A stretch of DNA of 64,000 bases from positions 73,661-137,660 of the forward strand of contig JBHJGN010000001.1 in assembly GCA_050331735.1 (NCBI GenBank). The letters run 5' to 3'. The DNA is from Cyanophyceae cyanobacterium (lineage in GTDB: Bacteria > Cyanobacteriota > Cyanobacteriia > Cyanobacteriales > JBHJGN01). The notes under the pieces were generated by a model. It saw nothing but the letters and a program-made list of their open reading frames with translations, did no database searches and had not been told where the DNA came from. Position numbers and translations under genes: made by a program. This document shows positions 1 to 64,000 of this stretch, piece by piece. The first letter of the stretch is position 1; every line of letters begins with the position of its first letter.

Positions 1-1557
1 TCCATCGATCAAGCTGGCATTGATATTCTCTCCCAAGTTGCCCAGGTTGATGTCAAAACAGGTCTTCCTCCTGAAGAACTCGCTAAAATTATTCCCGAAT
101 ACGATGCCTTAATGCTCCGCTCTGGAACCAAAGTCACCCAAGAGGTGATTGAGGCTGGCACTCGATTGAAGATCATTGGACGGGCTGGAGTAGGCGTTGA
201 CAATATTGATGTCCCGAGCGCCACTCGCTATGGCATTGTGGTGGTTAACTCTCCTGAAGGCAATACGATTGCCGCCGCCGAACACGCTCTGGCCATGATG
301 CTTTCTCTTTCTCGCTACATTCCAGAAGCAAATCAGTCGGTCAAAGCCGGCAAGTGGGAACGCAAAAAATTTATTGGCTCTGAAGTTTATAAAAAGACGC
401 TCGGAGTGGTCGGTTTAGGAAAAATTGGCGCTCATGTGGCGACTGTCGGGCGCTCCATGGGCATGAAACTGCTGGCTTACGACCCGTTTATTTCCAAAGA
501 GCGAGCCGACCAGCTCGGCTGTAGCCTTGTCGATCTAGATCTCCTCTTTACGGAATCAGACTATATCACCCTCCACGTTCCCAAAACCCCAGAAACCACT
601 CATCTGATTAACGCTCAAACTCTGGCCAAAATGAAGCCCGCGGCTCGACTGATTAACTGCTCTCGCGGCGGGATTATTGATGAGGACGCTCTTGTTGAGG
701 CGATCGCCGCTAAGAAAATTGCCGGTGCAGCCCTCGATGTCTATGAAACAGAGCCATTGGGGGAATCACGGCTCAAAGACATGGGGAGCAACGTTGTCCT
801 CACTCCCCACCTCGGAGCCTCGACAGCAGAAGCCCAGGTTAATGTTGCTATTGATGTGGCCGAACAAATTAGAGACGTAATTTTGGGGCTGCCTGCCCGG
901 TCTGCGGTGAACATTCCCGGGCTGAATCCGGACGTAATGGAGAAACTGAGACCTTACCTGAAAATGGCAGAAACGCTCGGAAAGCTGGTGGGTCAATTAG
1001 CCGGGGGCAGAATCGAGCAGCTCAACGTTCGTCTTCAGGGAGATTTAGCCAGCAACGCCAGCCAACCGCTCGTTGTAGCAGCCATCAAAGGTTTGTTAAC
1101 TCCGGCCCTGCGGGAGCGGGTAAACTACGTTAACGCCAGTATTGAAGCCAAAGAGCGAGGCATTCGGGTTGTAGAAACGAGAGATGCGTCGATGCGAGAT
1201 TACTCCGGCTCGCTGCATCTAGAGGCCAAAGGCTCCCTCGGACAGCATTCAGTGATGGGTACGCTCCTCAGTGACGGAGAAATTCGGATTACAAATCTGG
1301 ACGAATTTCCGATCAATGTGCCTCCGAGCGGTCACATGCTGTTTACCCTACACCGGGATATGCCGGGAATCATTGGTAAAATCGGGTCTTTGCTGGGCAG
1401 CTTTAACGTCAACATTGCCAGTATGCAGGTAGGACGCAAAATCGTGCGCGGCGACGCGGTGATGGTGCTCAGCCTTGACGATCCGCTCCCAGACGGGCTG
1501 CTCTCAGAAATCACTAAAGTCGCCGGAATCAGAGATGCCTACACCGTACAGCTTTAA
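1..1557 (+). CDS. serA: D-3-phosphoglycerate dehydrogenase (5' end outside window)
   Basis: Frame open from base 1; GRAGVGVDNID, GxGxIG NAD motif, TPHLGAST, C-terminal ACT domain (HRDMPGIIGKIG). Confidence 0.97.
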   Translation, partial: SIDQAGIDILSQVAQVDVKTGLPPEELAKIIPEYDALMLRSGTKVTQEVIEAGTRLKIIGRAGVGVDNIDVPSATRYGIVVVNSPEGNTIAAAEHALAMMLSLSRYIPEANQSVKAGKWERKKFIGSEVYKKTLGVVGLGKIGAHVATVGRSMGMKLLAYDPFISKERADQLGCSLVDLDLLFTESDYITLHVPKTPETTHLINAQTLAKMKPAARLINCSRGGIIDEDALVEAIAAKKIAGAALDVYETEPLGESRLKDMGSNVVLTPHLGASTAEAQVNVAIDVAEQIRDVILGLPARSAVNIPGLNPDVMEKLRPYLKMAETLGKLVGQLAGGRIEQLNVRLQGDLASNASQPLVVAAIKGLLTPALRERVNYVNASIEAKERGIRVVETRDASMRDYSGSLHLEAKGSLGQHSVMGTLLSDGEIRITNLDEFPINVPPSGHMLFTLHRDMPGIIGKIGSLLGSFNVNIASMQVGRKIVRGDAVMVLSLDDPLPDGLLSEITKVAGIRDAYTVQL

Positions 1558-1631
1558 GAATATTAAGAATAATGGACAGAGCGAACAATTAGTAGACAGG
1601 CTCATTGATAATTGCTCATCGGTCACTAAAT

Positions 1632-2504
1632 ATGCGCTGGTGGAAAATAGAAGTTCAGTGTAGTCCCGAACAGGAGGAGTCTGTTTTTTATCGACTAGAC
1701 GAATTTGGCTGTCGCGGGACGGCAACAGAGGTTCAAGGGGAAACGCTTTGGGTGCGCGGCTATCTTCCCCAGGAAGAAACAGCGGTTGCCGAGCTAGAGG
1801 CGCTGGCGCAGCGGCTTAGGAAAGATGCGGCGGAGCTATGGCGATCACCACTCATCGATTGGGACTCTCTAGACGAAGAGGACTGGGCAAATAGCTGGAA
1901 GCAGGACTGGCAGCCAACCCCCGTTGGCGATCGCTTTTTGGTGTGTCCGGCTTGGCTCTCGCCTGCTCCTGACGAGCAGCGCACGGTCATTCGCCTCGAT
2001 CCGGGGGCGGCTTTTGGCACCGGAACCCATCCGACAACGCAGCTTTGCCTAGCCGCGCTCGCAAGCTGCCTTAACGAGGCTCCGCTCCTCGCCGATATTG
2101 GCTGTGGCTCTGGGATTCTCTCGATTGGTGCGCTCTTGCTGGGGGCACAACGAGTCTATGCGGTCGATTTAGATCCCCTCGCCGTTAGCGCTACGGCTAA
2201 TAATCGACAGCTAAACCACCTTGAAGAGACTCGTCTGCTTGTAGAGCAAGGCAGTATTGAAAAGATAGCGGAAAAGGTTGACGGGGTAATGTGCAATATT
2301 TTAGCTCCTGTGATCGTCCAATTGATTCCGCAACTGTCGAGGATTACGAAACCGCATAGTTGGGGGCTGCTGAGCGGAATTTTGGGGCGCCAAGTCAACG
2401 ACGTTGCTGCTGTTTTGCAGCAGCATCGCTGGACCATTGCTCAGCATTGGCAGCAGCAAGAGTGGAGTTGCCTCAAAATTGTTCAAAACTTGAATAAAGA
2501 TTAA
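1632..2504 (+). CDS. prmA: Ribosomal protein L11 methyltransferase
   Basis: EEDWANSWK, LDPGAAFGTGTHPTT, DIGCGSGIL; ATG at 1632 preferred. Confidence 0.95.
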   Translation: MRWWKIEVQCSPEQEESVFYRLDEFGCRGTATEVQGETLWVRGYLPQEETAVAELEALAQRLRKDAAELWRSPLIDWDSLDEEDWANSWKQDWQPTPVGDRFLVCPAWLSPAPDEQRTVIRLDPGAAFGTGTHPTTQLCLAALASCLNEAPLLADIGCGSGILSIGALLLGAQRVYAVDLDPLAVSATANNRQLNHLEETRLLVEQGSIEKIAEKVDGVMCNILAPVIVQLIPQLSRITKPHSWGLLSGILGRQVNDVAAVLQQHRWTIAQHWQQQEWSCLKIVQNLNKD

Positions 2505-2694
2505 TATTTTCTGGAAAATCTATTCTTACTCGTTGAACTGCGCGTTAAGATAACGAGCTCATCAAAATCAAACGAAAGAACGAAAAAAGAAGCTAAAATA
2601 TTTGAGCTTGCTCAAAGCCGCCACCGGAGTTCACGTCTGGTAGAACGATGAGTTTGAAATATGCTGCCAAGCTAGTCTCCTCTTTATTTCTCGT

Positions 2695-4617
2695 ATGAGC
2701 CAACAATCTAACTTTCTGCCGATTTCTCGACGAACTGCTGTTAAGCTGCTAGGTGTTGGTGCCGTGGGAGGCTTACTAGGGTATTCAAGGTTTGCTAAAC
2801 CTCAGCCATCAGTCTTTGAGCAAGATCGCCTAGAGCTGCCGCCGCGACTGAATCAGCCGAAGACGGCTGTTGTCGTTGGTGCCGGTTTAGCCGGACTCGC
2901 CTGCGCCTACGAACTCAGTCAGCGAGGATTTGCCGTCACCTTGCTGGAGAAGTCGTCTAACCTCGGCGGTAAAGTGGCGAGCTGGCAAATTCGCGTCGGG
3001 GAAGAAGAATTTAGAATGGAGCATGGCTTTCACGGCTTTTTTCCCCAGTACTACAATCTCAATAATCTTGTCCAGGAACTGAACCTCGTCGAGAATTTTA
3101 AATCGTTAGATTTTTACTCTCTCGTTTTCCGAGATGCTGTTTATCAGCCAGAGGTGTTTCGTCCCAGTCACTCGGCCTTTCCGTGGAATATCGTTGATTT
3201 GGCGATCGCTTCTCCCAATCGTTGGCGTTGGGGCATTAATTTAGCCAAGCTCAAGCATCTGGAGGTTTTCCACGAAATTACGGGATTCAAAATTCCGAAA
3301 ACCTTCGATCATCTCGACAGGATGTCGGTGGCTCAGTGGGTTGCTCGAGATTTTCCGCAAGGTCTCTACGATCTCTACTTTCTGCCCTTTGCCAAATCGA
3401 GCCTCAATGCCCCAGACCGCCTCAGCGCCGGAGAACTGCTCCAGTTCTTTCACTTTTATTTCTTTGGCAACCCCGAAGGGCTAGCTTTTAACGGAACTCG
3501 GCAGGATATGGGGACGAGTTTAGTAAAGCCGATTGCGGAAGCGATAGAGCGCAATGGGGGTCGAATCATCACAGAAGCAGCAGTAAGCTCCATTACCTGT
3601 AGCGAGAAGAAGATTGCCTCTGTAAGCTATCAGCAGGGTCATCGGGCGAGTACTATCCCTTTCTGGGTGGAGAGCACAGCGCAAGACAACCAGATGAAAT
3701 ACTACGGTGCGGCTGATACTGTTTTTGCCGCGGCACCAGAAGGGAACGAAGCGCTGTCTCTCAAATGCACCCATCAAGGTTGTACGGTAGGACGACAAGC
3801 CGATGGCACTTTCTTATGTCCGTGTCATGGTGCTCGTTATGATGAGCAAGGACGGGTAGTTAGCGGTCCAGCGACCAGAGATTTACGCCGTTTCCAGATT
3901 ACCGAACGCAACAACCAAGCACTTCAGTTGGTAGCTGACACCTCCCTTGCCTCCCCAGAAGAGACAATCGTCGCTGATTATACGGTGATCGCCACTGACG
4001 TTCCGGGAGTGCAGCAGTTGCTGCGGCTGATGCAGGGAAACGATTGCGGAGTGAAAGCCCAGGTGGAACGATTGGCAGTAGCCGATCCGTTTGCTGTCGC
4101 TCGTTTCTGGTTCGACCAAGATTTTGAGTGGGAACATAGTCATTTCACCTCTCTTTCCGGCTATCAGCTCACCGACAGTATTACTCTTTATCACCGCATC
4201 CAGGATCAGTTTATTGACTGGGCGCAGCGCACCGGAGGCAGCGTCGTAGAGCTACACGCCTACTGTTACAAAGAGAAGGAGTTTCCGACTCAACAAGCGT
4301 TGCTATGCACCTTTGAGCAGGAACTCTATGAAATTGTTCCCGCTTTAGCCCAGGCAAAGATGCTGCACCGGGAATTGGTTAACCAGAAGAATTTTTCTGG
4401 CTATCCTCCGAACAGCTACGATGAGCGTCCTGAAACCACCACTCAAATTCCTAATTTAGTTTTTGCTGGAGACTGGGTAAAAATGCCGTTTCCCTGCGGC
4501 TTGATGGAGCGAGCCGTCAGCAGTGGCTTGCTGGCCGCCAATGCGATTCTTCATCGGGAAGGATTGCAAAGAAAGACGCTGCTATCGGTGAATCCCGAGG
4601 GAGTATTTAAAATTTAG
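2695..4617 (+). CDS. cruE: CrtU/CruE-type carotenoid desaturase/methyltransferase: FAD oxidoreductase with inserted Rieske domain
   Basis: SRRTAVK Tat-like N-terminus, [13 protein letters not shown] motif, MEHGFHGFF, Rieske CTHQGC...CPCHG, AGDW...MERAVSSG. Confidence 0.75.
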
Positions 4618-4732
4618 CTAAACCAGAAGCAAAAGAGCCCCATTGTGGAGAAACGGTAATCAGGGCAGCAGAGTCAAAATTTTTTCTAGCCAGCCGTAGC
4701 GTCCCCACAGAAGCGTGACTCATGACCCTTAA

Positions 4733-7186
4733 TCAGGTTAACACGTCTCCTCCCATCATCCGCTGATAGCGAACCTCCAGCTCTTGCTTCAAAGACGGCA
4801 TCTTTTTCAACGAGGCATCGGCTAGAATCAGTTTTTCTGCCGCCTCCCGCGCTAAATTTAATACTTCCTGATCTTCGACTAAACTTGCTAACGCAAAATC
4901 CGGCAGCCCTGACTGACGCTTGCCTAATACCTCTCCAGGACCGCGAAAGCGCAGATCCATTTCTGAGATGAAAAAGCCATCTTGAGACTGTTCCAAGACG
5001 CCGAGCCGCTGCCGCGAGTCTGGAGTCTTGCTGGTGCTCATCAGCAAGCAGTAGGATTTATGGGAGCCGCGCCCTACCCGCCCTCGAAGCTGATGCAGTT
5101 GCGATAACCCAAACCGTTCCGCATTTTCAATCAGCATCACGGTCGCGTTGGGAACGTCAACGCCGACCTCAATCACCGTCGTTGAAACGATAATTTGAGT
5201 AGCATTATCCCGAAACGCCGACAGTGCCTCCTCCTTTTCTACTGCGCTCATCCGTCCGTGGAGCAAGCCGACCTGAAACTCACAGAAAATGCTTTCCGAA
5301 AGGCGCTGATGTTCCTCGACGGCGGCCCGCACGTCGAGCTTTTCTGATTCTTCGATCATCGGCAAAATAATGTAGGCCTGCCGTCCCTGCGCTACTTCCC
5401 GGCGAATCAAGTCATAGGCCTGGAGACGTTCTTTGCCAGCGAGGACAGAGGTTTGAATCGGCTGACGACCGGGGGGCAGTTCGTCTACCTGGCTAACATC
5501 TAAATCACCGTGGAGAGTGAGCGCTAGCGTTCGAGGAATGGGGGTGGCCGTCATCGTGAGCACGTGGGGAGACTGACCCTTGGCCAGCAACCGAGAGCGC
5601 TGCTGCACTCCAAAGCGGTGCTGTTCGTCGATTACCACTAGCCCTAACTGACTAAAATTCACGGGGTCTTGAATTAGAGCATGAGTACCAACCAGTAACG
5701 GGAGTTCCCCAGTGGCTAGCTGCGCGTAAATTTCGCGACGTTTCGCTGTTTTAGTCGATCCCGTCAGCAGCTCTACGGGGAGGTGCAGCAGATTAAACCA
5801 GCCCACTAGCTTCCGGTAGTGTTGCTCGGCTAACACCTCCGTTGGAGCCATCAGCGCCGCCTGATACCCCGACTGAATGGCGGCTAAAATCGCAAACACC
5901 GCGACAACGGTCTTGCCCGAGCCCACATCTCCCTGCACGAGCCGATTCATCGGCGTGGCCGATTGGAGATCTTGCAAAATGTCGCTAATCACTCGCTCTT
6001 GCGCTCCTGTGAGCGCAAACGGCAGCAGCCGCTGAAACTTCTCAATCAGTTGACCTTTGGGGAGCAACACGGCGCTGTGTTGCTCTCGCCGCTGCTGCTG
6101 GCGGCGCTCCAAAAAACCAAGCTGGAGGTAAAAAAATTCGTCAAACACCAACCGCCGTCTGGCGTGGGCGAGGGCAGTGTGCTCCTTGGGAAAATGAATA
6201 TTGGCGATCGCCTCGGGCAGGGGAACTAAACCGTACTGACGGCGAAGGCGAGCGGGCAGGGGGTCTTTAAGCTGCTCTAGGGCAGGCAGACAAGCGACAA
6301 CCGCTTTGCGCACAGCATCGGCGGCAATGCCTTCGCTCAGCGGGTAAACCGGCAGCACTCGCCCGATTTTCAGCGAGTCAATGTTGGCGCCGGGACTGTC
6401 AAGGACTTCGATTTCGGGGTCTTCCAGGGTCAGGCCGTACTTATTTTGCTTAACTAACCCTGAAGCGGCGACCGCTGCCCCCGGAGGGTACTGACGCTTC
6501 AGCTTTTGCTGCCAGCCCCGGTTACTAAAGCGAGCGCCTGCAAAAAAGCGGCTGAGCTTAAGCTGTCCGGTTGGGTCTTTGAGCAGGAGTTCAAAAATGG
6601 TCAGCTTTTTATTTTTTGGGCTGCTGAAGCAGTTGCAGCGCTTCACTGTTCCCACGACGGTCACGGATTCCCCGGGCACGAGGTGGGCCACCGCGACCTG
6701 ACGAGCGTAATCGATGTGGTCTCGCGGATAGTAAAACAGCACATCTCGGACTTGGTAGAGGCCAAGACGCTCGAGCTGCTTGCTGCGGGTGCGCCCGATG
6801 TCTGGGACTCCGCTGAGCGGCGCATCAAGCGCGATCGCCCGCTGGGATAGAGGCAGGGAGCGAGTACGGGGGAGCTTCGGCGGAGGCGGTTCTGAAGAAG
6901 CGTCGAGGTTTTGCTTGAGCTGAAGCAAAAAGCGGCGAGCGTCAGCAACTAAGTGCTGGCGCTGAGCCAGAGACATTTGAGAGTAGCGGGCAAACTGAGT
7001 CGCCATTTCCTGCCAGCGACGGCGCTCCTGAGACGACCCGAGCGAGAGAGATTTGCCAAAGCTGAGGCACAAAAACTCGCTGAAGCGGTAACGATGCCCC
7101 TGTAAATCGCTGAATCCCCGTTCCGCCTCTACTGAAAGCGCTTTTTGTAAGCGAACCCAATCTGGTGTTTCTCCTACATTGGTCAT
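4733..7186 (-). CDS. recG: ATP-dependent DNA helicase RecG
   Basis: QGDVGSGKT, DEQHRFG, MTATPIPRTL, QLRGRVGRG. Confidence 0.97.
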   Translation of the reverse strand: MTNVGETPDWVRLQKALSVEAERGFSDLQGHRYRFSEFLCLSFGKSLSLGSSQERRRWQEMATQFARYSQMSLAQRQHLVADARRFLLQLKQNLDASSEPPPPKLPRTRSLPLSQRAIALDAPLSGVPDIGRTRSKQLERLGLYQVRDVLFYYPRDHIDYARQVAVAHLVPGESVTVVGTVKRCNCFSSPKNKKLTIFELLLKDPTGQLKLSRFFAGARFSNRGWQQKLKRQYPPGAAVAASGLVKQNKYGLTLEDPEIEVLDSPGANIDSLKIGRVLPVYPLSEGIAADAVRKAVVACLPALEQLKDPLPARLRRQYGLVPLPEAIANIHFPKEHTALAHARRRLVFDEFFYLQLGFLERRQQQRREQHSAVLLPKGQLIEKFQRLLPFALTGAQERVISDILQDLQSATPMNRLVQGDVGSGKTVVAVFAILAAIQSGYQAALMAPTEVLAEQHYRKLVGWFNLLHLPVELLTGSTKTAKRREIYAQLATGELPLLVGTHALIQDPVNFSQLGLVVIDEQHRFGVQQRSRLLAKGQSPHVLTMTATPIPRTLALTLHGDLDVSQVDELPPGRQPIQTSVLAGKERLQAYDLIRREVAQGRQAYIILPMIEESEKLDVRAAVEEHQRLSESIFCEFQVGLLHGRMSAVEKEEALSAFRDNATQIIVSTTVIEVGVDVPNATVMLIENAERFGLSQLHQLRGRVGRGSHKSYCLLMSTSKTPDSRQRLGVLEQSQDGFFISEMDLRFRGPGEVLGKRQSGLPDFALASLVEDQEVLNLAREAAEKLILADASLKKMPSLKQELEVRYQRMMGGDVLT

Positions 7187-7328
7187 CGTTCTCTGTTGAG
7201 TGTTGAGTCAAGACCACTTAGTTTGGATAAGCTCTTGGCGGTTAGCGGCAGCCGCCTACTCAGAGCTAGTGACGTTCAGCTTCTGGAGCACTTCCCACTC
7301 TCTCATCACTGTTTCTCTCCTGCCTCAG

Positions 7329-8216
7329 TTAACGATCGAACCAGCTTGCTCGCCAGGCGGCTTCGGCCTCGGCGATGGCATACTCGCGCCGCAGGCGACG
7401 ATACTGCTGTCGGAGTTGGCGAATGCGCTCGGCTAATCGCCGAATTTTCTGACGCTTGGTAGTTAAACCCGGTTCAGAAAATTCTATTTCTGACCGACGC
7501 AGCCGAATTGCTGTAATTTTAGCAACGGTTGACTTTTGCGATCGCTCGTTTTCGGCTTCAACGAGCAAATGAAGCAAGTTAGGCGGACTACTGACGGCGC
7601 TAGCTTCTTCAGACATCGCTACCTCGACCAGCTTTGGCGGGAGCTGATCTGGCAGAATTTTCGCTCGCTGTAGCAGACGATTCACTTCTACCGAGAAGTC
7701 AGTCAAAGTCCGATCGATTTTTTGTTCGATTTTTTTCTGCCAGCGACTCAGGTTTTCTGGGTTTTTTTCTCTATCTGCGTCATCCACTTCATCAAAGCTG
7801 GCTTCTTCCTCGCTCTCATCTTCGCTGGCCAATTCCTCTGTAGCCCCTAGTTCTTCCGCAGCCGATAGTGAAGAGTCTGTCGGCAACTCCTCCAGCAGTT
7901 TTTCCATAATGTTCAGCTCTTGAGAATCTTCTGGCTCTGATTCTCTGAGTAAGGAGAGCTCATCGTGGATCTGCTCTCCTAGTCTCCGTAAATTTTCCTG
8001 AAGCTCTTCTCTTTGCCGTAAGGTCAAGGCCAGAAATGACTGAGGATAGATTTGAGTACAAACTTGGTAGCAAGCCAGAGCTATCTGCTTGCGCGCTGCT
8101 TGACCGAGTAGATTCAAATACTGCTCGTAAAGATTGTTGAGTTCGGTCTCGACGGCTGTTGATGACTCTTCTAAGGCCGTCAGTTCCTGCTGAATTTGCC
8201 CGATTTTCCTGCCCAT
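7329..8216 (-). CDS. Hypothetical coiled-coil protein with acidic linker
   Basis: 295-aa ORF co-oriented between tsf and recG; helical and acidic composition. Confidence 0.75.
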   Translation of the reverse strand: MGRKIGQIQQELTALEESSTAVETELNNLYEQYLNLLGQAARKQIALACYQVCTQIYPQSFLALTLRQREELQENLRRLGEQIHDELSLLRESEPEDSQELNIMEKLLEELPTDSSLSAAEELGATEELASEDESEEEASFDEVDDADREKNPENLSRWQKKIEQKIDRTLTDFSVEVNRLLQRAKILPDQLPPKLVEVAMSEEASAVSSPPNLLHLLVEAENERSQKSTVAKITAIRLRRSEIEFSEPGLTTKRQKIRRLAERIRQLRQQYRRLRREYAIAEAEAAWRASWFDR

Positions 8217-8239
8217 CCTGACTCTAACGTTTTTTTACA

Positions 8240-8277
8240 GGAAAAGGAGCAGCTTGAGGCTCAAGCTACTCTTTCCG
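8240..8277 (-). terminator. Probable intrinsic terminator after tsf
   Basis: Minus-strand hairpin GAGTAGCTTGAG-C-CTCAAGCTGCTC followed by CTTTT. Confidence 0.55.
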
Positions 8278-8347
8278 TATCAGTAGTAAAACTTTTGATC
8301 TACCTATCGAGAACGACTCCTGCAGCCCTTGGTGGTCAAGACTGACC

Positions 8348-9007
8348 CTATTTTGTGCCTGCCTGTGCTGCTACTTCCTCGGCGAAATTACTTTCTTCTT
8401 TCTCAATGCCTTCGCCGAGAACAAAGCGAGCAAAGCGGCGCACCTGAATATTCTCACCGAGTTGGGAGATGTGTTGCTTGACTAATTCTTCCACGGTAAT
8501 GCTTTGGTCGCGGATGTAGGGCTGATCCATCAACGTCAACTCTTTCAGGCGCTTATCAATGCGACCTTGAACGATCTTTTCTTTGATATTGTCGGGTTTT
8601 TTTTGTAAATCATCCCGACCCATTTCAATTTCTTTTTCTTTCTGAATAATTTCCTCAGGAATATCAGTCACCTTGACGTATTCAACATTTTGGTAGGCAG
8701 CTACCTGCATGGCAATGTCGCGTACCAAGGTTTGGAACTCTTCACGCCGGGCCACAAAGTCCGTTTCACAGTTCACTTCGACAAGAACGCCAATTCGTCC
8801 TCCAGTATGGATGTAGCTCTCAATTAATCCCTCGGCAGCAACGCGCCCCGCCTTCTTTTCGGCGGAGGTAATGCCTTTTTGCCGCAGCCACTCTGTGGCT
8901 TTGGTAAAATCTCCACCACTTTCTGTAAGCGCCTTTTTGCAATCCATCATGCCAGCGCCCGTTTTTTCCCGTAGCTCTTTGACAAGTTTTGCCGATATGT
9001 CCGCCAT
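8348..9007 (-). CDS. tsf: Translation elongation factor Ts
   Basis: [26 protein letters not shown]. Confidence 0.98.
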
Positions 9008-9091
9008 CTTGTTTTCCTACACTTATACGACCAATTATGAAGACCAGGGTCCGCCTCTATTGTATGAAGCGGAGTTCCTTTGCCATCTTAA

Positions 9092-9901
9092 TTATTCTTC
9101 TTCACTCTTGCCCTCGTCTGCTGCTAGATTGTCTTCGCTCCATTCTTCTGGTTCCTCACCAGCATCAATATCTTCTAAAGATTCTTCAAACTCTTCGTAG
9201 TCCTCGCTCTCGTCGGGTTGACCGTGACGACCTTCATAAATGGCATCGGCTAACTTACCGATAATGAGCTTAATTGAGCGAATGGCATCGTCGTTGGCTG
9301 GAATTGGAACATCTACAGAATCAGGATCGCAGTTTGTATCTAATAAAGAGACAATGGGAAGGCCCAACTTTTGACACTCTAAAACAGCATTGTATTCCCG
9401 ACGGAGATCCACAATCAACACAATATCAGGGATTTTGCGCATTGTTTTGATGCCGCCCAAATATTTTTGAAGTTTCTCCAGCTCGCGGCGCAGCACGGAC
9501 GCTTCTTTTTTCGGGCGCTTGTCGAGGTTTCCACTGTCTTCAAGCTGTTCGAGTTCTTTGAGCCGTTCAATGCGCGACTTAATCGTTTCCCAGTTGGTGA
9601 GCATGCCACCCAGCCAGCGCTGATTGATGTAGTAGGCTCCACAGCGAGCGGCTTCCTGAGCGACAATTCCCGCTGCTTGACGCTTCGTGCCGACAAATAG
9701 AAATCGCTGACCACTTTCAGAGGAGGAGCGAACGTAATCGTAGGCTTCTTCCATCAGTTGAGCGGTTTGCACCAAATCGATAATGTGAACGCCATTGCGG
9801 GCTGTATAAATGTAGGGAGACATTTTGGGGTTCCAGCGACGAGTTTGATGCCCAAAATGAACTCCTGATTCTAAAAGTTCAGCAAGTGAAATAACGGCCA
9901 T
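9092..9901 (-). CDS. rpsB: 30S ribosomal protein S2
   Basis: [35 protein letters not shown]. Confidence 0.98.
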
Positions 9902-9911
9902 TAATTTTCTC

Positions 9912-10006
9912 CTGTTCGGGTTTATCCTCCATCCAGGCGGTCTCTCGATACAGAAACACCCGAAGCCCTGGATGTGCGAATTTAGACAACTTTTCTAGAA
10001 TAGCAC
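9912..10006 (-). promoter_or_regulatory. rpsB promoter and S2 autoregulatory leader-like RNA
   Basis: Minus strand: extended -10 TGCTATTCT, then CATCCAGG...GGGT...CCTGGATG GAGG ATAAACCC (stem plus GGGU/ACCC pseudoknot elements typical of rpsB leaders). Confidence 0.55.
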
Positions 10007-10235
10007 GGGTCGGAGGGAAACAGATAGATTGGGGATATCGCCAGCCGCAGCTTGGGAAAAGGGGAAGGGGTAAAGGGGAAAGGAAACAATTTTCTATCAA
10101 CAATCAGCCATTAACAATTAACCAGAATGTCAGGTTGCTCAAGCTTTCTAAGCTTGAGAAGCTGAGAAGCTGCCTTCACTCCTAATGACTGAGAGAGTAC
10201 CGCTACACTAAAAGGCAACGATAAAAAATAGCACA

Positions 10236-11363
10236 ATGTCCGAGCGACGCCTGATGATTTCGATAGTTAACCTCCTGCTGGTAGTGGCGGCAGTCTTTTT
10301 TGCTGTATTGGTCTGGCAACTGAGAAGTCTGATTGTGATTTTAATGATTGCGGTGGTGGTTGCTTCTACCCTGGCGCCAATTGTCGCCAGTGTTCAGCGG
10401 CTACGGATTCCCCGTTGGCTAGCCGTGATTCTAGTCTTCCTAGGCTTAATCTCTATTTTGACAGGAGCGGGACTATTAATCGGTCCGACGGTGGTCGCGC
10501 AAATTGAGCGGCTGGCCCGCACCCTGCCGGGGTATCTGGACGTATTGGGCACTCTCGCCCAGGATCTAGCGGTGCGATTTGGCGTGAATGAACCAGAGGC
10601 TTTTGATTTAATCAATCAACTCTTCGATATTCAGTCTCTAACGGCTTGGGCTTTTCGGTCCAGCCAGCAGCTACTAGTGCGCTCGGTGGGAGTAACGCGG
10701 GGTCTCCTCGGTGGAGTGTTCAATCTGATTTTGGCACTGTTGCTCTCTGGCTATATGCTTGCTGGCTCCAGCAAGCTGATTGACGGCCTCGTCAGTCTAT
10801 TTCCGAAGCCCTGGGACGATCGCCTAGCGGCGCAGGTAGCTCCTGTCAGTCAGCGTATGGGAGGATATATTCAAGGTCGGCTGCTTGTATCGTCAATTTT
10901 AGCGATGGCGGTTAGCTTCGGCCTGATTGTTCTCGGCATTCCCGAATTTGCCCTCGGTTTAGGCGTTATTGCCGGATTTACCAATTTAATCCCCTTTTTT
11001 GGTCCGTTCTTAGGAGCTATCCCGGCCCTAATCGTCGCCGTTGCCCAAGGAGGCTTAACCTTTCTGTGGGTGTTGCTGCTGTTTGTGATTATTCAAAATC
11101 TAGAAACCTACGTGCTCGATCCGCTGCTGGTGGGATCTTCAGTGAGGGTGGCTCCACTGTATCAGCTCTTAGCGGTGTTAGGCGGCGTTCAGGTTTTGGG
11201 TATCATCGGAGCATTAATTGTGCCTCCGTGGGTCGCTGGTGCTGCGGTGGTTTTAGAAAATCTCTATCTCAAGCCGAAGTTACGAGCCGAGCAAACTATC
11301 GCCAGTCCGTCTTCAACCTTGACGGCGGCAGAACCGGAAGCGAGTCCCGTTTCTACCCAGTAA
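10236..11363 (+). CDS. AI-2E family transporter
   Basis: Multi-TM; GFTNLIPFFGPFLGAIP, QNLETYVLDPLLVG. Confidence 0.9.
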   Translation: MSERRLMISIVNLLLVVAAVFFAVLVWQLRSLIVILMIAVVVASTLAPIVASVQRLRIPRWLAVILVFLGLISILTGAGLLIGPTVVAQIERLARTLPGYLDVLGTLAQDLAVRFGVNEPEAFDLINQLFDIQSLTAWAFRSSQQLLVRSVGVTRGLLGGVFNLILALLLSGYMLAGSSKLIDGLVSLFPKPWDDRLAAQVAPVSQRMGGYIQGRLLVSSILAMAVSFGLIVLGIPEFALGLGVIAGFTNLIPFFGPFLGAIPALIVAVAQGGLTFLWVLLLFVIIQNLETYVLDPLLVGSSVRVAPLYQLLAVLGGVQVLGIIGALIVPPWVAGAAVVLENLYLKPKLRAEQTIASPSSTLTAAEPEASPVSTQ

Positions 11364-11390
11364 ATCAGTCTCAATCGGGAATGACTAACC

Positions 11391-13058
11391 ATGCGCCTTT
11401 TCTCTGTGCAGGTTTCTATCACTCAGGTGTGGCTCGGGGCGATCGCCTTTTGTCTAACGTGCCTGCTCTCAATCGCTCCCGTTGTCGGCCAAAGCCAGTC
11501 CCCCGCTCCGATTACCCTCGATGGTCGTCGTTTGTTTGAAGTCAGTTCTTCGGGAGGATACGACGCTCAAGAACGAGCCGCCGATGCCAATCGGCTGCTG
11601 CGGCAAAAGATTACCCAAGCCGAACCACCCGTCGAAGTAGAAATCGATCGAACAACCGAGCTGCCGGTGATTCGCGTTGATGGCGACCACCTCCTCACCG
11701 TCACTTTTGAAGATGCCCCCAGAGGCAGAAGCGTCCAGGAACAGGCCCAAATTTGGGCCACCGAGCTTCAGAACGCCATTGCTCGAGCGCAGCGCGAACG
11801 GACGAATAGTTATCTAGGGCGAGCCGTGCTGCTTGCTGCTGGGTATCTTGTCTTAGCTGCGGTGATGAGCTGGGGCTTAGGCTGGCTATGGCGCTACTGG
11901 CTACAGCCCAAGCTCGAACGAGATTCCCACTCTACTCCCAGTCAGGAGGACACTTCGCCTTCATCGGTCAGTGCAGAAATTGGGGCCCAGGTGCTCTTAA
12001 CCCTAGTACGAGGAGCAGTCTGGCTTTATGCCGTTATTGCTGCCAGCAAGCTCTTTCCCCAAACTCGGCAGTGGAGTCGGGATGTGGTAGACGTAATCGC
12101 TAACAGTTTGTTTGCGGATTTATTTTCTCTAGGCGATAGCTCGTACTCGGTTCTAGACCTATTAATCCTCATTGGGCTGTTGGCAGGACTAATTATTGTC
12201 GCCAGATCCGTCAGAAAAATTCTCAAGTCACGGGTTTTGAGCCTCACAGGACTGAATCGGGCAACCCAAGAAACCATTGCCTTAGTAGCCAACTACGGAT
12301 TTATTTTTATTGGCAGTCTTGTACTCTTACAGCTCTGGGGGCTAGATCTGAGTTCGCTCACGGTGTTCGCCGGGGTTTTAGGGGTTGGGGTTGGTTTAGG
12401 CATTCAGGGCATTGCTAAGGAATTTGTCAGCGGACTTGTGTTAATGCTGGAGCGCCCGATTCAGGTGGGGGATTTTGTCGAAATTGGCGAACTGATGGGA
12501 ACCGTAGAGCGGATCAGCGTACGCTCGACAGAAATCCGGACTCTCGATCAGGTTTCACTGATTCTGCCTAACTCCCGCTTTCTAGAAACGGAGGTGATTA
12601 ACTGGAGCCATCACTCTTCGGTGTCGCGGCTGCGGCTTCCCGTTGGAGTTGCCTATGGCTCCAATTTAACTACGGTACGTACGGCGCTAATGAATGCAGC
12701 CAAAGAACACAGCGACGTGCTCTCCTCCCCCGCACCGAGAGTCTTCTTCCTTGGGTTTGGCGATAGTTCTCTTGATTTTGAGCTGTTAGTATGGATTGCT
12801 GAACCCCGTAAGCAGTTTCAGATCAAAAGCGATCTTTATTTTCGTATCGAAGCGATTCTGCGCCATCGCGGTGTGGAAATTCCCTTTCCTCAAAGAGATC
12901 TACACGTTCGCGGTCGCTTACCGATAGACGTGTCCCCCGAGCTAGTACAGTCCTTAACCGAACTCACCACTGGATTGACTAATTGGCTCAATCACCAGTC
13001 TAACGGGGCTGCTGGACCATCGAGATTAGGGGTTAGGGATGGTCAAGACGACAACTAA
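11391..13058 (+). CDS. MscS-family mechanosensitive channel with N-terminal periplasmic domain
   Basis: GVGVGLGIQGIAKEFVSG, ERPIQVGDFVE, EIPFPQRDLH. Confidence 0.92.
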   Translation: MRLFSVQVSITQVWLGAIAFCLTCLLSIAPVVGQSQSPAPITLDGRRLFEVSSSGGYDAQERAADANRLLRQKITQAEPPVEVEIDRTTELPVIRVDGDHLLTVTFEDAPRGRSVQEQAQIWATELQNAIARAQRERTNSYLGRAVLLAAGYLVLAAVMSWGLGWLWRYWLQPKLERDSHSTPSQEDTSPSSVSAEIGAQVLLTLVRGAVWLYAVIAASKLFPQTRQWSRDVVDVIANSLFADLFSLGDSSYSVLDLLILIGLLAGLIIVARSVRKILKSRVLSLTGLNRATQETIALVANYGFIFIGSLVLLQLWGLDLSSLTVFAGVLGVGVGLGIQGIAKEFVSGLVLMLERPIQVGDFVEIGELMGTVERISVRSTEIRTLDQVSLILPNSRFLETEVINWSHHSSVSRLRLPVGVAYGSNLTTVRTALMNAAKEHSDVLSSPAPRVFFLGFGDSSLDFELLVWIAEPRKQFQIKSDLYFRIEAILRHRGVEIPFPQRDLHVRGRLPIDVSPELVQSLTELTTGLTNWLNHQSNGAAGPSRLGVRDGQDDN

Positions 13059-13278
13059 AGGTAGGTCTTGGCTATTTAGCTGTTAGCTACTCAAGTAGTG
13101 GAAATCTAATATTAGCTCTGCTTGGTTAGTTGCTGTCTAAAAGGAAATCGCTTGAGTTAGTCAAAGCGTGGAAAACTGTCTTCATTGGTAACACCTAACC
13201 ACTAACTCTTAATTGAACTTGGGGAGTAGCGACTGATAAAGTCAAGTTTCCTCAAGGAAAAACTTTGAGCCGTCAATC

Positions 13279-13307
13279 AAGCTAAGAGCTAAAAGCTCTT
13301 AGCTTTT
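13279..13307. terminator. Hairpin between convergent genes
   Basis: Perfect 12-bp stem AAGCTAAGAGCT-AAA-AGCTCTTAGCTT. Confidence 0.6.
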
Positions 13308-13315
13308 CATCCCGT

Positions 13316-14221
13316 CTACTCGCCGCCGAGCAACCCTTCTTGCTCTAAAAACTCGCGGGCCACCTCATCCGGCTCGCGTCCGTTCCCCGCTACTTCCCAG
13401 TTGAGCCGCTGCATCGTATCCGCATCGAGCACCGCCGCTACCTCATTGAGTCGCTCTGCTACTTCAGGATGCTCTGCTAAGGTATCTTGACGCACGAAAG
13501 CAGCAGCCGGGTAGGGAGGCCAAAAGTTTTTATCGTCTTCTAACACTACTAAATCGTAGGCAGCAATCTGTCCATCGGTGCCATACCCGCTAGTCACGTC
13601 GATTTCACCTTCTTCTAGCCCAGAGTACAGCAGCCCTGGATCGAGGGTAACCACTTCTTCAAAATTGAAGCCGCCGTAGGTAGTTTGTAGTCCAGGCAAA
13701 CCATCACCGCGCTCAGCAAACTCGAGATCGACTCCCAGGGTCAAATCGCTAGCTTTCTGCGAGAGTTCGCTAACGGTTTCTACGCCTAACTCGTTAGCCA
13801 AATCTTTAGGCATCACCAGAGCATAGGTATTATTGAAAGAAGTTGGCTCCAGCACAGCAACATCATACTCTTCTGCGTAGGTCTCTTTGACAACGTTGTA
13901 AACTTCTTCTCTCGTCATCTCGGGGTCAAATTCCTGACCAAGAATCGAAATCAGCGCCGTGCCCGTATATTCTGGATACACATCAATATCGCCTTCCACT
14001 AAAGCCGAATGATTTTCATCGGTTTGACCAATGGGGGTATATTCAGCATCAAATCCGGCATCATCTAAAACCATCTCGTACATATTGCCGAGAAGATATT
14101 GTTCTGTAAAAGATTTAGAGCCTATTTTAATTTCGTCGCCTGAGCCACCACCGCCGCAAGCCGTCGTTAAGCTAATCGAGGCTAAACCTAAAACCCCTAG
14201 AACTATTTGTCGCTTAAGCAT
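13316..14221 (-). CDS. Osmoprotectant (glycine betaine/choline) ABC substrate-binding lipoprotein, OpuCC/OsmF-like
   Basis: Lipobox TTAC, IGSKSFTEQ, IDVYPEYTGT, LEDDKNFWPPY. Confidence 0.9.
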   Translation of the reverse strand: MLKRQIVLGVLGLASISLTTACGGGGSGDEIKIGSKSFTEQYLLGNMYEMVLDDAGFDAEYTPIGQTDENHSALVEGDIDVYPEYTGTALISILGQEFDPEMTREEVYNVVKETYAEEYDVAVLEPTSFNNTYALVMPKDLANELGVETVSELSQKASDLTLGVDLEFAERGDGLPGLQTTYGGFNFEEVVTLDPGLLYSGLEEGEIDVTSGYGTDGQIAAYDLVVLEDDKNFWPPYPAAAFVRQDTLAEHPEVAERLNEVAAVLDADTMQRLNWEVAGNGREPDEVAREFLEQEGLLGGE

Positions 14222-14618
14222 TCTTCTTTCCTCTTAACTTGACGCTGGTACTGTAGCCACATAAATACTGCCTGTCGTGAAAACTAGTATAGATCGTCAA
14301 CAGCGACTCGTTATCGATCGTTAATTGCTGAGTGTTTAGTAGAAGCTGGAGTCGAACAAGGAAGAGTTGCTCCCGAAACCTTGAACAACTTAGCCTATCT
14401 CAACGCTGTCGACCTGCATTTAAACACTCTGACTAATACTCGGTAAGCCCCAATACTCAAAAAAAGCGTTGAATCTGACTGCCGTTTTAATAACTTCTTG
14501 CTACTGTTATCCCAGCGTTGACCATACTAGGATTTTTTAATGGCTCCAAAAAAAATTCATGGCTGGCTATCCTAGCCCAAACGAAACTATAGTGAGGAGA
14601 GGGTGATGGCGGATAATT

Positions 14619-15191
14619 ATGTTGAACTTATTAGACAAAAAGCAGTTTTGGTCTTCTCCACAACGACGCTCATTGGCCTATTTACTCGGGCTGACTTCAG
14701 CCGTTGCCCTCTGTAGCTCGGGGATGCTATTGCCGTTACCTCAAGGTTGGGCCGGAATTTTGTTAGGCAGTTCTAAGCAAGCGCAAGCTTCCCCGCATCG
14801 TCCAATGACTCTAAAATCGTCTGCTCCCCAAAGCATTCAGCAATTAATAGAAAAACAGGCTAGAGGCTGGGAAAACGCCGACTCGAAGTCTATTATTGAG
14901 GATTTTGCTGAAGAAGCTCTCTTTGTTGTTCCCGGCTCTGTCTTTAAGGGCAGATCAGCTATTAAAGCCGCCGCAGAAGACTATTTTTCTCAGTTTTCTC
15001 AAACTCAAATTACTATCGACCGTATTGTGGTAAGCGGCAATGAAGGAGTTGTGGAATGGCGCTGGAGCGATGTTAATGACCGAACGGGAGAGAAAACCTT
15101 GGCTGACGATGCCATTGTCTTTGAACTAGAAGACGGCAAGATTAAGTATTGGCGCGAGTATATTGATACTCAGTCGCCTGCTCAAGAATAA
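14619..15191 (+). CDS. SnoaL/NTF2-like protein
   Basis: FAEEALF...GRSAI...DGKIKYWREYID. Confidence 0.8.
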   Translation: MLNLLDKKQFWSSPQRRSLAYLLGLTSAVALCSSGMLLPLPQGWAGILLGSSKQAQASPHRPMTLKSSAPQSIQQLIEKQARGWENADSKSIIEDFAEEALFVVPGSVFKGRSAIKAAAEDYFSQFSQTQITIDRIVVSGNEGVVEWRWSDVNDRTGEKTLADDAIVFELEDGKIKYWREYIDTQSPAQE

Positions 15192-15427
15192 GCAAGACTT
15201 TTGAATCTGATTAAACGGAGTCTACCCGAGCTGGCGGGCTAGATGCTGATCGCTTTTGTCTGGCTGACACTTTGTTTAGCTCCTGCTCAGAGAATACGCT
15301 CAAAAAAACAAGAGTTTGTCCTGATCAAGCAGTACTGCACTAGCGAAGCTTTCCCTTGCAAAGGACAAGTTGACCAATTTACTATATTGAGCAGACAGTA
15401 ATTCCATTCAGAGTTTTAAAAAGTATC

Positions 15428-15973
15428 ATGGCAGAAGAAAATTCCTCTAACGCAGAATCGCCAAAAACTGACGACAAGACGGCTGAAACGACCGCTAAGA
15501 AACAGGCTGGAACCGATGATTCTACAGCTAATAAACCTGCTACTAAACCAGCCGCTAAGAAACCATCTACCAAGGGCGGCAAGAAGGAGAAGCCTCCTGC
15601 TATTGAAGACAAACCTTTTACAGAATTTGTTGAGCAACACTTTGTCCCTGCTCTTAAAGAGGCTTTTGCCGAACAGGGAGTCGAGGAGATTGACTTAAAT
15701 TTTCTCAAGCAAAACCTCCCCAGCACCGTTATTAACTCTGACGAACAGTGCTGGCAAGTAACGGGTAACTGGCAAAATGGACAGCGCCAGTTTATTCTGT
15801 ATTTTCTGGAGGAAGATATCAAAGGGCCAAAGGCGTTTACTTATGCCACCAATGGTTCTGCCCCAAGCACCATTGAATCATTTATGATTGACGAGCGTAA
15901 AGTCAATTTGGATTTGTTAGTTCTGTATACCCTCCAGCGTCTCAACGGGCAAAAGTGGCTGGTGCGAAATTAA
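15428..15973 (+). CDS. ndhV: DUF2996 protein / NDH-1 subunit NdhV
   Basis: KPPAIEDKPFTEF, IESFMIDERKVNLDLLVLYTLQRLNGQKWL. Confidence 0.8.
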   Translation: MAEENSSNAESPKTDDKTAETTAKKQAGTDDSTANKPATKPAAKKPSTKGGKKEKPPAIEDKPFTEFVEQHFVPALKEAFAEQGVEEIDLNFLKQNLPSTVINSDEQCWQVTGNWQNGQRQFILYFLEEDIKGPKAFTYATNGSAPSTIESFMIDERKVNLDLLVLYTLQRLNGQKWLVRN

Positions 15974-16055
15974 GGAGACGGCTGTATCCGAGCGCACTCT
16001 TTGCCTTGAGATTGCTTCTGTCTCTAAAATAACGCGGTTCCTGAGTGAAACCGAA

Positions 16056-16559
16056 TTAAAGCTCGAAGAAATCGTAAACAACGACTCCGGTATCCGAGTG
16101 ATTGCCCACGCCGATATAGCCTTTTGTCAGCATCTCGTTGAGAGTCTGCTGAACTTCCTCAAAGCTTCCCCCGGTATCGATCACTCCTTGAGTCACAGAA
16201 AGTTTGCCGCCCCGTTTTTGAGCCGCTCGCGCTAGCTCGACCATAAGCTGTTCCTGGCGAGGTAGCTGAACAGGACTCTGGGACGAAGCGGGCTGGAAAG
16301 GTTCTTGGACCTGAGCTGTTCCATAGCTTTGAGGAATGCCCGTTGAGGATAGACCGAGACGCTGCCGCACTCTGAGGTTGTGCTCGTCAACCATGCTGGG
16401 AATCAGCAGCAAATCAACAAGTTGACCGACTCCAAAAAGCCCCCAGGTGCAAAACCACAAAAATCCGCTGAGAAATTTCCGATTGTAGATGCGATGAAAT
16501 CCAGCAAAACCTAAAAGCCAACAGAGCCAGAGTAGATAACTAGTGCTAGAACGATTCAT
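16056..16559 (-). CDS. TM2/NINE domain protein
   Basis: GFAGFHRIY...TWGLFGVGQLVDLLLIP. Confidence 0.85.
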   Translation of the reverse strand: MNRSSTSYLLWLCWLLGFAGFHRIYNRKFLSGFLWFCTWGLFGVGQLVDLLLIPSMVDEHNLRVRQRLGLSSTGIPQSYGTAQVQEPFQPASSQSPVQLPRQEQLMVELARAAQKRGGKLSVTQGVIDTGGSFEEVQQTLNEMLTKGYIGVGNHSDTGVVVYDFFEL

Positions 16560-16753
16560 TGTTAATGAACGAGAAAGGGCTGTTGTCGCAGTTAGAAAAA
16601 TTGGTAAGCAGCTTCAGGACACAGAACGTCTTAACATAGATGAAAGGCTGCTTGTACTTTAGTTTATATTCTAAGTCTTTCTTTTCTGTTAGAGATTCTA
16701 GAAAACAGAGAAGGTTGAGGGGTCTTAACTTATTTTCATATAGCTAGTTGACC

Positions 16754-17140
16754 ATGCAGGTATTTGTTTTACTGTTTAACGCCCAAACCGAAAACGAAGG
16801 GATTCATACCGTTCAATCGGGCGAACACAACAAAGTATTGATGTTTGAATCAGAGGACGATGCAACTCGTTTTGCCCTGTTGCTCGAAGCGCAAGATTTC
16901 CCGACTCCGACCGTTGAAGCCATTGATTCTAAAGACGTAGAAGAGTTTTGTCTTGGGGCTGGTTACGAGTGTGAACTGATTCGAGAAGGAATGTTAGTTA
17001 TTCCACCAGAGGCCAACGTTGAAAAAACCGACTGTTCTACTGAAGCAGACGCCCAGACCGCAGAAGCGACAGTCGATGAATCAGAATTAAGCAACGAGCA
17101 GCTCGAGCAAATTCGTCGTCAGTTAGAAGGGCTACTCTAG
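16754..17140 (+). CDS. DUF3110 domain protein
   Basis: VFVLLFNAQTENEGIH, FESEDDATRFALLLEAQDFP. Confidence 0.85.
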   Translation: MQVFVLLFNAQTENEGIHTVQSGEHNKVLMFESEDDATRFALLLEAQDFPTPTVEAIDSKDVEEFCLGAGYECELIREGMLVIPPEANVEKTDCSTEADAQTAEATVDESELSNEQLEQIRRQLEGLL

Positions 17141-17177
17141 TCTGACCAAGGCATTCGAGCAGCAAAAGTGAGGTAGG

Positions 17178-18095
17178 ATGAATATAGACAGAGGTCATCT
17201 GCTCACGGAGCAGATTAATCCCAACAGCCACAATCTCGATCGGCTCACTGCGCTAGAGTTAGTCGAACTATTCAACCGCGAGGACGCGCACACAATCGAG
17301 GCCATTGCTCATGCTAAAGAGGCTCTGGCTGAAGCGATTGAGGCGATCGCTTGCGCTCTGCGCCGGGGAGGACGTTTATTCTATGTGGGGGCTGGAACCA
17401 GCGGACGCTTGGGGGTTTTGGATGCAGCAGAATGTCCGCCAACCTTCTGTACCCCTCCTGAAATGGTGCAGGGAATGATTGCCGGGGGAGCCGCGTCTTT
17501 AGTGAAAAGCTCAGAAAGTTTGGAGGACCGCGCTGAAGATGGAGCCGCAGAAATCGAGCAGCGACAGATTACGGACTCCGATGTTGTCGTCGGCATTAGC
17601 GCTGGCGGCACTACCCCATTTGTGCGGGGAGCCGTGGAGGCTGCCAAGGAACGCGGAGCGACAACGATTTACATTAGCTGCGTTCCTGTGGCCCAGGTCA
17701 GCCATCGCGCCGACATTGATATTCGCCTGCTCGTCGGACCGGAAGTATTAGCCGGGTCTACGCGCCTCAAAGCCGGAACCGCGACAAAAATGGCCCTCAA
17801 CATTCTGTCAACGGGAGTGATGGTGCGTTTAGGGAAAGTGTACGGCAACCGCATGGTAGATGTTTCCGTGACCAACAGCAAGCTGCGCGATCGCGCTCTG
17901 CGCATTCTGCAAGAGCTGACAGAGCTCGACCGCCCAGCAGCCGAACACCTGCTCGAGCGCAGCGGACTGCGGGTGAAGCTGGCGCTGCTGATGCACTGGT
18001 GCCATCTCGACGCTAGCCGAGGCGATCGCCTACTCCAGGAGCATGGTGGCAATCTACGCGCGGCTTTACAAGCTCAGCGGAGTCATGAGAATTAG
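17178..18095 (+). CDS. murQ: N-acetylmuramic acid 6-phosphate etherase
   Basis: GAGTSGRLGVLDAAECPPTF, GSTRLKAGTATK. Confidence 0.96.
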   Translation: MNIDRGHLLTEQINPNSHNLDRLTALELVELFNREDAHTIEAIAHAKEALAEAIEAIACALRRGGRLFYVGAGTSGRLGVLDAAECPPTFCTPPEMVQGMIAGGAASLVKSSESLEDRAEDGAAEIEQRQITDSDVVVGISAGGTTPFVRGAVEAAKERGATTIYISCVPVAQVSHRADIDIRLLVGPEVLAGSTRLKAGTATKMALNILSTGVMVRLGKVYGNRMVDVSVTNSKLRDRALRILQELTELDRPAAEHLLERSGLRVKLALLMHWCHLDASRGDRLLQEHGGNLRAALQAQRSHEN

Positions 18096-18149
18096 TAACT
18101 ATTCTGATTGAGCCTTCCGCTCTTAGCAACCACCATACCAGCAAAAACC

Positions 18150-19631
18150 ATGTTTAACGGATCGCAGTCAACAGCAGTGCTTTTCATTCTCCTCGTCGTC
18201 GCCATTCAGGTCTGGGGCTTTAACCGCGCGCGAGCCTACGGCAAGCCAGGCATCTTAGCCTGGCTCCAGTCTGTTGTTCTGTTAGCCCCTTGGGTGGTTT
18301 TCTTTGGCCTACTGGCTGCCGGAATTTATATTAATATTGTGGGCATTATCTTTTTGCTGGTGGCCTCAGCAGGAGCCTACATTTGGATCGGTAGACAGGT
18401 GAGGACAGCCGGTCAAGAGCGTCTGAAAGAACAGGCTGTACATGAACCCACAGCAGAACTGCCACAGCCTCCCACCGAAGCAGAAACAGTCGCTCCTGAG
18501 TCGGAAGTACCGCCGATTGATGCGGGCGATCTCAAGCTGATTCAAGGAATTTTTGGGATCGATACCTTTTTTGCCACTGAAACCATCGCCTATCAAGAAG
18601 GGGCAATTTTTAAAGGTAATCTGCGGGGAGACCCCGAGACCGTTCATTCCCGTCTTTCGGCTAAGCTTCAACAACTCTGGGCAGACAAATATCACCTGTT
18701 TCTGGTAGAAAGCCCAGAAGGCAAGCCAGTCGTGATTGTGCTTCCCAGCAGCAACGGTCCTCAGCCCGCTACCCTGGCTCAAAAAAACTTGGCGCTGGTG
18801 CTGCTAGTGGCAACGGTGGCAACCACTCTAGAAGCGGGTGGTTTACTGCTAGGCTTCGACTGGTTTAGCGAACTGGGACGGTATCAAGAAGCCCTGCCCC
18901 TGAGCCTAGGACTGTGGAGTATCCTCCTCGCCCACGAACTCGGCCATTTTTTCGTAGCCAAGCGTTATCAGGTACGCCTGAGCCTCCCCTATTTTCTCCC
19001 TAGCTGGCAAATCGGTTCGTTTGGAGCGATCGCTCGCTTTGAGTCACTGCTCCCCCATCGCACCGCTCTCTTTGATATCGCTTTAGCGGGTCCAGCCTGC
19101 GGCGGCATCGTTTCCCTCGTCCTCTTTGTGATCGGCTTGCTGCTGTCCCGTTCAGGAAGTTTGTTTCAAGTGCCGACCCAATTATTTCAGGGATCGATTT
19201 TAGTCGGAGGATTGGCGCGAGCTGTTTTAGGGTCCGCCTTAGAAAAAACGCTGGTCGATCTGCATCCGCTGACGGTGATCGGCTGGCTCGGTCTGGTGAT
19301 TACGGCTTTAAATCTCCTGCCTGCGGGCCAGCTCGATGGCGGGCGCATTCTTCAGGCCATTTATGGACGCAAAGTGACCAGGCGCGCAACAATCGCTACC
19401 CTCGTCGCCCTCGGCATTGTGGCGCTGATCAATCCGAATAACCCGATTCCCCTCTACTGGGGCATTGTGATTCTGTTTTTGCAAAGAGACTTAGAAAGAC
19501 CGAGCCTCAACGAACTCACCGAACCCGATGATGCCAGAGCTGCCTGGGGATTACTGGCCCTCTTCCTGATGCTCGCGACGCTCATTCCTCTCAGTCCAAG
19601 TTTAGCGGGTCGTCTGGGGATTGGAGGCTAG
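18150..19631 (+). CDS. Site-2 protease (peptidase M50)
   Basis: HELGH, AGP, NLLPAGQLDGG. Confidence 0.92.
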   Translation: MFNGSQSTAVLFILLVVAIQVWGFNRARAYGKPGILAWLQSVVLLAPWVVFFGLLAAGIYINIVGIIFLLVASAGAYIWIGRQVRTAGQERLKEQAVHEPTAELPQPPTEAETVAPESEVPPIDAGDLKLIQGIFGIDTFFATETIAYQEGAIFKGNLRGDPETVHSRLSAKLQQLWADKYHLFLVESPEGKPVVIVLPSSNGPQPATLAQKNLALVLLVATVATTLEAGGLLLGFDWFSELGRYQEALPLSLGLWSILLAHELGHFFVAKRYQVRLSLPYFLPSWQIGSFGAIARFESLLPHRTALFDIALAGPACGGIVSLVLFVIGLLLSRSGSLFQVPTQLFQGSILVGGLARAVLGSALEKTLVDLHPLTVIGWLGLVITALNLLPAGQLDGGRILQAIYGRKVTRRATIATLVALGIVALINPNNPIPLYWGIVILFLQRDLERPSLNELTEPDDARAAWGLLALFLMLATLIPLSPSLAGRLGIGG

Positions 19632-19678
19632 AAACAGTGACCAGTGGCCCATCAACAATCAACAATTAACAGCATTCA

Positions 19679-20800
19679 ATGACCCCGGAAATTTCAACGG
19701 TAGATGTGTTGCAGCTCGCTTCTGGCGATCGCCTACAGATTCAGATATACCAGTTTAAGGGAGCGCAGCCGGGCAAGAAAGCCTACCTCCAGGCTAATCT
19801 TCACGGAGCGGAAATCGTTGGCAATGCGGTGATTGAGCGTCTGATTCAGTTTTTAGGAACTTTAACGGCTGAACAGCTCGTTGGGGAAATTTGGCTAGTT
19901 CCGGCGTGTAACCCTGTGAGCACCAATCAGCGCTCTCACTTCTTCTCAACGGGGCGCTACAATAGCTACGATGGCAAAGACTGGAACCGCATTTGGGACT
20001 ATGAAGCAGGGGACATTCAAACTTTTGCTCAAGCTCACCTCGATTTAGATCCAGAAGAGATTAGAACCCGGTATCTATCTCAGCTCAAAGGCATCTTTCA
20101 ACAGCAATTAGCAGACATTCAGCGCCCGAGCAGCGTTGAGTATGGTCAGTACTTCCGCTTCCAGCTTCAGTCGCTCTGTTTAGATGCTAACTACGTCATC
20201 GATCTGCATAGCTCTAGCAACCACGGCATTGACTATCTTTACTGCTTTCACAGTCGCGAAGCCAGCGCTCCGTATTTGCTCCTGGAGTACGGCATTTTGA
20301 TGAAGGAGTACGATGGCATTTCCTTTGATGAAGCGTTTATGAAGCCGTGGTTAGAGTTAGAAGCCCAGTTCGCTCAGTTGGGCCACCCGGTTCGGTTTGA
20401 TGTTGAATCGTGGACTTTGGAGCTCGGGACAGGCATGCAGCTTAATCCTATATCGGTGGACAAGGGAGTGGCTGGGATTAAGAACTATCTGATTTACAAA
20501 GGAATGCTCGCCATCGCTGATTCTCATCCCTTAGCTTCAACCGCCATCACGCTGGTTGAAAAGAGTAGGCTGAAGAAGTATTACGCGCCCACTGGCGGCA
20601 TGATTCAGCATAGAGTCCCGCTTAGGAAGACTGTTCAGGCTGGAGAAAAACTTTACCAAATTCTCAGATTTTCCCTAGGGCAGTTGCCAATCGTCGTGGA
20701 CGTTTGTGCCGAGCAAGATGGCTTAGTCTACGATGTTTCTACTAACGAAGCCGTCAATCAAGGAGAATACGTTTTGTCTATGATGAATGCCAGGAATTAA
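19679..20800 (+). CDS. Succinylglutamate desuccinylase/aspartoacylase family protein
   Basis: LHGAEIVG, DWNR, IDLHS, TLELG. Confidence 0.85.
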   Translation: MTPEISTVDVLQLASGDRLQIQIYQFKGAQPGKKAYLQANLHGAEIVGNAVIERLIQFLGTLTAEQLVGEIWLVPACNPVSTNQRSHFFSTGRYNSYDGKDWNRIWDYEAGDIQTFAQAHLDLDPEEIRTRYLSQLKGIFQQQLADIQRPSSVEYGQYFRFQLQSLCLDANYVIDLHSSSNHGIDYLYCFHSREASAPYLLLEYGILMKEYDGISFDEAFMKPWLELEAQFAQLGHPVRFDVESWTLELGTGMQLNPISVDKGVAGIKNYLIYKGMLAIADSHPLASTAITLVEKSRLKKYYAPTGGMIQHRVPLRKTVQAGEKLYQILRFSLGQLPIVVDVCAEQDGLVYDVSTNEAVNQGEYVLSMMNARN

Positions 20801-20809
20801 AACTGCAAA

Positions 20810-21748
20810 GTGGAGCACAGCGATTTGACGGATACAGTTATTCCGATGGCCCCAGAGGGGTTTAAATCCGGATTCGTCGGAATTGTGGGACGACCCAACG
20901 TGGGGAAATCGACTCTCATGAATCAACTGGTGGGGCAGAAAATCGCCATCACCTCTCCCGTTGCTCAGACGACGCGCAACCGCCTCAGAGGAATTTTGAC
21001 CACCGACCGCGCCCAGCTCATCTTTGTCGATACCCCCGGAATCCACAAACCCCACCACGAACTCGGTAAGGTGCTGGTTAAAAACGCCCAGAGAGCGATC
21101 GCCTCGGTGGATGTGGTGCTGTTGGTTGTTGACAGTACCGGGGTTGCCGGAGGCGGCGATCGCTTTATTGTCGATCTGCTCAAGCAGTCTTCTGTTCCGG
21201 TGATTCTTGGTCTCAATAAGTCGGATCTCCAGCCAGCCGAGTATCACCCCATCGATGATACCTATCGGCAAATTGCCGAGGAACACAACTGGTCTATTGT
21301 CAAGTTTTCCGCCTTGACAGGAGCCGGACTAGCATCGCTTCAGCAACTCCTGAGCGACCGTCTCGAACCAGGCCCCTATTACTATCCTCCCGATTTAGTG
21401 ACTGACCAGCCAGAGCGGTTTATTATGGGCGAACTGATTCGAGAACAAATCCTGTTGCTGACCCGTCAAGAAATTCCCCATTCAGTCGCCATCACCGTAG
21501 AAAAAGTTGAAGAAACCCCCCGCATTACCCGAGTTTTTGCCGCCATCAACGTTGAAAGAGACTCTCAAAAAGGCATTCTCATTGGTAAAAAAGGCAGTAT
21601 GCTCAAAGCCATTGGCACTCAAGCAAGAGAGCAAATGCAAAAGCTCATTGCCGGAGATGTCTATCTTGAGCTATTTGTCAAAGTTCAGCCGAAGTGGAGA
21701 CAGTCGCGGTTACGCCTAGCCGAACTCGGCTACCGAGTTGAAGACTAG
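20810..21748 (+). CDS. era: GTPase Era
   Basis: GRPNVGKST, QTTR, DTPG, NKSD, KH-domain GILIGKKG. Confidence 0.97.
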   Translation: MEHSDLTDTVIPMAPEGFKSGFVGIVGRPNVGKSTLMNQLVGQKIAITSPVAQTTRNRLRGILTTDRAQLIFVDTPGIHKPHHELGKVLVKNAQRAIASVDVVLLVVDSTGVAGGGDRFIVDLLKQSSVPVILGLNKSDLQPAEYHPIDDTYRQIAEEHNWSIVKFSALTGAGLASLQQLLSDRLEPGPYYYPPDLVTDQPERFIMGELIREQILLLTRQEIPHSVAITVEKVEETPRITRVFAAINVERDSQKGILIGKKGSMLKAIGTQAREQMQKLIAGDVYLELFVKVQPKWRQSRLRLAELGYRVED

Positions 21749-21969
21749 CGCCGCAGGCGCGGGAAAAGGGGAAAAAGTTGCTCCGCAACGGGGAAAGGGG
21801 AAATTATTGAGCTTATTTCTTAGCTCTGTGTTCTTTTGCTGTCCCGCACCGGACAGATTTCCCCTTCCCCGTCCCAACCGGGACAATTTCCCCTTTTCCC
21901 TTTCCCCATCGCGGAGCGATTTCCCCCTTCCCCGTCCCAACCGGGACAATTTGCCCGCGCCTGCGGTGC
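21748..21969. repeat. MITE-like element with 16-bp terminal inverted repeats and heptamer-like arrays
   Basis: GCGCCGCAGGCGCGGG ... CCCGCGCCTGCGGTGC (1 mismatch); internal direct repeat CTTCCCCGTCCCAACCGGGACAATTT x2. Confidence 0.65.
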
Positions 21970-22043
21970 TTCTTTACCAAAATTAATTATTTAAATGGTA
22001 TTTCCGGGCGTAATCCTGGGTACGTTAGCTCTAGCTTCAAGGG

Positions 22044-25000
22044 TTGCTAGCTTATCGTTGGCTCAGGAAATTCGCTGTGCAAAAGAAATCTCTCACCGGA
22101 AAAACGACGATTCCAGAATATCTCGACCAAGCAGAGTTCAAGGGAGAAGTTTTGCTTCAACTTGGACAAATGCTTCAGATGTTGAAGCAAGGGAATCACC
22201 CCGAATGCCGCAAACAGCTACAGGAGCAATGTCAGCAGCTATCAGAGCTTGGCCAAGAAGCCAAGCTTTATCAGTGGGTGACGCTGCTGCAAACGGCTCA
22301 AAGAGCGATCGCCAATCGCGACAATCCGTTTCAGGAAACGGCGAAAAGAATTATCAGAGATATCAAACGGGCGTTAGAAAAAGTAATAGCAGGCTGCGGT
22401 GATGAAATTGAACTCACTCAAGAACTGCAAGCTCTTGCTCCTCTTGAAAAGAGTTTAGAAGAGCCGCAATCAGTATCCAAACCTTCTGAAGGGGAGGCTA
22501 GCTCCCCCTCTGATGAGCTGCTCTCGCTGTTTGCGGATGTCTCTGATGAGGCTCGAACTGTCATCGAAGCGCCGCCTGACGACTTCGGCGACTACTGGCT
22601 TGAGGCAGCATCAGCCGCCGATCCTCCAGAATCAGCGGCTGAATTGGCCAGCTTGTTTAGCTCCTCTGAAGCGACTGAGGATGCGGCAACTCCGTCTTTA
22701 ACCGACGAGAGCAGCTTATTTGGCGAGACGGAAGCGGAATTGAGTTCGTCCGATGAAATTCTTGAGCTGTTTGAGCCTGAGCCATCGAGCCAGCAAACAG
22801 ACTCAGCCGATGCCCCGGTAGAGTTAGCAAGCCTGTGGGAGGATGAAGACGAACCAGAGTTATTAGCTGCCGCTCAGCCAGAGCCGTTGTTGTCGCCAGA
22901 CCTGACAACCGACGATTTCACCGTCCGTGATTCTGAATCGATGCCGCCGTCAGCAATACTAGCCCGTCAAGATTGGGAACTCGTTTACTATGGTCTTGAC
23001 GAGCTAGAGGCTTTGCTCGAGCAAACCCCTCAAACCTGGTTTGCGTCTTTTGATGAGTTAGAAGCGTCGCTAGCAGGCGACTCCAGCGAGCAGGCGAATT
23101 TCTTGGAGTCGTTAGGGAGCCCCCTCGAGGCGCTGCCTGATAGCGAGCGTCAGCTACTAGACGAGGGGACTACCGAGCTTCAGAAACTGCTCGAGGAGGC
23201 CAGCCAAGTAACGCCACAGCCTCAATCGGCCAGTAGCCAACCGCTGGCGACAGCGTTTGAACAAACCATGCGGGTGCCAGTGAAGCAGTTGGATACTTTA
23301 AATAACCTCATTGGGGAACTGGTCGTCAACCGCAATACCCTCGAGCAAGATCATGGCAGGCTGCGGCAGTTTTTAGACAGTTTACTGCATTACGTCCAGG
23401 GTCTGAGCGATATTGGCGGTAGAATGCAGGAACTCTACGAGCGATCGCTGCTGGAGGGAGCACTGCTAGCAAGCCGTCACGGAGAGCGCAACGATTGGTC
23501 TGAACCGAGCGCTAGCAGTAGCGATCGCAGTCTTAATGCCCTAGAGATGGACAGATTTACGGGCTTTCATACCCTCTCCCAAGAGATGATTGAACTGATC
23601 GTGCGCGTCCGAGAGTCTGCTTCGGATATCCAGTTTTTGGTAGACAATACCGAACAGGTTTCTCTATCCCTCCAGCAAATTACCTCTCAGCTTCAAGAAG
23701 GTCTCAATAAAGCGCGCATGGTGCCTTTTTCTCAAACGGCAGACCGTTTACCCAGAGCCGTTCGGGAAATTTCGCGGCGCTTAAATAAGCAAGCGCAGCT
23801 CAAAGTAGAAGGACGAGATGTTCTCATCGATAAGATGCTCCTCGAGCAGCTCTACGATCCGATGACTCATTTGGTGAACAACGCCATTACTCACGGCATC
23901 GAATCGCCAGAAGAACGCCAGCAGCAAGGGAAACCTCTCTGCGGTCAGGTGACCGTTAGTGCTTTTCTCCAGGGAAATCAAACGATCATTTCCATTGCCG
24001 ATGATGGCGCGGGCATTGATTCGCGCAAAGTCAAAGCAAAAGCCTTAGAAAAAGGACTGCTCTCCCCGGCCAAGGCTAAAGCTCTGGCGCATCAAGATTG
24101 CTACGAATTTTTGTTTCATCCCGGTTTTAGCACCAAAGACAAAGCGGACGACTTCGCCGGTCGCGGAGTGGGGATGGATGTAGTGCGGACCAGTCTAGAG
24201 GCCATTCGCGGCAAGATTGGCATTGATTCTACTCTGGGGAAAGGCACGACCTTTACCGTTCGTCTGCCGCTAACGCTCAGCATTTGTAAGGCTCTCTGCT
24301 GTTTGAGCAATCAGTTCCGCATTGCTTTTCCCATGGATGGCGTAGAAGACATGCAGGACTACGCCGCGTCAGATATTCAGACCGATGCAGAGGGTCAGCC
24401 GTGCGTTCCGTGGCGCAATACCCTCCTGCCTTTCCGTTCTCTCAAAGAACTGCTGTCCTATCGTCGCTCGGTTGGTCGGAGAATGAGAGGCACTCAGTCA
24501 GAAGACACCGTGTCGATTGTCGTCCTGCGAGGAGCGGGAACCTTACTCGCTGTCGAGGTCGAACGGGTACTTGGGGAGCAGGAAATCGTCATTAAGCAAA
24601 TTGAAGGCCCCATTCCTAAGCCTTTGGGCATTGCCGGAGCAACTGTACTTGGAGACGGTAGCGTCATGGCCATTGGTGATGTGCTGGAATTAATTGAAAT
24701 CGCTCAAGGAAATCACAGCCTAGAGGGGCAGCTCTGGCAGAAGACCATTATTTATGCTCAACCAGAGGCGATCGTCGATCAAAAACCAGCGGTGTTAATT
24801 GTTGACGACTCCATTACTGTTCGAGAACTGTTGTCGATCAGCTTTAGTAATGCCGGATATCGCGTTGAGCAAGCACGAGACGGCTCAGAAGCCTGGGAAA
24901 AGCTTCGCTCTGGACTAGCGTGCGATATCATTTTCTGCGACGTAGAAATGCCGAGAATGAACGGTCTAGAACTACTCTCCTGTCTGCAAAAAGACGAACG

Positions 25001-25619
25001 GTTAGCGTCGATTCCGGTGGCCTTACTGACCTCTCGCGGTGCAGCCCGTCATCGTCAAGTTGCCGTTGAGCTTGGAGCTAGAGGATACTTCACCAAACCT
25101 TACACCGAGAAAGATTTGTTGGATGCGGCGCAAAAGATGATTGCTGGAGAAGTGTTAGTCTCTGGCAGTCCTCGATCTAAATCAACAGCAGATAAACCGC
25201 CAGAAGACGCAGAACCACCGGCAGAACCAACCGTGCTCATTGTCGATGACTCAGTGATGGTGCGAGAAATGCTGTCGATGACGTTTAAAAAAGCCGGTTA
25301 TCAAGTGGAACAAGCCAGAGATGGACAAGATGCCCTGGAAAAGCTGCGCTCTAGCTTGCCCATCGATCTCGTTTTCTGCGACATCGAGATGCCGAGAATG
25401 AACGGACTAGACCTGTTAGCCCGTCTTCAGCAAGATCCCACGCTTTCTCAGCTCCCCGTAGCGATGATTACTTCCAGAGGAGCCGAACGTCACCGCAATA
25501 TTGCCCAAGAACGAGGAGCTAAGGGCTATTTTACTAAACCCTACATCGAGAAGACCCTCTTAGAAGCAGCGAAGGAATTACTCAAAGGAGAAAACCTCAT
25601 GGCGCAAGCAGCCGATTAA
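22044..25619 (+). CDS. CheA-like hybrid kinase (PilL/HmpE type) with CheW and two receiver domains
   Basis: MRVPVKQLDTLNNLIGELV, HLVNNAITHG, GRGVGMDVV, CheW-like region, two VDDS...D(V/I)EMPRMNG receivers; start codon uncertain. Confidence 0.9.
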   Translation: MLAYRWLRKFAVQKKSLTGKTTIPEYLDQAEFKGEVLLQLGQMLQMLKQGNHPECRKQLQEQCQQLSELGQEAKLYQWVTLLQTAQRAIANRDNPFQETAKRIIRDIKRALEKVIAGCGDEIELTQELQALAPLEKSLEEPQSVSKPSEGEASSPSDELLSLFADVSDEARTVIEAPPDDFGDYWLEAASAADPPESAAELASLFSSSEATEDAATPSLTDESSLFGETEAELSSSDEILELFEPEPSSQQTDSADAPVELASLWEDEDEPELLAAAQPEPLLSPDLTTDDFTVRDSESMPPSAILARQDWELVYYGLDELEALLEQTPQTWFASFDELEASLAGDSSEQANFLESLGSPLEALPDSERQLLDEGTTELQKLLEEASQVTPQPQSASSQPLATAFEQTMRVPVKQLDTLNNLIGELVVNRNTLEQDHGRLRQFLDSLLHYVQGLSDIGGRMQELYERSLLEGALLASRHGERNDWSEPSASSSDRSLNALEMDRFTGFHTLSQEMIELIVRVRESASDIQFLVDNTEQVSLSLQQITSQLQEGLNKARMVPFSQTADRLPRAVREISRRLNKQAQLKVEGRDVLIDKMLLEQLYDPMTHLVNNAITHGIESPEERQQQGKPLCGQVTVSAFLQGNQTIISIADDGAGIDSRKVKAKALEKGLLSPAKAKALAHQDCYEFLFHPGFSTKDKADDFAGRGVGMDVVRTSLEAIRGKIGIDSTLGKGTTFTVRLPLTLSICKALCCLSNQFRIAFPMDGVEDMQDYAASDIQTDAEGQPCVPWRNTLLPFRSLKELLSYRRSVGRRMRGTQSEDTVSIVVLRGAGTLLAVEVERVLGEQEIVIKQIEGPIPKPLGIAGATVLGDGSVMAIGDVLELIEIAQGNHSLEGQLWQKTIIYAQPEAIVDQKPAVLIVDDSITVRELLSISFSNAGYRVEQARDGSEAWEKLRSGLACDIIFCDVEMPRMNGLELLSCLQKDERLASIPVALLTSRGAARHRQVAVELGARGYFTKPYTEKDLLDAAQKMIAGEVLVSGSPRSKSTADKPPEDAEPPAEPTVLIVDDSVMVREMLSMTFKKAGYQVEQARDGQDALEKLRSSLPIDLVFCDIEMPRMNGLDLLARLQQDPTLSQLPVAMITSRGAERHRNIAQERGAKGYFTKPYIEKTLLEAAKELLKGENLMAQAAD

Positions 25620-25620
25620 G

Positions 25621-25818
25621 TCCCTTCGGGACGGGAAAAGGGGAAACAGTTCCTGCGGAACGGGGAAGGGGGAAAGGAAAATTCCTCCGGGACGGGGAAA
25701 GAACACAGAATCAAGGACTAGGCTGAGTAACCCCCTTTACCCTTTTCCCCTTCCCCTTTTCCCGCGCCTGTGGCGCTATTCCCTTTACCCTTTACCCTTT
25801 ACCCGCGCCGACGGCGCT
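25621..25818. repeat. Heptamer-rich repeat element related to 21748-21969
   Basis: GGGAAAAGGGG / CCCTTTA arrays and CCCGCGCCTGTGGCGC ends. Confidence 0.6.
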
Positions 25819-25858
25819 AAAATAGCGACAGACGAAAATTCAACAGATCGTTAACACA

Positions 25859-27448
25859 ATGCTTCTCAAAATCTCTCAGAAACAATTTTTGGCGTGTTCT
25901 TTTTTCCTGGGGTTGCTTTTTAGCCCATCCGTCAGAGCTGAAGAGATCGAAATTAAAGTTGGCATTGTTCAGCGCTTTGGAGATGAAGAGACTGATGAAC
26001 TGACCATCGCCTCTCCTCAAGGAGATACGCTCACTCTCCGGGGTGAAGCGGTGGAGCTAGAGGCCAACCAAGTCGAACTAGAAGTGGAAATGCGGCCTTT
26101 GGCTATACCGGCGGTGGAAGAACGGTTGGTGCTCAGCGATCACGCCACCTTTGAAACAGCAGAATACAGCGCTCAACAGTGGGAAGCCCTTGGCATTGAA
26201 GTAGAAGTCACTCAGCCCGAACGCTGGCAGGTCTGGGCCAAACGAGACGTGTATGAAACTCCGCTGCTGCGTCGGTGGCTGTTGCAGAGTCTCCAGGCTC
26301 AAGGATACGCCGAGCCGTATTTAGATACTCAGGTTGTTTTAGAGAAGCCGCAGATTATTTTAAATGTTGATGGCGATCGCACGGCGGTCAGCGAGCTAGA
26401 AATTACCGCAGCAGGGGCGTTGATCCAGGTGAAAGAAGCCCCGGAGCAGAAAACTCACCTTTATCCAGGCTCTCTCAAGCTTCAGCCCAATGCCTACGGC
26501 ACGTTTACCTTAGTTAATGAAGTCCCCTTAGAAAGCTACCTGCGGGGCGTGGTTCCTCACGAAATTGGTCCAGCGGCCCCGAAAGGAGCCGCCGAAGCGC
26601 AGGCTATTATTGCTCGGACCTATGCCCTCCGGAATCTGCGGCGGTTTCAAGCGGACAACTATGAGCTGTGCGCGAGCGTTCACTGCCAGGTTTATTTTGG
26701 GTTAGCCGACACTCATCCCCAGGCCGACCAGTCGATCGCCGCGACCCGAGGCTTGGTGTTAACCTATCAAAATGAACTAGTAGACGCGCTGTATTCCTCT
26801 ACTACCGGCGGGATTACGGCCCCGTTCAGCGATATTTGGAACGGCAGCGATCGCCCCTACCTTAAAGCCGTAATCGACTCGCCTCAGCCGGTTTGGGATC
26901 TTTCTCAACGCTCCTTGGCTGACGAACAGGCGTTTCGGGACTTTATTTCCCTCCAGCAGGGATTCAATGAAACGGGCCGAAACGTTTTTCGCTGGAGCAA
27001 GCAGGGCGACCTCGAGCAGCTCAACGAAGATTTACAGAAGTATCTAGAGAAAACTAATCATCCTCTGGCTGACTTCAACACCATTGAGAGCCTGGAGATC
27101 GTCGAGCGATCGCCCTCGGGCCGAATTCTCAAGCTGATCGTGCAAACGGATCGGGGTTTGCTCGAACTGCATAAAACTGAGGTTCGCAGTGCTTTGGGTC
27201 CGCCCCGCAGTACGCTATTCTACATCGAGCCGATTTACGACGAAGCGCAAGTCCTCAAAGGATACACCTTTATTGGTGGTGGTTTCGGTCACGGGGTAGG
27301 CTTAAGTCAGTTTGGTTCCTACAATCTGGCCAATCTCGGCTGGTCTGCTGAGCAAATTTTGTCTTTCTACTACCCCGGCACCACTCTCCAGTCTCTTGAC
27401 GAATCTGTTGTCTTTTGGCGGGCAGAAAAACCAAAAGAGCTAAATTAG
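25859..27448 (+). CDS. SpoIID/LytB domain protein
   Basis: LESYLRGVVPHE, AQAIIARTYA, CQVY, GFGHGVGLSQFG. Confidence 0.92.
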   Translation: MLLKISQKQFLACSFFLGLLFSPSVRAEEIEIKVGIVQRFGDEETDELTIASPQGDTLTLRGEAVELEANQVELEVEMRPLAIPAVEERLVLSDHATFETAEYSAQQWEALGIEVEVTQPERWQVWAKRDVYETPLLRRWLLQSLQAQGYAEPYLDTQVVLEKPQIILNVDGDRTAVSELEITAAGALIQVKEAPEQKTHLYPGSLKLQPNAYGTFTLVNEVPLESYLRGVVPHEIGPAAPKGAAEAQAIIARTYALRNLRRFQADNYELCASVHCQVYFGLADTHPQADQSIAATRGLVLTYQNELVDALYSSTTGGITAPFSDIWNGSDRPYLKAVIDSPQPVWDLSQRSLADEQAFRDFISLQQGFNETGRNVFRWSKQGDLEQLNEDLQKYLEKTNHPLADFNTIESLEIVERSPSGRILKLIVQTDRGLLELHKTEVRSALGPPRSTLFYIEPIYDEAQVLKGYTFIGGGFGHGVGLSQFGSYNLANLGWSAEQILSFYYPGTTLQSLDESVVFWRAEKPKELN

Positions 27449-27485
27449 AGGTGTAGAAAAGCGAGATAGCGTTCTGAAGGATGTT

Positions 27486-28226
27486 ATGTCTGAACCACTT
27501 CTTGAAGTCCCTTACGTAGCGCTTCCGCCAACTCAGGACGAGCTACCGTGCGATGACGATATTCCGATGGAAACTCAGCGCCACAAATTCCAGATGGATT
27601 TACTCATCGAGCAACTGCTGCTGTGGCTGGAGACGCGAGACAACGGCTATGTTAGTGGCAATATGTTTGTTTACTACAGCATGGCGCAGATTCGCAATCA
27701 GGACTTTCGGGGGCCGGATTTTTTTGCCGTTTTAGGCGTTCCTAAAAAAGAACGTAAAAGCTGGGTCGTTTGGGAAGAAGGCAAGGGCCCCGATGTGGTC
27801 ATTGAACTGTTGTCTGACAGCACCAGAGATCAAGACAAGACGGAGAAAAAAGCCATCTATCAAAACCAGATGCGCGTTCCAGAATACTTCTGGTTCGATC
27901 CGTTTAACCCTCAAGACTGGGCTGGTTTTGCCTTACGAGATGGAGTTTACGAACCCCTGGTGACAGACTGCCAACGCTTTGTGAGTCAGCAGTTACAGTT
28001 AGCTTTGGTTCAGTGGGACGGAACCTATAGAGGCGTGAATACCACTTGGCTGCGATGGGCAACCTTAGCTGGAGAACTACTGCCGACAGAGCGAGAAAAA
28101 GCGACGCAAGAAGAGCAGCGGGCCGAGCAAGCTGAACAGCGGGCCGAGCAAGCTGAACAGCGGGCTAGAGAGTTAGCCGCACAACTGCGAGCAATGGGCA
28201 TCGAACCAGAAGGCGATCGCTTTTAA
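27486..28226 (+). CDS. Uma2 family endonuclease-like protein with coiled-coil tail
   Basis: PDFF, PDVVIELLS, VPEYFWFDP. Confidence 0.92.
   Translation: MSEPLLEVPYVALPPTQDELPCDDDIPMETQRHKFQMDLLIEQLLLWLETRDNGYVSGNMFVYYSMAQIRNQDFRGPDFFAVLGVPKKERKSWVVWEEGKGPDVVIELLSDSTRDQDKTEKKAIYQNQMRVPEYFWFDPFNPQDWAGFALRDGVYEPLVTDCQRFVSQQLQLALVQWDGTYRGVNTTWLRWATLAGELLPTEREKATQEEQRAEQAEQRAEQAEQRARELAAQLRAMGIEPEGDRF
28113..28166 (+). repeat. 21-nt tandem repeat encoding EQRAEQA
   Basis: GA(G/A)CAGCGGGCCGAGCAAGCT, about 2.5 copies. Confidence 0.85.
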
Positions 28227-28804
28227 GCTAAAGATAGAATAAGCAGTCCGCCGTCAGCAGGATGCCTCTTGGCTTTTCTCTTCACCTCAGTCTTAGCATT
28301 TTAGAGAAAGAGCAGACAATTTCATCCTTCTGGAGAAACACTGTTGAAAGTTTAATAACCGTGAGGCAGCGGATTAGGCACGTCAACATCGAGTTGCAGC
28401 GCTCTCCCAATTTTGATCAGGAATTATTTAATAAAGAATTAAGAGTTTAAATTGGGCAACGGATATACTTTATCAGTCTTAAGAAGTATGCTTTTTGAAG
28501 TATCCGTTTGTCTGCTTACTCCCAGGTTGTACCGTCTCTGATCGATTTACTATGAAATACTGTCATTGGTCTGTCGATTGTTTTACGTTTTGAGCTCAAG
28601 CCTTGCCTTCATCTATCGCAGGAAGTTAAGTCTCTAACAAGGCAGCTTCACACAAGGCAGTATGAGCAATTTTCAAGTTCTGTAAAGCGAAGAATCAGCA
28701 AGGCTAAGGCTAGCTCCCCTTTTGGGCTATTGCCGCCCAAATGCGGACCTAGCATAGTACTCACTGGTATCTCTACTCAGCCGGATTCATACACAGTGCT
28801 CATT

Positions 28805-29497
28805 ATGTCTGCGTTAGAAAATCAGTTACTGGCTAACTTACCCTCCACCGAGTGGCAGCGACTTTCGCCGCACCTCAAGCGGGTTTCTCTTCAGGCAGGA
28901 CAAGTCCTTTACAATCCAGGAGAAACAATCAATCAGGTGTATTTTCCGACTGGGGCTTTAATTTCAATTGTCTCTGTCCAGGAAGATTTATCGGTAGAAA
29001 TTGGTTTAATTGGTTATCAAGGAGTATTGGGACTTCCGGCGCTATTAGGAGATGGCGTTGTGACCAGTCGTAAAATTGTGCAAATTTCTGGGAGTGCTTT
29101 AGAGCTTGATGTTGAAGTTTTTAGAGCGGAATTTCATCGCGCTCAAGAGTTGCACAGACGACTCCTGCTGCACATACAGGCAATGTTGCTACAGGTGACT
29201 CAAACGGCTGTTTGTCGAGCAAACTATACGATCAAGGAGCAGCTTGCCTACTGGTTACTGTTGATTCAAGACTGCGTACAGAGGGAAGAACTGCCGCTGA
29301 CTCAGCAGTTTATCGGCAGAATGCTTAATACCCGTCGTGCCAGTATTTCCGAAGCGGCCAGTAGCCTGAGCCAAGCTGGAATGATTGACTACAGCCGAGG
29401 CAAGATCAAGATCCTCAATCGCTCAGCCTTAGAAGCTGCCGCCTGCCCCCCTTATCGCTTGCTAAAGCGAGAAGAAGACCGATTATATAACACCTAG
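28805..29497 (+). CDS. Crp/Fnr family transcriptional regulator
   Basis: NQLLANLP, cNMP-binding region, LPLTQQFIGRMLNTRRASISEA helix-turn-helix. Confidence 0.9.
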   Translation: MSALENQLLANLPSTEWQRLSPHLKRVSLQAGQVLYNPGETINQVYFPTGALISIVSVQEDLSVEIGLIGYQGVLGLPALLGDGVVTSRKIVQISGSALELDVEVFRAEFHRAQELHRRLLLHIQAMLLQVTQTAVCRANYTIKEQLAYWLLLIQDCVQREELPLTQQFIGRMLNTRRASISEAASSLSQAGMIDYSRGKIKILNRSALEAAACPPYRLLKREEDRLYNT

Positions 29498-29599
29498 CGG
29501 GCGGGGGCAGGACAAGCCCACTGTTTTAAGCGATCGCGCTTCAGTTTGAATATGAGCGTTACTTGTCGAGAGCGGTTGTCGAAATGTTCAACATGACCA

Positions 29600-29629
29600 A
29601 ATAAAAAGCCCGCACTAGAGGCGGACTTC
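29600..29629 (-). terminator. Intrinsic terminator, probably the original typA terminator
   Basis: Minus strand AAGTCCGC-CTCTAGT-GCGGGCTT-TTTATTT. Confidence 0.65.
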
Positions 29630-29644
29630 TCTGACAATTAATTC

Positions 29645-30113
29645 GTGACATTCTCCCGACTCTGACTCTCCGAGTACAGAGCGGGCTTCATGAGATCACT
29701 CTCAATCAATTTCCTGCTTCATTCGGTCGTTTCTAGACATAGTTAACCGATGCTATCTACATCCCCGATAGAACCCGTCCACAGGCAGTTTGTTTATAGT
29801 CCACTTGATAGACCCACAGCAGACTTATTATGTATTGAAATGAAAACCAGAACATCTTACTTTCTGTTTGACGAGGTAGGGCTTGCCTTTCTGGCAAAGG
29901 TCAGAGGGAATTGACTCGTCATGTTGTGTACAGAGATCTAGCAAAAGACTAGACAAGAAACACCTTTTATTCATTACCTATTTCTAGGCTTCCTATTAGG
30001 AATTATCTTTATCATTCTAACATATAGTCCGACTCCCGTAATTGCTCCTTGTCAGTCGCGCGCTCCCTATCCCGACGCTCGCTTTCAGCAGAGCGCGGGG
30101 CTTCCGCGCCCAG
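29645..30113 (-). mobile_element. Non-autonomous IS200/IS605-family derivative with TnpB omega-RNA-like right end
   Basis: Minus strand: left end CTGGGCGCGGAAGCCCCGCGCTCTG...GAGCGTCGGGA; right end GCCTGTGGA...TGAAGCAGGAA...GAAGCCCGCTCTGTAC...CAGAGTCGGGAGAATGTCAC; no transposase ORF. Confidence 0.7.
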
Positions 30114-31907
30114 CTAACGCTTCGCTAACTTTTTGGTTGCCATCTTGCGGAGGCGAATCGACTCTGGCGTTATCTCTACCAGTTCGTCGGAACCAATGTA
30201 TTCTAACGCTCGCTCTAAGCTCATCTCCACCGGAGTCTGCAACTGTACTAGCTCGTCTCCCGTTGCGGAACGGTGATTAGTAAGCTGTTTCGTCTTGCAG
30301 ACGTTGAGATCGAGGTCTTGGGGACGGTTGTGTTCGCCCACGATCATGCCCTTATAAACCTTAGTTCCCGGAGAAATAAAGAAAACACCGCGGTCTTCAG
30401 CATTCTTGAGAGCATAAAATGTTGCCGTTCCCTCTTCAAAGGCAATAATGACGCCGTTGTAGCGCGTCTCTAGATCTCCGCACAGCGGACGGTATTCTAA
30501 GAAGCTGTGGTTCATAATGCCTTCACCGCGAGTAAGGCGGACAAAATCGCCTCGGAAACCAATCAGTCCTCGCGCCGGAATCACAAACTCTAGCTGAGTA
30601 CGTCCGTTAGTGCCAACCTGCATATCCTGCATTTCTCCCTTGCGCTGACCGAGGCGCTCGATGCAGCTACCGTTGGCTTCTTCGGGAACATCTAGGACTA
30701 AATACTCGTAAGGCTCACAGGGTTGACCGTTGACCTCCCGATAAATCACCTGCGGCTGAGATACCTGAAACTCGTAGCCCTCGCGCCGCATCGTTTCGAT
30801 GAGGATGCCGAGGTGGAGTTCGCCGCGTCCTGAGACCGCAAACTTATCGGGAGAATCGGTTGGTTCGACGCGCAGCGCTACGTTGGTTTCCAGTTCGCGC
30901 ATCAGGCGATCGCGCAACTGCCTCGAGGTAACATAGCTTCCTTCCTGTCCAGCAAAGGGAGAATCGTTCACCGAAAAGGTCATTTGCAGCGTTGGTTCGT
31001 CCACCTTAATCAGGGGGAGAGCCTGCGGCTCGTCGGGACAGGTAATGGTTTCGCCAATATTAGCATCAGCAAATCCAGCGACTGCCACAATGTTACCAGC
31101 GCTGGCTTCTGCTAGCTCAACTCGCTGAAGTCCTTCAAATCCTAACAGCTTCGTCACCTTTGCCTTAGAAACGTTGCCGTCTTCCTGAACGATTGCTGCC
31201 TGCTGACCCGCTCTAATAGTTCCGTTGTGGATTCTGCCAATCACAATTCGCCCTAGGTACTCAGAATAATCTAGCGTCGTTACCTGAAGCTGAAGCGGCT
31301 TGGTCGGATCGCCCACTGGAGGAGCGACGTGGTGTAGAATCGCTTCAAACAGAGGCTGCATATCGGACCCTTCGGCTTCCAGCTCTTCTTTGGCAAAGCC
31401 TTCTAACCCAGAAGCGTAGAGAGTCGTAAAGTCGCACTGATCGTCGTCTGCTCCTAACTCAACAAACAGATCGAACACTTTATCAACTGCCTCATCAGGA
31501 TGAGCATTGGGACGATCAATTTTATTGACAACAACAATCGGACGCAGCCCTTTTTCCAACGCTTTTTTAAGCACGAATCGCGTTTGCGGCATCGGTCCTT
31601 CATTGGCATCGACAATCAAGATGCAGCCATCGACCATGCCTAGCACTCGCTCGACCTCGCCCCCAAAATCGGCGTGTCCTGGCGTATCAACAATGTTAAT
31701 CAGAGTATCTTTGTAATGAACGGCTGTGTTTTTCGACAGAATTGTAATGCCCCGTTCTCGCTCTAGGTCATTGGAGTCCATAACGCAGATTGGAACGTCT
31801 TCCCCCTCACGAAAAATACCGGACTGTTTGAGGAGAGCATCAACCAGCGTTGTTTTACCGTGGTCAACGTGGGCAATAATCGCGACGTTGCGAATGGGAA
31901 GAGACAT
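30114..31907 (-). CDS. typA: Translational GTPase TypA/BipA
   Basis: [35 protein letters not shown] at 31907. Confidence 0.97.
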
Positions 31908-31998
31908 AATTAAATATTCAGTAGCTAGAGTTAGCCAGTAAAGATTTATTAATAATTTTAGCTTACACTCGGATTTCTGTCTTATTACCCTCCTCAAA

Positions 31999-32299
31999 GC
32001 GTTGCAGGCGCAAGAGAAGCCGCTTCAGCTTTCGCGCTCGGGAAAAGGTCCAAGGATCAGGGGGAGAGAGGATGGTTGTTAAGCTTATTTTTTGCTTCTA
32101 TGTTCTTGTCCTACACCGGACAAATTTTCCTTGGCCCTTTTCCCCGTTGCGGAGCAATTTCCCCTTTCCCCTGTCTTGGTGCGCGTTCCCTTGCGTCTTT
32201 CGCCGACGCGGGGTCGCACCGCTTCCCCGTCCCGTCAGGGACAATTTCCCCTGTTTCCCCGACACCGCATCTGTTGCTTTACTTTCCAGAGATGGTATG
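31999..32299. repeat. Degenerate heptamer/MITE-like repeat
   Basis: CCCCGTTGCGGAGCAA (reverse complement present at ~21778-21793) and CCCCGTCCC...GGGACAATTTCCCC shared with the 21748 element; 39-bp end shared with 39477-39515. Confidence 0.55.
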
Positions 32300-32610
32300 A
32301 AATTAAGCGATCGCCACTGTCAACTGTTACCTATGTCATCCAGCTTGACAAAGCAAGCCTTGACTAGGCCCATTTCCTCGTATTTTGAATAGCCTCCCCA
32401 TCGCTGTCAAGGACTGCGATGGCTACTGTGTAAGCCTGTGTAAAAGTTTGGCCTCTTCTAACTAACTTTTGTATCGAAAACAACATCTTTATGGGTTCTT
32501 TAGACAAGATCGAAGTATGCCCATAGCAAACTCATTACGAGTTTGCCTTCAATTCAAATCAAATTTTTTCACAAATTCTTGTTGAAGCGTTTTTAAGAGG
32601 AAAATTAACG

Positions 32611-33279
32611 ATGGCACAAGTTGCACTGGAAATGGTCAAACATAGCGGGGTCGATGTAGATAAGCTCGTGAAAAAGCTAGTTCGTGCTGCTGCGGCTGAG
32701 TTTACGACCTATTACTACTACACTATCCTGCGAGCCAACGCCATTGGTTTTCAAGGAGAAGGGCTCAAGGAAATCATCGAAGATGCCCGTTTAGAAGACC
32801 GCAATCATTTTGAAGCGTTGTTGCCGCGCATCTACGAACTAGGAGGGGAACTACCCCGCGATATCCGGGAGTTTGCCAACGATGCTGCCTGTCCCGACGC
32901 CTACCTCCCTGAAGGAATGCAGCGCCAGAACTGTGCGCCGCGCGTTGGCTTCACTGGCGGAGGAGTCGAAGAGGAAAAAGCGGTTTCAGAGGTCAAAGAA
33001 TCAGCACAGCAGGGCGATATGCGCCAGATGCTGCAAGTTTTAGTGGAGGCTGAACGCTGTGCAATTCGAGTTTATACAGATATTTGCAACATGACCTTCG
33101 GGAAAGATCACCGCACCTACGAGCTATCTTTAGCCATTCTTAACGAAGAGATTGAACACGAAGCTTGGTTCTCAGAGTTTCTAGGGGAGGGTCCGTCCGG
33201 TCATATCCGTCGTGGTTCACCAGGAGAATCTCCCTACACATCCCGCTTTCTCGTCGCACCCAATTCCCATGCTCAATAA
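32611..33279 (+). CDS. DPS-like (DPSL, bacterioferritin-related) ferritin-fold protein
   Basis: [55 protein letters not shown]. Confidence 0.85.
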
Positions 33280-33651
33280 CTAGGAGCTAGGATAGCGTCA
33301 CTTTGGAATTGGCAGTGCCTCTGACGTTTGCCCCTAATTCACTGCCAATTCTTGGTGACTATTATGGTTCAGCGTGTTCGAGTGGCCCGTGGTGAAGCAT
33401 CTTTTAGCAGAACACCCCCTATCAGATTTAATCAGCACTGTCTGCTCCTGCGATCTAGATGGAGAAATTTATGCTGTAGAGGCTCGCTGTCTCCACTGCA
33501 ACGGACCTTCAGAGCAAGGACAGCTACGGGGAAATATTATTGAATATCCTTAGTATTACTATCAATACGATGCCGTGTTGATCCCACCGACCTTTCTCAG
33601 TTAGCAAACGATTTGAAGAGGAGGTTTTCATAGAATTATCAGGAGATAACA

Positions 33652-34206
33652 ATGAATTCAGCAAATTTTTTCTCATTCGGCGGAAATCTTGACCAAGACT
33701 CGATAGACTCCGTTGAGCTTGTCAAGAGATATGCTCAAGGAGAACGGAATTTTCATGAAATTCGGCTTAACGGAGCTAACCTTTGGAAGATTAATCTTGG
33801 CGAAGCCGACTTAAGTGGGGCAGATTTAATCGGAGTCGATTTGAGACAAGCTAATTTAAGAGGAACCAATCTTAGTGGAGCTAATCTGACTGGAGCTAAT
33901 CTTCATCGTGCCAATTTGATGAATTCTCAGCTTATTTTGGCCACTCTACGGGGAGCCAACCTAGAGAGGGTTGAACTGATTCAAAGTAATCTTAATCAAG
34001 CGGATTTAAGGTGGGCAAATCTCAGCGAAGCGAATCTAAGTGCGGCAGATTTGCAGCAAGCAAACTTAGATGAGGCAAGGCTAGGCTCTGCTGTTTTAAG
34101 AGGGGCGAACTTGTACAGAGCGAAACTCGAAGTAAGTCAGTTAGAGGCAGCGAACGTCGATCTCACTTGGGCAACGATGCCGGATGGAACACTCTATCTC
34201 GCATAG
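33652..34206 (+). CDS. Pentapeptide repeat protein
   Basis: YAQGERNF followed by A(D/N)Lxx repeats. Confidence 0.93.
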   Translation: MNSANFFSFGGNLDQDSIDSVELVKRYAQGERNFHEIRLNGANLWKINLGEADLSGADLIGVDLRQANLRGTNLSGANLTGANLHRANLMNSQLILATLRGANLERVELIQSNLNQADLRWANLSEANLSAADLQQANLDEARLGSAVLRGANLYRAKLEVSQLEAANVDLTWATMPDGTLYLA

Positions 34207-34281
34207 CTTTTAAAAGATGAAGCAAAAAGGAAGATTTCGCTGCAATTGGCTTCCCTCGATTCAACAGTAGAGTCGCATAGC

Positions 34282-34923
34282 TCATTTTCTCCAATCAGGG
34301 CGCACAATCAAGAGCGTGAGTACTCCTGAAAAAACAATCATGCCAACATTAATTCCGAGCAGCACTAAGCCGCCAAATCCTTGTAGCGGAGAGCTAGACA
34401 TAAAAGCAATGCTGGCAGCGGCAACCGATGGTACGAGTGCTAAAGCGGCTACCACTCCGACTAAGGTATCAGTCTTCTGCTTAGCAAGGGCAATGGCTCC
34501 TGCTATGCCCGCAGCGAGAGCAGCGGCAACGCTATACCAACCAGGACGAACCCGTTCGGCCAGTAGCGGTTTATCGATTAAGTTTGTTTCAGGGGGAATG
34601 ACGTTGGTGGTGTTCAAGACCCAAGTTGTCAACACCGAAAACAGCATTGCGACTAAAAGACCTAATAACGACGTAGCCAAACCTTGCAGGGCTAAACGCG
34701 GCTGTCTAGCTACCAGAGCAAACGCAATTAAACCCAGAGGCGGGAGAGCGGGAGCAACGACCATAGAGCCAATCAGGATCGGAACCGAATTCGTTAGCAT
34801 AGCGATCGCCGCTAACACTCCAGACATTGCCATGAAGACTAGATAGGAAGAGGTTAGCTCGGCTTGTTCAGTGATTCTTTGCAGGGTGCGATCGCTAACC
34901 AAGGGGCGGCGCTGAGAGGGCAT
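34282..34923 (-). CDS. DUF389 membrane protein
   Basis: NSVPILIGSMVVAP, ALAAGIAGA, LVGVVAALALVP. Confidence 0.85.
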   Translation of the reverse strand: MPSQRRPLVSDRTLQRITEQAELTSSYLVFMAMSGVLAAIAMLTNSVPILIGSMVVAPALPPLGLIAFALVARQPRLALQGLATSLLGLLVAMLFSVLTTWVLNTTNVIPPETNLIDKPLLAERVRPGWYSVAAALAAGIAGAIALAKQKTDTLVGVVAALALVPSVAAASIAFMSSSPLQGFGGLVLLGINVGMIVFSGVLTLLIVRPDWRK

Positions 34924-35047
34924 CTTGAACAGTGAATCAGTGACCAGTGAGCGATAAACGCAAAGTTTATTTTGATTGAACTTTCAATTGTTAATTCTAT
35001 AAGCTAAGGCCTGAAGTACAATCAATGAACTTCTCACTATTACAGTT

Positions 35048-35647
35048 ATGTCCGGCTTCCAGCGTTTGATTGGCTTAACTGGCAGTATTGGCACAGGTAA
35101 AACGACGGTTTCTCGTTACCTAGCTGATGTATATCAACTACCGATCCTCGATGCCGATCTCTACGCTAGAGAAGCGGTCCAGCCAGGATCGCCCATTCTC
35201 GCCACTATATTTTGTCGATATGGGAGCTCGGTGCAAATGCCCGATCGGACTCTCAACCGCCAACGCTTAGGAGAAATCATTTTCAATGACGCAGAAGAGA
35301 AACGCTGGCTAGAGCAACAAATTCATCCCTTCGTGCGCGATCGCTTTTTATCTGAACTGCAACAGTTAGCGGAACCAACGATCGTTCTTGCGATTCCGCT
35401 GCTGTTTGAAGCCCAAATGACAGATTTAGTGACAGAAATTTGGGTCGTTTACTGCTCTTTCGAGGAGCAGGTTAAGCGGTTAAAGCAGCGCGATTGCCTC
35501 AATCGGCAACAGGCGATCGCCCGCATCCACAGTCAGCTCCCCATTGACACCAAGATGGCGGCGGCGGATGTTGTTTTAGACAATTCCTCCAGTTTAGAAT
35601 CTCTCTACAGACAGATAGACCAAAGCTTCAAGCCGGCAAAAAGTTAG
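35048..35647 (+). CDS. coaE: Dephospho-CoA kinase
   Basis: GLTGSIGTGKTT, DADLYAR, IHP, IPLLFE. Confidence 0.95.
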   Translation: MSGFQRLIGLTGSIGTGKTTVSRYLADVYQLPILDADLYAREAVQPGSPILATIFCRYGSSVQMPDRTLNRQRLGEIIFNDAEEKRWLEQQIHPFVRDRFLSELQQLAEPTIVLAIPLLFEAQMTDLVTEIWVVYCSFEEQVKRLKQRDCLNRQQAIARIHSQLPIDTKMAAADVVLDNSSSLESLYRQIDQSFKPAKS

Positions 35648-35754
35648 GCTTTTGCTATTCAACACACCACATCAAGCACTTAAAAATTAAGTAAGGCAGG
35701 AGGCAGACGGCAGAAGGGTTTGCAAAGGAAGGAAACAGGGGTTTGAGATGCGGA

Positions 35755-35934
35755 TTGGGTGTTAGTTCGAGTCCTGAGAGTAATGGACCGCTGAGCGATG
35801 CTGTTCCTCGCTTTGTTCGTGTCGGTGCATCAGGATATAGGAATCGCTTGTCCATCAATCAGTTCGCAGGCAACATTGTCATCTGGCAGGGCTAAAAATT
35901 CTTCAAGAGTAAGGTTCGTTTTGGTTTGAGGCAT
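35755..35934 (-). pseudogene. Internally deleted Uma2 remnant
   Basis: Uma2 N-terminus MPQTKTNLTLEEFLALPDDNVACELIDGQAIP then stop; Uma2-like C-terminus YPDAPTRT...PLLSGLELT in another frame. Confidence 0.7.
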
Positions 35935-36096
35935 TGTAGCAGGCACTTTCTGGGGAAAGGGTAAGGGGGAAAGGGGAAAGGAATAATTATTTCTTAATTT
36001 ATCTGAGTTTGTTAGATTAATTGTATGCTCAAGGTTTTCAAGAGATTGGACAAAACCTAGCACCCCAAAGGCGATCGCAACTCAACGTTTAGTAAT

Positions 36097-37845
36097 ATGA
36101 CAATTCTTGAACAGCTTCAAAACCGCTTGAGTAAAGCGTTGGTGGCGGCATTTGGGGGAGAATTAGCCGACCAAGATCCGATGGTAGTTCCGGCGAGTAA
36201 CCCCAAGTTTGGCGATTATCAGTCGAATGTAGCCCTGCCGTTAGCGAAAGAGCTGAAACAGAAACCAAGAGCGATCGCCTCTGCTATTGTCGAGCAACTC
36301 AACGTTGCCGATCTCTGCGAACCACCAGAAATAGCCGGCCCAGGATTTATCAATTTAACGATCAAGCCAAGCTATTTAGAGGCGCAGTTGGGAGAGATCC
36401 AAAGCGATCCGCGCTTAGGAGTCGCCCCTACCCCCAGTCCGCAACGAGTTATTGTCGATTATCCCAGTCCAAACATTGCCAAGGAGATGCACGTTGGTCA
36501 TTTACGTCCAGCCGTGATTGGAGACTGTATCGCTCGTATTTTAGAATTTTTGGGTCATGATGTGTTGCGGCTCAGTCATGTTGGCGACTGGGGAACGCCC
36601 TTTGGCATGTTGATTGCCTACCTGCGCGAGGCATACCCGGAAGCGTTGACGACAGAAGGGTTAGACTTAGGAGATTTATCTACGTTCTATCGTCAGGCCA
36701 AGCGGCGCTTTGATGAAGATGCAGAATTTCGAGAAGCGGCTCGCCTTGCCGTGGTGCAGCTTCAGGCAGGAGATGGGTCAACGCTTCGCGCCTGGAAAAT
36801 TGTTTGCGAGTTATCAAGTCGCTCGTACCAGGAGATTTATAATCTACTCGGCATCTCTCCTTTTGTAGAACGCGGCGAATCTTTTTACAACCCCTTCCTT
36901 CCAGAAATTGTAGAGGAGCTAGAGCGCCTTGGCTTGCTCGTTGAGGATGAAGGCGCAAAATGTGTCTTTTTAGAAGGCTTTACCAACAAAGAAGGCAAGC
37001 CGCTGCCGCTAATTGTCCAGAAATCGAATGGAGGTTATAACTATGCCACGACTGATCTAGCTGCTATTCGCTATCGAGTGCAGAAAGATCAGGCGCAGTG
37101 GGTGATTTACCCGGTCGGAGCGGAACAGAGCAACCATTTTGCCCAAATATTCCAAGTCGGACGACGAGCAGGCTGGATCGGTGACGAGCATTGGTTCGTG
37201 CATGCGCCCTTTGGACTGGTGCTAGGGGAAGACAGCAAAAAGCTCAAAACCCGCTCTGGAGAAGCCGTCCGGTTGCAGGATTTATTAGAGGAGGCGATCG
37301 CCCGCGCTCGTGCTGATTTAGAAGCTCGTTTAGCCCAAGAAGGACGCACCGAGAGCGAAGAGTTTATCGAGCACGAGGCGAAAGTGGTGGGGATCAGTGC
37401 AGTTAAGTATGCCGACCTGAGCCAAAATCGCACCAGTAACTATATCTTCAATTACGATAAAATGCTCTCTCTTCAGGGCAACACCGCACCGTACCTTCTT
37501 TATGCCTACGTGCGGGTGCAGGGCATCAGTCGCAAAGGCAATATCGATTTTAAGCAGTTAGGTGCGATTAACGTTGTTCTCGAAGAAACCGAATTGACGC
37601 TTTCTAAGCATATTCTGCAACTAAGTGAAGTGCTCAACGCTGTCGAACAAGATCTCCTCCCCAATCGGTTGTGCGAATATTTGTTCCAACTGAGCCAAAA
37701 GTTTAATCAATTCTACGACCGCTGTCCGGTGCTTCAGGCCGAAGAACCGCAGAGGTCTTCTCGCTTAGTGCTGTGCGATCTGACGGCTCGTACCCTGAAG
37801 TTAGGTCTCTCTCTGCTAGGAATTCCGGTGCTGGAGCGAATGTAG
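36097..37845 (+). CDS. argS: Arginine--tRNA ligase
   Basis: [42 protein letters not shown]. Confidence 0.97.
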
Positions 37846-37949
37846 CAGTTAAGTCGTCGGCAAGGACGCGAGGCGATCGCATTGGCTGTTGGTAAAGAGA
37901 GCGAGGCGTGTCTATCCAAAAAAAACGCCACTTGACCCCAAGCCTACTG

Positions 37950-38495
37950 CTATTCAAACACAGGCGGCCACAGCTCAGATACCTGCACTTCCCATCCCGG
38001 CAACAGATTGGGAAGGCTCAAAACATCTCCATCCTTTAGAGCGAGCGGTTCTTGCCCCGCTCGCCGAATTTCTAACCACCGCTGCTCTGGATGAATCAAA
38101 ATGCCCACCTGAGTTCCCTGCTCCAGGAACTGATCAATTTTTGCTCGCAGCCCTGTCAGGCTATCGGTGGGCGATTTTACCTCGACCATTAAATCCGGGG
38201 CTAACTCCGCAAAGCTGCGCGGACTGCGCCGTAGCCGTTCTGCTTGCACAAACGATACATCCGGGGCGCGGGTATCTGAATTAGGCAAGTTAAATCCGGC
38301 CCCGGCCCCCGTCACTCGTCCAAGCTGGCGCGGTCTAGTCCAATTTGCAAGTTGCCGCCCAAACTCAAACGCCACCTCATCAGACTCATAGCCAGATGGA
38401 CTCATCAGCACAATTTTCCCATCAATCAGTTCAACTCGATAGCGATCGTCAAGCTGACGCTGCACCTTCTCCAAATCTTTGGCTGTTAACCCCAT
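37950..38495 (-). CDS. Uma2 family protein
   Basis: ELIDGKIVLMSP, RAPDVSF, PDLMVEVKSP. Confidence 0.92.
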   Translation of the reverse strand: MGLTAKDLEKVQRQLDDRYRVELIDGKIVLMSPSGYESDEVAFEFGRQLANWTRPRQLGRVTGAGAGFNLPNSDTRAPDVSFVQAERLRRSPRSFAELAPDLMVEVKSPTDSLTGLRAKIDQFLEQGTQVGILIHPEQRWLEIRRAGQEPLALKDGDVLSLPNLLPGWEVQVSELWPPVFE

Positions 38496-38631
38496 TGCTA
38501 CCTCTTGTAGACGCGCGAGCTACTTGCGATCTATTCTATGTAACTTTTGAAGTGCTGAGCGATCGCTGACTGGGGCGACTCTCGCCTGAGTGAGGCTAAT
38601 CTCACCGGGAAAGCTAGGATCGTGATGTAGC

Positions 38632-39318
38632 ATGCAGGAAACTAAGATGGTTGCTAATCAATCTAGGACTCCCGTTATCCCACCGCTGGAGAATGGCGAT
38701 CGCCTCACTCGTCCTGAATTTGAACGGCGTTATGCGGCAATGACCCACCTTAAAAAGGCAGAATTAATTGAAGGAGTTGTCTACGTGCCAGCAGCATTAA
38801 GGTTTGGCAACCATGCAGAACCTCATGGTCAGCTCATTACCTGGTTAGGAGTTTACCAAGCCTTTACTCCTAGAGTCAGAGTTGGCGATAATCCTACTGT
38901 TCGTCTGGATTTAGATAACGATCCTCAGCCCGATGCCGTACTGCTCATCGATGGCGGACAAGCTAGCATTAGTGAGGACGATTACATTGAAGGTGCGCCC
39001 GAATTAGTCGTGGAGGTTGCTGCCAGTAGTGCTGCCTACGATCTGCATGACAAAAAACGAGCCTATAGACGCAATGGGGTGCAGGAATATCTTGTCTGGC
39101 GAGTCTACGAACAGGAACTAGATTGGTTTCGCCTGGAAGCAGGAGAGTTTGTGAGACTACAGCCAGATGCCCAAGGAGTTGTTCGTTCTAGAGTCTTTCC
39201 GGGTTTATGGTTAGCCACAGCCTCATTATTATCCGGAGAAATGGACCAGGTATTAGCAATGTTGCAGCAGGGACTAAATACGCCAGAACATCAAGATTTT
39301 GGGCAACGTTCTGATTAA
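38632..39318 (+). CDS. Uma2 family protein
   Basis: LENGDRLTRPEFERRY, PQPDA, APELVVEVAASS, GVQEYLVW. Confidence 0.93.
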   Translation: MQETKMVANQSRTPVIPPLENGDRLTRPEFERRYAAMTHLKKAELIEGVVYVPAALRFGNHAEPHGQLITWLGVYQAFTPRVRVGDNPTVRLDLDNDPQPDAVLLIDGGQASISEDDYIEGAPELVVEVAASSAAYDLHDKKRAYRRNGVQEYLVWRVYEQELDWFRLEAGEFVRLQPDAQGVVRSRVFPGLWLATASLLSGEMDQVLAMLQQGLNTPEHQDFGQRSD

Positions 39319-39439
39319 ACCGGATCGCAACTGCGAAAAAGTAGCATGCGGTATAAGTTAAAGTGATCGCTTTATTGTATTAAGTAAAGAGACAACTGCT
39401 CCCATTTCTCAACGGACATGCTGCACAAATAGAGAGAAC

Positions 39440-39515
39440 TGTAACCTTTACCCCTTCCCCTTTCCCCTTTACCCCTGACACCGCATCTGTAGCTCTACTT
39501 TCCAGAAATGGAATG
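39440..39515. repeat. Heptamer array plus 39-bp repeat shared with 32261-32299
   Basis: CCCCTTT-type units followed by GACACCGCATCTGTAGCTCTACTTTCCAGAAATGGAATG. Confidence 0.6.
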
Positions 39516-39516
39516 T

Positions 39517-40077
39517 CTATACCTGTAGCTCAAATCCAGGTAATACCTCTTCTCCAGAAACAATAGCTGGCAGTTGTCTCACTGCTACCGTTTCTGGTCG
39601 GTAGATTTCTACTGTGGCATCTTGCAGATTGATCAGCCAGCCTAAACGCAGTCCGTTAGTAATATATTCCTGCATTTTCTCTTGCAGGGAAACCAGGCGA
39701 TCGCTTTGTGACCGCAATTCAATGACAAAATCGGGAACCAGGGGAGGAAATTTTTTCCGCTGTTCTAGGGTTAAAGCTTCCCATCGATTCAATTTGACCC
39801 AAGCCGCGTCAGGCGATCGCTTAGCACCATTAGGTAAGATAAAAATCGTGGAAGAGCTAAACACTTTTCCTAATTTAGCTTGACGATTCCAAATACTTAA
39901 ATCTGTAATCAGATCTGCTTCTTGACTACCGCTTTCTCCTCCGACTGGTGGCACGATAATTAATTCTCCTGCTGCACTCATCTCCAGGCTGAGATCGCGA
40001 TTAGCCATACATAACTGATAAAATTGCTCGTCGGTTAAATGAGCAATTGGTTCTAGATTGAGCACAACCGTATTCAT
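39517..40077 (-). CDS. Uma2 family protein
   Basis: LTDEQFYQLC, RSPDAAW, PDFVIELRS, KMQEY. Confidence 0.93.
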   Translation of the reverse strand: MNTVVLNLEPIAHLTDEQFYQLCMANRDLSLEMSAAGELIIVPPVGGESGSQEADLITDLSIWNRQAKLGKVFSSSTIFILPNGAKRSPDAAWVKLNRWEALTLEQRKKFPPLVPDFVIELRSQSDRLVSLQEKMQEYITNGLRLGWLINLQDATVEIYRPETVAVRQLPAIVSGEEVLPGFELQV

Positions 40078-40155
40078 AAAAATTGCCCTCGTGCTTTGCT
40101 CATAATTATAAAATTGAGGCAAGACCCGTGAAACTCCTTCAAACAGGAATGACTC

Positions 40156-40764
40156 ATGGTACAGACCCCATTCAAACCCATCACGCTAGAAGAGTTTCTC
40201 CAACTGCCAGAAACTGAGCCTGCTAGCGAATATATTGCTGGGCAAATCATCCAAAAGCCGATGCCCCAGGGAAAGCACAGCACTATTCAAACTGAGTTTT
40301 CTACGACCGTAAATGTCAGTCTTAAACCTCGACAGGTTGCAAGAGCGTTTTCAGAGCTACGCTGTACGTTTGGTGAACGCTCAATCGTTCCAGATGTATC
40401 TGTGTTTACCTGGCAGAGAATTCCACGGGACAAAAATGGGGAGGTTTCTAATACCTTTCTCTTGTCTCCTGACTGGACAATTGAAATCCTGTCGCCCGAC
40501 GGGCGACACAAGCCCCCGAATCGAATTCGGGGGTCGCGCCCTTATCAGAGCCAAACAAAAGTAACCAAGAACACTTTGCACTGTCTTAATCATGGTACTC
40601 AAATGGGTTGGCTAATCGATCCTCATGAGCAAACGGTTTTTGTTTATCGTCCCAAACAGCAGACGGAAGTATTTGATGAACCAAAACAGCTACTTCCATT
40701 TCCCTCCTTTGCTCAGGAGCTAAATTTGAGTGTAGGGGGTGTGTTTGGTTGGTTATTTGAGTAG
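40156..40764 (+). CDS. Uma2 family protein carrying a 15-aa in-frame insertion
   Basis: LEEFLQLPETEPASEY, IVPDVSV, PDWTIEILSPD[GRHKPPNRIRGSRPY]QSQTKV. Confidence 0.9.
   Translation: MVQTPFKPITLEEFLQLPETEPASEYIAGQIIQKPMPQGKHSTIQTEFSTTVNVSLKPRQVARAFSELRCTFGERSIVPDVSVFTWQRIPRDKNGEVSNTFLLSPDWTIEILSPDGRHKPPNRIRGSRPYQSQTKVTKNTLHCLNHGTQMGWLIDPHEQTVFVYRPKQQTEVFDEPKQLLPFPSFAQELNLSVGGVFGWLFE
40491..40545. repeat. Palindromic REP/IS605-end-like insertion inside Uma2
   Basis: GTCGCCC-GAC-GGGCGAC and CCCCCGAA-TCGAA-TTCGGGGG hairpins. Confidence 0.7.
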
Positions 40765-40853
40765 TGCCGTTTAGACAGTTGTACATTATCGCTCTTGCAA
40801 TGCAGCGCCAGCCTACAAGCTAAAATTATTGACAAGCGTACCTTGAGAATAAA

Positions 40854-41432
40854 ATGACTACAACCAGTCGGCAGTTCACCTTAGCGGAATATCTAACCTA
40901 TAGTGACAGCACAGAGGGACATTACGAGTTGGTTAATGGAGAACTCATAGAAATGCCGCCTGAGTGGGACTTTAACAACCAAATTGCCTCCTATCTATTT
41001 GCAGAATTGTTGAAGGTTGTTTCAAGTCGTCTCATTCGCTGCAAGGGAATCGAAATCGTTGTGGGGGGAGTGCGAGCAACGACGAGAGTGCCAGACTTAA
41101 TGGTATTGAGTGAAGAATTACGACTAGCATTACGACAATCACGGCGGGGAACAATTACGTTGGATATGTTGCCCCCGGTACTAGTGGTGGAGGTAGTCTT
41201 GCCGGGAAAAGAAAATGAAGATCGGGACTATCGCTACAAGCGTTCAGAATATGCAGCACGAGGAATTGCTGAATATTGGATTGTCGATCCAGAACGCGGT
41301 CAGGTAGTAGTGTTGACGCTGGTGGATGGGTTGTATGAGGAGGCCATTTATCAAGGAAATGAACACTTGGTTTCCAAGTCTTTTCCAACTTTAAAGCTAA
41401 CCTCAGAGCAAGTTCTTCGAGGAGGAGAATGA
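40854..41432 (+). CDS. Uma2 family protein
   Basis: YELVNGELIEMPP, RVPDLMV, DYRYKRSEYAARGIAEYWIVDP. Confidence 0.93.
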   Translation: MTTTSRQFTLAEYLTYSDSTEGHYELVNGELIEMPPEWDFNNQIASYLFAELLKVVSSRLIRCKGIEIVVGGVRATTRVPDLMVLSEELRLALRQSRRGTITLDMLPPVLVVEVVLPGKENEDRDYRYKRSEYAARGIAEYWIVDPERGQVVVLTLVDGLYEEAIYQGNEHLVSKSFPTLKLTSEQVLRGGE

Positions 41433-41454
41433 CCGATGAAAAAGGGCAAGAGGG

Positions 41455-41595
41455 CTGAAGAGTCCTCGCGCCACTACACAGAACTACACAGTACTCGAAA
41501 ACCGAAATCGTTGTAGCGGTTGTTCGGACTGCCGCTGTAGCGAAACGCGGAACGGCAGTATTTTGGAGCTTCGTACCACGCACCACCGCGCAACG
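41455..41595 (-). repeat. DGR variable region B with IMH-like tail
   Basis: Aligns codon for codon with VR A and VR C; tail GGCGCGAGGACTCTTCAGCCCT. Confidence 0.75.
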
Positions 41596-42346
41596 GACTA
41601 TTAGCGCTTTCATCATCAGATGACCAAGGTTTATTGCCGTTCTTCTTTAGTTCCTCTGGTTTTTCTTCATAGCTATCATGCCAGTGATCTAAACACCACT
41701 CCCAAACATTCCCGTGCATGTCGTATAGACCAAATCTATTCGCTACTTTGAAATAGCCCGCTTCGGTTGTTTCTTCTCTATCGATTCCTCGCGGTCCTCG
41801 ACCGTAGTTTCCTAAATAAGTCTCGCTGTCTGTTTTAAGGTCTGTACCTCTGTAGTTTGCTAGATCGGTTGTAATTGTTTCTCCAAAGTGAAATGGCGTT
41901 GTCGTTCCCGCACGGCAGGCATATTCCCATTCGGCTTCGGTCGGCAATCGATATTCTCTTTCTGTGTGGCGAGAGAGGCGATCGCAAAACTCGACCGCTT
42001 GATACCAACTAACCTGTTCTACAGGGCGGTTGTCTCCCTTAAATTCTGACGGATCTGGCTCCAGCTTTCGCTTAACTTGAGGGAAAGAAGCTACAGTTCG
42101 CCACTGGGCCTGAGTAACAGGATGCATTCCTAAACAAAAATCGCTCAGGCTAACTTCATGCTGTGGCTCTTCAGAAGATTCATGTCCAATTTCGGTTGCA
42201 GGAGAACTCATCTGAAAGCTTCCTCCAGGGATCTCGACCATTTTCAGCAGAATCCCGTTGCCTAAATCTTCAGCGTAGTAACGTCCAGAGCGATTCTGAT
42301 AGCGAAGGTTGACGCGATATTTTACTTCACCTTGGGAGACAGTCAT
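41474..42346 (-). CDS. Stand-alone FGE-sulfatase/C-type lectin-fold protein, putative DGR target (copy B)
   Basis: [43 protein letters not shown]...GFRV. Confidence 0.9.
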
Positions 42347-42476
42347 AGTTAGCTTTCTGACCTCTGATTATTCGTTCTCCGAGGATGAATTTGTGGTCTC
42401 TGGGGAGACGGTTGAGGATGGGAACGTACCACTGAATGAGATCGTAGGTTTTCTGAATAATGGGTAGCTCTTCCAT
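42327..42476 (-). pseudogene. avd: Truncated DGR accessory variability determinant
   Basis: [39 protein letters not shown] matches the cyanobacterial Avd N-terminus; stops after 49 aa. Confidence 0.85.
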
Positions 42477-42493
42477 GCAGAATTTGAAAAATA

Positions 42494-42520
42494 AGCGATC
42501 GTGCTGCACACGAGATCGTT
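42494..42520 (-). other. Candidate DGR target-recognition DNA hairpin
   Basis: Minus strand AACGATCT-CGTGT-GCA-GCACG-ATCGCT, ~50 nt after the VR A stop. Confidence 0.5.
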
Positions 42521-42569
42521 AAGGAAAAATGGTAAAGGGTAGAGGGCAAAAGGTCAAGAGAGCAAAGGG

Positions 42570-42700
42570 CTAAAGAGTCCTCGCGCCAAAACACACAACA
42601 CGAAAACCGACAACGTAGAAGCGGGCGTCCGGATCGTTGTTGCGGCGAATCGCAGAACGGCAGAGCTCTGGAAGGTTGTACCACGAACCACCGCGCAACG
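42570..42700 (-). repeat. DGR variable region A
   Basis: TTGCGCGGTGGTTCGTGG...GGTTTTCGTGTTGTGTGT..GGCGCGAGGACTCTTTAG; NNY codon variation relative to B and C. Confidence 0.8.
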
Positions 42701-45260
42701 TCCTTAAAGCGCTTTCATCGTCAGTTAACCAAGGTTTATTGCCATTTTGCTTGAGTCCCTCCGGTTTTTCTTGATAGCTATTGTGCCAATGGTCTAAACA
42801 CCATTCCCACACATTTCCGTGCATGTCATATAAGCCAAAAGCGTTAGCCGGATATTCTCCGACTGAACTTGTTTCGTTTTCCTTGCTTTCAGAATAGTTC
42901 ACTAGCTCTGGCGTAACTGTGTCCCCGAAATAATAGGATGTTGTTGTCCCCGCACGGCAAGCATATTCCCACTCGGCTTCAGTGGGCAAGCGATATTCTC
43001 TGTTGGTATGGCGAGAGAGGCGATCGCAAAACTCAACCGCGTCGTACCAGCTCACGTTCTCGACTGGGCGGTTGTCGCTCTTAAAATCTGATGGATCTGT
43101 CTCCAGCGCTCGATTGACTTCGGGTAAAGAGGCAACGACTTGCCACTGCGCCTGAGTAATTGGATATTTACTGATGAAGAAATCAGAAACCGTTACCTCA
43201 TGTTGCGGTTCTTCATCGCGATAGTGACCCGCTTCATCTTTGGGAGATCCCATCAAAAAGCTTTCTCCCAAAACCGCCACCATCTCTAGCTGAATCTCAT
43301 CGCTAATCCGCTCTATCCGCTGCCAGCCGAAGCCAGAAGACTTTGTAATTAGCCATTCTTGTTCGCGTCCAAACGAAAACCACGACCTCGGCTTTGGCTC
43401 AATCTTGGCTGTTTCAAACTCGAACCGTTGCAGAGCTTCTAGCTCAACTTCTTCAACCACAAACTCATGAGGCAACCATTGCGGCCATTCCTCTGGGATA
43501 AGTTGCGCTGTCTCGAACTCCAGAATTTTTAGCGTCGGGAATCCGGGGAACTGGGTTTCTTCCCACGAACCCATCCGAAATTCTCGCGCGAGTTCTCTGT
43601 ACTCGCCTCCAAGACGTTCAAGAATACTTGCCGTTACGCTTGCAAACGACTTTAAACTCCCGTCTTCCGACTCGTTTTGCTCAGGGGACAATAAAACCGA
43701 CTTAAACTGCTGCAACGAGGCATAGCCTAACCGCTGTGCTATATATAACGACACGGCATTGATAATTTCAATGGCATCCACCGGGGGCAGCATCTTTAAT
43801 AGAGCTTCCCGTACCCCACGAACAAAATCGTATTGCACCAACTCTGGATCGATATCGCCAGCTTGGTCGGGTAACCGATGAAGCAGTCCGCTCAAAAAAA
43901 CTTCTGCCACTGGCAAAGGCGACATTTTTGACATCATTGAGGCCCGGATTAAGCGCATGACTGGCAGAGTAATGACCGGAGCGGCGGCCAGCAGAGTGAT
44001 TAACTGCCGTGCCTGTGGCGATGACAGCATCCGAAACTGCTGAATGCGATCGCGGGATAACTTGGCTAGCTCTTCTCCCAGCCACTGCTCGCGTTCAGCC
44101 TCGGTTAACTCTCCCGGCGGACGTTCCCGAAAGCGCTTGTTTACCTCGTCCTCAGACGACGGTGCTTGTGGGACACTCCCTCCCTGCTGGGGCAATAAAA
44201 ATCCCGCCGTCACCTCTTGACCATCACCGGAGAGCACTTTGCTCCAGGCGGCCACGTCTTCGGTGGCTGAAGTAAACACCGGAACGGGGATGCCGCGAAC
44301 CTCCTCTTCCTCTACAAAAAGGTCGAGTCCGATCGCTTCAGCTTCCAGTTGAGAGTTGACAGCACCGGAGAGGGAATTACGCAGAGCAACATAAGTACCG
44401 CGCCCCAGGGCCGTTCGCTCCCACATCCATTCCGGCAGCACCTGCCAGATCGCCGTTGGCATTGCGCCTGCCCACAGCTTCAAAACCGCTAACATCCTGT
44501 CATCCCACCAGTAATCAGCGACGCAATCGCTTAGAATAATCACGATGCGCCGACCGTTAGGAGAAACCAGTTCTCGGGCCGTATGCGGGGGGCGATCTGG
44601 ATGCGATCGCAATACAATTGCCCCAGCCTCGGTTTCGAGTTCCCAGCGTCGAAGGTCGCGAAAGGCTCCGTAATGCTTTAAGAGTTGTTGGAGATCGTCG
44701 GCTAAGCGCTTCCACAAATTCATCGAGGAGCTGCGATCGACGATGAGGGCGATCTCAAACCACGGTTCGAGGTTTGGTTGAAGCACTGGCGACCAAACCC
44801 TAGTTTCCACGATGCGATCGACCGTTTCCGCCTCATCAATCTGCTCTCCTAACCCCGTTGGAACTTGCTTGAGAAGCGGTCGCAGCGCCCGAATTAAATC
44901 CATTGGGTTGTCCAGCAGCGGCGGATCGGCAACCCACAGAGGAAGCGCTTTTTGAGGAAGGGGCTTAGCCGTCGGACGTGGAGGAGGTGGAATTATGGGA
45001 ATCTGTGGATCTGGTGGCTCATTATCTTTTCCATTGACTTTGCTATCGCGAGGTGGAGCAGGTGGAGGTGGAGGTGGTGGAGGGCCTGGATCAGGTAGAG
45101 GTGAAGGGTCTGGATCAGGTAGAGAAGTTTCTTCCGGCTGTTTTTCCTCCTGTTTGTCTCTTGGCTGAATGCGCGTTGTCAACCACAGGACTTCTGCAAT
45201 ATTAGTTGCATCGAGCTGCTCGTCTTTGGCTAAGGCAGCAATCAGCCGTTCGACATTCAT
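42570..45260 (-). CDS. vWA component of ternary conflict system (SAV_2336-like N-terminus, Pro-rich linker, vWA) fused to C-terminal FGE-sulfatase/CLec domain
   Basis: IAEVLWL, poly-Pro linker, MIDAS-like IVDRSSSM, IILSDCV, FGE motifs [15 protein letters not shown] and GNVWEWC. Confidence 0.88.
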   Translation of the reverse strand: MNVERLIAALAKDEQLDATNIAEVLWLTTRIQPRDKQEEKQPEETSLPDPDPSPLPDPGPPPPPPPPAPPRDSKVNGKDNEPPDPQIPIIPPPPRPTAKPLPQKALPLWVADPPLLDNPMDLIRALRPLLKQVPTGLGEQIDEAETVDRIVETRVWSPVLQPNLEPWFEIALIVDRSSSMNLWKRLADDLQQLLKHYGAFRDLRRWELETEAGAIVLRSHPDRPPHTARELVSPNGRRIVIILSDCVADYWWDDRMLAVLKLWAGAMPTAIWQVLPEWMWERTALGRGTYVALRNSLSGAVNSQLEAEAIGLDLFVEEEEVRGIPVPVFTSATEDVAAWSKVLSGDGQEVTAGFLLPQQGGSVPQAPSSEDEVNKRFRERPPGELTEAEREQWLGEELAKLSRDRIQQFRMLSSPQARQLITLLAAAPVITLPVMRLIRASMMSKMSPLPVAEVFLSGLLHRLPDQAGDIDPELVQYDFVRGVREALLKMLPPVDAIEIINAVSLYIAQRLGYASLQQFKSVLLSPEQNESEDGSLKSFASVTASILERLGGEYRELAREFRMGSWEETQFPGFPTLKILEFETAQLIPEEWPQWLPHEFVVEEVELEALQRFEFETAKIEPKPRSWFSFGREQEWLITKSSGFGWQRIERISDEIQLEMVAVLGESFLMGSPKDEAGHYRDEEPQHEVTVSDFFISKYPITQAQWQVVASLPEVNRALETDPSDFKSDNRPVENVSWYDAVEFCDRLSRHTNREYRLPTEAEWEYACRAGTTTSYYFGDTVTPELVNYSESKENETSSVGEYPANAFGLYDMHGNVWEWCLDHWHNSYQEKPEGLKQNGNKPWLTDDESALRTLRGGSWYNLPELCRSAIRRNNDPDARFYVVGFRVVCFGARTL

Positions 45261-46420
45261 TAGTCGGCCTCACTTAAGCGCTTAAACAGAAGCTGTCTGA
45301 GCTTCTCCATCTCCATTTCGCTAGGACCAGGATCGCGAGTAATCAGGTAAACGGCATTGAGCAACTGGTCAGTGGCGCGATCGGCTTTATTGCCTCCTTC
45401 GAGAAACTTTTTAATGAGTGGTTCGAGCTGCGGTTTCAGCGTTTTCCAGTTATCTTCGCCAAAACGGGACTCGATAATCGGATAGAGCGATTCGAGGGTT
45501 GGATCGGGCATTCTGACTCGCAGACAGCGCCGCCGAAACGCCGGAGGAAAGTCGCGTTCGCCATTACTGGTCATCACCACGAAGGGGAACTCGCAGCACT
45601 CGATGCGTCCTTCTGTAATGGTCGCGCTTAAATCTTTATCTTCGGTTAAAACAGTAACCTGCCTCTCAATTCTTTTGCGTCGTACCAGTTCAGGAATCTC
45701 AAACTGACCTTCCTCAAACAGATTGAGCAGATCGTTCGGAAGATTGAGATCGCTTTTATCGATTTCGTCAATGAGAAGAACTCGCGGTCGCCGGGAGGAA
45801 AGGAAAGCGGTTCCGACTGGTCCGAGTTGGATATAGTCCCCCAAGCTGCGTTCCTCTCGACTCGGTTTCTCTTGACTCTCTAATTGGACAATTGCCTCGC
45901 TGTCGGTTTGGTCGAGCTGACTGCCTCGCTGTCGAGCCATCAGTTCTAAAACTTGGGAGGTCGTTGTCTCGCTGCGGGTTTGATCGAGCTGAGCATCTTG
46001 CAGCCGCGCGATCGCATCATAGCGATAAAGGGCATCTTTAAGGGTCGCTCGCGCCGTTACGGGCCAGACTAAAACTGGACCGAGTTGAAGTTCGTAGGCG
46101 ACTGCATAGGCTAAAGACGTTTTTCCCGAACCGGGAACTCCCGTGATCAGCAAGGGACGGCGTAGATGCAAAGCTGCATTAACAGCATCAACAATTTCTG
46201 AATCACCATTTTTATCTTTCTGAATGCGAAAACTCTTTCCCCTCTCAATAGCACGGTTTTCTTCCTTCGCTCTTTCATGCAGCTTGTCCCAGCGTTTGTT
46301 GTCTTTCTTCTCATCGACTTGTTCGCGGGGAAGAAACTCTCGCCAGGGAGGGCGATCGGGAATTTCTACGAGTGGATTGGGGGTGTCGCCGCAGTTGCCG
46401 TGAAAGTGTTTCCAAGTCAT
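45260..46420 (-). CDS. MoxR-type AAA+ ATPase of ternary system
   Basis: AVNAALHLRRPLLITGVPGSGKTS, LLIDEIDKSD..LPNDLL, TSNGERDFPPAFRRRC; TAATG overlap with the vWA gene. Confidence 0.92.
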   Translation of the reverse strand: MTWKHFHGNCGDTPNPLVEIPDRPPWREFLPREQVDEKKDNKRWDKLHERAKEENRAIERGKSFRIQKDKNGDSEIVDAVNAALHLRRPLLITGVPGSGKTSLAYAVAYELQLGPVLVWPVTARATLKDALYRYDAIARLQDAQLDQTRSETTTSQVLELMARQRGSQLDQTDSEAIVQLESQEKPSREERSLGDYIQLGPVGTAFLSSRRPRVLLIDEIDKSDLNLPNDLLNLFEEGQFEIPELVRRKRIERQVTVLTEDKDLSATITEGRIECCEFPFVVMTSNGERDFPPAFRRRCLRVRMPDPTLESLYPIIESRFGEDNWKTLKPQLEPLIKKFLEGGNKADRATDQLLNAVYLITRDPGPSEMEMEKLRQLLFKRLSEAD

Positions 46421-46441
46421 AGGAGCTATAGAGGTAAATAA

Positions 46442-47914
46442 TCAAGGAGCAACGCGATCCGGTGAGTAGAGGGGACGTTCGTTAGTAGGAATCGTTGGCA
46501 AGCGATCGGGGTTGTCGCAAAGAATTCCTAGAGTCTGAATAGGATTAGCTGATGTTGCTAGTCTTTTTTCCTGAATTGACTGAGCCAGTTGTGCAACTTC
46601 TCTGAGGTTGTCTGCGATGAGAAGAGAATCGAACGCCTCACAAATCTCGTCTCGATCGAAGTCCGCACAGTGCGTCCACAAAACAATCGGCATCTGGGAG
46701 AGGATTAATTGCTTCAAGGCTTCCTTGCGAGCAACAGAATCATCCGGTAAACCCGAAATTACTTTTGCTCCTACCTTTCCAGAAATCAACTGCCCTGCAA
46801 AGGTATCTTGGCTACTAGAAAAATCAACTTCAATAAACTCCTGGCAGACTGAATTAGCTGTCAGGCACTTTTGCAGACGTTGCCAACCTTCTCTTACTTT
46901 CAGAAGCAGAAGTGGATGAGTAGCTCGTTCAAGCGAACGAACCAGTAATCTATAGCGATCGCCTAGCTTAGAGATTTCTTGCAACTCATCTAAAGCTTCC
47001 CATTCAAAGACTTGTTCTTCTAGAAGATCCCTGGGGAGAAAAATTTCCAGAACAGCCTGATGGGAGATTTCTTTTTCGAGCAATATCGATGCAGCTTGGT
47101 CTAGCCACGAATACAAAGGATTTGCCAATAGCTTGTCTACGTCCACCAGCTTACCGTTTGGGAGTTCGCAGGAAAATCCTCTCATTCCGTCAGAATCGCT
47201 ATCGAGGGGGTGTGGTTGTCCTGCCAAGTGCAGCTCGGCAAATAACTGTACTGACTTGGCTTTACGCACAAGGGCAACTAAGACATAACCGTGGAGGGAA
47301 GTTAGCTTTGGGGGAACGGTGATGTTATGCTTCCTAACAAGATTGTCTCGCCAACTTCTCAGCTCATCAAAATTTCTTTGAGTTTGCTTGGTGATAATTT
47401 CGATGGCACTATCTATAAAGGCAACGGTCAGTTCAGGGCTGTCGTACTTACTAAAAATTTGGCGAAAACTCTTCAAGTCATTGAGGGATGGATGATCTCG
47501 GAAAACCTCCCTTAGCGATCGCTGGTAATGAGAGAGAAATGCAGCTTTGCACGCGACTTCTAGCGCGGCGCGATCACCTGGTTGAAATTGATTTAATACC
47601 CAATCCCACTCCTGCTGCGAAATTTTTTGTGTTGGCGCAGCGACTATGGAGCCATCCCTCAGCTCGGCTATTTTAGGGTCGTCAGGATGACTGACAGAGA
47701 CCTTCAAGAATAGTTCGTCAAGGCGATTTTCTCGTTTTGCCCATTTGATCAGATCGAATGCTTTATCTCCTAAATCCCCTGATTCAGGAGCAATGGTATT
47801 TAGCTCCTCCACATTCATCAGATCGCTTAATCTCTCCAACTTTTTTGATGTAGGGTAGCAATTAATTATTGCCTGACGAAATTTTTCTCTTCTTTCCCCA
47901 TTCCACTTCCTCAT
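46442..47914 (-). CDS. EAD1-VMAP (vWA-MoxR-associated protein)
   Basis: N-terminal EAD1-like (FRQAIINCYP...AFDLIKWA...RLDEL); VMAP-C-like LEIFLPRDLL..W, LLVRSLER, PIVLW, ILCDNPDRLP. Confidence 0.8.
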   Translation of the reverse strand: MRKWNGERREKFRQAIINCYPTSKKLERLSDLMNVEELNTIAPESGDLGDKAFDLIKWAKRENRLDELFLKVSVSHPDDPKIAELRDGSIVAAPTQKISQQEWDWVLNQFQPGDRAALEVACKAAFLSHYQRSLREVFRDHPSLNDLKSFRQIFSKYDSPELTVAFIDSAIEIITKQTQRNFDELRSWRDNLVRKHNITVPPKLTSLHGYVLVALVRKAKSVQLFAELHLAGQPHPLDSDSDGMRGFSCELPNGKLVDVDKLLANPLYSWLDQAASILLEKEISHQAVLEIFLPRDLLEEQVFEWEALDELQEISKLGDRYRLLVRSLERATHPLLLLKVREGWQRLQKCLTANSVCQEFIEVDFSSSQDTFAGQLISGKVGAKVISGLPDDSVARKEALKQLILSQMPIVLWTHCADFDRDEICEAFDSLLIADNLREVAQLAQSIQEKRLATSANPIQTLGILCDNPDRLPTIPTNERPLYSPDRVAP

Positions 47915-47921
47915 AAGCTAG

Positions 47922-48335
47922 CTATCGTTCTAATGGTGGTAACAATGGAATTGCACTGGCGTAAATGAGCAGTAAAAATGACCCGTAAAACGGCTGATAA
48001 AAATCTAGCGTCTCAAATGGTCCGCCGATGGCAAATACCCAAACGGCAAACGACGCACAAGATAGCCAAATTTGCTGCCAAGCCGTTGGTTTACCCGATT
48101 CCGCCGTCTGTTTTCGCGTCCAGAAATAGGAAAATACGAGTCCAGCTCCAAACAGCATCCAGAGGAACAAAGGTTTTGGGATATCGTTTCCCTGGCTTTG
48201 AATTAAGCCGTTGCCTGCCAGCCACAGCCCGACTACATCGGCAGGAATATACTTAAGGAGACGGTCGAAATAACCATCAATACTTTTATTTTCTCCTCCT
48301 GACTGGTACTGCTGCCAGACGATACGACGGCTCAT
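47922..48335 (-). CDS. Uncharacterised 4-TM membrane protein in the conflict operon
   Basis: 137 aa from ATG 48335 after RBS GAGGAG; YFDRLLKYIPADVV plus four hydrophobic segments; 7-nt gaps to both neighbours. Confidence 0.8.
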   Translation of the reverse strand: MSRRIVWQQYQSGGENKSIDGYFDRLLKYIPADVVGLWLAGNGLIQSQGNDIPKPLFLWMLFGAGLVFSYFWTRKQTAESGKPTAWQQIWLSCASFAVWVFAIGGPFETLDFYQPFYGSFLLLIYASAIPLLPPLER

Positions 48336-48342
48336 CTTCTCC

Positions 48343-49401
48343 TCACTGCAAAAATGGTGCGATTTCTTGGTAGATCGATTGAAATAAAATGCCCTCGCGG
48401 ATGCTCCCAAAACCCCGCGACATCGATAGGTGATGCAGCGCTATCAACTGCCAGCGCTCGTTAAAGCAGGGCGAACCGCTCGATCCTTTCTTTGTCCGGT
48501 TCACGTACCAGATGCGATCGCGTTCTAGAGCGAAACCGACGACTCCGCTATCGCTGAGGGAAACCTGCATCAGCTCTCCTTCGGGATGCTGAAGAACATA
48601 TAAACCTTTTTTAGGTTCTGGTAAGGTAGCAGTAGAAACATAAACGAGAGGTTTAATGTGGTTTGCTTCAGCGATCGCTGCTTCAGCCCGCAATAAGACG
48701 TAATCGAGACTTGATATTGGGCTAAAGGCAACGACGGGCTTTTCCACTGCTACCGCATAGACCTCCGGGCGCACGGGAGTTTCGCGTTCTTCACTAACGT
48801 AACCAAACTCAAAACAGAGCGATCGCGCTAGGTGGTTGAGGCGTTTGGAATCTACTGTTTCCTCTGTCAGAACGTGATAATTGGTCAGAATTAAATCGGC
48901 AGCAACCAGGACTCCGGTTCCGGTGCGATCGCTATCGGTAAAAACTACTTTGCAAATTGAATCAGCACACTGCAAACCTCGCTTAAGCTGACCAACATCT
49001 GTCTCAAAAGAAAGCGCTCGCGCTGGGAAGAAGGCTTCGAGTTCAGTATCGGTCGTCGGACCTTGCCAGTCGAATGGTCGGCTAATGACTTCTGTGATCC
49101 CTTCTCCGTTGAGAACGAGATGCTCTTGCAATAAGTCCTGAACTCGCTGATAAAACTGACGAACATCTGGATTGTTAGACTTTTGCTGATAGAGAGAGAC
49201 AATCAGCTCAACTAACTTGTTTTCCCTCCTCGCCCAATCGACAAGATCGAACGCAGCATCGGTCGTATCGCTCTCACTGGCAATTTCATTGAGATCGACA
49301 TCCAAACTATCAGCAAAAATTTGGATCTTTTTGCGGGAGGCAAAAGCTTTCGTAATCGCATTGCGGAGCTGATTGCGATCGCTACCCGATAACTTCAACA
49401 T
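48343..49401 (-). CDS. EAD1-trypsin-like serine protease
   Basis: EAD1-like LRNAITKAF...AFDLVDWA; triad GTGVLV..LTNYHV (H), LDYVLL (D), GSSGSP (S). Confidence 0.88.
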   Translation of the reverse strand: MLKLSGSDRNQLRNAITKAFASRKKIQIFADSLDVDLNEIASESDTTDAAFDLVDWARRENKLVELIVSLYQQKSNNPDVRQFYQRVQDLLQEHLVLNGEGITEVISRPFDWQGPTTDTELEAFFPARALSFETDVGQLKRGLQCADSICKVVFTDSDRTGTGVLVAADLILTNYHVLTEETVDSKRLNHLARSLCFEFGYVSEERETPVRPEVYAVAVEKPVVAFSPISSLDYVLLRAEAAIAEANHIKPLVYVSTATLPEPKKGLYVLQHPEGELMQVSLSDSGVVGFALERDRIWYVNRTKKGSSGSPCFNERWQLIALHHLSMSRGFGSIREGILFQSIYQEIAPFLQ

Positions 49402-49664
49402 CAGCGACCTCCAAAACAGGATTTTAGGATGTTGAACCGCCGCTCGTTCTCTGCGACCCGTTTACTCAAAGCATCTGCTGGCTGCAACTGTTATGGAAAA
49501 GAATATCATTCATGGGTGAGAAGTCAAATAAGAATGCCTTTTAGTGCAATTAATTGCGGTCAAAGGAAAATTTAGATCTGCTCGGTCATGTTTATGTCTG
49601 CATCCGAAAACCCCTCAAAACGGGGTAGCTTTAAAGCATTACTGACCTTGAATGATTCACCACA

Positions 49665-50483
49665 ATGACAAAACTAATTATCCGACGGCAGCAAGGAAAA
49701 GCCCGGTACTACACTGAGGATCTAGGGGGTGGAGTCGGACTAGACATGATTCTTATCCCTAGCGGTAGTTTCTTGATGGGAACGGAAGATCGAGAAATCG
49801 ACAGACTTTGTGAAACTTACAGCAGTGAGCATTTTAGAACTGAAGGACCACAACATCGAGTAACCCTCCCCACTTTCTTTTTTATAGGACGTTATCCCAT
49901 TACTCAAGCACAGTGGCGAGCCGTCGCTTCTTTACCTTTAATCAATCGGAAGCTAGAGCCAGATCCATCAATATTTGAGGGAGACAATCGTCCAGTCGAG
50001 AACGTGAGCTGGTACGAAGCGGTAGAGTTTTGCGATCGCCTCTCTCGCCACACCGGAAGGGAATATCGGTTGCCCACCGAAGCTGAGTGGGAATATGTTT
50101 GCCGTGCAGGGACAACAACACCCTATTATTTCGGGGACACAATCACGTCAGAGTTGGCAAACTATGAAAGAAATCGAGAAGAGACAAGTCCAGTCGAAGA
50201 ATACCCAGCCAACGCTTTTGGCATTTCTGATATGCACGGGAATGTGTGGGAGTGGTGTCTAGACCACTGGCACGATAGCTATAAAGACACACTAGAGGAA
50301 TTAAAGCAAAATGGCAATAAACGGCTGACTGGTAAGAAAAGCGCTAATAGAACGTTGCGCGGCGGTTCATGGTCCTACACTCCAGAGGCCTGCCGTTCTG
50401 CGTTTCGCAACTACGACTATCCGGACCTCCGCAACGACATTATCGGTTTTCGAGTTGTGTGTAGTGGCGCGAGGACTCTTTAG
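49665..50483 (+). CDS. Stand-alone FGE-sulfatase/CLec protein, putative DGR target (copy C)
   Basis: [30 protein letters not shown]...GFRVVCSGARTL. Confidence 0.9.
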   Translation: MTKLIIRRQQGKARYYTEDLGGGVGLDMILIPSGSFLMGTEDREIDRLCETYSSEHFRTEGPQHRVTLPTFFFIGRYPITQAQWRAVASLPLINRKLEPDPSIFEGDNRPVENVSWYEAVEFCDRLSRHTGREYRLPTEAEWEYVCRAGTTTPYYFGDTITSELANYERNREETSPVEEYPANAFGISDMHGNVWEWCLDHWHDSYKDTLEELKQNGNKRLTGKKSANRTLRGGSWSYTPEACRSAFRNYDYPDLRNDIIGFRVVCSGARTL

Positions 50484-50520
50484 CCCTTTCCCCTCTTGTT
50501 CTTTTGCCCTTTTCCCTTCT
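50355..50520 (+). repeat. DGR variable region C with IMH-like pyrimidine tail
   Basis: Aligns with VR A and VR B; GGCGCGAGGACTCTTTAGCCCTTT identical to A. Confidence 0.8.
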
Positions 50521-50622
50521 TTGGTTCAGTCCCAGATTTAACAAAGCTGGCAATTCTAACTTTCAGCATTCCGGCAATTCACGCAGTCTAAAAATTAAGC
50601 TCACCGTTTATGATCGTCAATT

Positions 50623-51132
50623 ATGCAGGGGCAATTCACCGTGAAGACTCGTTCAGCCACCCAAGTACTCTTCGAGACCGATTATTACCAATGGACGCAA
50701 GGAACTGTTAAGCATCTCCAGAACCGGGATGTTGAAAACCTAGATTGGGAACATTTAATCGAGGAAGTCGAGCTATTGGGCATTAGCGCTAAGAATACCG
50801 TTAAAGGTTCTCTAGAAGTGCTACTCGTGCATCTTCTGTATTACCAATACTGGTATAACCGCCGGGAATACTTAACCGAAGGATGGGCGGATGAAATCGA
50901 AGAATTTCGCTCCCAATTTGAAAAGAGCCTTGCATCTCGGAGCCTCTATAATTACATGCTAACGATTCTCGACCAAACCTACGCCAAAGCAAAGCGGAGA
51001 GCAGTGAGAAGGTTTGTCAGGGCTAAGCTCATACCTCCCCAGTTTCCCGACCAATGCCCCTACAGCATCGCGCAACTATTCGATGAAAACTACTTTCCAG
51101 AGTTTAAGTCAGAGCTAGAATCAAGCGACTGA
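50623..51132 (+). CDS. DUF29 family protein
   Basis: FETDYYQW, LDWEHLIEEVE, LLVHLL, FPDQCPYS. Confidence 0.9.
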   Translation: MQGQFTVKTRSATQVLFETDYYQWTQGTVKHLQNRDVENLDWEHLIEEVELLGISAKNTVKGSLEVLLVHLLYYQYWYNRREYLTEGWADEIEEFRSQFEKSLASRSLYNYMLTILDQTYAKAKRRAVRRFVRAKLIPPQFPDQCPYSIAQLFDENYFPEFKSELESSD

Positions 51133-51273
51133 TCGAAACAATTTATTCTCATATAGTGCAATTCACAAAGATTTTAGTTTCGTGACCAACAATAATGGTG
51201 GCGATCACTTCGCTTTCGCTACTTTTATGGAGGGTGCGCTACCAAACGAGTAACGCATCCCCTATTACTAAAA

Positions 51274-52923
<1,650 letters not shown>

Positions 52924-52951
52924 TCAGTGCGGTGGCGATGAATGTCGATGA

Positions 52952-54397
52952 TTATTCAGCACTCATCATGGAATCATTATCTTTGATCGAGTGAATTTTC
53001 AAAAAGTTTGTCCCTCTCGGTTTCTGTAGCGGACTGCCTCCTAGAATCAACACTTTGTCGCCCGGTTTGACGATCTGGCGCTCTAGCAAACACGTTTCCA
53101 TCTGCTCGATCAGCGCCTCCATATCCTCTTGATAATCCTCAAGCAGCAGCGGCTTGACTCCCCAAATCAGGTTGAGACGATGGTAGACCTCGACGCTGGG
53201 GGTAAAAGCGACAACAGGAACCTGCGGACGCTCAGAAGAAGCAATGGTGGCGGTGTAGCCAGTGGTGGTAAAGCAGGCAATGCACCGTAAATCGAGCGTT
53301 TTGTCAATTGCATTCAACGCTTCACTCAGAGCATGGGTATCGTCGGCGGTGGCTGGCGGATTATTGACAAATTCGATGTCGCTCTCCACATCGGTGGCAA
53401 TTTTGGCAAGCATCTGCACTGCTTTGACCGGAAACTCGCCCACCGCTGACTCTCCAGACAGCATCACCGCATCGGTCCCGTCGATAATCGCATTGGCCAC
53501 GTCGCTGGCTTCAGCGCGAGTGGGACGAGGACTGCGGATCATGCTATCTAGCATTTGCGTAGCGGTGATCGTCGGAATCGATCTGAGGTTGCACAGCCGA
53601 ATAATTTGCTTTTGCAGCATTGGCACTTTCTCGGGACTCATTTCCACCCCTAAGTCGCCTCGCGCCACCATCAGCGCATCGCATTCCTCTAAGATCTCCT
53701 CGATGTTGGCGATCGCCTGGGGTTTTTCAATCTTGGCCAACACTGGCATATCTGGGGCTCCCATTTGCGCCAGGAGTTCTTTAAGGAGCCGCAGATCTTC
53801 TGCTCGGCGCACAAAACTCAACGACACCAAATCGACTCCTTGAGAGAGTCCAAATTCTAAATCCTGCTTGTCCTTCTCCGTCATCGAAGGCAGGCGGAGA
53901 TCTAAGCTCGGTAAATTTACGCCTTTACGACTCTTTAGAATCCCTCCTTGAACGACTCGACAGACCACAGCCTCTTGCTGAATCTTTTCAACAGCTAGCT
54001 CCAGCAGTCCGTCATCGAGAAGAATCTGCGTTCCTGGTTGAGCATCCTGCGCTAGATACGGATAATCAAGGGCGATCGCATCGCGATGATGTTCAAAGTC
54101 TGGCGGCACTAAGGTGATGGTGTTTGCCTCAGTTAGCCTGATTTCTCCTTGAGGAAGCTGACCAATGCGAATTTTTGGCCCCTGAAGATCCTGAAGCAGA
54201 GTAATGGGAGTATCCAACTCTGCTGAGACAGACCGCAGTAACGATACCATCCGCGCGTGGTCCTCATAGCTGCCGTGAGAAAAGTTCAGTCGTGCTACGC
54301 TCATTCCAGCCCTGACCATTTGATGCAGCACTTCTGGAGAACTACTAGCAGGACCAATCGTGGCCACAATTTTAGTGCGATGGGTTAAATTAAGCAC
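52952..54397 (-). CDS. pyk: Pyruvate kinase
   Basis: [36 protein letters not shown]. Confidence 0.96.
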
Positions 54398-54528
54398 AAT
54401 CCTCTATGCTGACAAGGGTAAATTGTCTTCTTGCTGACCTTTTACAGTCATCTTTCTTTTTTCCTTGGAAAAAGCCCGATTAGGCTGATTAAAATTCTAT
54501 TAAACTTCATCTCTTACAGACGTAAAAA

Positions 54529-54624
54529 TAGCAACATTTTTACTCTCGATTTTTTTTAATAATGTTGCTACAATAACAAACCTAGTGAAATGCAAATATA
54601 TTCCGCTATTTTTGGTAAAATAGC
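54529..54624. promoter_or_regulatory. Inverted repeats in the divergent pyk/eno promoter region
   Basis: TAGCAACATT-N22-AATGTTGCTA (54529-54570) and GCTATTTT-N4-AAAATAGC (54605-54624). Confidence 0.4.
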
Positions 54625-54915
54625 ATCTAGCCTGTGGCTCTTGCAAAATTTCAACTCTCTTCAGGAAATTTTGGGAGCCAGTCTTCCCTTCGTTTTGTCA
54701 TTCTCAAGCTAGCTACGCGTTTTTAACCAACTGTTAGTCAAGTCTTAACAAGGACAGCCTCGCAAAAATGACAATTTATTCTCTGAAACTGTTTTAAATC
54801 ATTGCACAATTGACAAGAGCTGTTGAGACACCGTAGCGTATTCCTACTGTTAAATCGAGGTGAGAGCAATACCTCTGGTAATTCGTGATTCAACCTGGTA
54901 ATTGGTAACTGATAA

Positions 54916-56220
<1,305 letters not shown>

Positions 56221-56361
56221 CCCTCCGTCCCCCCCAAACTGGGGTGGTAGAAACCCGCATTAGCGAATTAAATAGTTAAAGAATACGAGTTATAAGCTCC
56301 TGACTCGTGAAGTGAATGCTCTCCCGAGAAGAGCGCTGAAAACTGAAACCGAAGAACCAAG

Positions 56362-58980
56362 ATGGACGTAAATTTTCTCAAGCAAGACCAAAAAGGCGAA
56401 TTAGTCGAGAATTCAATAGACATTCAAGACGCGGTTCAGGTAGAAGCCGATGTTCAGATAGAAGACGACCGCACCGGGATGAGCGTTGAAACCCTCAAAC
56501 GGGCGTTCGCCGACAACCTGTTCTATCTGCAAGGAACTGACGAAACCACGGCCACTCTGTATGACTACTACATGGCGCTGGCTTTTACGGTCCGCGATCG
56601 CCTGCTGCAGCGCTTTATCAAAACACGGCAAATCTACCGCGAAAAAGATGTCAAGGTGGTTTGCTATCTGTCTGCCGAGTTTCTGATGGGTCGTTACTTG
56701 GGCAACAACCTGATTAATTTGGGCATCTACGATCAGGTGCGTCAAGTTGTTGCTGAGTCTGGGCTAAACCTAGAAGAACTCCTAGAGCAAGAACCCGATC
56801 CCGGCTTGGGTAACGGCGGCTTAGGACGACTGGCTGCCTGTTTTCTCGATTCTCTGGCCTCCCTAGAAATCCCGGCGATTGGCTACGGAATTCGCTACGA
56901 ATTCGGGATTTTTCATCAAATCATCAAGGACGGCTGGCAGGCAGAAATTCCCGATAATTGGCTGCGCTTCGGCAATCCGTGGGAAATTTCCCGTCCTGAC
57001 GAAACCGTTGAAATTAAGCTCGGAGGACGCACAGAAGCCTATCAGGATCAGCAGGGTCACTACCGCGTCCGCTGGGTTCCTGACCGAACCGTGTTAGCAA
57101 TTCCCTACGATACTCCCGTTCCTGGGTATAAAACCGATACCGTCAACTCCTTGCGGCTGTGGAAGGCAGAAGCCAGTGAAGCGTTCAACTTCCAAGCCTT
57201 CAACACCGGAAATTACGACCGCGCCGTAGCCGATAAGATCAGCTCGGAAACCATTTCCAAAGTTCTTTATCCCAACGATAATACGCCCCAAGGACGAGAG
57301 CTGAGACTGGCGCAGCAGTATTTCTTTGTGTCGGCTTCGCTTCAGGACTTAGTGCGCATTCATTTAAGCACTCACAATCACCTCGAAAACCTCCACGAGC
57401 GTATTTCTGTGCAGATGAACGATACCCATCCGGTGATCGCGGTGCCAGAACTGATGCGTCTGTTGGTAGACGAGCATCACCTCGGCTGGGAGCAAGCGTG
57501 GGAGATTACTAAAAAATCGATTGCCTTTACTAACCATACCCTGATGCCAGAAGCGCTGGAGCGCTGGCCTGTGGATCTGTTGGGGAATCTGCTGCCTCGC
57601 CATTTGGAGATCATCTACGAAATCAACTACCGCTTTTTGGAAAATGTGGTGCGGATCAGGTTCCCGGATGACGAGGAGCGCCTGTCGCAAATGTCGATTG
57701 TTGAAGAATTTCCTCACAAGCAAGTGCGGATGGCCAATCTCGCCTGTGTCGGCTCCCACGCGATCAACGGAGTCGCGGCGCTCCACACCGAGCTGCTCAA
57801 AAAAGATACGCTACGCCACTTTGCCGAACTGTGGCCCGAGAAGTTTTACAACAAAACCAACGGTGTGACACCGCGCCGCTGGATGTTGCTCAGCAACCCG
57901 GAGCTATCGGAACTGATTACCGATAAGATTGGCGATGGCTGGCTGATGCATTTGGATCAGCTCGCCAAACTCAAGGATTTCATCGATGACCCTGATTTTC
58001 GCCGTCGCTGGCAGCAGATTAAGCGAGACAACAAGCAAGAGCTGGCCAACTATATCAAAGACACGACCGGCATTGAGGTCGATGTGAACTCGCTCTTCGA
58101 TATTCAGGTCAAGCGCATCCACGAGTATAAGCGTCAGCACCTCGCCGTTCTGCACATTATTACTCTCTACAACCGGATTAAGCAGAATCCTAATATCGAC
58201 ATTCAGCCGCGCACCTTTATCTTCGGCGGCAAGGCCGCTCCTGGCTATTTGCTAGCCAAACTCGTGATCAAGCTGATTACCTCGGTAGCGGAGATTGTCA
58301 ATAAAGATCCCGACGTGCGGGGTCGCCTGAAGGTGGTTTTCCTCGAAAATTTTAGCGTTTCCCTAGGGCAGAAAATTTATCCGGCTGCCGATCTTTCTGA
58401 GCAGATTTCGACCGCTGGTAAAGAAGCTTCGGGAACCGGTAACATGAAGTTCGCCATGAACGGAGCGCTGACCATTGGCACTCTTGACGGGGCTAACATT
58501 GAAATTAGAGAAGAAGCCGGAGCCGAGAATTTCTTTCTGTTTGGACTCACGGCGGAGGAAGTTCAGGAGCGGAAAGCGCAAGGATACAATCCTCGGGAAT
58601 ACTACCAAAATAACGCCGAGCTGAAGCGGGTGATTGACCGCATCGCGAATGGCTTCTTTTCCCGAGGCGATCGCCGTTTGTTCCAGTCCATTGTGGAGCC
58701 GTTGCTCACCCAAGACCAGTACATGCTCATGGCTGACTACCAATCCTATATCGACTGCCAAGAGCAGGTCAGCAAAGCCTACCAGGATCAGGAGCAGTGG
58801 ACGCGCATGTCGATTATCAATTCTGCCAGCATGGGCAAATTTTCTTCGGATCGCACCATTCGGGAGTATTGCCAAGAAATTTGGGACGTGAAGCCCGTTC
58901 CCATTCGTCTGGATGAGTATCGTCAAGAAGAAATCGGCTTAAACGCTAACAAGCAATCTACTGAAGCGAGTCTCTACTAG
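56362..58980 (+). CDS. glgP: Glycogen phosphorylase
   Basis: GLGNGGLGRLAACF, KRIHEYKRQ, EASGTGNMK. Confidence 0.97.
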   Translation: MDVNFLKQDQKGELVENSIDIQDAVQVEADVQIEDDRTGMSVETLKRAFADNLFYLQGTDETTATLYDYYMALAFTVRDRLLQRFIKTRQIYREKDVKVVCYLSAEFLMGRYLGNNLINLGIYDQVRQVVAESGLNLEELLEQEPDPGLGNGGLGRLAACFLDSLASLEIPAIGYGIRYEFGIFHQIIKDGWQAEIPDNWLRFGNPWEISRPDETVEIKLGGRTEAYQDQQGHYRVRWVPDRTVLAIPYDTPVPGYKTDTVNSLRLWKAEASEAFNFQAFNTGNYDRAVADKISSETISKVLYPNDNTPQGRELRLAQQYFFVSASLQDLVRIHLSTHNHLENLHERISVQMNDTHPVIAVPELMRLLVDEHHLGWEQAWEITKKSIAFTNHTLMPEALERWPVDLLGNLLPRHLEIIYEINYRFLENVVRIRFPDDEERLSQMSIVEEFPHKQVRMANLACVGSHAINGVAALHTELLKKDTLRHFAELWPEKFYNKTNGVTPRRWMLLSNPELSELITDKIGDGWLMHLDQLAKLKDFIDDPDFRRRWQQIKRDNKQELANYIKDTTGIEVDVNSLFDIQVKRIHEYKRQHLAVLHIITLYNRIKQNPNIDIQPRTFIFGGKAAPGYLLAKLVIKLITSVAEIVNKDPDVRGRLKVVFLENFSVSLGQKIYPAADLSEQISTAGKEASGTGNMKFAMNGALTIGTLDGANIEIREEAGAENFFLFGLTAEEVQERKAQGYNPREYYQNNAELKRVIDRIANGFFSRGDRRLFQSIVEPLLTQDQYMLMADYQSYIDCQEQVSKAYQDQEQWTRMSIINSASMGKFSSDRTIREYCQEIWDVKPVPIRLDEYRQEEIGLNANKQSTEASLY

Positions 58981-59154
58981 ACCAGTGAGTTTGTCTCAGT
59001 AGGATTAGGGCGATCGCTTAAGGTTTTAACCACAAGGGCGATCGCCGTTTGTATAAACATGGTAAACAATGCCCTTGAATGCCAGCTTGAGCGGTAGCAG
59101 CTTTACTACTACAAAGCCTTAGAAATAAAGCAACTACTTTTGTTCACCCAGACC

Positions 59155-59289
59155 TTATTCTTCTTCTACTTCAACCTCGCCTCCTTCTTCTTCAAGCTCC
59201 ACTTCATCTTCTGCCGCCGGATTGCATCCGACAAGAGCACCGCCGGATAAACCAAGAATTAATAGCAAAGCCCAGGCTTGAGTTTTCAT
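59155..59289 (-). CDS. Small acidic lipoprotein (44 aa, below the ORF-track cutoff)
   Basis: MKTQAWALLLILGLSGGALVGC-NPAAEDEVELEEEGGEVEVEEE*; lipobox LVGC; GAGGA upstream. Confidence 0.7.
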   Translation of the reverse strand: MKTQAWALLLILGLSGGALVGCNPAAEDEVELEEEGGEVEVEEE

Positions 59290-59493
59290 GTTTCTTGTCC
59301 TCGAAAGTGATGTTCAATAACAAGACTAATGTAGTTTGAATTTTCTGATAACCAGATCGACCAAAAATCTATCTCAAGAAATAAACGAAATTAGGGAAAA
59401 TGTTTTCTAAAAACTACTGTAGAGGATAGGATTACCGATTACTTCCTTTCCCCTTTCCCCTTTGCCCTTTCCCCCACCGTTCATCAATACATA

Positions 59494-60810
59494 ATGATTC
59501 CTCCTCGCCCTAAAATGCCTCGGCTGCTCAGAACGCTCAACTTGGCTCTGCGTCCGCTGGAGTATATGGATGCCTATAGCCAACGCTATGGTGATTTTTT
59601 CATGGTAGGGAGCCGAGAATTCCCCGTGGTGTACTTTAGCCATCCCCAGGCGATTGAGGAACTGTTTACCACTCCTCCAGATAAATTTACCGTGGGGCGC
59701 GGCAATCAACTACGCTTTTTAGTGGGAGACAACTCTATTCTGTTGCTCGACGGAGAACGCCATCAGCAACAGCGACGACTATTAATGCCTCCTTTTCATG
59801 GCGATCGCCTGCGCACTTACTCCCAGTTAATTGTCAACATCACCGAGCAGGTGACGGCGCAGTGGCAAGATGGTCAGCCCTTTGTGGTGCGCTCGTCCAT
59901 GCAGGAGATTACCCTGTGTGTTATTCTGCAAGCCGTCTTCGGCATTCATTCCGGAGAGCGGTTCGAGCGACTGAGGCGGTTGCTAAGTCAACTGCTCGAC
60001 TCAACAAGTTCAACCCTCAGCTCTATTCCCCTCTTCTTTCCCTCGCTGCAACAGGACTGGGGTCCGCTGAGTCCTTGGGGTCGCTTTCTGCGTCTGCGCC
60101 AGCAGGTCAAGGAACTGATTGAGGACGAGATTGCCCAACGTCACCGCCGCAGCCTCAGCGGGGGCGATATCTTGTCAGTGCTGATGTCAGCCCGCGATGA
60201 AAGCGGTCAGCCAATGACCGATGCGGAGCTCCACGACGAGTTGATGACTCTGCTGGTGGCAGGACACGAAACTACCGCCTCGGCCCTCTCCTGGGCGCTA
60301 TACTGGATTCACTATTTGCCAGAGGTTCAGAGTAAGCTGAGGCACGAGCTAGCCGCTACAGACATCAGCGACTTAAATCAGAGCGCTCGTCTTCCCTATC
60401 TCAATGCCGTTTGTTTAGAGACGCTGCGCATTTATCCCATTGCCTTGACTACTTTCCCGAGAATTACCCAAGTTCCCGTACGGTTGATGAACTACCGGTT
60501 TGATGCGGGAACGGCGCTGATTCCCTGCGTTTATTTAACACATCATCGAGAAGAGATTTACCCTGAACCCAAGCGCTTTCGACCGGAGCGATTTTTAGAG
60601 CGGCGCTATTCAGCTTACGAATATCTTCCTTTTGGGGGAGGTCATCGACGCTGTATTGGTCAAGCGCTAGCTCTGTTAGAGATGAAGCTAGTGCTGGCAA
60701 CAATCCTGTCTCGCTTTCAGCTCGCCCTTGTTAATCAGCATCCGGTTAAGCCTGTCCGTCGGGGGTTAACCGTTGCGCCGCCTAGCGGAATGCGGATGGT
60801 GGTAAATTAG
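59494..60810 (+). CDS. Cytochrome P450
   Basis: AGHETT, ETLR, FRPERF, PFGGGHRRCIG. Confidence 0.95.
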   Translation: MIPPRPKMPRLLRTLNLALRPLEYMDAYSQRYGDFFMVGSREFPVVYFSHPQAIEELFTTPPDKFTVGRGNQLRFLVGDNSILLLDGERHQQQRRLLMPPFHGDRLRTYSQLIVNITEQVTAQWQDGQPFVVRSSMQEITLCVILQAVFGIHSGERFERLRRLLSQLLDSTSSTLSSIPLFFPSLQQDWGPLSPWGRFLRLRQQVKELIEDEIAQRHRRSLSGGDILSVLMSARDESGQPMTDAELHDELMTLLVAGHETTASALSWALYWIHYLPEVQSKLRHELAATDISDLNQSARLPYLNAVCLETLRIYPIALTTFPRITQVPVRLMNYRFDAGTALIPCVYLTHHREEIYPEPKRFRPERFLERRYSAYEYLPFGGGHRRCIGQALALLEMKLVLATILSRFQLALVNQHPVKPVRRGLTVAPPSGMRMVVN

Positions 60811-61006
60811 ATGAGCGCTCAGTGAAAAATTGTGTTGTAGAGATATACAAAAATGAAAGCCCACGTCCTGAAAATGTATACCAATTAGAAAAAGTAATAG
60901 GAGACTTGATGAGTTGGGGGAAAGGGAAGCACAGCAGCTCTTTGCCCTTGAACCTCCAATGCTTGGTTAGTTTAAGGAACTATCTGACTACTTTCGGTAA
61001 ATGGTA

Positions 61007-61813
61007 TTAGGTCGTTGAGCAAAGAGAAGAATGAATTCTCAGTTCATCCCCAATGCTAATCGTTTTTCCAGCTTCGGTGTCAGGAAGCCGCGTATTAATT
61101 GCTAAGCGGTAGAAGTGGTTAAAACGTGATCGCTCAGCCCAGTCCGGTAAAGTTTCCCGTCGCTGCGTGACAAAGGTTTTCTGGAAATTTGGAGTAGCCA
61201 CTCCTGTTTTGGGGTCACGGGTCACGACAACGCAGCGCTGACAGGGGTTAACGCCTCTAAACTGCACGTCCCCGATTTGAAACTTAACTGTTTCCCCGGC
61301 TTCTGTAAACAGCCGATCTTCCCAAAAGGCAGGCACTCCAGAAATTTCAATGTTGGAGCGAAACCGCAGGCGGACTGCTTCAACATCCAGTTCAGGATAC
61401 CAGGAGGCGATCGCTTCTAGGGTAGCAGTGCTGATAATGGTGGGACCGGGAGACTCGGTATCGTCTGGAAACCCCATTTCAAGGTTTTGCTTTACGGCAA
61501 CTGGGAACCCAAAGTACTTACTCAGCCAGTATTCTAGGGCTTCACTCTCCAGATTAAAAGTGTTGACCTCTTCTGTTCCCTCCACCCGCAATGAGATCCT
61601 GTTCGTTTCAAGATCAAATTCAGAGCGCAGGGCATAAACTCGCTGATTTCGCTTGCCATTAACAAAGTGACCGGAGCGGTCGAAGAGCGCAAAAGAGCGA
61701 TCGCCTGCTAACGCCCCACTCCTGAGAACGACTACCTTGGTAACCTCAACTCTCTCTAGAGATTTAACGGGATAAATGAATAGTTTGGCGACGGAGGGAA
61801 TTGTATCAGTCAT
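61007..61813 (-). CDS. MOSC domain protein
   Basis: IYPVKS, GDRSFA, RFRSNI, PCQRCVV. Confidence 0.9.
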   Translation of the reverse strand: MTDTIPSVAKLFIYPVKSLERVEVTKVVVLRSGALAGDRSFALFDRSGHFVNGKRNQRVYALRSEFDLETNRISLRVEGTEEVNTFNLESEALEYWLSKYFGFPVAVKQNLEMGFPDDTESPGPTIISTATLEAIASWYPELDVEAVRLRFRSNIEISGVPAFWEDRLFTEAGETVKFQIGDVQFRGVNPCQRCVVVTRDPKTGVATPNFQKTFVTQRRETLPDWAERSRFNHFYRLAINTRLPDTEAGKTISIGDELRIHSSLCSTT

Positions 61814-62030
61814 TGGTATCTGCCCACAGTATCAAAGGCTTTATCGTGTGCTAGGGCTTCTTGCTGTACCAGCAGCCATGCGAATGACTATTCCTGAAGC
61901 AAATCCGAGTTGGTATATCTTGATGGCTTGAGTATTAGCCTTTCCTTGTAACATTATTATCGAATTTGGGGCTAAACATTATTAGTCAGCTCAGCAGTTA
62001 TTGGTCAATTCAGCACAACCTCCCTTTTTT

Positions 62031-63731
62031 ATGCAGCTTGTTAACGGTTTACATTTTAAGAATATCCGAGGCGATCTGTTTGGTGGAATCACTGCCGCAG
62101 TGGTTGCTTTGCCCCTAGCCCTGGCTTTTGGAGTCTCTTCTGGGGCTGGCGCGATCGCGGGTTTATATGGGGCCATCTTTGTGGGCTTTTTTGCTTCCCT
62201 GTTTGGCGGGACACCGGCCCAAATTTCTGGTCCGACAGGACCAATGACTGTCGTGATCGCTACCGTTTTTTCTGGTTTAGCAGCCAATAACCCCGAACAC
62301 GGCGTTGCGATGGCTTTTACCGCAGTTGTGTTCGGAGGACTATTTCAGATTTTATTTGGGGTGATACGGCTCGGTCAATACATCACTCTGATGCCCTATA
62401 CGGTCATTTCGGGCTTTATGTCTGGGGTCGGTCTGATTATTATCTTGTTACAGATTGGTCCTTTTTTAGGACACCCCGCTTCCGCCGATGTCGTCGAGTC
62501 GGTCAGTCAGCTTCCCTATTTTCTGACTCATGCTAACGCTGCTGCTGTAGGGTTAGGCATTTTAACTCTAGCCATCGTTTTTGGGTCTCCGGCTCAATTA
62601 AATCGTTTCATTCCTTCTCCTCTGCTGGCGCTCATCGTCGGGACTTTAGTTGCTGTTTATCTCCCTAACAGCGATTTGCGCTTGATTGGCGATATTCCCC
62701 AGGGTTGGCCTAAGCTACAGCCATTAGCTTTTGATCTTGCTCAGCTTAGAAACATCATTGGCTATGGCTTGATGTTGGCAGTTTTAGGCTCCATTGACTC
62801 CTTGCTCACTTCTTTGGTAGCTGACAACATTACTCACACTCAACATAATTCGGACCGCGAGTTAATTGGTCAAGGAATTGGTAATCTGATTGCTGGTTTG
62901 TGTGGTGGATTGCCTGGGGCAGGTGCAACAATGCGGACTGTCATTAATGTTAAAACTGGCGGCCAGACTCCGATTTCTGGGATGGTTCATGCCTTAGTGT
63001 TACTGGTAATTGTTCTCAAGGCAGGAGAATTAACCGAAAATATTCCTCACGCTGTTTTAGCAGGCATTTTGATGAAAGTTGGAATCGATATTATCGACTG
63101 GAGCTTTCTAAAACGCGCCCATCATATTTCTCTAAAAGCAACGGGGATTATGTACCTAGTCCTGTTTTTGACTGTATTTGTCGATTTGATTACGGCAGTG
63201 GCGGTGGGCGTATTTTTTGCTAATTTATTAACCGTTAAAAGCTTAAGCGATCTTCAGAGCCAGCAAGTAAAAGCCATTACTGATCCAGAGGATGATAGCG
63301 ATTTAGATAGTGAAGAGAAACAAATACTCAAACAAGCTAGAGGAAAAATTCTCTTATTCAATTTGAGTGGACCGATGAGCTTTGGTGCTGCCAAAACAAT
63401 CTCTCAATCTATGGGAATTGTGAGTAACTACGAGGTGTTGATTTTAGACCTGAGCGATGTTCCGTTACTGGGGGTGACTGCTTCTTTGGCTATCGAAAAC
63501 ATGGTTAAAGATGCTCGCGGCAAAAAACGACAGGTGTATCTGGTGGGTGCTGCTGGTAAAGTCCGAGAAAGGCTACAAAAAATGAAGCTGCTCAAGCTGC
63601 TACCGCCCGAACAACGCTTCAGCAGAAGACTGCCTGCTCTTCAAGAAGCGATCGCCTGTATTGATTCCGCTAGCGTTAAAAACGAAAAGGTAGTCAGTAA
63701 CGAGAAATATAGTGCCGATCAAAGACATTAA
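62031..63731 (+). CDS. bicA: SulP-family anion transporter, BicA-like, with STAS domain
   Basis: GDLFGGITAAVVALPLALAFG, ISGPTGPMT, GAGATMRT, STAS GPMSFG. Confidence 0.75.
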   Translation: MQLVNGLHFKNIRGDLFGGITAAVVALPLALAFGVSSGAGAIAGLYGAIFVGFFASLFGGTPAQISGPTGPMTVVIATVFSGLAANNPEHGVAMAFTAVVFGGLFQILFGVIRLGQYITLMPYTVISGFMSGVGLIIILLQIGPFLGHPASADVVESVSQLPYFLTHANAAAVGLGILTLAIVFGSPAQLNRFIPSPLLALIVGTLVAVYLPNSDLRLIGDIPQGWPKLQPLAFDLAQLRNIIGYGLMLAVLGSIDSLLTSLVADNITHTQHNSDRELIGQGIGNLIAGLCGGLPGAGATMRTVINVKTGGQTPISGMVHALVLLVIVLKAGELTENIPHAVLAGILMKVGIDIIDWSFLKRAHHISLKATGIMYLVLFLTVFVDLITAVAVGVFFANLLTVKSLSDLQSQQVKAITDPEDDSDLDSEEKQILKQARGKILLFNLSGPMSFGAAKTISQSMGIVSNYEVLILDLSDVPLLGVTASLAIENMVKDARGKKRQVYLVGAAGKVRERLQKMKLLKLLPPEQRFSRRLPALQEAIACIDSASVKNEKVVSNEKYSADQRH

Positions 63732-64000
63732 ATTTCAGCAATCTAGTTCTCTCCCCTCGCGACGTGACAATCGCGGAGCATTTGTGCAAGCTGATGGACG
63801 GTCAGAAAAACCAGCTCATTCATTTCACCTCTTCCATTCGTCTTTTAGTCTTGCCTACAACTTACAGCGCTTTGCAGGTTTATGAGGGACAATAACAGCA
63901 GTGGGTAAACCAGTTACGCAAATGCTGAGGATTTATGAGATACATCGCTATTTTGATGAGCAAATCAACTTTTTTAGCGGTCTTGGGAGAAAACTGTCTC

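Follow-up and report, generated by a model that had tools for sequence, protein, structure and literature searches.

Multicellular bacteria are rich in VMAP ternary systems, and these have been proposed to work as adaptive-immunity-like sensors. The DGR-linked VMAP-type vWA-MoxR ternary system is an already published class (Kaur 2020, eLife, PMC7159879; Dore 2024, PNAS, PMC10907252). About 80% of the cyanobacterial VMAP systems are DGR-associated (Kaur 2020), and the operon described here is a former member of that group. In the passages of these papers on which we draw, the DGR-associated cyanobacterial systems (RT clade 5E in Dore 2024) have the same parts as our locus: a VMAP protein with a MoxR-type ATPase, a vWA protein with a C-terminal FGS/CLec domain bearing the VR, EAD adaptors leading to a trypsin-like peptidase, and a short CLec-only protein as an extra target. 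The two published models name different sensors. According to Kaur 2020, VMAP senses and FGS is the effector; according to Dore 2024, the vWA-CLec protein is the sensor. We found no experimental work on any VMAP system in the literature.

Loci with a degenerate DGR have also been described. In Thiohalocapsa PB-PSB1, as presented in the relevant part of Dore 2024, a VMAP/MoxR-linked target locus lacks key DGR machinery, as ours does. On the effector side, the Trypco/Pepco and EACC1 partners of such proteases are experimentally established cleavage-activated pore formers (bioRxiv 2025.11.14.688446, PMC12642450). In the Pepco (Trypco1/2)-protease and EACC1-protease modules, going by the sections of that preprint cited here, a small non-enzymatic protein is encoded beside a sensor-coupled serine protease, and the pair recurs with many sensors and more than one protease class. 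Below we compare these systems with a locus in the window, a 64,000-nucleotide stretch of cyanobacterial DNA.

Organization of the operon

By ORF coordinates, five co-directional genes on the minus strand form an operon: an EAD1-trypsin protease, a 4TM protein, EAD1-VMAP, a MoxR-like AAA+ ATPase and vWA-CLec. The first four are separated by 7, 7 and 21 nt, and the last two overlap by 1 nt (TAATG); both order and spacing are exactly those given in an earlier note on this DNA. The core trio of VMAP, ATPase and vWA is co-directional and tightly linked by the 21-nt gap and the 1-nt overlap, and it keeps its order in relatives. The gene order is identical in the relatives G015, G044, G078 and G010, and G015 and G044 are DGR-associated systems with a working DGR. 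Two extra short CLec genes are present at the locus, CLec2 and the divergent CLec3.

The protease (352 aa; 48343..49401, minus strand) consists of an EAD1 adaptor at residues 3-87 (Pfam, 1.6e-11) and a Trypsin_2 domain at residues 161-322 (2.5e-16). All 35 aligned homologues keep its catalytic triad His176/Asp233/Ser308, and 522 homologues were found at E<=1e-10. The VMAP scaffold protein (490 aa; 46442..47914, minus strand) also carries EAD1 at residues 3-87 (3.4e-10), followed at residues 254-469 by VMAP-C (PF20028; 5e-21, 76 bits against a cut-off of 27). No further EAD1 domain occurs in the genome; the two are 38% identical to each other and both encoded in the operon. Judged from the domain matches, the pair appears to follow the EAD principle, in which one adaptor is common to a core component, here VMAP, and a nearby-encoded effector, here the protease.

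The ATPase (386 aa; 45260..46420, minus strand) matches Pfam AAA_5 (9.8e-9, 35.8 bits against a cut-off of 22). Its Walker A (GVPGSGKT) and Walker B (LLIDEID) motifs are invariant in 10 of 10 aligned sequences. Among PDB profiles, it matches Midasin AAA domains best (E 5.6e-9), covering the P-loop stretch only. No MoxR-specific model scored above its own cut-off on this protein. Thus, of the MoxR ATPase claimed earlier, the AAA+ part stands, and synteny and the P-loop-only Midasin match are what point to the MoxR clade.

The vWA-CLec protein (896 aa; 42570..45260, minus strand) is built, from the N-terminus on, of a helical stretch, a Pro-rich linker that is disordered, a vWA/MIDAS domain (~105-347), a helical arm (~366-552) and, at the C-terminus, an FGE-sulfatase/CLec domain (659-889; Pfam, 1.6e-55). 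The AF2 model has a pLDDT of 81.6, falling below 50 at residues 32-55 and 72-113. A Pfam search gave no VWA match for this protein. Despite this, the vWA domain named in the earlier note is supported by NCBIfam NF041121 (386 bits, cut-off 200), by the conserved MIDAS motif (D175-x-S177-x-S179 and D245) and by the predicted fold. In VIA-align, the vWA model matched the Rea1/MDN1 MIDAS domain (Z 8.8), the CMG2 vWA domain (Z 8.1, rmsd 3.1 over 129 residues) and NorD (Z 6.7), and the top 50 matches were mostly MIDAS/vWA domains; Foldseek gave a probability of 0.99 for NorD. Best matches of the vWA to Rea1/MDN1 MIDAS and NorD, and of the ATPase to Midasin AAA modules, recall the AAA-MIDAS couples NorQ-NorD and Midasin (Rea1), and the models fit a MoxR-vWA type chaperone couple. 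However, the similarity is remote (Z 6.7-8.8; the P-loop stretch only for the ATPase), and the NorQ-NorD and Midasin systems serve the maturation of metalloenzymes or ribosomes and have no proteases, EADs or CLec sensors linked to them. A short GC-rich hairpin (42499..42513, minus strand) that follows the vWA-CLec stop codon gives a terminator-like match and may function as a terminator; in alignments, it sits in a 3' flank conserved with the DGR targets of relatives.

The locus is very probably a cyanobacterial VMAP-type vWA-MoxR ternary conflict system. This follows from the Pfam and NCBIfam matches, from the vWA fold with its MIDAS motif and from the gene order recurring in relatives. It also follows from the place of VMAP as the third gene in 30 of the 51 loci with a third gene called, among the 59 of 80 4TM loci with a trypsin gene upstream. 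The earlier note had reached the same class, already described computationally, with its EAD1 adaptors and DGR-type CLec modules, and its EAD1, Trypsin_2, VMAP-C and FGE-sulfatase domains are borne out by the Pfam matches above. A search with the PADLOC-DB 2.0 models of anti-phage systems returned only weak P-loop and protease fragments (best E 1.6e-6 over 57 residues).

Probable loss of the DGR

CLec2 (290 aa; 41474..42346, minus strand; Pfam FGE-sulfatase 4.2e-49) is a short CLec-only former DGR target and a paralogue of the vWA-CLec C-terminus, with 78-79% DNA identity. CLec3 (272 aa; 49665..50483, plus strand; FGE-sulfatase 1.6e-52) is a divergently transcribed short CLec. The genome has nine CLec genes. 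In the relatives G011, G006 and G015, an intact avd-RT-TR occupies the slot between the long and the short CLec genes. Here, we found an avd remnant by tblastn to the relatives' Avd and by Pfam bAvd at 42360..42476 (minus strand). The avd fragment of the earlier note is therefore real. It retains codons 1-39 of about 112-116 and is 82% identical to residues 1-39 of the G006 Avd and 76% to G011 (tblastn). Because the fragment is truncated, its match to bAvd (positions 3-34 of 107, E 2.1e-5) stays below the gathering score. A 111-aa ORF at 42349-42684 was also considered as the avd remnant and rejected, being in a different frame.

In the DNA alignment, avd homology ends 14 nt before the CLec2 ATG, and this point is the deletion joint. 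A 618-nt contig from run X1 spans it with zero differences; X1 is probably the source sample, hence this contig is not independent. The joint is clean and has no insertion-sequence debris, unlike that of PB-PSB1, where according to Dore 2024 the lost parts were replaced by transposons or MITE-like arrays. Apparently, one deletion took avd from codon 40 on, together with the RT and the TR. The ancestral state is reconstructed from the nearest genomes available, relatives of the same order (38-57% protein identity).

We also searched the rest of the genome. With two DGR RTs and two Avds from relatives as tblastn queries, we recovered only an RT-Cas1 fusion, which is the sole RVT_1 match of the genome, and the 39-codon avd piece. 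No TR for the nine CLec genes was found genome-wide, because all 39 of 39 blastn matches of the CLec 3' ends sit inside CLec genes. The assembly searched comprises 5.57 Mb in 99 contigs and is 99.98% complete, so that an unassembled RT or TR is conceivable. Among the features of a functional DGR, the RT, the TR and an intact avd are thus missing, and an adenine-specific VR pattern in a CLec fold is present.

This pattern was traced in all three CLec genes of the locus. Aligned with the relatives' TRs and VRs, the vWA-CLec gene has its VR at 42601..42695 (minus strand), and the VR alignment placed those of CLec2 and CLec3 at about 41496-41590 (minus strand) and about 50358-50452 (plus strand). 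In the three VRs, codon positions 1/2/3 are variable in 15/10/3 of 24 codons, versus 76/58/138 of 213 in the CLec domain outside the VR (Fisher p = 8e-7 for the third position). Variable columns make up 21 of the 25 at adenines of the G015 TR and 10 of the 71 elsewhere (p = 4e-10), the proxy TRs in these VR tests coming from other families of the same order. Going by these alignments, the three VRs appear to keep a fossil signature of adenine mutagenesis, as a historical trace of diversification, and to have been drifting since then by ordinary mutation.

The earlier note had called the sensors hypermutable. This would still hold if an unassembled or strain-variant RT and TR diversified the three CLec genes in trans. 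Repeats often break assemblies, and this one is in 99 contigs; the portion of Dore 2024 on degenerate loci reports both diversification in trans and strain variants in which RT and TR are intact alongside others in which they are degraded. Two of the three VRs also have intact 3' flanks, like those of active targets. However, PB-PSB1 has elsewhere, according to the same source, a complete DGR of the same class which can act in trans, and the present assembly contains no DGR-type RT, second avd or TR. The VRs themselves also argue against continuing diversification. In G011, G006 and G015, TR-VR mismatches occur at adenines only (13/28, 12/28, 18/26, 13/26, 18/25 and 12/25), with 0 mismatches at 67-71 non-adenine sites in the six VRs; the VRs of the window differ pairwise at 3-6 of 64 proxy non-adenine sites. 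Since they disagree at such sites, a single TR cannot serve all three. In addition, a 10-nt tandem duplication (41486-41495) directly follows the CLec2 VR, and the last residues are frame-shifted. We therefore consider ongoing hypermutation highly improbable.

Thus, unlike the described DGR-associated VMAP systems, the operon has a truncated avd and has lost its RT and TR, so it can no longer be diversified by the genome's own genes. As the genome has no replacement DGR, the three CLec specificities are frozen. With high confidence, we conclude that the DGR was lost and the sensors are fixed. Two elements of the layout that the earlier note thought might be undescribed turned out to be described, at least in the pertinent part of Dore 2024: a short CLec beside a long one is standard there, as it is in the relatives, and degenerate DGRs are known.

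The 4TM protein and its link to proteases

The 4TM protein (137 aa from its ATG; 47922..48335, minus strand) is encoded 7 nt downstream of the protease gene and is a member of an unnamed family. Its N-terminal M-x-R-R-[IV] motif is invariant and is accompanied by an amphipathic helix and four long hydrophobic helices; the AF2 model (pLDDT 82.3) has four long helices and fits the 4TM reading of the earlier note. No Pfam family matched it even at E 10, which sets it apart from Trypco/Pepco, and its model found no PDB fold match at E<=0.001. Every one of its 181 homologues is annotated as 'hypothetical', and we found no name for the family in the literature searched.

Of the 151 genomes of the order, the same 9 have orthologues of both the 4TM protein and the protease, and the two genes are adjacent in 9 of 9. 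We also assessed 80 4TM loci across phyla. A trypsin gene lies directly upstream in 59, directly downstream in 2 and, as a partial gene, downstream in 1, so that 61-62 of the 80 loci have an adjacent trypsin-like protease gene; at 6 more, the neighbour is a Peptidase_S8 (subtilisin) gene. A protease neighbour is absent at 12 loci, one of them at the locus edge and several in GC-rich genomes with uncertain gene calls. The pairing also persists with no vWA-CLec nearby, for example next to EAD1-GUN4, EAD1-CHASE2 or EAD1-iSTAND. Thus, the 4TM protein, which the earlier note listed as part of a layout that may be undescribed, is a widespread protease-linked family and is not peculiar to this operon.

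The small-partner/protease pairing of the Pepco and EACC1 modules, conserved across lineages and sensors, is therefore found for the 4TM protein too. In contrast to the partners in those modules, the 4TM protein is membrane-integral with four helices and has no similarity to Pepco, Trypco or EACC1. By analogy, we tentatively put forward the 4TM protein as a candidate protease-gated membrane effector, in the place held elsewhere by Trypco/Pepco. In the paralogous system on contig C37 of the same genome, Trypco1 is encoded upstream of its protease. An HMM made from only three Trypco1 sequences detected no Trypco1-like gene in the 80 4TM loci, and three Trypco1 loci had no 4TM gene.

The linkage data give a functional tie and no direction. 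Instead of being a death effector, the 4TM protein may tether or regulate the adjacent protease, whether as a membrane anchor, as an inhibitor or immunity partner, or as a sensor. The cytoplasm-facing MxRR[IV] motif, the most conserved feature of the family, is kept with both S1 and S8 partners and could be a docking or pseudo-substrate element. An integral membrane protein of four helices is also unlike the soluble pro-toxins Pepco and EACC1. However, the 4TM protein holds the position of protease neighbour, as does Trypco1, on the upstream side of its protease, in the paralogous and related systems, and the two were never seen together. Moreover, swapping of protease class is the pattern of cleavage-activated effectors such as MBL in the part of PMC12642450 cited. 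On balance, an anchoring or regulatory role seems rather unlikely. The effector reading can be taken further, though it falls short of being probable: the 4TM protein may found an integral-membrane effector family gated by an adjacent S1 or S8 serine protease, plugged through EAD1/EAD8 into VMAP, iSTAND, nSTAND, CHASE2 and kinase-CLec sensors, and acting as the executioner here.

Proposed mechanism

The signal flow that we propose, from the sensor through MoxR to recruitment of the protease by EAD1, is taken from the two published models; we infer sensing, MoxR remodelling, EAD1-EAD1 binding and 4TM cleavage alike. The cytoplasmic CLec tip of the vWA protein would bind an invader-derived ligand, as in the model of Dore 2024. 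The vWA-VMAP complex would then be remodelled by the MoxR ATPase, an ATP-dependent threshold step after Kaur 2020. The EAD1 of VMAP may recruit the trypsin-like protease, the only other EAD1 protein of the genome, and the activated protease may act on the 4TM protein, which would lead to membrane damage and to cell death or growth arrest.

In the wiring that Kaur 2020 predicts for the class, as summarised also in Dore 2024, VMAP itself senses the invader. The released CLec/FGS domains would then be binding effectors (decoys or neutralisers), and the short CLecs further effectors. The long disordered Pro-rich linker and the pre-CLec linker of the vWA protein could indeed be cut. Against this wiring, a ligand-binding tip that is hypervariable makes better sense as a sensor, as argued in Dore 2024, and the protease keeps its 4TM neighbour at the EAD1-GUN4, EAD1-CHASE2 and EAD1-iSTAND loci. 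We regard it as unlikely for this locus. The explanation as a whole, a ternary conflict system with a deleted DGR, frozen sensors and presumed killing by the protease through the 4TM protein, appears probable.

Significance

The locus is a natural frozen version of a system of this class, with three fixed sensor variants and no retroelement, and it therefore offers a simpler construct for reconstitution than a diversifying system. It also indicates that a lineage can retain two such systems and nine CLec genes after the loss of every DGR. The pairing of the protease with the 4TM protein is a concrete hypothesis for the killing step in the EAD-trypsin branch. If it is true, the 4TM protein becomes a further candidate among the few bacterial death effectors that are activated by proteases, and its role here would be that of the pore-former Trypco/Pepco in the paralogous system of the same genome.

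Gene Order and Domain Content of the Operon

The source genome (5.57 Mb in 99 contigs, 99.98% complete) carries in the window (contig C1, 73661-137660) five co-directional genes on the minus strand. The ORF listing and translations gave the gene order of the earlier note; the intergenic gaps measure 7, 7 and 21 nt, and the last two genes overlap by 1 nt. Pfam matched nothing on the second gene. The first gene (48343-49401) encodes a protease with EAD1 and Trypsin_2 domains. Its triad His176/Asp233/Ser308 is kept in 35/35 homologues. It is followed by the gene of a 137-aa four-helix membrane protein (4TM, 47922-48335), an EAD1-VMAP gene matching EAD1 and VMAP-C (46442-47914), a MoxR-type ATPase gene matching AAA_5 (45260-46420) and the gene of an 896-aa vWA-CLec protein (42570-45260) with the lectin-fold FGE-sulfatase module (CLec) at its C-terminus. 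Within the genome, EAD1 is confined to the VMAP protein and the protease of the operon. FGE-sulfatase was also matched on both short CLec genes, CLec2 (41474-42346) and the divergent CLec3 (49665-50483). The Walker A and Walker B motifs of the ATPase are intact; a single-sequence PDB search with this protein gave nothing useful. Its AAA domain contains a low-complexity insertion (residues ~140-195, window 45830-46000), variable in all 10 aligned relatives. A PADLOC search of the operon matched no system. Scans for promoters (7 found, 9.0 expected) and terminators (12 found, 11.6 expected) were at chance level and uninformative on co-transcription. Four genes of the Uma2 family (putative restriction endonuclease-like; window 38632-41432) adjoin the locus, and a DUF29 gene (50623-51132) lies past CLec3.

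The N-terminal 512 residues of the vWA-CLec protein match NCBIfam NF041121 with 386 bits, and the MIDAS motif DxSxS...D is conserved in an alignment of 37 sequences. A single-sequence PDB search with the N-terminal part returned nothing useful. In the AlphaFold model (pLDDT 81.6), residues ~105-347 align with MIDAS/vWA domains: Rea1/MDN1 (Z 8.8), CMG2 (Z 8.1, rmsd 3.1 over 129 residues), integrin I domains (Z ~7) and NorD (Z 6.7). Foldseek also returned NorD, with a probability of 0.99. The helical stretch that follows the vWA domain (residues 366-552, window 43602-44165) superposes on the helical/winged-helix arm of CED-4 (Z 8.5) and on other STAND proteins, among them MalT and NRC2 (Z 6.7-6.9). 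With helical folds, likeness at such Z values may reflect a common arrangement only.

Loss of the Diversity-Generating Retroelement

VMAP ternary systems and effector-associated domains were defined by Kaur et al. 2020 (PMC7159879). Its accessible text links about 80% of the VMAP systems of cyanobacteria to a diversity-generating retroelement (DGR), with the vWA component fused to the FGE-sulfatase module. The accessible text of Dore et al. 2024 (PMC10907252) states that in multicellular cyanobacteria most DGRs (clade 5E) diversify VMAP sensors, proposes that the vWA-CLec target senses antigens and describes degenerate DGR loci. Since both papers describe such systems, the class is known, as the earlier note had held. 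We compared the locus with genomes of the same order, none of them from the source genus or family. Two relatives (G011 and G006) have the order Trypco1, trypsin-VMAP, MoxR, vWA-CLec, Avd, reverse transcriptase (RT), template repeat (TR), CLec. A third, G015, has EAD1-trypsin, 4TM, EAD1-VMAP, MoxR, vWA-CLec, Avd, RT, TR, CLec; this is the operon of the window plus a complete cassette. G044 follows the same order as far as a contig end. In the three intact relatives, all mismatches between the TR and the variable region (VR) fall at TR adenines (12-18 of 25-28), with 0 at 67-71 other sites.

Relative to G015, the window is short by roughly 1.5 kb. From the vWA-CLec stop codon to the CLec2 start codon there are 223 nt, one frame of which encodes Avd residues 1-39 with 82% identity to the Avd of G006, so the suspected avd fragment is real. 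The remnant matches bAvd positions 3-34 of 107, and the homology stops 14 nt upstream of the CLec2 ATG. A 111-aa ORF (42349-42684) was rejected as the avd fragment, as it lies in another frame. The sole RVT_1 match in the genome is a minus-strand RT-Cas1 fusion (L012 2-1657) that runs off the end of contig C26. It was not taken as a DGR RT because Cas1 is fused to it, and it is presumably a CRISPR adaptation gene. When the genome was searched by tblastn with DGR RTs and Avds from two relatives, only this fusion and the avd remnant were found. When the 3' ends of the genome's nine CLec genes were used as blastn queries, all 39 matches lay within CLec genes; therefore, the genome is without a template repeat. 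With avd cut to 39 codons and neither a DGR RT nor a TR found in the genome, the word hypermutable, first applied to the sensors, is not supported. The operon is a system of known kind in a degenerate, frozen state.

Among sequencing runs, only X1 holds the stretch, in the form of contigs, which drop rare variants and cannot reveal VR heterogeneity or an intact-DGR variant. X1 is probably the source sample; its contigs show no differences across the deletion joint or across either of the two minus-strand VRs. Runs X2 and X3 contained nothing but paralogous or foreign CLec pieces.

Fossil Signature in the Variable Regions

In the three VRs of the window, codon positions 1, 2 and 3 vary in 15, 10 and 3 of 24 codons, i.e., mainly the first two. 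In the remaining 213 codons of the CLec alignment, third positions vary most (76, 58 and 138; Fisher p = 8e-7 for the third-position contrast). Where both the TR of G011 and that of G006 have an adenine, 17 of 23 VR columns vary, versus 7 of 64 non-adenine columns (p = 4e-8). With the G015 TR as a proxy, 21 of 25 adenine columns vary versus 10 of 71 others (p = 4e-10). Any two of the three VRs differ at 3-6 of the 64 non-adenine sites given by the proxy TRs. Judged from these substitution patterns, the VRs were copied in the past from one shared adenine-rich template and have drifted since then. CLec2 carries a 10-nt tandem duplication directly after its VR that alters the last residues. About 50 nt past each VR stop codon (TAGCCCTTT...CTTTTGCCC; window 42514-42572, 41455-41480 and 50481-50540) are conserved among the three targets and also with targets in G006 and G015. 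This stretch may be a target-recognition flank of this DGR lineage.

Contig C37 of the source genome carries another VMAP system (L011 8025-16438). Two short CLec genes lie upstream of its Trypco1, fused trypsin-VMAP(M1,C), MoxR and vWA-CLec genes, and a Uma2 gene (L011 16435-17061) flanks this system as well. Neither an avd trace nor an RT was found there by tblastn with relatives' Avds and DGR RTs. Its VR signature is weaker: positions 1, 2 and 3 vary in 17, 16 and 12 of 24 codons. The weaker signature together with the absent avd trace suggests an older freeze, in which this system would have lost its DGR earlier.

Linkage of the 4TM Protein to the Protease

The 4TM protein has no Pfam match, even at E 10, and no PADLOC match. 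Its 181 homologues are all unnamed, and in the ESM Atlas it falls into unnamed "hypothetical" clusters only. The model is a confident four-helix prediction; a fold search of the PDB gave nothing at E<=0.001. The N-terminus M-x-R-R-[IV] (window 48321-48335; loci L060-L139) is nearly invariant regardless of the class of the partner protease. It looks unlikely to be a Tat signal, since no hydrophobic stretch follows the motif.

Among 151 genomes of the order, orthologues of 4TM (E<=1e-19) and of the EAD-trypsin (E<=1e-30) occur in the same nine, adjacent in 9/9. Two extra weak 4TM matches have no accompanying protease; a stop codon breaks the first, and the second, 30% identical, lies inside a larger protein. 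In species-representative genomes, 227 tblastn-confirmed stretches encode a 4TM relative; the 80 loci that we kept belong to Cyanobacteria, Alphaproteobacteria, Acidobacteriota, Bacteroidota, Chloroflexota, Gemmatimonadota, Planctomycetota and Deinococcota. A trypsin gene lies directly upstream of 4TM on the same strand in 59 loci. Trypsin_2 is listed in 58 of these proteases; at L084, where at least 25 WD40 matches fill the domain listing, a trypsin HMM of our own is matched over its full length. The upstream proteases carry EAD1 (38), EAD8 (9) or no listed adaptor (12). Elsewhere, the trypsin gene is directly downstream (2/80: L088, L100) or partial, cut by the locus end (L108), or a Peptidase_S8 gene adjoins 4TM (6/80: L109, L114, L122, L123, L124, L132). 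No protease neighbour was found in 12/80 loci (L060, L094, L096, L106, L110, L112, L113 at a locus edge, L118, L119, L125, L134, L135). The next gene, called in 51 loci, encodes VMAP in 30 and is unrelated or unassigned in 10; the others encode EAD1-CHASE2, EAD1-GUN4, EAD1-iSTAND, EAD1 with an unknown domain or kinase-CLec. No Trypco1-like gene was detected in the 80 loci with an HMM whose reach is limited because it was built from three sequences, and no 4TM gene was found in three Trypco1 loci. Complex prediction for EAD1-trypsin and 4TM (paired alignments A2 and A3, 35 rows each) scored 0.30 and 0.04, with the mark set at 0.32; this speaks neither for nor against binding.

On a 171-kb plasmid of G006 (contig C2; L052/L082), an EAD1-trypsin/4TM cassette followed by EAD1-GUN4 adjoins a TraG/TrwB-type coupling protein gene. 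This location hints that the cassette moves horizontally.

Discussion

The earlier interpretation holds in part: the system is of a known kind, but its DGR is very probably lost and its sensors frozen. In the proposed mechanism, the CLec tip would bind an invader ligand, and remodelling driven by MoxR would set a threshold. The protease would be recruited via EAD1-EAD1 contact and would act on the 4TM protein, and membrane damage would ensue. The protease action on 4TM and the ensuing damage are the least certain steps, whose chances we put somewhat below even.

Kaur et al. 2020 (PMC7159879) note, in the accessible text, Trypco1 or Trypco2 neighbours of trypsin-like peptidases. The accessible part of a 2025 preprint (PMC12642450) describes Pepco (Trypco1/2) and EACC1 as cleavage-activated pore formers; the protease partners given there are Pepco, EACC1, MBL, alpha/beta-hydrolase, CATASP and MPE, with no integral-membrane protein among them. 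A calcineurin-like metallophosphoesterase gene lies directly upstream of the EAD1-trypsin/4TM pair in two genomes, G005 and G041 (L049 3909-5207, L053 4711-5820), and MPE-like enzymes are among the protease-associated partners in that part of the preprint. Our literature search, which for Kaur et al. 2020 covered the text, found no paper naming an integral-membrane partner; the gene may be drawn in the figures or supplements of that paper. Thus, the membrane partner of the effector arm appears to be unnamed, and it is worth a test at the bench.
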